Notes under the pieces: generated by a model
The model's database searches: none
The model's input: the letters and a program-made list of their open reading frames with translations, nothing else
Told to the model about the DNA's origin: nothing
Position numbers and translations under genes: made by a program
Shown here: in pieces, positions 1 to 20,000 of the stretch
How positions within the stretch are numbered: position 1 is the first letter of the stretch
Layout: each line of letters opens with the position of its first letter
From: an uncultured virus (IMG/VR IMGVR_UViG_3300020048_000101)
Taxonomy: Duplodnaviria > Heunggongvirae > Uroviricota > Caudoviricetes
Virus record (IMG/VR): IMGVR_UViG_3300020048_000101
Span: 54,363-74,362 of that record
DNA length: 20,000 bases
Strand: one strand, 5' to 3'

Positions 1-484
1 AATTAAATATTTTTACGTAATAAGTGTGGATATCAATATTTGATAATGTGGTGTAATGTTCACCTTTCGAATTCGTAAAAGCGCCGCCCTCCCACGTAAC
101 AATAACTTGATATTCTTTAGGTAACGATTTATAAATGTCATTAACTCGTTTTTCTAAATTTCTACGATTTGCGTAGGAAACCTCCTGAATTTCTTCGTGA
201 TTTTTAAGGTAAAATGTACCACAACTTGTATCGTTTCGACCTATTTCTAAATCCTCAACCCAGTAAGGTTTAATTTCCCCATTATAGTATTCAGATACTT
301 TAACCATATCAACAATTAAGTTAATAAACATTTGTGATTGATATTTTTCAAATACCTCACTTTTTTCCCAACCAATAATAAAAGGGTATTTTTTGCTAAC
401 CCCTTTCACAACCAAATCAATTCCTTTAATTTGGTTTGGGCTTAATGGGGGTCTAGTTACTTTTGTCTCAGAACTTGTACTCAT
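1..484 (-). CDS. Hypothetical protein, 3'-truncated by the window edge (>=161 aa, MSTSSETKVTRPPLSPNQIKGIDLVVKG...)
   Basis: Translated by hand: ATG at 484, open to position 2 with no stop. Absent from the ORF track. TATTTAT and TATATTTG motifs lie just upstream. Confidence 0.8.
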   Translation of the reverse strand, partial: MSTSSETKVTRPPLSPNQIKGIDLVVKGVSKKYPFIIGWEKSEVFEKYQSQMFINLIVDMVKVSEYYNGEIKPYWVEDLEIGRNDTSCGTFYLKNHEEIQEVSYANRRNLEKRVNDIYKSLPKEYQVIVTWEGGAFTNSKGEHYTTLSNIDIHTYYVKIFN

Positions 485-488
485 AAAT

Positions 489-506
489 CAAATATAAATA
501 TAAATA
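489..506 (-). promoter_or_regulatory. Overlapping TATTTAT x2 and TATATTTG motifs upstream of the minus-strand gene
   Basis: Minus strand reads TATTTATATTTATATTTG, 4 nt before the ATG at 484. Confidence 0.5.
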
Positions 507-534
507 TCGTGTTGTTTTATAATCTCAAATGTTT

Positions 535-542
535 TATATTTG
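535..542 (+). promoter_or_regulatory. Bacteroidota-type -7 promoter element TATATTTG
   Basis: Matches the TAnnTTTG consensus, 4 nt before the in-frame ATG at 547. Confidence 0.6.
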
Positions 543-546
543 TTCT

Positions 547-1305
547 ATGGAAAATTTTTATTTATCGGATGAGGAAATGTCAGAATACTTAAACTCAATT
601 GGTGGGTTGTGTAATGGGTATTTTACGGATAAAGGTCCTATAGTTGACCCAGGTTTCTTTTGTGTTAGTAATGGGTGGTTTGGGTTGATTAAGTCATTAA
701 TAAATGATTTAACTGATTTAGGTTGGAATAAAGAAACTACTCAAGTTAAAGAAAAGTTTGGTGGATTAAGATTTTATATCAATGCTGGTAGTGATGAAAT
801 CCATCAAAGGATAGGTCAAGCTGAAAAAGATAGTTATACCGTTTGTGAAAAATGTGGTGAATCTGGTGAGTTAAGAAAAGACATTGGATGGTATTTTACA
901 TTATGTGATACCCACCATAAGTTAACTAAAAATGGTAAAACTAAAGTGAGTTTCGATTATGATGGAACTTTAGCATTACCATCGGTTGAGAGTTTCGCTA
1001 AAGAATTAGTTAATGATGGTTATGATGTGTGGGTAGTAACGTCACGAGTTGGTGATGATGAAACCCCCAATTTAAATGATGATTTATGGGGGAGTTGTGA
1101 AAGGATTGGAATCCCGAAACATAAAGTTAAATTCACCAATTTTGCGGATAAGATTGATTTCTTAAAAGATAGGGGGTTTGCGTTCCATTTAGATGATGAC
1201 TTATATGAATTAACCTCTATTATGGAAACTAAAGATAGTTGTCAACCATTGAATGTTGGTCATTCGGATTGGAAAATAAATTGTTTAGAAGTATTAAAAA
1301 AATAA
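547..1305 (+). CDS. Fusion of a conserved phage domain (QVKEKFGGLRFY, CxxC...CxxH) and a C-terminal HAD-like phosphatase
   Basis: HAD motifs: FDYDGT, VVTSR, a Lys and HLDDD. Start moved from 529 to 547 because the promoter motif lies between them. Confidence 0.7.
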   Translation: MENFYLSDEEMSEYLNSIGGLCNGYFTDKGPIVDPGFFCVSNGWFGLIKSLINDLTDLGWNKETTQVKEKFGGLRFYINAGSDEIHQRIGQAEKDSYTVCEKCGESGELRKDIGWYFTLCDTHHKLTKNGKTKVSFDYDGTLALPSVESFAKELVNDGYDVWVVTSRVGDDETPNLNDDLWGSCERIGIPKHKVKFTNFADKIDFLKDRGFAFHLDDDLYELTSIMETKDSCQPLNVGHSDWKINCLEVLKK

Positions 1306-1308
1306 TAG

Positions 1309-1464
1309 ATGACAAAAGAAAAAGACCCTAAATCAGGTAGTGTTGACTTAGGTGAATTTATAGTTCGTTGGGATTATAATGGGGAAGGACAAATAACCGT
1401 TTCATTAAATAATGAACACGATAAACTCATCCAAAGTGTTGAGCATACTAAATCGAGAATGTAA
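1309..1464 (+). CDS. Small hypothetical protein (51 aa, MTKEKDPKSGSVDLGEF...)
   Basis: Hand-translated. Fills the gap exactly and has a TAATG overlap with the next gene. Confidence 0.7.
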   Translation: MTKEKDPKSGSVDLGEFIVRWDYNGEGQITVSLNNEHDKLIQSVEHTKSRM

Positions 1465-1832
1465 TGTATGAAAAATTGGCAAAAGTTTATAAAGAAAAGG
1501 TTTTAAAAACTCTTGAGAAATGTGAAATGATTAAGGTTGAACATATGATATATGTTATTAATCCACAAAATAAACAATGGTTTTTTAATGTGAATTTGGA
1601 TATTTTATATGTTGGATATAATTTTTGGTATTTCAGAATATTAGATAGATTATATGGGTTTAAACCATCCCAAGGTAATGAACTTTTATTAACCATAGTT
1701 AAAACTAAATTAAAGGATTATACAGGTGAGACGGGAGAAATAATTAAATCGTTAGTTGAATGGGATGTACAACCATCATTTATGGATTATGAAATCCTTG
1801 ATAAAATATTAAAAAATTATAGTAATGATTGA
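1464..1832 (+). CDS. Hypothetical protein, probable paralog of 15268..15810
   Basis: IYVINPQNKQWFF aligns with IWFINPETKFWYF; FRILDRLY aligns with FNIFKDLY. Confidence 0.75.
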   Translation: MYEKLAKVYKEKVLKTLEKCEMIKVEHMIYVINPQNKQWFFNVNLDILYVGYNFWYFRILDRLYGFKPSQGNELLLTIVKTKLKDYTGETGEIIKSLVEWDVQPSFMDYEILDKILKNYSND

Positions 1833-2082
1833 AAAAATTATTGATACATTTGAGGGTGAAACCTTCTTAAAGGCCGATGGTTTTGATGATGCCATTATTG
1901 GTGTTGATGAAAGTACGATGAGGTTGATATACTCAGTAAGTAAATCAATTGAAATCCTAATGAAAGATGATATGTCATATGAAGACGCCATTGATTATTT
2001 CTATTTCAATGTGAGTGGCTCATATGTCGGAGAAAAAACACCAATATGGTGTTATGACAAAAGTTTAATAGAAACCAAATAA
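1825..2082 (+). CDS. Conserved phage hypothetical protein
   Basis: ADGFDDAIIG...FNVSGSYVGEKTPIW pattern recalled from phage hypothetical proteins; overlaps the previous gene. Confidence 0.8.
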   Translation: MIEKIIDTFEGETFLKADGFDDAIIGVDESTMRLIYSVSKSIEILMKDDMSYEDAIDYFYFNVSGSYVGEKTPIWCYDKSLIETK

Positions 2083-2094
2083 TAACATAGTACT

Positions 2095-2250
2095 ATGACA
2101 GAAGTTAAAACATTTGAGTTGGTTCACGGGAGTGATAACATAACAACAATCAAAACAATTAGTGATGTATTAGAATCCTTTGGGTTAACAATCCATACCC
2201 TTGAGATTGGGGATGAGATAACAACCTATTCAATTGAAGTATTAAGTTAA
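2095..2250 (+). CDS. Small hypothetical protein (51 aa, MTEVKTFELVHG...)
   Basis: Hand-translated ATG..TAA filling the gap. Confidence 0.65.
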   Translation: MTEVKTFELVHGSDNITTIKTISDVLESFGLTIHTLEIGDEITTYSIEVLS

Positions 2251-2254
2251 AAGT

Positions 2255-2282
2255 TTACATAAACGTAATGTTATAATAACAT
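2255..2282 (+). promoter_or_regulatory. Possible Pho-box-like 11-bp periodic direct repeats
   Basis: TTACAT (2255), TAATGT (2266) and TAACAT (2277) upstream of the GT2/PlcP-like pair. Confidence 0.3.
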
Positions 2283-2313
2283 AAGTAATCATACTTAAAA
2301 GATAATTATAGGT

Positions 2314-3021
2314 ATGAAATTACATCAACTATTGACTATTGTTATACCTTGTAAAAATGAGGGTAAAATTATTGACACTACGTTAAATTTATTGAATCAT
2401 CAAGAAAAAATTGAATACGTTAAAGTGGTGGTTTGTGATTCTTCGGATGATAATATTACTAATCAATTGTTAACGAATAGGGTTAATGATAAGTTTAACT
2501 TAGTTGTGACTAATGGTGGTTTACCTTCAATTGCTAGAAACGTTGGGTTTGAATTTTGTAACACACCATATGTTTTATTTATGGATGCTGACGTTTTTGT
2601 TTTAGATTACGATTTGTTAGTAAATTGTATGACTGACATCATTACTGATGATTTAGAATTAGTTACTTGTAAATTCAGAAGTACAACAGGAGAATACAAT
2701 AATGTATTTAGATTTTTTGATACTATTCAGAAAATATCAAAACCATTAACACCATTTGCGTTAGGTGGTTTTATGTTATTGAAATCTAATAAGTTTATTG
2801 AGATTGGTAAATTTAACGAAAACGCTAAAGTTGCTGAGGATTACTTATTATCAAAAAAAATCAGGTCATATAAATTCAGGGTTTATAATTCAACCGTGTT
2901 TACGACACCTAGACGATTTAAATCTAAAGGATTGTATTATATGTTGAAATTAATGATAAACTCAATAATTCATAGAGATAATGAAAATTATTTTGAGAAT
3001 GATAACAACTATTGGAAATGA
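2314..3021 (+). CDS. Family 2 glycosyltransferase (GT-A fold)
   Basis: LTIVIPCKNE, VVVCDSSDD, ARNVG, LFMDAD (DxD), GGF-like IGKF, AED and TTPRRF motifs. Confidence 0.92.
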   Translation: MKLHQLLTIVIPCKNEGKIIDTTLNLLNHQEKIEYVKVVVCDSSDDNITNQLLTNRVNDKFNLVVTNGGLPSIARNVGFEFCNTPYVLFMDADVFVLDYDLLVNCMTDIITDDLELVTCKFRSTTGEYNNVFRFFDTIQKISKPLTPFALGGFMLLKSNKFIEIGKFNENAKVAEDYLLSKKIRSYKFRVYNSTVFTTPRRFKSKGLYYMLKLMINSIIHRDNENYFENDNNYWK

Positions 3022-3728
3022 AGTGGAGAACTATAATTATGAGTGATTTACACTTAGGTGCCAGACAATCACAAACTGATAAAATTCTGAAATTTTTAGA
3101 GGAAAATACTTCGGAAAAAATAATATTGAATGGTGATATTATTGATGGATGGGCGTTAAAGGGTAAAGGTAAGTGGACCGTTGAATGTAATAAAATCCTT
3201 AGACGATTTATGAAGATGTCCGAAAAGGGTGTTGACGTTGTTTGGGTCAGAGGTAATCACGATGACTTCTTAAAAGGGTTTATTCCATTTACAATTAATA
3301 ACATTGAGATTGTTAGAACTCACGTACATTATGGTCTTGATGGTAGACGATACTTTTGTTTTCACGGGGATGTTTTAGATTTTGTTATTATGAAGATGAG
3401 GTGGCTAGCAGTTGTTGGGGGTTATTCTTATGATATTGTTATTAAATTTAACACCTGGTATAATAAAATTAGAAAAATGTTTAATTTACCATATCATTCA
3501 TTAGCAAATGTAATTAAACAATCAGTTAAGGGTGCAATAAATTTTGTGTCAGATTTTGAAACTAATGCCAAAAATTTAGCAGAACAAAAAGGGTATGATG
3601 TTGCGGTTTGTGGACACATCCATCTACCTAAAATTGAGGAAAAATATATGAACTCAGGTGACTTTTGTGAGAACACTACTTGTCTTGTTGAGGATATGTC
3701 AGGTAATTGGTCAATTATTACCGTGTAA
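3018..3728 (+). CDS. Calcineurin-like metallophosphoesterase, LpxH/PlcP-like
   Basis: SDLHLG, GDIIDGW, GNHD, HGDVLD, GHIH and NSGDF motifs. ATG at 3018 forms an ATGA overlap with the GT2 stop. Confidence 0.9.
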   Translation: MKWRTIIMSDLHLGARQSQTDKILKFLEENTSEKIILNGDIIDGWALKGKGKWTVECNKILRRFMKMSEKGVDVVWVRGNHDDFLKGFIPFTINNIEIVRTHVHYGLDGRRYFCFHGDVLDFVIMKMRWLAVVGGYSYDIVIKFNTWYNKIRKMFNLPYHSLANVIKQSVKGAINFVSDFETNAKNLAEQKGYDVAVCGHIHLPKIEEKYMNSGDFCENTTCLVEDMSGNWSIITV

Positions 3729-3747
3729 CATTAATTTTATATTAATT

Positions 3748-3779
3748 AAAACCCCATTCTTAAAGTTTGGGGTTTTTTT
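3748..3779 (+). terminator. Intrinsic terminator
   Basis: AAAACCCCA...TGGGGTTTT stem followed by a T run. Confidence 0.75.
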
Positions 3780-3780
3780 G

Positions 3781-3812
3781 TTGGATAAATCATTTAATTA
3801 TTGTTATCTTTA
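3781..3812 (+). promoter_or_regulatory. Probable Bacteroidota-type promoter (TTG...TATCTTTA variant)
   Basis: One mismatch to TAnnTTTG. Follows a terminator and precedes a long gene run. Confidence 0.4.
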
Positions 3813-3829
3813 AATAAAAAAATAAGCAG

Positions 3830-4099
3830 ATGAGTATCTCAATTAGTGTTGATTTAGATGAGGTTTATGACCAAATGGATTCTTGGGATAAGAATAGTAT
3901 GTTGGATTATTTACGTGAGGATGGTTATTTAACAGATGAACCATCCGGTATAAATGACGGAGTATCAATCGTAATACCTAGTGACTCATCAATGGGACAA
4001 GAAGAACATTTAAGATTGGTTTCAAAATTAGGGGGTTTATATTTTCGCATTAGTGATGAGGATATGGAAATAATTCGTAATATTGTTAAAAAGTATTAG
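3830..4099 (+). CDS. Hypothetical protein
   Basis: ORF track, 89 aa, first gene of a tightly packed run. Confidence 0.75.
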   Translation: MSISISVDLDEVYDQMDSWDKNSMLDYLREDGYLTDEPSGINDGVSIVIPSDSSMGQEEHLRLVSKLGGLYFRISDEDMEIIRNIVKKY

Positions 4100-4103
4100 A
4101 CTT

Positions 4104-4334
4104 ATGAAAAACAAGAAAGGTAAAGTTGAGATAAATAATAGAACTGCAATAACGGCGGATTTAAATGGTTTTTGTGTTTATTCAAAAGAACACGATTTCA
4201 TTGAGCTAACTGAATGGACTAATGGTGATGGGTTTGATGTTCTTATCAGTTCTCACAATGATAAATCATTTTCATTAACTAGAGGTCAATTTGATGCTAT
4301 AAAAACATTAGTAAAAAAATTAAATAAATTATGA
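4104..4334 (+). CDS. Hypothetical phage protein
   Basis: In-frame ATG at 4104 just after the previous stop; contains FIELTEWTNGDGFDV. Confidence 0.75.
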   Translation: MKNKKGKVEINNRTAITADLNGFCVYSKEHDFIELTEWTNGDGFDVLISSHNDKSFSLTRGQFDAIKTLVKKLNKL

Positions 4335-4594
4335 GAAAAACATTATTAGGGTTAGTTTTAGGTCTTGGGTTATTTTCCTGTACGGAAAACTCAAGAATTA
4401 AAAATTTCGGTGGTGAAGGTGATTTAGATTTGCCGTCAGGAAATAAATTAGTTAATGTGACTTGGAAGGAAAACCAAATTTGGTATTTGACAAGACCAAT
4501 GACATCAACAGATGAGGCGGTTACTTACACATTCAAAGAAGAATCATCTTTCGGTGTATTACAAGGTACATTTTTTATTCACGAACATAAATAG
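4331..4594 (+). CDS. Small lipoprotein
   Basis: Signal peptide MRKTLLGLVLGLGLFS-C with lipobox; ATGA-type overlap region with the upstream gene. Confidence 0.8.
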   Translation: MRKTLLGLVLGLGLFSCTENSRIKNFGGEGDLDLPSGNKLVNVTWKENQIWYLTRPMTSTDEAVTYTFKEESSFGVLQGTFFIHEHK

Positions 4595-4599
4595 AAATT

Positions 4600-4788
4600 A
4601 TGAAGTTTGACTTATGTGATGACCAAATCCAAAAATTGGATGAGTGGAAAAAATCTATTAAAATTGTATTTGGTGAATATGGACTATTCACTTATAAATT
4701 TACACCAACAGGTATTGGAACCTCCGTTGAGGTGTATAGTGAGTTAGCTGATGTTTCATTAGATTTAACAGAAATTGATAAATGGTAA
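4600..4788 (+). CDS. Small phage hypothetical protein (YKFTPTGIG motif)
   Basis: ORF track, tight packing. Confidence 0.75.
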   Translation: MKFDLCDDQIQKLDEWKKSIKIVFGEYGLFTYKFTPTGIGTSVEVYSELADVSLDLTEIDKW

Positions 4789-4800
4789 AAATATGAAATT

Positions 4801-5229
4801 ATGCTAGACGAAAAAGTGTTAAGGTATGTTGACCGTTTGGAATCCGAATGGGAAGAACACGGGAAGATAATAATTGGTCTTGATTTTGATGATACAATCT
4901 TCCCTTGGAAAATGGACGACTTTGATTTTGATTCGGTCATTCGAACTATTAAAATGGCCAAAGAAACAGGTGCATACATTGTTATCTTTACGGCGTCTAA
5001 AGTTGAACGTTATCCTGAGATTATAAAATTTTGTGAGTCTAAAGATATTGAGATTGACGGAATAAATGAACCACCTATTGAAACGGAATATGGTAATCTT
5101 GGAAAGATGTTTGCTAACATTTACATTGATGATAGAGCTGGGTTGCACGAATCTTTAGAAATACTAACATTGGCAATGTACAGAATCCGAGGTAAGAGAA
5201 CATCTAAGTTTAATGAGACTTTAAAATGA
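4801..5229 (+). CDS. Capless HAD-superfamily hydrolase
   Basis: GLDFDDT, IFTAS, a Lys and IYIDDRAG motifs. Confidence 0.8.
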   Translation: MLDEKVLRYVDRLESEWEEHGKIIIGLDFDDTIFPWKMDDFDFDSVIRTIKMAKETGAYIVIFTASKVERYPEIIKFCESKDIEIDGINEPPIETEYGNLGKMFANIYIDDRAGLHESLEILTLAMYRIRGKRTSKFNETLK

Positions 5230-5540
5230 AAGATATGTTAAAAATTTGGGGTGAATCATTATTGGAACCATTTAAAAATGTGGTTAAGATATTAACTAAC
5301 AAAAGTTTTTGGAAATGGGTTATTGCTACTATGTTAATAGTTATGTCACCAATTGTGGTTTTTTATGGTTTGGTTTACTTATTTTTAATTGTCACTTCAT
5401 TTATATGTTGGGTTTTACCTGGTAGTTTTCCAATACCTTTTTATCATCCATTAATTGGTATGGGTGTAGATAGGTTTTTTATATTGATTGGGGTTATTAT
5501 TTTTATAGTGTTTGAATTAGAAACAAAAAAGGTTAAATAG
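5226..5540 (+). CDS. Membrane protein
   Basis: Long hydrophobic segments; ATGA overlap. Confidence 0.7.
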   Translation: MKDMLKIWGESLLEPFKNVVKILTNKSFWKWVIATMLIVMSPIVVFYGLVYLFLIVTSFICWVLPGSFPIPFYHPLIGMGVDRFFILIGVIIFIVFELETKKVK

Positions 5541-5542
5541 AT

Positions 5543-5704
5543 ATGGGAAAGAGAAATATTTGGGAAGAATTAAAGTTACGTATTGGCGCGGTGGCTTTCG
5601 GTATATTCATTTGGTCAATGGGAATGACTGATGAAGAATATTTTGACGCTATTTACGAACAAGAAAAGGGGTTAAAAGAAAAGACCGATGAGTCAGAGGA
5701 TTAA
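5543..5704 (+). CDS. Small hypothetical protein (53 aa, MGKRNIWEELKLRIG...)
   Basis: Hand-translated; starts 2 nt after the previous stop. Confidence 0.7.
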   Translation: MGKRNIWEELKLRIGAVAFGIFIWSMGMTDEEYFDAIYEQEKGLKEKTDESED

Positions 5705-5864
5705 GATTTCATTTGAAAGAGAGGGTCGGTACACAGTTATTGACCCCCAAGACATTGCGGAAACAAATAAACGTATTAAAAAAGAAATGACACCAATCAT
5801 TCGAGAGTTTGAAAGGAAACAATTTGAATCTTGGTTACAATCGGGTAAAAATATTAAGTTATGA
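5688..5864 (+). CDS. Small hypothetical protein (58 aa, MSQRIKISFEREG...)
   Basis: Hand-translated; ATGA overlap with the gene at 5861. Confidence 0.7.
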   Translation: MSQRIKISFEREGRYTVIDPQDIAETNKRIKKEMTPIIREFERKQFESWLQSGKNIKL

Positions 5865-6235
5865 GATACACTAGAGAAAACATATTGAATTTAAGAAAAC
5901 AATTAATTAAATATTGTTCAGAAACTAATCTTCGTGACATTGAATTTCTCACTGAGAAATTAATAGACTACCCTACTATGGTGGAAGTTGTTACTGAGTT
6001 AGGTGAAGTACCTAATGGGTACATTAAGACTGAATATGTTTCAACAGGACACGGTGCTTTCGGGGAACCTGAAGGTTATACTATACGTAGAGTTTGTGGT
6101 AGTGGTGATTTAGATAATCGTAGGGTTATGGTGTTTTTAGATTCAGAAGGTGTTCCGGTATTTGCTTGTAATAGAGACGTTGAAAATTTAATTAATATAG
6201 CTAAAGAAGCTCATTCAAATAGTTTTACAATATGA
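5861..6235 (+). CDS. Hypothetical protein
   Basis: ORF track; ATGA overlaps at both ends. Confidence 0.75.
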   Translation: MRYTRENILNLRKQLIKYCSETNLRDIEFLTEKLIDYPTMVEVVTELGEVPNGYIKTEYVSTGHGAFGEPEGYTIRRVCGSGDLDNRRVMVFLDSEGVPVFACNRDVENLINIAKEAHSNSFTI

Positions 6236-6792
6236 AAGATAATAAAGAAAAAGAAATCACCCAAGAGGAGATTAATGAAATTGAAAGATTAACAGGCGGT
6301 AAAATTGGGACACATATATTTGGACCAAATAATGAACACTCATTAGAAAATTCATTATTATCCCCCGACGGAACATATGTTGGTAGTATTAAAGAGGCAA
6401 GATGGTATGTGAGTAATCAGATGATGATTGATGAACAATATCCCCACGGAGTTGCTGCGGTAATCACACCTGAAACATATGGGACCGATAATCCTGTGAT
6501 TGAAGGTATGTGTGGTTATACTCATAGAGGCGCACAATTATTTAGGATTGGTGATAGATTATTTGATGGTAAATATAAACCAACAAAAGAAGATTACCCT
6601 GAAGATGAATGGAATCTATATGAAGAAAATTTCAAAAAATTGTACGAGGAAGAAGATGAATTAGGTAAAAAATGGATGGATGCGGATGGGTTATCATATG
6701 TGATACCATTCAAGTTAAGAGGTTCTAAGATTATTGAAACTATGGAAGACGCTTTTGAGGCTGCTAAAAATATGTCAGATTATTTGAGTTAA
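6232..6792 (+). CDS. Hypothetical phage protein
   Basis: ORF track, 186 aa, acidic. Confidence 0.8.
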   Translation: MKDNKEKEITQEEINEIERLTGGKIGTHIFGPNNEHSLENSLLSPDGTYVGSIKEARWYVSNQMMIDEQYPHGVAAVITPETYGTDNPVIEGMCGYTHRGAQLFRIGDRLFDGKYKPTKEDYPEDEWNLYEENFKKLYEEEDELGKKWMDADGLSYVIPFKLRGSKIIETMEDAFEAAKNMSDYLS

Positions 6793-6793
6793 A

Positions 6794-7291
6794 ATGAGTG
6801 ATTGGAAAGACGAGATTGAATTACCCTCAGATGATGAGTATTCAAAATTTATGGATAATATTTTTAATAAAAATAATAATATGATTGCTGCAAAATGTAA
6901 TAGATGTAACACATATGGTAATTGTATGTGTAATTTTAATGACGATATGGTTCGGTATAGTGAGACCTGTTCCTGTAATCCAAAAAATGGGGGTTCAGGT
7001 ATATGTGGTTGTGTTATGGCGAACACAATGGTCCCCAACCCAAAGAAATATGGGACACCAGTAATTAATACTCCATATCAACCATTTCTAAGTCATAAGA
7101 TTAATCAAACTAATAACATATCTAAAAATGATGTTATACTTGAAAAAATTAAATTAGAGTTGTATACTAAAATTAGTGAATTAAAAAATGAAACCGATAA
7201 TGGTAACGTTTTCATTAAAACATATAATGATGGTCAAATTAGTGGTATTGAAAAGGCGATTGAATTAATAAATAAAAAATATGACAAGTAG
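6794..7291 (+). CDS. Cys-rich hypothetical protein, possibly metal-binding
   Basis: CNRC...CMC...CSCNPKNGGSGICGC. Confidence 0.75.
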   Translation: MSDWKDEIELPSDDEYSKFMDNIFNKNNNMIAAKCNRCNTYGNCMCNFNDDMVRYSETCSCNPKNGGSGICGCVMANTMVPNPKKYGTPVINTPYQPFLSHKINQTNNISKNDVILEKIKLELYTKISELKNETDNGNVFIKTYNDGQISGIEKAIELINKKYDK

Positions 7292-7535
7292 AGATTTTGC
7301 GTTTTTCTTACAGGGTTATTTTGAAATATCTGACCCTAAAGAGATTGGTCCTGATGAGACCGAAATGATTAAAAGACATTTGAATCTTGTATTCAAACAC
7401 GAGATTGACCCAAGTATGGGTGATGAGAAACATCAACAAGTGTTAAATGAAATTCATAGTGGTAATGGGACTGCAGGACCATCAACTATTTTTCCGTTGA
7501 ATAATAACCCAAATGATGGTGTATTGAGGTGTTAA
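7281..7535 (+). CDS. Hypothetical phage protein
   Basis: ORF track, 84 aa (MTSRDFAFFLQGYFEI). Confidence 0.75.
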   Translation: MTSRDFAFFLQGYFEISDPKEIGPDETEMIKRHLNLVFKHEIDPSMGDEKHQQVLNEIHSGNGTAGPSTIFPLNNNPNDGVLRC

Positions 7536-7537
7536 TA

Positions 7538-8056
7538 TTACATAAACATACCATCAACACCGAATTTTCTAAATAATTTACTTCTTCGTTTACAAGAACT
7601 ACTTCTTTTATTTGATTTTTTACCAAAAATTAGTTTAGCGAGTTTAATAACTATCATTAATATAATAGTTCCAGCAACTACCGCAATTGCTACAGGTGGG
7701 ACTGCAACACCAAGAATCATAATTGGAACCGCTTGTTCTTGAATAGGTTGTTGTGGTTGTTTTTGTAATGTTGATATTTTTTTAAGTTCTGATTTTAACA
7801 CATCAATATTATTAATGTTGTTGATTTTTTCTTGAATTTCAGATAATTTACCTTGATATTCGTTTTGAGGTATGTCAACAGGACAATCAGGGGACAATTC
7901 TTCAATTTCATCCGCAGCAATAGGTGTAACATTAGATTGTGATAACACATTATTTAATGTTTGTAATTCTGATGTTAAATCAGTTGACTCTATCTGTTCG
8001 TATAGACTTTTAATGTGTGTTCTATCTGATTCTGTGATAATAAATTTTCTAGTCAT
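7538..8056 (-). CDS. Membrane-anchored protein with an N-terminal IITE leader
   Basis: MTRKFIITES leader, C-terminal hydrophobic helix and basic tail; TATTTAT upstream. Confidence 0.8.
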   Translation of the reverse strand: MTRKFIITESDRTHIKSLYEQIESTDLTSELQTLNNVLSQSNVTPIAADEIEELSPDCPVDIPQNEYQGKLSEIQEKINNINNIDVLKSELKKISTLQKQPQQPIQEQAVPIMILGVAVPPVAIAVVAGTIILMIVIKLAKLIFGKKSNKRSSSCKRRSKLFRKFGVDGMFM

Positions 8057-8078
8057 AATTGGAATTATCTTAATTAAT

Positions 8079-8129
8079 TAATAAATATAACCCCGGCATA
8101 AAAATGTTGGGGTTTTGTTATATTTATTA
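8079..8129. promoter_or_regulatory. Divergent pair of TATTTAT motifs around a central hairpin
   Basis: Perfect 12-bp inverted repeat TAATAAATATAA (8079-8090) / TTATATTTATTA (8118-8129). Inner stem AACCCCGGCAT-AAAA-ATGTTGGGGTT. Confidence 0.65.
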
Positions 8130-8131
8130 GT

Positions 8132-8548
8132 ATGAAAATAATCATCAGTGAAAATAAAGTTAAGACGATTAAACGTTTAATTAAACGTCAAGGTGTTGAG
8201 AATGTTGTCCAACTAATGGGTGGTTGGAAAACTTTTAGTGAAGTTTTAGAATTTAAAAACCCAATGGATTTCTTACATCTGTTTGATGATTTGGAAGTTG
8301 TACAATCAGAAGAAAAACCTGATTTGTTATTATTTCGTTATGAAAAAGGTAATAATATAATGCTTTACCGTAAAAGTAATGAAGATATTTTTGTCAATAG
8401 TCGTGAAATTTACAAAATTATGGATGAAAAATTTAGCCTCATATTTCCTGTATTTGTTAGACTTATTGAGAGTTGGGTGGATAAGGTCTATAATTTAAAA
8501 GTAGGGAATGTGTATACTGCAAATAGGGGTGACGCTATAATTGTGTGA
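8132..8548 (+). CDS. Hypothetical protein, MKIIISE family
   Basis: First ~35 aa paralogous to 8572..9063. C-terminal WVDKVYNLKV resembles the repeat unit in 15268..15810. Confidence 0.8.
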   Translation: MKIIISENKVKTIKRLIKRQGVENVVQLMGGWKTFSEVLEFKNPMDFLHLFDDLEVVQSEEKPDLLLFRYEKGNNIMLYRKSNEDIFVNSREIYKIMDEKFSLIFPVFVRLIESWVDKVYNLKVGNVYTANRGDAIIV

Positions 8549-8564
8549 TGTCTACAATTTAAAA
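8476..8564 (+). repeat. Degenerate direct repeat pair GTCTAYAATTTAAAA, 64 bp apart
   Basis: Copies start at 8486 and 8550. The segment 8476-8503 matches the 28-bp array repeat at 19/28 positions. Confidence 0.55.
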
Positions 8565-8571
8565 TGAAACT

Positions 8572-9063
8572 ATGAAAATAATAATCAGTGAAGATAAACT
8601 TGAGAAGGTTCAAGAATTAATTCAAAAGCAAGGTGCTAAACGTACGATTCAATTAATGGGTGGTCCTCAGAATTTATTAAGACTATTTGGTGGTGGTTTA
8701 AAAGAATTTTATAAAACTACGGGTTATGTTCCATATAAGTTCGATTCGACAGGTGAGAATATGTATATAGATGAAATGTTAATTCAATCCCTTAATTTAG
8801 AAGATGTGTATGATTCTGGAAAAAATCTTGGTAATTTTAGATGGACTAGTAGTGGTATGGATTATAAGGTTAATACGGTAGTCACTAAACCTTTTAAAAG
8901 TAGAAATGGTCAAGAGTTACGGAGAGTTGTTGGGATAAGTGGTGATTCAGGATTTGGTGATTTATATGACAGGGGTATAAAAAAAAATACAATTGGTAAA
9001 CGAGGTAGAGCTCAGATTTTTAAACAAATCATTGAAAAATATAATTTAAATAGTTACTTATGA
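8572..9063 (+). CDS. Hypothetical protein, MKIIISE family
   Basis: MKIIISEDK...LIQKQG...QLMGG is shared with 8132..8548. Confidence 0.8.
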   Translation: MKIIISEDKLEKVQELIQKQGAKRTIQLMGGPQNLLRLFGGGLKEFYKTTGYVPYKFDSTGENMYIDEMLIQSLNLEDVYDSGKNLGNFRWTSSGMDYKVNTVVTKPFKSRNGQELRRVVGISGDSGFGDLYDRGIKKNTIGKRGRAQIFKQIIEKYNLNSYL

Positions 9064-9605
9064 AAATAATAATAAGAGAAAATCATATCAAAAAAGGTTT
9101 GTTTAAATATTTTGATAAAGAAAAGGAGAAAGGTAATCCTGTTAAAGTTGATGATAGTTTATATAAGTTATTTAGATTACCGTATTTAGATAACTCATTA
9201 TATGAATATTTGATTGAGTACAATGGTGGTTTAAAAAAATCAATTGAAAAAACTAAAAAATTAATCTCTAAATTACCAAATAATATACCATTCGAATCTC
9301 GATATGATGGTGAATTATTTTTTGGGATTTGGGATGAAAGTGAAATTAATGAATGGGGAGAACTTGAATTATCTGTTGATGTTTCAGGTGAGTTAAATAA
9401 CGCTCAGTTTTACGGTTATGATGAAGAAGATTATGTTTATAGAGACGCGTCACTATCTGAATATTATTTAGAGTCGAATGATATTGCTGAAGAAAGAGAA
9501 ATTAAGGATACATTAGAAATTGATATTAAACATTATCTATTGGATAATATAACAAAATATACAGGAATTCATATTGACATTAAAGAAATTGATATTGTTG
9601 ATTAA
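9060..9605 (+). CDS. Acidic hypothetical protein with MKIIIRE leader
   Basis: ORF track; ATGA overlap. Confidence 0.8.
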   Translation: MKIIIRENHIKKGLFKYFDKEKEKGNPVKVDDSLYKLFRLPYLDNSLYEYLIEYNGGLKKSIEKTKKLISKLPNNIPFESRYDGELFFGIWDESEINEWGELELSVDVSGELNNAQFYGYDEEDYVYRDASLSEYYLESNDIAEEREIKDTLEIDIKHYLLDNITKYTGIHIDIKEIDIVD

Positions 9606-9607
9606 TT

Positions 9608-9638
9608 AAAAACCCCCAACATAACATTGGGGGTTTTT
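9608..9638. terminator. Bidirectional intrinsic terminator
   Basis: AAAAACCCCCAA-CATAACA-TTGGGGGTTTTT between convergent genes. Confidence 0.85.
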
Positions 9639-9641
9639 GTT

Positions 9642-10139
9642 TTATAGTTTAGCAATTTGTATGTCATTGAACTTATAGAATGAAGTACCTTCTGTTTCAA
9701 GGATATCAATTCTGTCTTTATATCTTTTATTCATTGTGTCGGTAACTTTATAAACACCATTCTTTTTTCCGGCATTTTTAATCATTACCAAATCCCCATA
9801 ATTGAAATCTCCACCAAATTTTTTAAGTAGATTTCTACTCATAGCAATCCATTTATGTTCACTTGCTTTACGAGGATTGATTTTGAACATTCCTGCGGTT
9901 ATCAATGGGTCTTTATCACATTGACCTTTAACTGCGTAATACATTGTTGCGGTGATATGAAGTTTAACGACTTTACGTTCTTTAATTTTAACCTCATCTT
10001 TCACAGATTTTTTCACTTCACTAATCAATTCTTTTTTATTTGTTTTTTTAGATAAGTCCATCATATAAGTGACGTACTTGTGATAGAACATACCTAAGAC
10101 AAAGATAATAGTTGTGTTTCTCAATTCTTTCAGTTTCAT
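9642..10139 (-). CDS. 3D-domain (MltA-like) putative lytic transglycosylase with N-terminal anchor
   Basis: TATMY...ITA...IAMSR...YGD...VTDTM...RIDI pattern; hydrophobic N-terminus. Confidence 0.8.
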   Translation of the reverse strand: MKLKELRNTTIIFVLGMFYHKYVTYMMDLSKKTNKKELISEVKKSVKDEVKIKERKVVKLHITATMYYAVKGQCDKDPLITAGMFKINPRKASEHKWIAMSRNLLKKFGGDFNYGDLVMIKNAGKKNGVYKVTDTMNKRYKDRIDILETEGTSFYKFNDIQIAKL

Positions 10140-10166
10140 AGTATCTATTTTTATTGGTTATGGTTA

Positions 10167-10195
10167 CGAAGATAGTTAATAAAGTTAGATTTCAA
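10167..10195 (-). promoter_or_regulatory. Bacteroidota-type promoter (TTG-N18-TATCTTCG)
   Basis: One mismatch to TAnnTTTG; upstream of the 3D-domain gene. Confidence 0.5.
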
Positions 10196-10198
10196 GTA

Positions 10199-10229
10199 TT
10201 GTAAAAAATGAAAAAAATGATTATGTTTG
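10199..10229 (+). promoter_or_regulatory. Bacteroidota-type promoter (TTG-N20-TATGTTTG)
   Basis: Consensus -33/-7 match upstream of the ATG at 10251. Confidence 0.6.
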
Positions 10230-10250
10230 TTGAAATTAATATATGTGTTT

Positions 10251-10835
10251 ATGAAAAATTTATTATTAGGGTTTTGTTTGATGTTGGTATCATTAGTCTT
10301 TGGACAATCTGATGATGATACTCTTTTTTATGATATGTATTGGGTTAAAACAGATACTTTGCCTGATATGACTTTTAAGTTAAGTAAATATATCGAGGGT
10401 GACCCAAGTCCCGAATTTTTTATAAAGGAAAATATTACTAAGTGGGACACGATTGGGGTATTATCATATATTAGTCGACAAGTAATTGATTCGTTAAATA
10501 CTCTTAGAGTTAATAAAGGATTATCAGTTATTATAAATGACCCACTATATGGTGATGATGAATATACATATAAAGAAACAAGTGTCTTTGATAACGTGGG
10601 ACGAAGAAAAATGCCTTTAATGGCGTTGGACTTCTATTATGATATGGGTGAATGTACCTGTGTTAATGAAATTATTGCCGAAATAACTTCACATAAAGAT
10701 ATTATGAAACGTTTATTGTCTAAACGAAATAAAGTAATAAATGTTTGTGTTATTTTGGATAAAAAGACAAACGTATTCTCAACTTACGTCCAAGTTAAAA
10801 GGTTATTTGCATTAAGTTATTATATAGGGGATTAG
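10251..10835 (+). CDS. Secreted protein with weak CAP/SCP-like similarity
   Basis: Signal peptide MKNLLLGFCLMLVSLVFG-Q. LNTLRVNKGL resembles the first CAP helix. Start revised to the ATG at 10251. Confidence 0.65.
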   Translation: MKNLLLGFCLMLVSLVFGQSDDDTLFYDMYWVKTDTLPDMTFKLSKYIEGDPSPEFFIKENITKWDTIGVLSYISRQVIDSLNTLRVNKGLSVIINDPLYGDDEYTYKETSVFDNVGRRKMPLMALDFYYDMGECTCVNEIIAEITSHKDIMKRLLSKRNKVINVCVILDKKTNVFSTYVQVKRLFALSYYIGD

Positions 10836-10836
10836 T

Positions 10837-11532
10837 ATGAAGAAAAAGATTGTAGTGTTCACAGGTGCGGGAATTGATAAAGAATCAGGGATTAGCACTT
10901 TTCGTGACGTTCAGGATGGATTATGGGAAAATCATAATATAGATGACGTTTGTACACCATCAGGGTGGAGGAAAGACCGTGAGAAAGTTTTGAACTTTTA
11001 TAACGATAGACGTAAACAATTACCAACAGTTGAACCTAACTCAGCCCACACAGGTTTGGTTAAGTTAGAAGAGAAATATGATGTAACAATTGTTACCCAA
11101 AATGTTTCAGATTTACACGAAAGAGCGGGCTCATCAAAGATATTACATTTACACGGTGAGTTGACTAAGGCTAGAGGTTCTTTATCAAGTAAAGATACCA
11201 TACGTGACATTGGTTATGACGATATTAATGTTGGGGATAAGTGTAAACACGGTTCACAAGTAAGACCCCATATTGTATGGTTTGAAGAAATGCCATTCAA
11301 CGTTGAGGAAAGTTACGAAGTAATGATTGAAGCTGATGTTTTAATCATTATCGGAACTAGTTTAATGATTGGTTATACATTGAGTTTATTATCGAGTGTT
11401 AATGATGATTGTAAGATATATTACATTGACCCCCAACCTAGTAGATATTTAGACAAATATGGTAAAGATGTTACTTACATTGAGAAACCAGCAACTGAAG
11501 GTGTTGATTTAATTTTAAAAGAATTATTATGA
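10837..11532 (+). CDS. cobB: NAD-dependent protein deacylase, Sir2 family class III (CobB-like)
   Basis: TGAGI..ESG..TFR, FYNDRR, TQNVSDLHERAG, LHGEL, RPHIVWF and IGTSL motifs. Confidence 0.92.
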   Translation: MKKKIVVFTGAGIDKESGISTFRDVQDGLWENHNIDDVCTPSGWRKDREKVLNFYNDRRKQLPTVEPNSAHTGLVKLEEKYDVTIVTQNVSDLHERAGSSKILHLHGELTKARGSLSSKDTIRDIGYDDINVGDKCKHGSQVRPHIVWFEEMPFNVEESYEVMIEADVLIIIGTSLMIGYTLSLLSSVNDDCKIYYIDPQPSRYLDKYGKDVTYIEKPATEGVDLILKELL

Positions 11533-11912
11533 AAAGGAATATACCTGATATGGGTAACCAATTATTATTCTATATGGATAAGGATAGAACGCCTGAAAAG
11601 TATGAAGAAACTATGATTAATCTTGAGAAAAAGATTGAGAAAGATATGATTGGGGTTCTATCTAAAATGGGGATTAATGCAACAGTTAAGACTGACAGAT
11701 ATTCATTACCATTTCAGGGTCAAATTAAAACAACACAAAATGGTGAATCGTATTTGAATGGTGCGTTTGAATCATTTCAATTATATCGTAAAGTTCTATA
11801 TAAAATGGTTGAGTTGAATGTTTATAAAGTTAGATTTTATATCTTTGCTGAGGTTGAGGATTCATTCCCGATGGGTAAAGTAAATTATTATTTCAAGTAT
11901 TATGTTCACTAA
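11529..11912 (+). CDS. Hypothetical protein
   Basis: ORF track; ATGA overlap with the sirtuin. Confidence 0.75.
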   Translation: MKRNIPDMGNQLLFYMDKDRTPEKYEETMINLEKKIEKDMIGVLSKMGINATVKTDRYSLPFQGQIKTTQNGESYLNGAFESFQLYRKVLYKMVELNVYKVRFYIFAEVEDSFPMGKVNYYFKYYVH

Positions 11913-11929
11913 AAATTAAATTAAAGATT

Positions 11930-12115
11930 ATGAAATTACTTAAAATTGAGGACCATAAATATCATATCATTTATGTTAATGATAATGAAAAATATGATAT
12001 TTATAGACGAATTGACGAGTTTACTTGGCACATATTTCGTAGAGACAAATGGAAACAATTAGATGATTATTTAAACTTGGAAACGATGTTTAATGAACAA
12101 ATGTTAAATAAATAA
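11930..12115 (+). CDS. Small hypothetical protein
   Basis: ORF track, 61 aa. Confidence 0.7.
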   Translation: MKLLKIEDHKYHIIYVNDNEKYDIYRRIDEFTWHIFRRDKWKQLDDYLNLETMFNEQMLNK

Positions 12116-12122
12116 TTATATT

Positions 12123-12443
12123 ATGAAAAGTGTATTTTTTGTTATAGGGGTTATGTCATTTTTATCTTCTTGTATTAAGAAACAATATGGTTGTGTTCTT
12201 AATAAAACAGGTTTGTTTGAAGTTAATAATGAATCAGGTGTTACTGCAAAATTTGTTCTAATACAAAAGACCGATACTATTAGTGAAACTATATTACCTT
12301 GGACTAATTATCAATATACAATTAAGGCGGGCGTGGTAACTAAAGCAACGGTGTATGTTGCGGATACAATATATCGTCAATCAATGGATGGTTGGAAAAT
12401 AAAAAGATGTCAGTTAGATGGTGATTTAATTAGGGTTAAATGA
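12123..12443 (+). CDS. Lipoprotein
   Basis: MKSVFFVIGVMSFLSS-C lipobox. Confidence 0.75.
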   Translation: MKSVFFVIGVMSFLSSCIKKQYGCVLNKTGLFEVNNESGVTAKFVLIQKTDTISETILPWTNYQYTIKAGVVTKATVYVADTIYRQSMDGWKIKRCQLDGDLIRVK

Positions 12444-12640
12444 TGGATGATTTGGAATATAATTATGCTAAAATTATTGATGACGAAGGTGTCGTGAATG
12501 GTGTCGCCCAAATGGAACTTGGGTCTAAGAATGAAGAAAATATCGTTAATTGGTGTGTCGATAATAATATGACATTACTAAAGATATCCAAAGAAGAATT
12601 TGATGACTTTGAGGGTGATGAAACTTATGAAATTGAATAA
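12440..12640 (+). CDS. Small acidic hypothetical protein
   Basis: ORF track; overlaps the previous stop. Confidence 0.7.
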   Translation: MMDDLEYNYAKIIDDEGVVNGVAQMELGSKNEENIVNWCVDNNMTLLKISKEEFDDFEGDETYEIE

Positions 12641-12646
12641 TATAAA

Positions 12647-12787
12647 ATGATGAGAATAATAATTTTATCTATAATAATGTTAATTACAAGTTGCGCTACG
12701 GCACCATCTAAAGGTTGTGGTTATTATAGGTCACAACAAAAAAAATTAACGAAGTATCATAGACAACATAAACACCATTCAAGATAA
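12647..12787 (+). CDS. Mini lipoprotein (46 aa) with a basic His-rich tail
   Basis: Hand-translated MMRIIILSIIMLITS-CATAPSKGCGYYRSQQKKLTKYHRQHKHHSR. Confidence 0.7.
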   Translation: MMRIIILSIIMLITSCATAPSKGCGYYRSQQKKLTKYHRQHKHHSR

Positions 12788-12870
12788 TGAAAAAGATAAT
12801 AATAGGACTGATATCCTTTACAATAGGTTTTATAGTAATGCAAATTATATTACACTATTTAATTAACTAA
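12787..12870 (+). CDS. 27-aa single-pass membrane peptide
   Basis: MKKIIIGLISFTIGFIVMQIILHYLIN. TAATG coupling upstream; ends 2 nt before the next ATG. Confidence 0.6.
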   Translation: MKKIIIGLISFTIGFIVMQIILHYLIN

Positions 12871-12872
12871 TT

Positions 12873-13541
12873 ATGAAAAAAAATACTATAATTACCGATT
12901 GGTTGGACCAATATGGTGACCCTGAGATTGACAAAAAGGTTGAGATTGAACTTATGAATATAATGAGGAGACAACTCAAGACAGAACATACTCAGGAGTT
13001 AAAAGATTACTTCAATGACCTACAAGAAAAATACAAAAAAGAAGATGGTGAATTCGAAAAACCTTTTATAGTTTATTTGGATATTGATGGTGTGTTGGTT
13101 TCCTATTTAAAGTTGAGGGATTTTGATGATGATGGTCGTCATTCATTCGTTCCCACGGCGGTTGAGACCCTAAACACTATCATTTCAATGTTCAATGCTC
13201 ACATATGTGTCGTCTCAACTTGGGGTCGAAGTTACAGAGATAGACCTGATGAATTTAAAGATTTTCTAATTAGTCGGGGAATTATTGTTAATGGTCTGAC
13301 TATTGGTGATTGTGATGATAGAGCGGGTTATGTTCTGAAGATGAAATCAGAGGGTTACAGACGTTTTCTCATCATAGACGATGAAGTATTAGAATATTAC
13401 AAAAGAGTGTCTGAAATTGGATATAATCGTATTCTCTATTCGAATTCTTGGAGATGCCTTGATGAATATGATTTGGTTGGTGTGTCAAGAAATTTTAATA
13501 GAATTAATGGGTCCGAATATCCTGAGAAATTAATTAACTAA
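12873..13541 (+). CDS. HAD-domain protein (HAD_SAK-like) with N-terminal extension
   Basis: YLDIDGVL, VVSTWG and LIIDDE motifs. Confidence 0.8.
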   Translation: MKKNTIITDWLDQYGDPEIDKKVEIELMNIMRRQLKTEHTQELKDYFNDLQEKYKKEDGEFEKPFIVYLDIDGVLVSYLKLRDFDDDGRHSFVPTAVETLNTIISMFNAHICVVSTWGRSYRDRPDEFKDFLISRGIIVNGLTIGDCDDRAGYVLKMKSEGYRRFLIIDDEVLEYYKRVSEIGYNRILYSNSWRCLDEYDLVGVSRNFNRINGSEYPEKLIN

Positions 13542-13546
13542 CGTTG

Positions 13547-13553
13547 TATTTAT
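13547..13553 (+). promoter_or_regulatory. TATTTAT motif 4 nt before ATG
   Basis: TATTTATTTGTATG, identical to 14379-14392. Confidence 0.55.
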
Positions 13554-13557
13554 TTGT

Positions 13558-14121
13558 ATGGATAAAAAAGAATCGTTAAGAAGTAAAATTGATAAATTTG
13601 GTTTAGAACAAGTTAGTCAGATTTTACATATGTCAAAAATTAAATTGGCTAGATATAGTGACTATCCTGTGGATAATATTGAGATAATTTATGATTTACT
13701 ATTGGATTTATACAAAGAAATGTATAACAGACCTGGTGGTAATTTTATGTATAAAGAATTTTCGATATCTTATGATAATTTTGATGGGTTGTTGATTTGG
13801 AATAATGGTCATTTTGTTCAAAATAATGGTGGTGGTGTATCTTTTGAATTTTACGCAACACCATTTTATAACGCCGAACCTATTGTTCCGATTACTTTAT
13901 CTAATGTTTGGATTGATAATATTGATAATATTGATGATGGTGAAGCGATGGAAATTATTGATGAAATTGATGATGAATATTATGATTCTTACCGTGTTGA
14001 TTATAAACAATTAGATAGTGTTGATAAATTAATTGAATGGTTTCATAACATTTATCTACCAAGAACGTATGATAGAATTTATGGTATGATGAGTGAAATA
14101 ATTAAAAACAACAAATTATAG
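13558..14121 (+). CDS. Hypothetical protein, N-terminus related to 14390..14854
   Basis: SLRSKIDKFG aligns with SLQSKIKKMVDKFG. Confidence 0.8.
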   Translation: MDKKESLRSKIDKFGLEQVSQILHMSKIKLARYSDYPVDNIEIIYDLLLDLYKEMYNRPGGNFMYKEFSISYDNFDGLLIWNNGHFVQNNGGGVSFEFYATPFYNAEPIVPITLSNVWIDNIDNIDDGEAMEIIDEIDDEYYDSYRVDYKQLDSVDKLIEWFHNIYLPRTYDRIYGMMSEIIKNNKL

Positions 14122-14149
14122 AAAGGTAATAACAGTTACTCTTTTTTTT
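14122..14149 (+). terminator. Probable weak intrinsic terminator
   Basis: AAAGGTAAT-AACA-GTTACTCTTT followed by a T run. Confidence 0.5.
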
Positions 14150-14151
14150 AT

Positions 14152-14159
14152 TACATTTG
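14152..14159 (+). promoter_or_regulatory. Bacteroidota-type -7 element TACATTTG
   Basis: TAnnTTTG match upstream of the ATG at 14175. Confidence 0.55.
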
Positions 14160-14174
14160 GTAAAAAAACTAATT

Positions 14175-14378
14175 ATGTTAATTACAATCGCGATTCTAAG
14201 TTCTATTGGAATGATATTAAGTATCATTGACCATTCAAGTAAAGGTAAAATTGATGTTAACCTATTATTCCCCACAATCCTAACATTATCCTTATGGGAG
14301 ATTAATTTAACATTATCAATAGTAACCATAGTTTTTACTGTAATAGTTGGTTTAATTGGATATATTACAAATGATTGA
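14175..14378 (+). CDS. Small membrane protein (67 aa)
   Basis: Two or more hydrophobic segments. Start revised to the ATG at 14175. Confidence 0.65.
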   Translation: MLITIAILSSIGMILSIIDHSSKGKIDVNLLFPTILTLSLWEINLTLSIVTIVFTVIVGLIGYITND

Positions 14379-14385
14379 TATTTAT
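14379..14385 (+). promoter_or_regulatory. TATTTAT motif 4 nt before ATG
   Basis: TATTTATTTGTATG. Confidence 0.55.
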
Positions 14386-14389
14386 TTGT

Positions 14390-14854
14390 ATGAAAAAATT
14401 GATTAGACAAATCTTAAATGAAGATAATTCTTTACAATCGAAAATTAAAAAAATGGTTGATAAGTTTGGTATTCTACATACTATTAAAGGTTTTGGTGGG
14501 TATGATAAATTTGATAAATTATTACCTAAATATTTTGAGGATAAGTCACATAGAATTGATTTGATAAATCAAATATGTGAATCTGAAGAAGAAGATAGTG
14601 GTGGATACATTTATTTTTATGAATTAAATGGTGATGATATTGGATATGAAGATTGGATGGAAGATGGTGTTGAATACAATAGTGTTTTAACTTATGTCCA
14701 AACTAATCAAGCCGTTGGTCAAACTTATATGAGAGATGCTGATGAAGAAGAATTTTATGATGAAGCTATTGATACTTTCATAGTCCCACTTAATCAATTA
14801 CCTGAGAAAAAATTAAATAAAATATTTGAATTATTAGTGTATCATTATTCATAA
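14390..14854 (+). CDS. Acidic hypothetical protein with MKKLIRQILNE leader
   Basis: Start revised to the ATG at 14390. Shares the KxG...GG module with the genes at 8132 and 8572. Confidence 0.8.
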   Translation: MKKLIRQILNEDNSLQSKIKKMVDKFGILHTIKGFGGYDKFDKLLPKYFEDKSHRIDLINQICESEEEDSGGYIYFYELNGDDIGYEDWMEDGVEYNSVLTYVQTNQAVGQTYMRDADEEEFYDEAIDTFIVPLNQLPEKKLNKIFELLVYHYS

Positions 14855-14935
14855 AAGGATGTCAGTCCTCCTAACTTACAATCTGACCATTAAGAATCGG
14901 GTGAGTCGATTCGGGTTAAATTCCCCAATTAAATA
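14855..14935. ncRNA. Candidate structured RNA element
   Basis: Stems GTCAG/CTGAC, GAATCGG/TCGATTC and GGG/CCC in an unusually long, GC-richer intergenic gap. Confidence 0.3.
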
Positions 14936-14944
14936 GATGAAAAT

Positions 14945-14975
14945 AAAAACCTCCAATAACCTTGGGGGTTTTTTT
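14945..14975 (+). terminator. Intrinsic terminator
   Basis: AAAAACCTCCAA-TAACC-TTGGGGGTTTTT followed by further Ts. Confidence 0.8.
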
Positions 14976-14991
14976 ATTTTACTTATATTTG
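14962..14991 (+). promoter_or_regulatory. Bacteroidota-type promoter (TTG-N19-TATATTTG)
   Basis: Consensus match; the TTG lies within the terminator arm. Confidence 0.6.
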
Positions 14992-15001
14992 TTAAAAAAA
15001 G

Positions 15002-15271
15002 ATGGTTAAAGAATTGAATATTGGTAAGTTGAATATTGAATTTGTGTTCAGACATAGGTGGGAGAAAAATCAAAGGTTTCTTTCCAATCAGTTTCGTACT
15101 AATGAATTAGGTTTATTTTGGAGGAAAGATATGGTTGTTGGTAGAAGAAAGAAAGGTAAAGCAATGTTTGATTCCGATAATATGGTCCCATCTTATATGT
15201 TTGGGGTTAATTTGATTATCTGTAAATTTTGGTTTAATATTGGTTTTAATTCATTAGATATAAAAATATGA
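15002..15271 (+). CDS. Hypothetical phage protein
   Basis: ORF track (FVFRHRWEK). Confidence 0.75.
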   Translation: MVKELNIGKLNIEFVFRHRWEKNQRFLSNQFRTNELGLFWRKDMVVGRRKKGKAMFDSDNMVPSYMFGVNLIICKFWFNIGFNSLDIKI

Positions 15272-15810
15272 CTTTAGCTGAAAAACTTAAACAAAGATTG
15301 ATTTTTGAGGTTGAAAGAATTGCCTGTAAATGTCAAATATATTATAATCCGAACACTAGAAGTATTTGGTTTATCAATCCTGAAACAAAATTTTGGTATT
15401 TTGAATACTCATTAAATGGTGATTTATGGTGGAGATATACTGGTTTTAATATTTTTAAAGATTTATATCGAATGGATGATAAAACATTTAATAATATTAT
15501 TTCTGAATGGGTGGAAGAGGCCCTAAATTGTAAGGTAGTTGGAACACTAGCAATGTTGAATCCACCTGAAGGAACGGTGGAAGAGACCCTAAATTGTAAG
15601 GTACTCTCAACAAGATTTGTAAATATGGACGCATCATTGAAGGTGGAAGAGGCCCTAAATTGTAAGGTACTCACAACTGCTAGGGCTTTTACAGATTCAA
15701 CCCTATTGGTGGAAGAGACCCTAAAATGTAAGGTAATAACAATTGAACCTTATGAACCTTTCAACGAAGTTAATACTTATAAAATAATTAATGAAAGTCA
15801 AACAATATGA
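15268..15810 (+). CDS. Hypothetical protein with four 22-aa C-terminal units (VEE[AT]L[NK]CKV plus a variable segment)
   Basis: ATGA overlaps at both ends; internal repeats; paralog of 1464..1832. Confidence 0.8.
   Translation: MTLAEKLKQRLIFEVERIACKCQIYYNPNTRSIWFINPETKFWYFEYSLNGDLWWRYTGFNIFKDLYRMDDKTFNNIISEWVEEALNCKVVGTLAMLNPPEGTVEETLNCKVLSTRFVNMDASLKVEEALNCKVLTTARAFTDSTLLVEETLKCKVITIEPYEPFNEVNTYKIINESQTI
15510..15735 (+). repeat. Array of four 28-bp direct repeats GGTGGAAGAG[G/A]CCCTAAA[T/A]TGTAAGGTA with three distinct 38-bp spacers
   Basis: Copies at 15510, 15576, 15642 and 15708; exact 66-bp period. Confidence 0.95.
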
Positions 15811-16214
15811 GAACTGCGAAAGAACTATACCCCTCTTATTGGGAAGAAGAAGAAAAGAACGGAAATTTCTATGGTCCTGGTAATTACCAACCAATCATTG
15901 ATGAACTTGGTAATGTCTTAGTTCAGGTGGATGATAATGACTACCAAGGGGATAGTAGAGTTTTATACGAAAAAGATGGTAAGTATGGTTACCTAATCTT
16001 TGGTTGGGGTAGTTGTTCAGGTTGTGATGGATTACAAGCCTGTGAAAACATAAAAGACATTCAATCATTAATGGATGGTATAGAATCCGATATTAAATGG
16101 TTTGATTCGTTGGAGGAACTTAAACAATACTTCAAAGACAAAGATTGGAAACTTGAGTTTAGTTGGCACGCGGATGAAACAAAAGAGTTTATTGATAAAG
16201 TAATTAATTATTAA
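15807..16214 (+). CDS. Conserved phage hypothetical protein (GWGSCSGCD motif)
   Basis: DYQGDS...GYLIFGWGSCSGCD. Confidence 0.8.
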   Translation: MRTAKELYPSYWEEEEKNGNFYGPGNYQPIIDELGNVLVQVDDNDYQGDSRVLYEKDGKYGYLIFGWGSCSGCDGLQACENIKDIQSLMDGIESDIKWFDSLEELKQYFKDKDWKLEFSWHADETKEFIDKVINY

Positions 16215-16221
16215 AAAAGAT

Positions 16222-16251
16222 GGGGATAATCAATAGTTATCCCTTTTTTTT
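16222..16251 (+). terminator. Intrinsic terminator
   Basis: GGGATAAT-CAATA-GTTATCCC followed by T8. Confidence 0.75.
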
Positions 16252-16253
16252 AT

Positions 16254-16261
16254 TATATTTG
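16254..16261 (+). promoter_or_regulatory. Bacteroidota-type -7 element TATATTTG
   Basis: TAnnTTTG match upstream of 16277. Confidence 0.6.
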
Positions 16262-16276
16262 ATAAAAATCTGAGAT

Positions 16277-16549
16277 ATGAGTATGACTAAAGGAATGATA
16301 TTGAATTACGGACAAGCAATGAAACTTGGAGCGATTGAGGACAAAATTGAGTTATACGTTAGAATCTTTTATCCTGACAAATCATTTGGTACTCCTAATA
16401 ATATTTTGGGTCGTGCAGGTCACGAGTTTTCTAAAACAACTTGGGGTAAACTTACTAAATTGGGTAAAACTGATGAGGGTTTACAACTATTGATTAATGA
16501 ATTCAATGTTGAATTATTAAATGTTAAAGTATCAAATGGAATTTTATGA
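16277..16549 (+). CDS. Hypothetical protein
   Basis: ORF track, 90 aa. Confidence 0.75.
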   Translation: MSMTKGMILNYGQAMKLGAIEDKIELYVRIFYPDKSFGTPNNILGRAGHEFSKTTWGKLTKLGKTDEGLQLLINEFNVELLNVKVSNGIL

Positions 16550-16558
16550 CTAACTAAC

Positions 16559-16565
16559 TATTTAT
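16559..16565 (+). promoter_or_regulatory. TATTTAT motif upstream of 16581
   Basis: Lies in the 31-nt intergenic gap. Confidence 0.5.
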
Positions 16566-16580
16566 AATTAAAATGGTATT

Positions 16581-17480
16581 ATGAAAAATAGTTATCGTAA
16601 AATTAGGCATATAGAACAATGTAATATTTTACTTGAACAAAGAACAAATGGTAAACTTGATATTTTCAAAACTCACGAGGATGTTAGAAAATTTCAGAAT
16701 TGGGTTATTAGTGTTAAAAAAGATAAAAACATTTTAGGGTCTGCAGGTGCTGATGCGGATTGGGGTCCTAGTACTAAAAATGCTTGGACTAAATATGGTA
16801 AAGAATATTTAAATAAAAATAATCCATCAAGTGATAAAACCCCAAAAAATTCTACTAGTCTTTTTGATACCGCAGTAAATTTCTTTAAAAAGTTTACTGA
16901 AGATAAATCACCATCGGCTAACTCTTCGTTATTGTTTGATGGGGATTCACTAATTTGGTTGTCAGATGGTTCTCAAATTAAAAGATGGGGTGCGACTAGT
17001 GGGGTTAATTTATTAAATGCTGAACCTAAACAATGGTTACAAGTAATTAAAAAACCTTTTACCACTACACAAGAATTACAAAAACTCCCAAATTTTGGGC
17101 CAGCACCTGAAGGTCAATATACTATTGGTAAATTACAAACAAGTCGTTTAGAAAAAACAAACCCTTTTATGGATTTTGTGAGGTATATTTTTGGGTCAAA
17201 TCAATCAGGTCACGATTGGAATACCAATACCGCAGGAACAAAAATTTCTTGGGGTAATTACAGGGCATCTCTTAACCCAAAATCAGGTACGAATACTTTT
17301 GGAAGGTCTAATTTTTATGTTCACGGAGGTGCTTTTCCAGCATCTCACGGTTGTATTGATTTAACTTCTGATATGGAAAGTTTTGCTAAATTTTATTCTG
17401 CTTGGTGTGCTAAATTTAAAAAAAATAGTATCCCTTTAACGATTAAATACAATAAAAGAATAATTGATAGAATTTTGTAA
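16581..17480 (+). CDS. Peptidoglycan-binding-like domain plus Tlde1/DUF2778-like L,D-transpeptidase-fold domain
   Basis: VRKFQNW...GADADWGPSTKNAW (PG_binding_1-like). GPAPEGQYTI...GRSNFYVHGG...SHGCI carries the His/Cys catalytic motif. Confidence 0.75.
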   Translation: MKNSYRKIRHIEQCNILLEQRTNGKLDIFKTHEDVRKFQNWVISVKKDKNILGSAGADADWGPSTKNAWTKYGKEYLNKNNPSSDKTPKNSTSLFDTAVNFFKKFTEDKSPSANSSLLFDGDSLIWLSDGSQIKRWGATSGVNLLNAEPKQWLQVIKKPFTTTQELQKLPNFGPAPEGQYTIGKLQTSRLEKTNPFMDFVRYIFGSNQSGHDWNTNTAGTKISWGNYRASLNPKSGTNTFGRSNFYVHGGAFPASHGCIDLTSDMESFAKFYSAWCAKFKKNSIPLTIKYNKRIIDRIL

Positions 17481-17509
17481 AAAAAAGTTTCAGAACAGAT
17501 TTTAATTAG

Positions 17510-17517
17510 TATATTTG
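17510..17517 (+). promoter_or_regulatory. Bacteroidota-type -7 element TATATTTG
   Basis: TAnnTTTG match upstream of the ATG at 17542. Confidence 0.6.
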
Positions 17518-17541
17518 TTAAACAAATTAAACTTTAAGATT

Positions 17542-18084
17542 ATGAAAAAGACAATTTTATTTATTTTATCAGTAGTAACGTTATTCGTTGTAATTTCTTC
17601 ATTCACATTAAAAAGTGATGACGATTTATTTGGTATTGCTAACCAAAAACTTGTTGAGTATAATATTAGAAAAAGTAATTATGTTATTCTAATTGATTAT
17701 ACTAAACCAATAACATCTGAAAGACTTTATGTTTTAAATATGAAGACAAATGAGATTGTGATTAAATCAACTGTTAGTCATTCATTTAAATCAGGGGTAT
17801 TATATCCGAGTGATTATAGTAATGTTAGTGGTAGTAATAAATCATCTAAAGGTGGGTTTATCGCTAAAGGAACTTATAACGGAGGATTCGGATACTCAAT
17901 GGTTATTAGAGGTTTGGATAAAGGGGTTAATGATAATGTTGAAAGTAGAAAAGTTATATTCCACTCGACTAAAAAAATGGTAACACCTTGGTCAAATGGT
18001 TGTTTCGCAACACCTGAAGATGTTAATCAAAAATTAATTGACTTAACTAAAAACGGAACATTTATTTATGTTATCTCAGAATAA
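17542..18084 (+). CDS. Exported murein L,D-transpeptidase catalytic domain protein (YkuD_2-like)
   Basis: Signal peptide; IDYTKP..ERLYV, VSH, SNVSGSNKSSKG, GLDKGVNDN and IFH...SNGCFA motifs. Start revised to 17542. Confidence 0.85.
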   Translation: MKKTILFILSVVTLFVVISSFTLKSDDDLFGIANQKLVEYNIRKSNYVILIDYTKPITSERLYVLNMKTNEIVIKSTVSHSFKSGVLYPSDYSNVSGSNKSSKGGFIAKGTYNGGFGYSMVIRGLDKGVNDNVESRKVIFHSTKKMVTPWSNGCFATPEDVNQKLIDLTKNGTFIYVISE

Positions 18085-18104
18085 AGAATTTCTTACTTAG
18101 TTTT

Positions 18105-18142
18105 TAAATATTACCCTTTTTTTTAAATAGGGTAATATTTAT
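18105..18142 (+). promoter_or_regulatory. 13-bp inverted repeat overlapping a TATTTAT motif
   Basis: TAAATATTACCCT (18105-18117) / AGGGTAATATTTA (18129-18141). TATTTAT at 18136-18142, 4 nt before the ATG. Confidence 0.6.
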
Positions 18143-18146
18143 TTAT

Positions 18147-18938
18147 ATGAATTTACGAGAAGAAATCAATAGGATTCAATCAATGATGGGTATTATTACC
18201 GAATCTGTCAGTTTACCTATTAAATTAAGTGGTAGTTATCGAGCACCAAAAGGTGATGGAGATGCTCTACATTCATTTGAAAGAAGAAAATCAGACCATT
18301 TTGGTGGATATATGTTATCAGGTGGACCTGTACCATCAAACTTTAGTTCAAGAGTTAAATTAGACCAAGGAAAGGGTATTAATGAAGTATTACTTGAATT
18401 AGTTAAGAAAGGTATAAACCCTGACGTTAAAAGTATTTCAATTAATGTTAATGATGATTACTCGGTAGATTGGGAAGCAATCATTGATGAAAGTACTGAT
18501 GGTAAAGCGTACGTTGGTGTTATGAGTAGAGGTTCATCAGGTGGTGGAGCTGATAGTCGTGCTCAAGGACAATTATCGGGATTAAAATCTGGTAACCCCA
18601 AGTTTTGTAATTGGAAAGTGATATTAGATTTGGATGTGACAAAACCAATCAAAATCAGACAATACTTTTTAAAATATACTATGTGTAATCCTGATGAATT
18701 ACCAAACGATATTGAGGTTAATAGTGGTGACTTATCAAAAAAACTTGAAGAGTTTAAAACGTGGGAACCTGGGGAATATAGAATACCTGGTGATGAACAA
18801 TGGTCATATAAATTAACAGATGATAATGAATGGGAGACTAAAAAAGATGGTGGGAATTATATTTCATTAAAATCTGCTTTGAGTGATAATAATTACATTC
18901 AAGCCTTAAACACGTTAAAGACCGCAAAAAAAGTATAA
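18147..18938 (+). CDS. Hypothetical protein with MNLREEINRI...IITE leader
   Basis: ORF track; leader shared with the downstream genes. Confidence 0.8.
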   Translation: MNLREEINRIQSMMGIITESVSLPIKLSGSYRAPKGDGDALHSFERRKSDHFGGYMLSGGPVPSNFSSRVKLDQGKGINEVLLELVKKGINPDVKSISINVNDDYSVDWEAIIDESTDGKAYVGVMSRGSSGGGADSRAQGQLSGLKSGNPKFCNWKVILDLDVTKPIKIRQYFLKYTMCNPDELPNDIEVNSGDLSKKLEEFKTWEPGEYRIPGDEQWSYKLTDDNEWETKKDGGNYISLKSALSDNNYIQALNTLKTAKKV

Positions 18939-18943
18939 CTAAT

Positions 18944-19348
18944 ATGAACTTACAAGAAAACATACTTAGGATTAAAACGGTGATGGGGTTGTATGAACAA
19001 ACGTCAGAAATAAAGGCTAAGGCGTCAGTTGAAGGATTAATTAATTTCTTTGATGGTCCAAATCAAAAAGTATATAGATATAAACTAACTGCGAAAGTGA
19101 GTGATAAAAATTCTATAGATATATTTGTTAAATCTTTAGATGATACTACGGGTGATTTGACATTTCTTAATCCTCAAACAGATGTGGAAGAAACTCAACA
19201 AATACCTGTTGACCAATTATTTAAAATTAAGGAAGATGTTCCAAAAAAACGAGACATTAATAATATATTTAGTTTTAAAAAATTTACAAAAACAATTGAG
19301 ATTAATCTAGTTTTTGTTGAGGAAAAAAGAATACAAATTATTAAATAA
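18944..19348 (+). CDS. Hypothetical protein with MNLQENILRI...LYE leader
   Basis: ORF track. Confidence 0.8.
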   Translation: MNLQENILRIKTVMGLYEQTSEIKAKASVEGLINFFDGPNQKVYRYKLTAKVSDKNSIDIFVKSLDDTTGDLTFLNPQTDVEETQQIPVDQLFKIKEDVPKKRDINNIFSFKKFTKTIEINLVFVEEKRIQIIK

Positions 19349-19349
19349 T

Positions 19350-19946
19350 ATGAACATACAAGAATCCATAAGAAGAATATTAAAGGAAGAAACTCAAAAC
19401 CTTAATGAATTTATTTCGGAACTATCCGAAACATTTGAAATGTCGGACGAATTAAATCAATTTGTTAAAAAGTTTATAAGCGAATCGGATTGTAACAAAA
19501 TCGAATTTTCAAATTTCAAAATTGGAGCTCTTGGGATAGCATTACATAATTTTGTTTTAATTAATAAAAATGTTCTTAAAACAAATTTAGAACATACTTT
19601 ATTCGTCATATTTCACGAAATCGCTCATCAGTACCAATTCAAAAAGTACGGTGAAGATGTAATGTATAATTGTTATCTTGGGGAAATCTCAAATAACGAT
19701 GCTGCCAAATTTATGAAATCAACTGAAGAAGTTGCTGATGAGTACGCTATTAGAAAAATAAAACAATTACAAAAAATGGATTTAATAAGTAAAAATTATA
19801 ATCCACCACAAATGTACAAAAATGTGTCACTAGAGATGATTGGTAATATGGTGTCAGGATTTAGAAATGAAATGAAAAGTAAGAATATTGATTCACCACA
19901 AAAAATTAGTGAATACTTCTATAATATGGTAAAAAAAGAATTATAA
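19350..19946 (+). CDS. Putative zincin metallopeptidase with MNIQESIRRILKEE leader
   Basis: FHEIAHQ (HExxH) and downstream EEVADEYA. Start revised to the ATG at 19350. Confidence 0.75.
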   Translation: MNIQESIRRILKEETQNLNEFISELSETFEMSDELNQFVKKFISESDCNKIEFSNFKIGALGIALHNFVLINKNVLKTNLEHTLFVIFHEIAHQYQFKKYGEDVMYNCYLGEISNNDAAKFMKSTEEVADEYAIRKIKQLQKMDLISKNYNPPQMYKNVSLEMIGNMVSGFRNEMKSKNIDSPQKISEYFYNMVKKEL

Positions 19947-20000
19947 TGAACCGACAAGAAAACATAAAAAGAGTATTAATCAAGAAAATAATAAAAGAAG
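19946..20000 (+). CDS. Partial CDS with MNRQENIKRVL leader
   Basis: TAATG overlap; runs off the window edge. Confidence 0.65.
   Translation, partial: MNRQENIKRVLIKKIIKE

Follow-up and report, generated by a model that had tools for sequence, protein, structure and literature searches.

The phage gene P0001 encodes an N-terminal domain followed by an array of constant repeats and variable segments, which we interpret, with a probability of about 0.5, as a module array under dual constraint, as peptide and as nucleic acid, that is shuffled by recombination in a gene of lake-water giant phages. The 36-nt repeat would act mainly as a recombination joint, and whole 66-nt modules would be gained, lost or replaced via exchange between repeats, be it within an array, between tandem paralogues or between co-infecting relatives. 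As the outcome, the scaffold would stay constant while the set of variable peptides on it would be particular to each phage lineage, in a tail of modules that is predicted to be disordered. The gene lies in a 20,000-nt stretch of DNA (the window, the whole of which was analyzed), and the virus record that contains it is a 74-kb fragment, only ~25% of a genome.

Anatomy and translation of the array

According to the ORF list and its translation, the whole gene (180 aa, 15268..15810, plus strand) consists of the N-domain, a four-repeat array and a C-terminal tail. The N-domain (81 aa, 15268..15510, plus strand) ends with a Trp, and repeat 1 begins on the final base of the Trp codon. Four copies of GGTGGAAGAGRCCCTAAAWTGTAAGGTA start at 15510, 15576, 15642 and 15708, with the exact 66-nt period (66, 66, 66 from start to start) described in the earlier note; no match to GGTGGAAGAGRCCCTAAAWTGTAAGGTA was found in dinucleotide shuffles of the sequence (0/200). 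The note was also correct that copies 1 and 3 are identical over the 28-nt stretch, that 13 of these 28 nt are G or C and that the copies differ only by two non-synonymous changes, GCC/ACC (Ala/Thr) and AAT/AAA (Asn/Lys). However, the repeat length of 28 nt was too short. A repeat search added 8 more, giving a unit of 36 nt and an array at 15510-15743, and across the family, conservation of the repeat starts with the base that precedes the GTG codon and stops at ...ACAAC. This leaves 30 nt, not 38 nt, for the variable part. The ~8 nt that the spacers were said to share at their start are the repeat's own 3' end, and the encoded segments, hypervariable as proposed, are about 10 aa long rather than ~13 aa.

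All elements of the array are on the plus strand. Repeat 1 (15510..15545), read as (W)VEEALNCKVVGT, has an atypical 3' end (GTTGGAAC) and is followed by variable segment 1 (15546..15575; 30 nt; LAMLNPPEGT), a cassette also present in several relatives. Repeat 2 (15576..15611; 36 nt) is where Logan contigs from three lake runs end or branch, and variable segment 2 (15612..15641; 30 nt) was found nowhere else in an exact IMG/VR scan. Repeat 3 (15642..15677; 36 nt), with its first 28 nt identical to repeat 1, precedes variable segment 3 (15678..15707; 30 nt; ARAFTDSTLL), which is 100% common to the L099 locus and protein P0005. The terminal repeat 4 (15708..15743) is degenerate at its 3' end (...ATAACAAT), and the conserved C-terminal tail (EPYEPFNEVNTYKIINESQTI) with the stop codon occupies 15744..15810, the stop overlapping the next gene, which starts at 15807. 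The three variable segments of the window are mutually unrelated. A search of the whole 74-kb record for the repeat, one of the checks proposed in the earlier note, returned no further copy outside the array.

No Pfam or PHROG family matched P0001. The AlphaFold2 model of the N-domain had a pLDDT of ~90 over residues 1-88 and comprised a helix, four strands and two helices, and alignments showed the domain to be conserved throughout the family. The best fold match reached a Z of 4.6 (VIA-align, 48,161 PDB chains), a PDB profile search gave 0 matches, and the ESM Atlas returned viral hypothetical clusters only, with scores of 0.80-0.82. In the model, the array begins at the end of the last helix of the N-domain, and the first repeat is predicted to prolong that helix. 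No repeat fold of the solenoid or LRR kind, or any other, was predicted by AlphaFold2 for the repeats of the window; residues 90-165 had a pLDDT of <50 with a 31-sequence alignment, although a poor model alone is no proof of disorder.

The neighbors of P0001 are small accessory genes, with counter-defence types among them (Tad6-like, SIR2 and an RNA-repair HAD domain), and it is this neighborhood that suggests a role in host interaction or counter-defence. Across 54 loci, the conserved neighbors were paralogous small-protein families only, and no enzyme family was common to most loci. A Shine-Dalgarno core was found upstream of none of 86 ORFs (0/86), and the host is probably one without Shine-Dalgarno use, as in Bacteroidota. 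Pausing at internal Shine-Dalgarno sequences was dropped as an explanation because the host seems not to use them. An iteron or origin role, like the lambda ori inside gene O, was an idea considered only and then dropped.

The earlier note stated that the spacers keep the frame open, and all units are in frame within the ORF at 15268-15810. Among 168 unique units of the family, 0 of 1848 codons were in-frame stops, while the other five frames contained 64-165 stops per 1680-1848 codons. The in-frame arrays were collected via ORFs, which biases this stop-codon count; even so, arrays of 7-13 open units cannot arise by chance. Repeat-to-repeat spacing was 66 nt in 420 cases, 63 nt in 13 and 69 nt in 1, and never 64, 65, 67 or 68 nt. 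The GC content of the variable parts at codon positions 1/2/3 was 0.47/0.38/0.30, the same periodicity as in the flanking ORFs (0.40/0.31/0.26), and in the cassette [YHD]FDENENRG the differences between loci were mostly at synonymous sites. Given the open frame and variable segments that resemble ordinary coding sequence, we conclude that the tail is translated, and the array reads as 22-residue modules of 12 constant and 10 variable residues. On composition, the coding-like character of the variable segments argues against their being random foreign DNA insertions.

The open frame, strict period and coding-like composition would also suit an ordinary fast-evolving protein repeat, with the 12 constant residues having a structural or binding role and the 10 variable residues forming loops under diversifying selection. 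The predicted continuation of the last N-domain helix by the first repeat is in line with this alternative, as is the peptide reading of the repeat, V-E-E-x-L-x-x-[KE]-V-x-T-T, which is conserved across subfamilies. The lack of a predicted fold for the repeats would count against it, and more evidence on this point comes from the bases of the repeat, as described below.

Module replacement across the family

P0001 belongs to a large, unannotated gene family of giant freshwater phages. One search gave 105 homologues (clusters) at E<=0.01, and IMG/VR held 51 loci, on contigs of up to 326 kb and often with 2-3 tandem paralogues. The family layout is a folded N-domain of ~80 residues followed by 2 to 13 or more units, and arrays were never found away from an N-domain gene. 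The 14 closest homologues are 136, 158, 180, 202 or 224 aa in length, forming a ladder in 22-aa steps, and share cassettes in differing combinations.

When the window gene was compared with that of L099, 241/243 bases of the N-domain and all of the last ~170 nt were identical. Between these identical blocks, two variable segments were replaced by three unrelated ones, and the borders of the replacement were inside repeats. Contigs from three other lake metagenomes tracked the N-domain and then broke at the repeat, with different segments behind it. Pairwise comparison of 244 unique variable segments gave either 1-6 differences (70 pairs) or at least 11, as in random pairs, and no pair with 7-10. 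For a 3.5-kb stretch surrounding the gene, a search of phage DNA returned no match. Unit number and unit content, whose comparison across strains the earlier note had proposed, both differ between near-identical phages. The unit number is not fixed, and segments are swapped whole.

Homologous recombination between repeats is enough to explain this swapping. From its footprints, and not from direct observation, we infer that the swapping occurs by general recombination rather than through a dedicated enzyme. Selection would act on the variable peptides.

Fixed bases in the repeat and the resemblance to CRISPR repeats

In the per-gene consensus repeats of 47 genes, third codon positions were fixed (GTG in 45/47, GAA in 45/47, AAT in 45/47, AAG in 46/47 and ACA in 47/47). 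The last codon of the variable part, otherwise random, had G as its third base in 46/47 genes and in 158/168 units. In contrast, synonymous codons for conserved residues in the N-domains of the same 47 genes were mixed (Tyr, T17/C17; Phe, T25/C22; Glu, G32/A12). The same synonymous bases, in nine codons and at the base before the repeat, were present in lineages whose N-domain identity was 28-40%, and beside them repeat codons 4, 7 and 10 varied between lineages as whole codons. Judged from these sequences, such a combination points to the recognition of specific bases by some factor. Being conserved as nucleotides, the repeat would therefore also be a cis-acting DNA (or RNA) element. The constraint at the DNA/RNA level that the earlier note had proposed is thus present in the homologues, with synonymous sites fixed in the repeat and free in the N-domains, and ordinary synonymous divergence of the repeat was not seen in the 47 genes.

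If the array were an ordinary protein repeat, its nucleotide identity would be a by-product of unequal crossing-over and gene conversion, without any cis function. Gene conversion homogenizes a gene pool, yet the synonymous bases are equal in lineages at 28-40% N-domain identity. The repeat also uses GTG, GAG and AAG, which are the rarer codons here, whereas the K and E codons of the variable part end in G/C in only 25-27%. We consider this alternative unlikely. Concerted evolution by recombination is insufficient alone to account for the variation pattern of frozen synonymous bases and varying codons 4, 7 and 10.

The description of the array in the earlier note as a CRISPR-like series of constant repeats and variable spacers was supported by its geometry, since 36+30 = 66 nt is equal to that of real Bacteroidia arrays retrieved for comparison, one of which adjoins Cas13b (NF038190, E 1.7e-246). 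The repeat also resembles Bacteroidia class-2 CRISPR repeats. In a test that was prompted by the resemblance itself and so retains some post-hoc bias, the phage units scored a median of +6.1 bits on a position weight matrix from 8 real VI-B repeats, and did so only in the register fixed independently by conservation, other offsets giving -23 to -64. The background of this matrix had a mean of -51.8 (sd 11.9), and 34 of 1.2 million 36-mers reached the phage median. The best phage unit was identical to the G154 repeat at 28/36 positions, and the median identity to the closest real repeat was 22/36. In gapped global alignments, 11/12 phage repeat types scored above every one of 300 shuffles, the z values being 2.8-5.3 in sense and up to 6.1 in antisense.

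These matrix scores, the 28/36 identity, the shuffle-beating alignments and the shared geometry favor an array that is derived from or interacts with CRISPR, its 36-nt repeat having diverged from a Bacteroidota class-2 repeat (VI-B or II-C) and acting as nucleic acid. It could be a decoy or sponge for the host CRISPR, a substrate for the host adaptation machinery or a Cas-less guide array, with translation being secondary and allowed as 36+30 happens to equal 22 codons. The frozen synonymous sites, the counter-defence-type neighbors (Tad6-like, SIR2 and the RNA-repair HAD domain) and the probable lack of Shine-Dalgarno use in the host, as in Bacteroidota (core in 0/86 ORFs), are also consistent with this possibility. 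In addition, a survey of solitary repeats in viruses had candidates for all types but VI (PMC10651486).

The predicted RNA structure is less favorable to a CRISPR origin. Type VI-B repeat RNA has paired 5'-GUUG/CAAC-3' ends, an inner stem and a U-rich loop, according to one report (bioRxiv 10.1101/092577). A VI-B covariance model, R1 (8 repeats, 12 base pairs), did not match the phage repeats in the window and 48 related loci; its best score was 15.3 bits (E 0.4-0.8), on an antisense copy. The phage units keep 5-6/12 VI-B pairs and have lost the inner stem, and the RNA of the array shows no unusual degree of structure (z -0.98). An Rfam scan of 15200-15900 at E<=10 found neither CRISPR-DR nor any other family on the repeats, and a CRISPR-DR21 match at 15371-15406, inside the N-domain, was rejected as chance (E 0.9). 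No array with the phage repeat pattern was found in the bacterial genomes of 185,579 species, the 37 single matches all being due to chance.

The earlier note had also proposed diversification driven by a reverse transcriptase (RT) or a Cas-less guide array. RVT_1, Cas1 and Cas13b were found in 0/5 related giant-phage records (four 100% complete and one 82%), and the scanned ORFs of the 74-kb record (~25% of a genome) likewise contained no RT, Cas1 or Cas13b. Spacer targets were absent from the local flanks and from the phages' own complete or near-complete genomes, exact-match IMG/VR scans with three spacers found no target, and the array alone against INPHARED at E<=10 gave no protospacer and one 30-nt chance match. 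Conversely, 113 host spacers had no match in the phage loci. Within this scope, these results argue against both proposals and, with the missing VI-B fold, against a CRISPR-derived array, as do the full coding periodicity of the variable segments, which is unexpected for captured random DNA, and the constant association of arrays with an N-domain gene. Overall, a CRISPR-derived or CRISPR-interacting array acting as nucleic acid appears improbable to us. We also regard as doubtful the variant in which the repeat is a descendant or functional mimic of a Bacteroidota class-2 repeat and giant freshwater phages have joined Cas-less arrays of CRISPR geometry to the 3' end of a small conserved gene. 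A phage protein would then have arisen from such an array and would diversify in the way that a CRISPR array does, its frozen bases being kept through continued recognition by the host CRISPR machinery or by the N-domain. The recombining module array that we prefer treats the similarity to the Cas13b/Cas9 repeats of Bacteroidia as incidental.

The sister family and known systems

An array of the same kind, but out of frame, is present in a sister family that is a distant homologue (hhalign probability, 91.9%). A direct BLASTP comparison did not connect P0001 with the sister N-domain (E 40), the link being by profile comparison only. The sister spacers (n=18) are unrelated and measure 25, 29, 30 and 31 nt in 1, 7, 7 and 3 cases, respectively, while the repeats are identical within an array and the terminal repeat is degenerate at its 3' end. 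All three features favor a CRISPR relationship, as do spacers of 30 +/- 1 nt whose length varies within an array, and one sister repeat has GTTG...CAAC ends. In most sister arrays the first spacer departs from the frame by exactly +/-1 nt, and one array is identical in five contigs. If the array were an ordinary protein repeat, the out-of-frame arrays would be decaying pseudogenes; however, identical repeats, identity across five contigs and offsets of +/-1 nt are unlike random decay. The model of a translated tail also leaves these arrays unexplained. Programmed frameshifting in them was an idea considered only and then dropped.

We then compared the family with known systems. VI-B and II-C arrays of Bacteroidia share with the phage array a 36-nt repeat ending 3' in CAAC, a unique spacer of ~30 nt, degeneracy of the terminal repeat and the gain and loss of units. 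The phage repeat differs in starting with GGTG rather than 5'-GUUG and in having no U-rich loop or hairpin, and the phage array is without cas genes, a leader or found targets, is always located within an N-domain gene or at its end, and is translated in this branch. RNA anti-CRISPRs (Racrs) are likewise virus-borne, CRISPR-repeat-like, without cas genes and among counter-defence genes; as described in the same survey, they are non-coding, usually single and close mimics of the host repeat, down to its fold, and none was reported for type VI (PMC10651486). In the phage array, by contrast, many copies alternate with variable segments, the sequence is coding and the fold is missing, at a median identity of 22/36 to the closest real repeat.

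In the gp38 adhesins of T2/T6-type phages, a constant N-terminal domain is similarly followed by conserved glycine-rich motifs (GRM) that alternate with hypervariable segments (HVS); gp38 has a fixed set of 4 HVS and 5 GRM forming a folded core, with no single repeated DNA unit and inconstant spacing (PMC3157838). The phage family has 2 to 13+ units of exactly 66 nt with fixed synonymous sites and a tail predicted to be disordered. Its motif, VEExLNCKV, is not glycine-rich. With no Pfam or PHROG match it shows no sequence relation to gp38, and its neighbors are small accessory genes, not a tail-fibre context.

Diversity-generating retroelements (DGRs) also produce a hypervariable segment of a phage protein via a DNA-level process. 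DGRs depend on a reverse transcriptase together with a template repeat, and the changes fall on adenine positions in one variable region. Here, RVT_1 was found in 0/5 related records, the record has no extra copy of the repeat, and the segments are unrelated as wholes, not variants that differ by point mutations.

In multi-core RiPP precursors, of which the cyanobactin PatE is an example, a constant leader is combined with short hypervariable cores, and the repeated constant flanks of these cores are conserved at the DNA level as well. By analogy, P0001 could be a peptide precursor with the N-domain as leader, the constant 12 residues as recognition sequence and cores of ~10 residues that are cut out or modified. 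Apart from this layout, a conserved Cys is present together with a Ser/Thr-Thr pair in most constant parts, and disorder is predicted for the tail, both of which are compatible with such a role. We nevertheless regard it as very improbable, as Pfam detected no maturation enzyme, such as a protease, cyclase or dehydratase, among 31 window ORFs and 28 from the rest of the record, many of which have no family, and entire lineages have H, S, Y or F in place of the Cys. Furthermore, the N-domain is a large, folded domain of 80 residues, unlike typical leaders, the unit length is exact to the nucleotide, and the out-of-frame sister arrays would be unexplained.

"CRISPR arrays" inside ORFs are routinely discarded as protein repeats, whereas here both descriptions apply: translation of the array goes together with a repeat that behaves as a nucleic-acid element, and the sister family has the array untranslated. 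If the CRISPR link were true, this would be the first time that a type VI repeat is mimicked by, or has given rise to, a sequence in a virus, and it would exemplify the recruitment of a CRISPR array into coding sequence. If the recombining module array is the correct reading, this family, which is wholly unannotated despite its 105 clusters in one search and its occurrence on tens of giant-phage contigs, would represent a widespread natural system that lets a phage present exchangeable 10-residue peptides on a constant scaffold via a 36-nt joint, and a tractable model of how phages may generate diversity without a reverse transcriptase.

The array and evidence for its translation

The sequence GGTGGAAGAGRCCCTAAAWTGTAAGGTA was found four times in the window, with starts at 15510, 15576, 15642, and 15708 and a period of exactly 66 nt, and such copies were absent from all of 200 shuffles. 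As the earlier note had described, copies 1 and 3 were identical and the only differences among copies were GCC/ACC and AAT/AAA, both non-synonymous. The same note had placed the array in frame inside a phage gene, and the whole array does lie in frame within the ORF at 15268 to 15810, which encodes P0001 (180 aa). Its division into 28-bp repeats and 38-bp spacers required correction, as a repeat search extended the repeat to 36 nt, leaving three mutually unrelated segments of 30 nt. No further copies were found outside the array in the 74-kb IMG/VR record, which is estimated to be ~25% complete and of which the window is the final 20 kb. The GC content was ~32%, and the ORFs were small and mostly on one strand.

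P0001 matched no family in Pfam or PHROG, and comparison with solved structures gave no outstanding fold or sequence match. A protein search with P0001 returned 105 homologues at an E value of ≤0.01 among 332 candidates. The 14 closest were 136, 158, 180, 202, or 224 aa long, a ladder in 22-residue steps, and had in common ~80 N-terminal residues followed by units of VEE[AT]LNCKV[LV][ST]T plus ~10 unrelated residues and, last, a constant tail. Some of these variable cassettes were reused across different arrays, for example, IKSFTPSNPT, QSQPLSRLQR, KHTNWKFIKK, and LAMLNPPEGT. When IMG/VR was scanned with an alignment, 51 loci were recovered on contigs as long as 326 kb, and two or three paralogues were often arranged in tandem; a single-protein scan of metagenome contigs added 22 loci. 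AlphaFold2, run with 31 sequences, predicted residues 1 to 88 confidently (pLDDT of ~90) as a helix, four strands, and two helices, and residues 90 to 165 at a pLDDT below 50.

Across 168 unique units, the reading frame of the repeat contained no stop in 1,848 codons compared with 64 to 165 stops per 1,680 to 1,848 codons in the other five frames, a contrast that is inflated since the genes were gathered through ORFs. Despite this mode of collection, open arrays of 7 to 13 units cannot be due to chance. Among 570 repeat matches over 77 loci, the repeat-to-repeat spacing was 66 nt in 420 cases, 63 nt in 13, and 69 nt in 1, and never 64, 65, 67, or 68 nt; larger gaps marked places where one copy was missed. 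Of these matches, 498 lay in an ORF with a recognizable upstream N-domain motif, and the others were mostly at locus edges or had an N-domain that the motif search missed. In three genes (at the related phage loci L111/L112 and L113) the array was interrupted by a stop or frameshift. The GC content of the variable parts at codon positions 1, 2, and 3 (0.47, 0.38, and 0.30) followed the same gradient as that of the flanking ORFs (0.40, 0.31, and 0.26), indicating native coding sequence rather than random captured DNA, and the differences between loci in the cassette [YHD]FDENENRG were mostly at synonymous sites. Judged from sequence, the array tail of the window's branch is translated.

Constraint on the repeat and resemblance to CRISPR repeats

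The proposal that the repeat is also constrained at the DNA or RNA level was upheld. Over the 168 units, information content showed conservation that began one base ahead of the GTG codon and ran through position 35, with positions 36 to 65 being random. The base preceding the repeat falls at the third position of a codon that is otherwise random and was G in 158 units. In the first Thr codon, the four-fold site was A in 165 units, and the third base of the next Thr codon was free. When one consensus per gene was taken (47 genes), the fixed states were GTG in 45, GAA in 45, AAT in 45, AAG in 46, ACA in 47, and the preceding G in 46. Conserved residues in the N-domains of these genes served as a control, and there synonymous codons varied freely (Tyr, T17/C17; Phe, T25/C22; Glu, G32/A12); the N-domains had a mean pairwise identity of 57% and a minimum of 28%. 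In the variable parts, only 25 to 27% of Lys and Glu codons ended in G or C, indicating that the fixed codons of the repeat are not the preferred ones. Repeat codons 4, 7, and 10 differed as whole codons between lineages. Free positions beside frozen synonymous positions have the look of a recognized nucleic acid motif. Concerted evolution alone would not give this pattern. An ordinary protein repeat homogenized by conversion we regard as unlikely.

The 36-plus-30 geometry and a resemblance of the phage repeat to Cas13b repeats prompted a comparison with real CRISPR data. VI-B repeats are described as 36 nt long, having 5'-GUUG/CAAC-3' termini and a loop of poly-U (10.1101/092577). When 401 Bacteroidia genomes were searched by pattern, three proved to hold true arrays; one array, in G154, adjoined Cas13b (NF038190, E value of 1.7e-246), and two arrays adjoined Cas9. 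Dispersed short GGTTGG/CCAACC-rich repeats in a Bacteroidia genome (G234:C26:448013 and C27:164448) fitted the end pattern by chance and were rejected as an array. Cas13b was present in 16 of 301 genomes of the order of G154, and eight repeats from Cas13b-bearing genomes of this order were aligned. With a weight matrix built from these eight, phage units scored a median of +6.1 bits, only at the register fixed by the conservation analysis (other offsets, −23 to −64); the background mean was −51.8 (sd, 11.9), and only 34 of 1.2 million 36-mers reached the phage median. The best phage unit was identical to the G154 repeat at 28 of 36 positions, and in gapped alignments 11 of 12 phage repeat types did better than all 300 shuffles. 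However, a covariance model with the 12 base pairs of the VI-B repeat found no phage repeat, the phage units retained only 5 to 6 of these pairs, the array RNA exhibited no unusual structure, and Rfam gave no match to the phage repeat. The phage repeat thus resembles CRISPR repeats in its length, its spacing, and a portion of its sequence, chiefly the 20 nt at the 3' end, but it is not a structural mimic.

None of the bacterial genomes scanned carried an array matching the pattern of the phage repeat. The variable segments had no match in 650 kb of flanks, their own genomes, or INPHARED, and the three spacers tried had no exact match in IMG/VR. Pfam scans of 59 ORFs of the 74-kb record did not detect a Cas protein, a recombinase, or a reverse transcriptase, and none of five related giant-phage records, of which four are 100% complete, contained RVT_1, Cas1, or Cas13b. 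A CRISPR-derived or CRISPR-interacting array we likewise regard as unlikely; it is brought back into consideration by the frozen synonymous sites, the similarity measured to real VI-B/II-C repeats, and the out-of-frame sister arrays described below.

Out-of-frame arrays in a sister family

In related giant phages, small genes starting MKYIITES... encode an N-domain that is a distant homologue of that of P0001 (hhalign probability of 91.9%, E value of 6.9e-7, 74 columns), both ending in Trp; pairwise BLASTP between the two returned nothing. This Trp is again followed by 36-nt repeats on a common theme, and one of them has GTTG...CAAC ends. Eighteen spacers from eight lineages measured 25 nt (one), 29 nt (seven), 30 nt (seven), or 31 nt (three). 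Successive repeats thus change frame, and a stop ends the ORF within the second repeat. Spacing was not a multiple of three in 8 of 23 distinct arrays in sister loci compared with 2 of 112 in main-family loci, and two subfamilies use different frames to read the same bases, TACAAAT(T)GGAGGTG. Repeats were identical within an array, the last being degenerate at its 3' end, and one array was identical across five contigs.

The second repeat, read in the +1 frame, often supplied the end of the sister protein (WWRNITNW..., LLNIPYKWR; L206:3766-4066, L181:2734-2966, and L172:2290-2540 on the minus strand), so that the same C-terminal peptide recurs in different lineages. At L188:2972-3190, a gene starting with the same MKYIITES motif carried a different in-frame repeat of 60-nt period (SLGNLT.VGG...), which by impression we took to be reminiscent of leucine-rich repeats.

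The sister arrays cannot be explained as translated repeats, and they argue for the repeat-spacer array being fundamentally a nucleic acid feature. That the array is a multi-core peptide precursor we consider very improbable.

Module replacement and genomic setting

Over the N-domain, 241 of 243 bases agreed between the window gene and that of the related locus L099, as did all of the last ~170 nt. Between these blocks, three unrelated variable segments take the place of two, and the changeovers fall within repeats. Pairwise distances among 244 unique segments were bimodal, with 70 pairs at 1 to 6 differences, none at 7 to 10, and the remainder random, a gap to which sparse sampling of intermediate relatives could contribute. 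Part of the window stretch was present in twenty lake or freshwater metagenome runs. In the four examined, contigs tracked the N-domain and then broke at the repeat, short contigs of repeat only had greater depth, and the same repeat continued into other segments. In one of these four (run X3), one 151-nt contig of depth 4 joined 15265 precisely to 15805, indicating that the repeat gene is absent from, and dispensable in, a relative.

The function of the displayed peptides we infer from gene context only. The window encodes, all on the plus strand, a 186-aa match to the type I Thoeris inhibitor Tad6 at 6232 to 6792 (Pfam E value of 6.2e-13; score of 49.5 bits, cut-off of 27), a candidate anti-defence gene; a SIR2-family protein at 10837 to 11532 (E value of 9e-36); a protein at 12873 to 13541 whose HAD domain is that of the "Swiss Army Knife" RNA-repair proteins (E value of 4.6e-10); and two adjacent L,D-transpeptidase-like genes at 16581 to 17480 (YkuD, E value of 1.4e-6) and 17515 to 18084 (YkuD_2, E value of 2.8e-36). 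These genes give the region the appearance of an accessory or counter-defence island. Outside the window, the whole record (G000) has a 2,411-aa ORF without a Pfam family (G000:C1:21713-28948), which is followed by three tandem Gly_rich_2 paralogues, and it also encodes two DNA methyltransferases, DnaJ, and a sigma-70 factor. None of its 86 ORFs of at least 100 aa had a Shine-Dalgarno-like core upstream, compared with 6.7% of random 20-mers, which hints at a host not using such sites, such as Bacteroidota; the upstream regions were 83% A+T.

Full-text literature searches for such phage repeat proteins and viral CRISPR-repeat mimics yielded no description of the P0001 family, and a survey of viral solitary repeats lists none of type VI (PMC10651486). 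We favor, at about an even chance (roughly 0.5), a dual constraint, under which the tail would be translated while the 36-nt repeat acts as a cis element, its main role being that of a joint where recombination would add, remove, and exchange 66-nt modules. The closest working analogue of the P0001 array is gp38 of T-even phages (PMC3157838).
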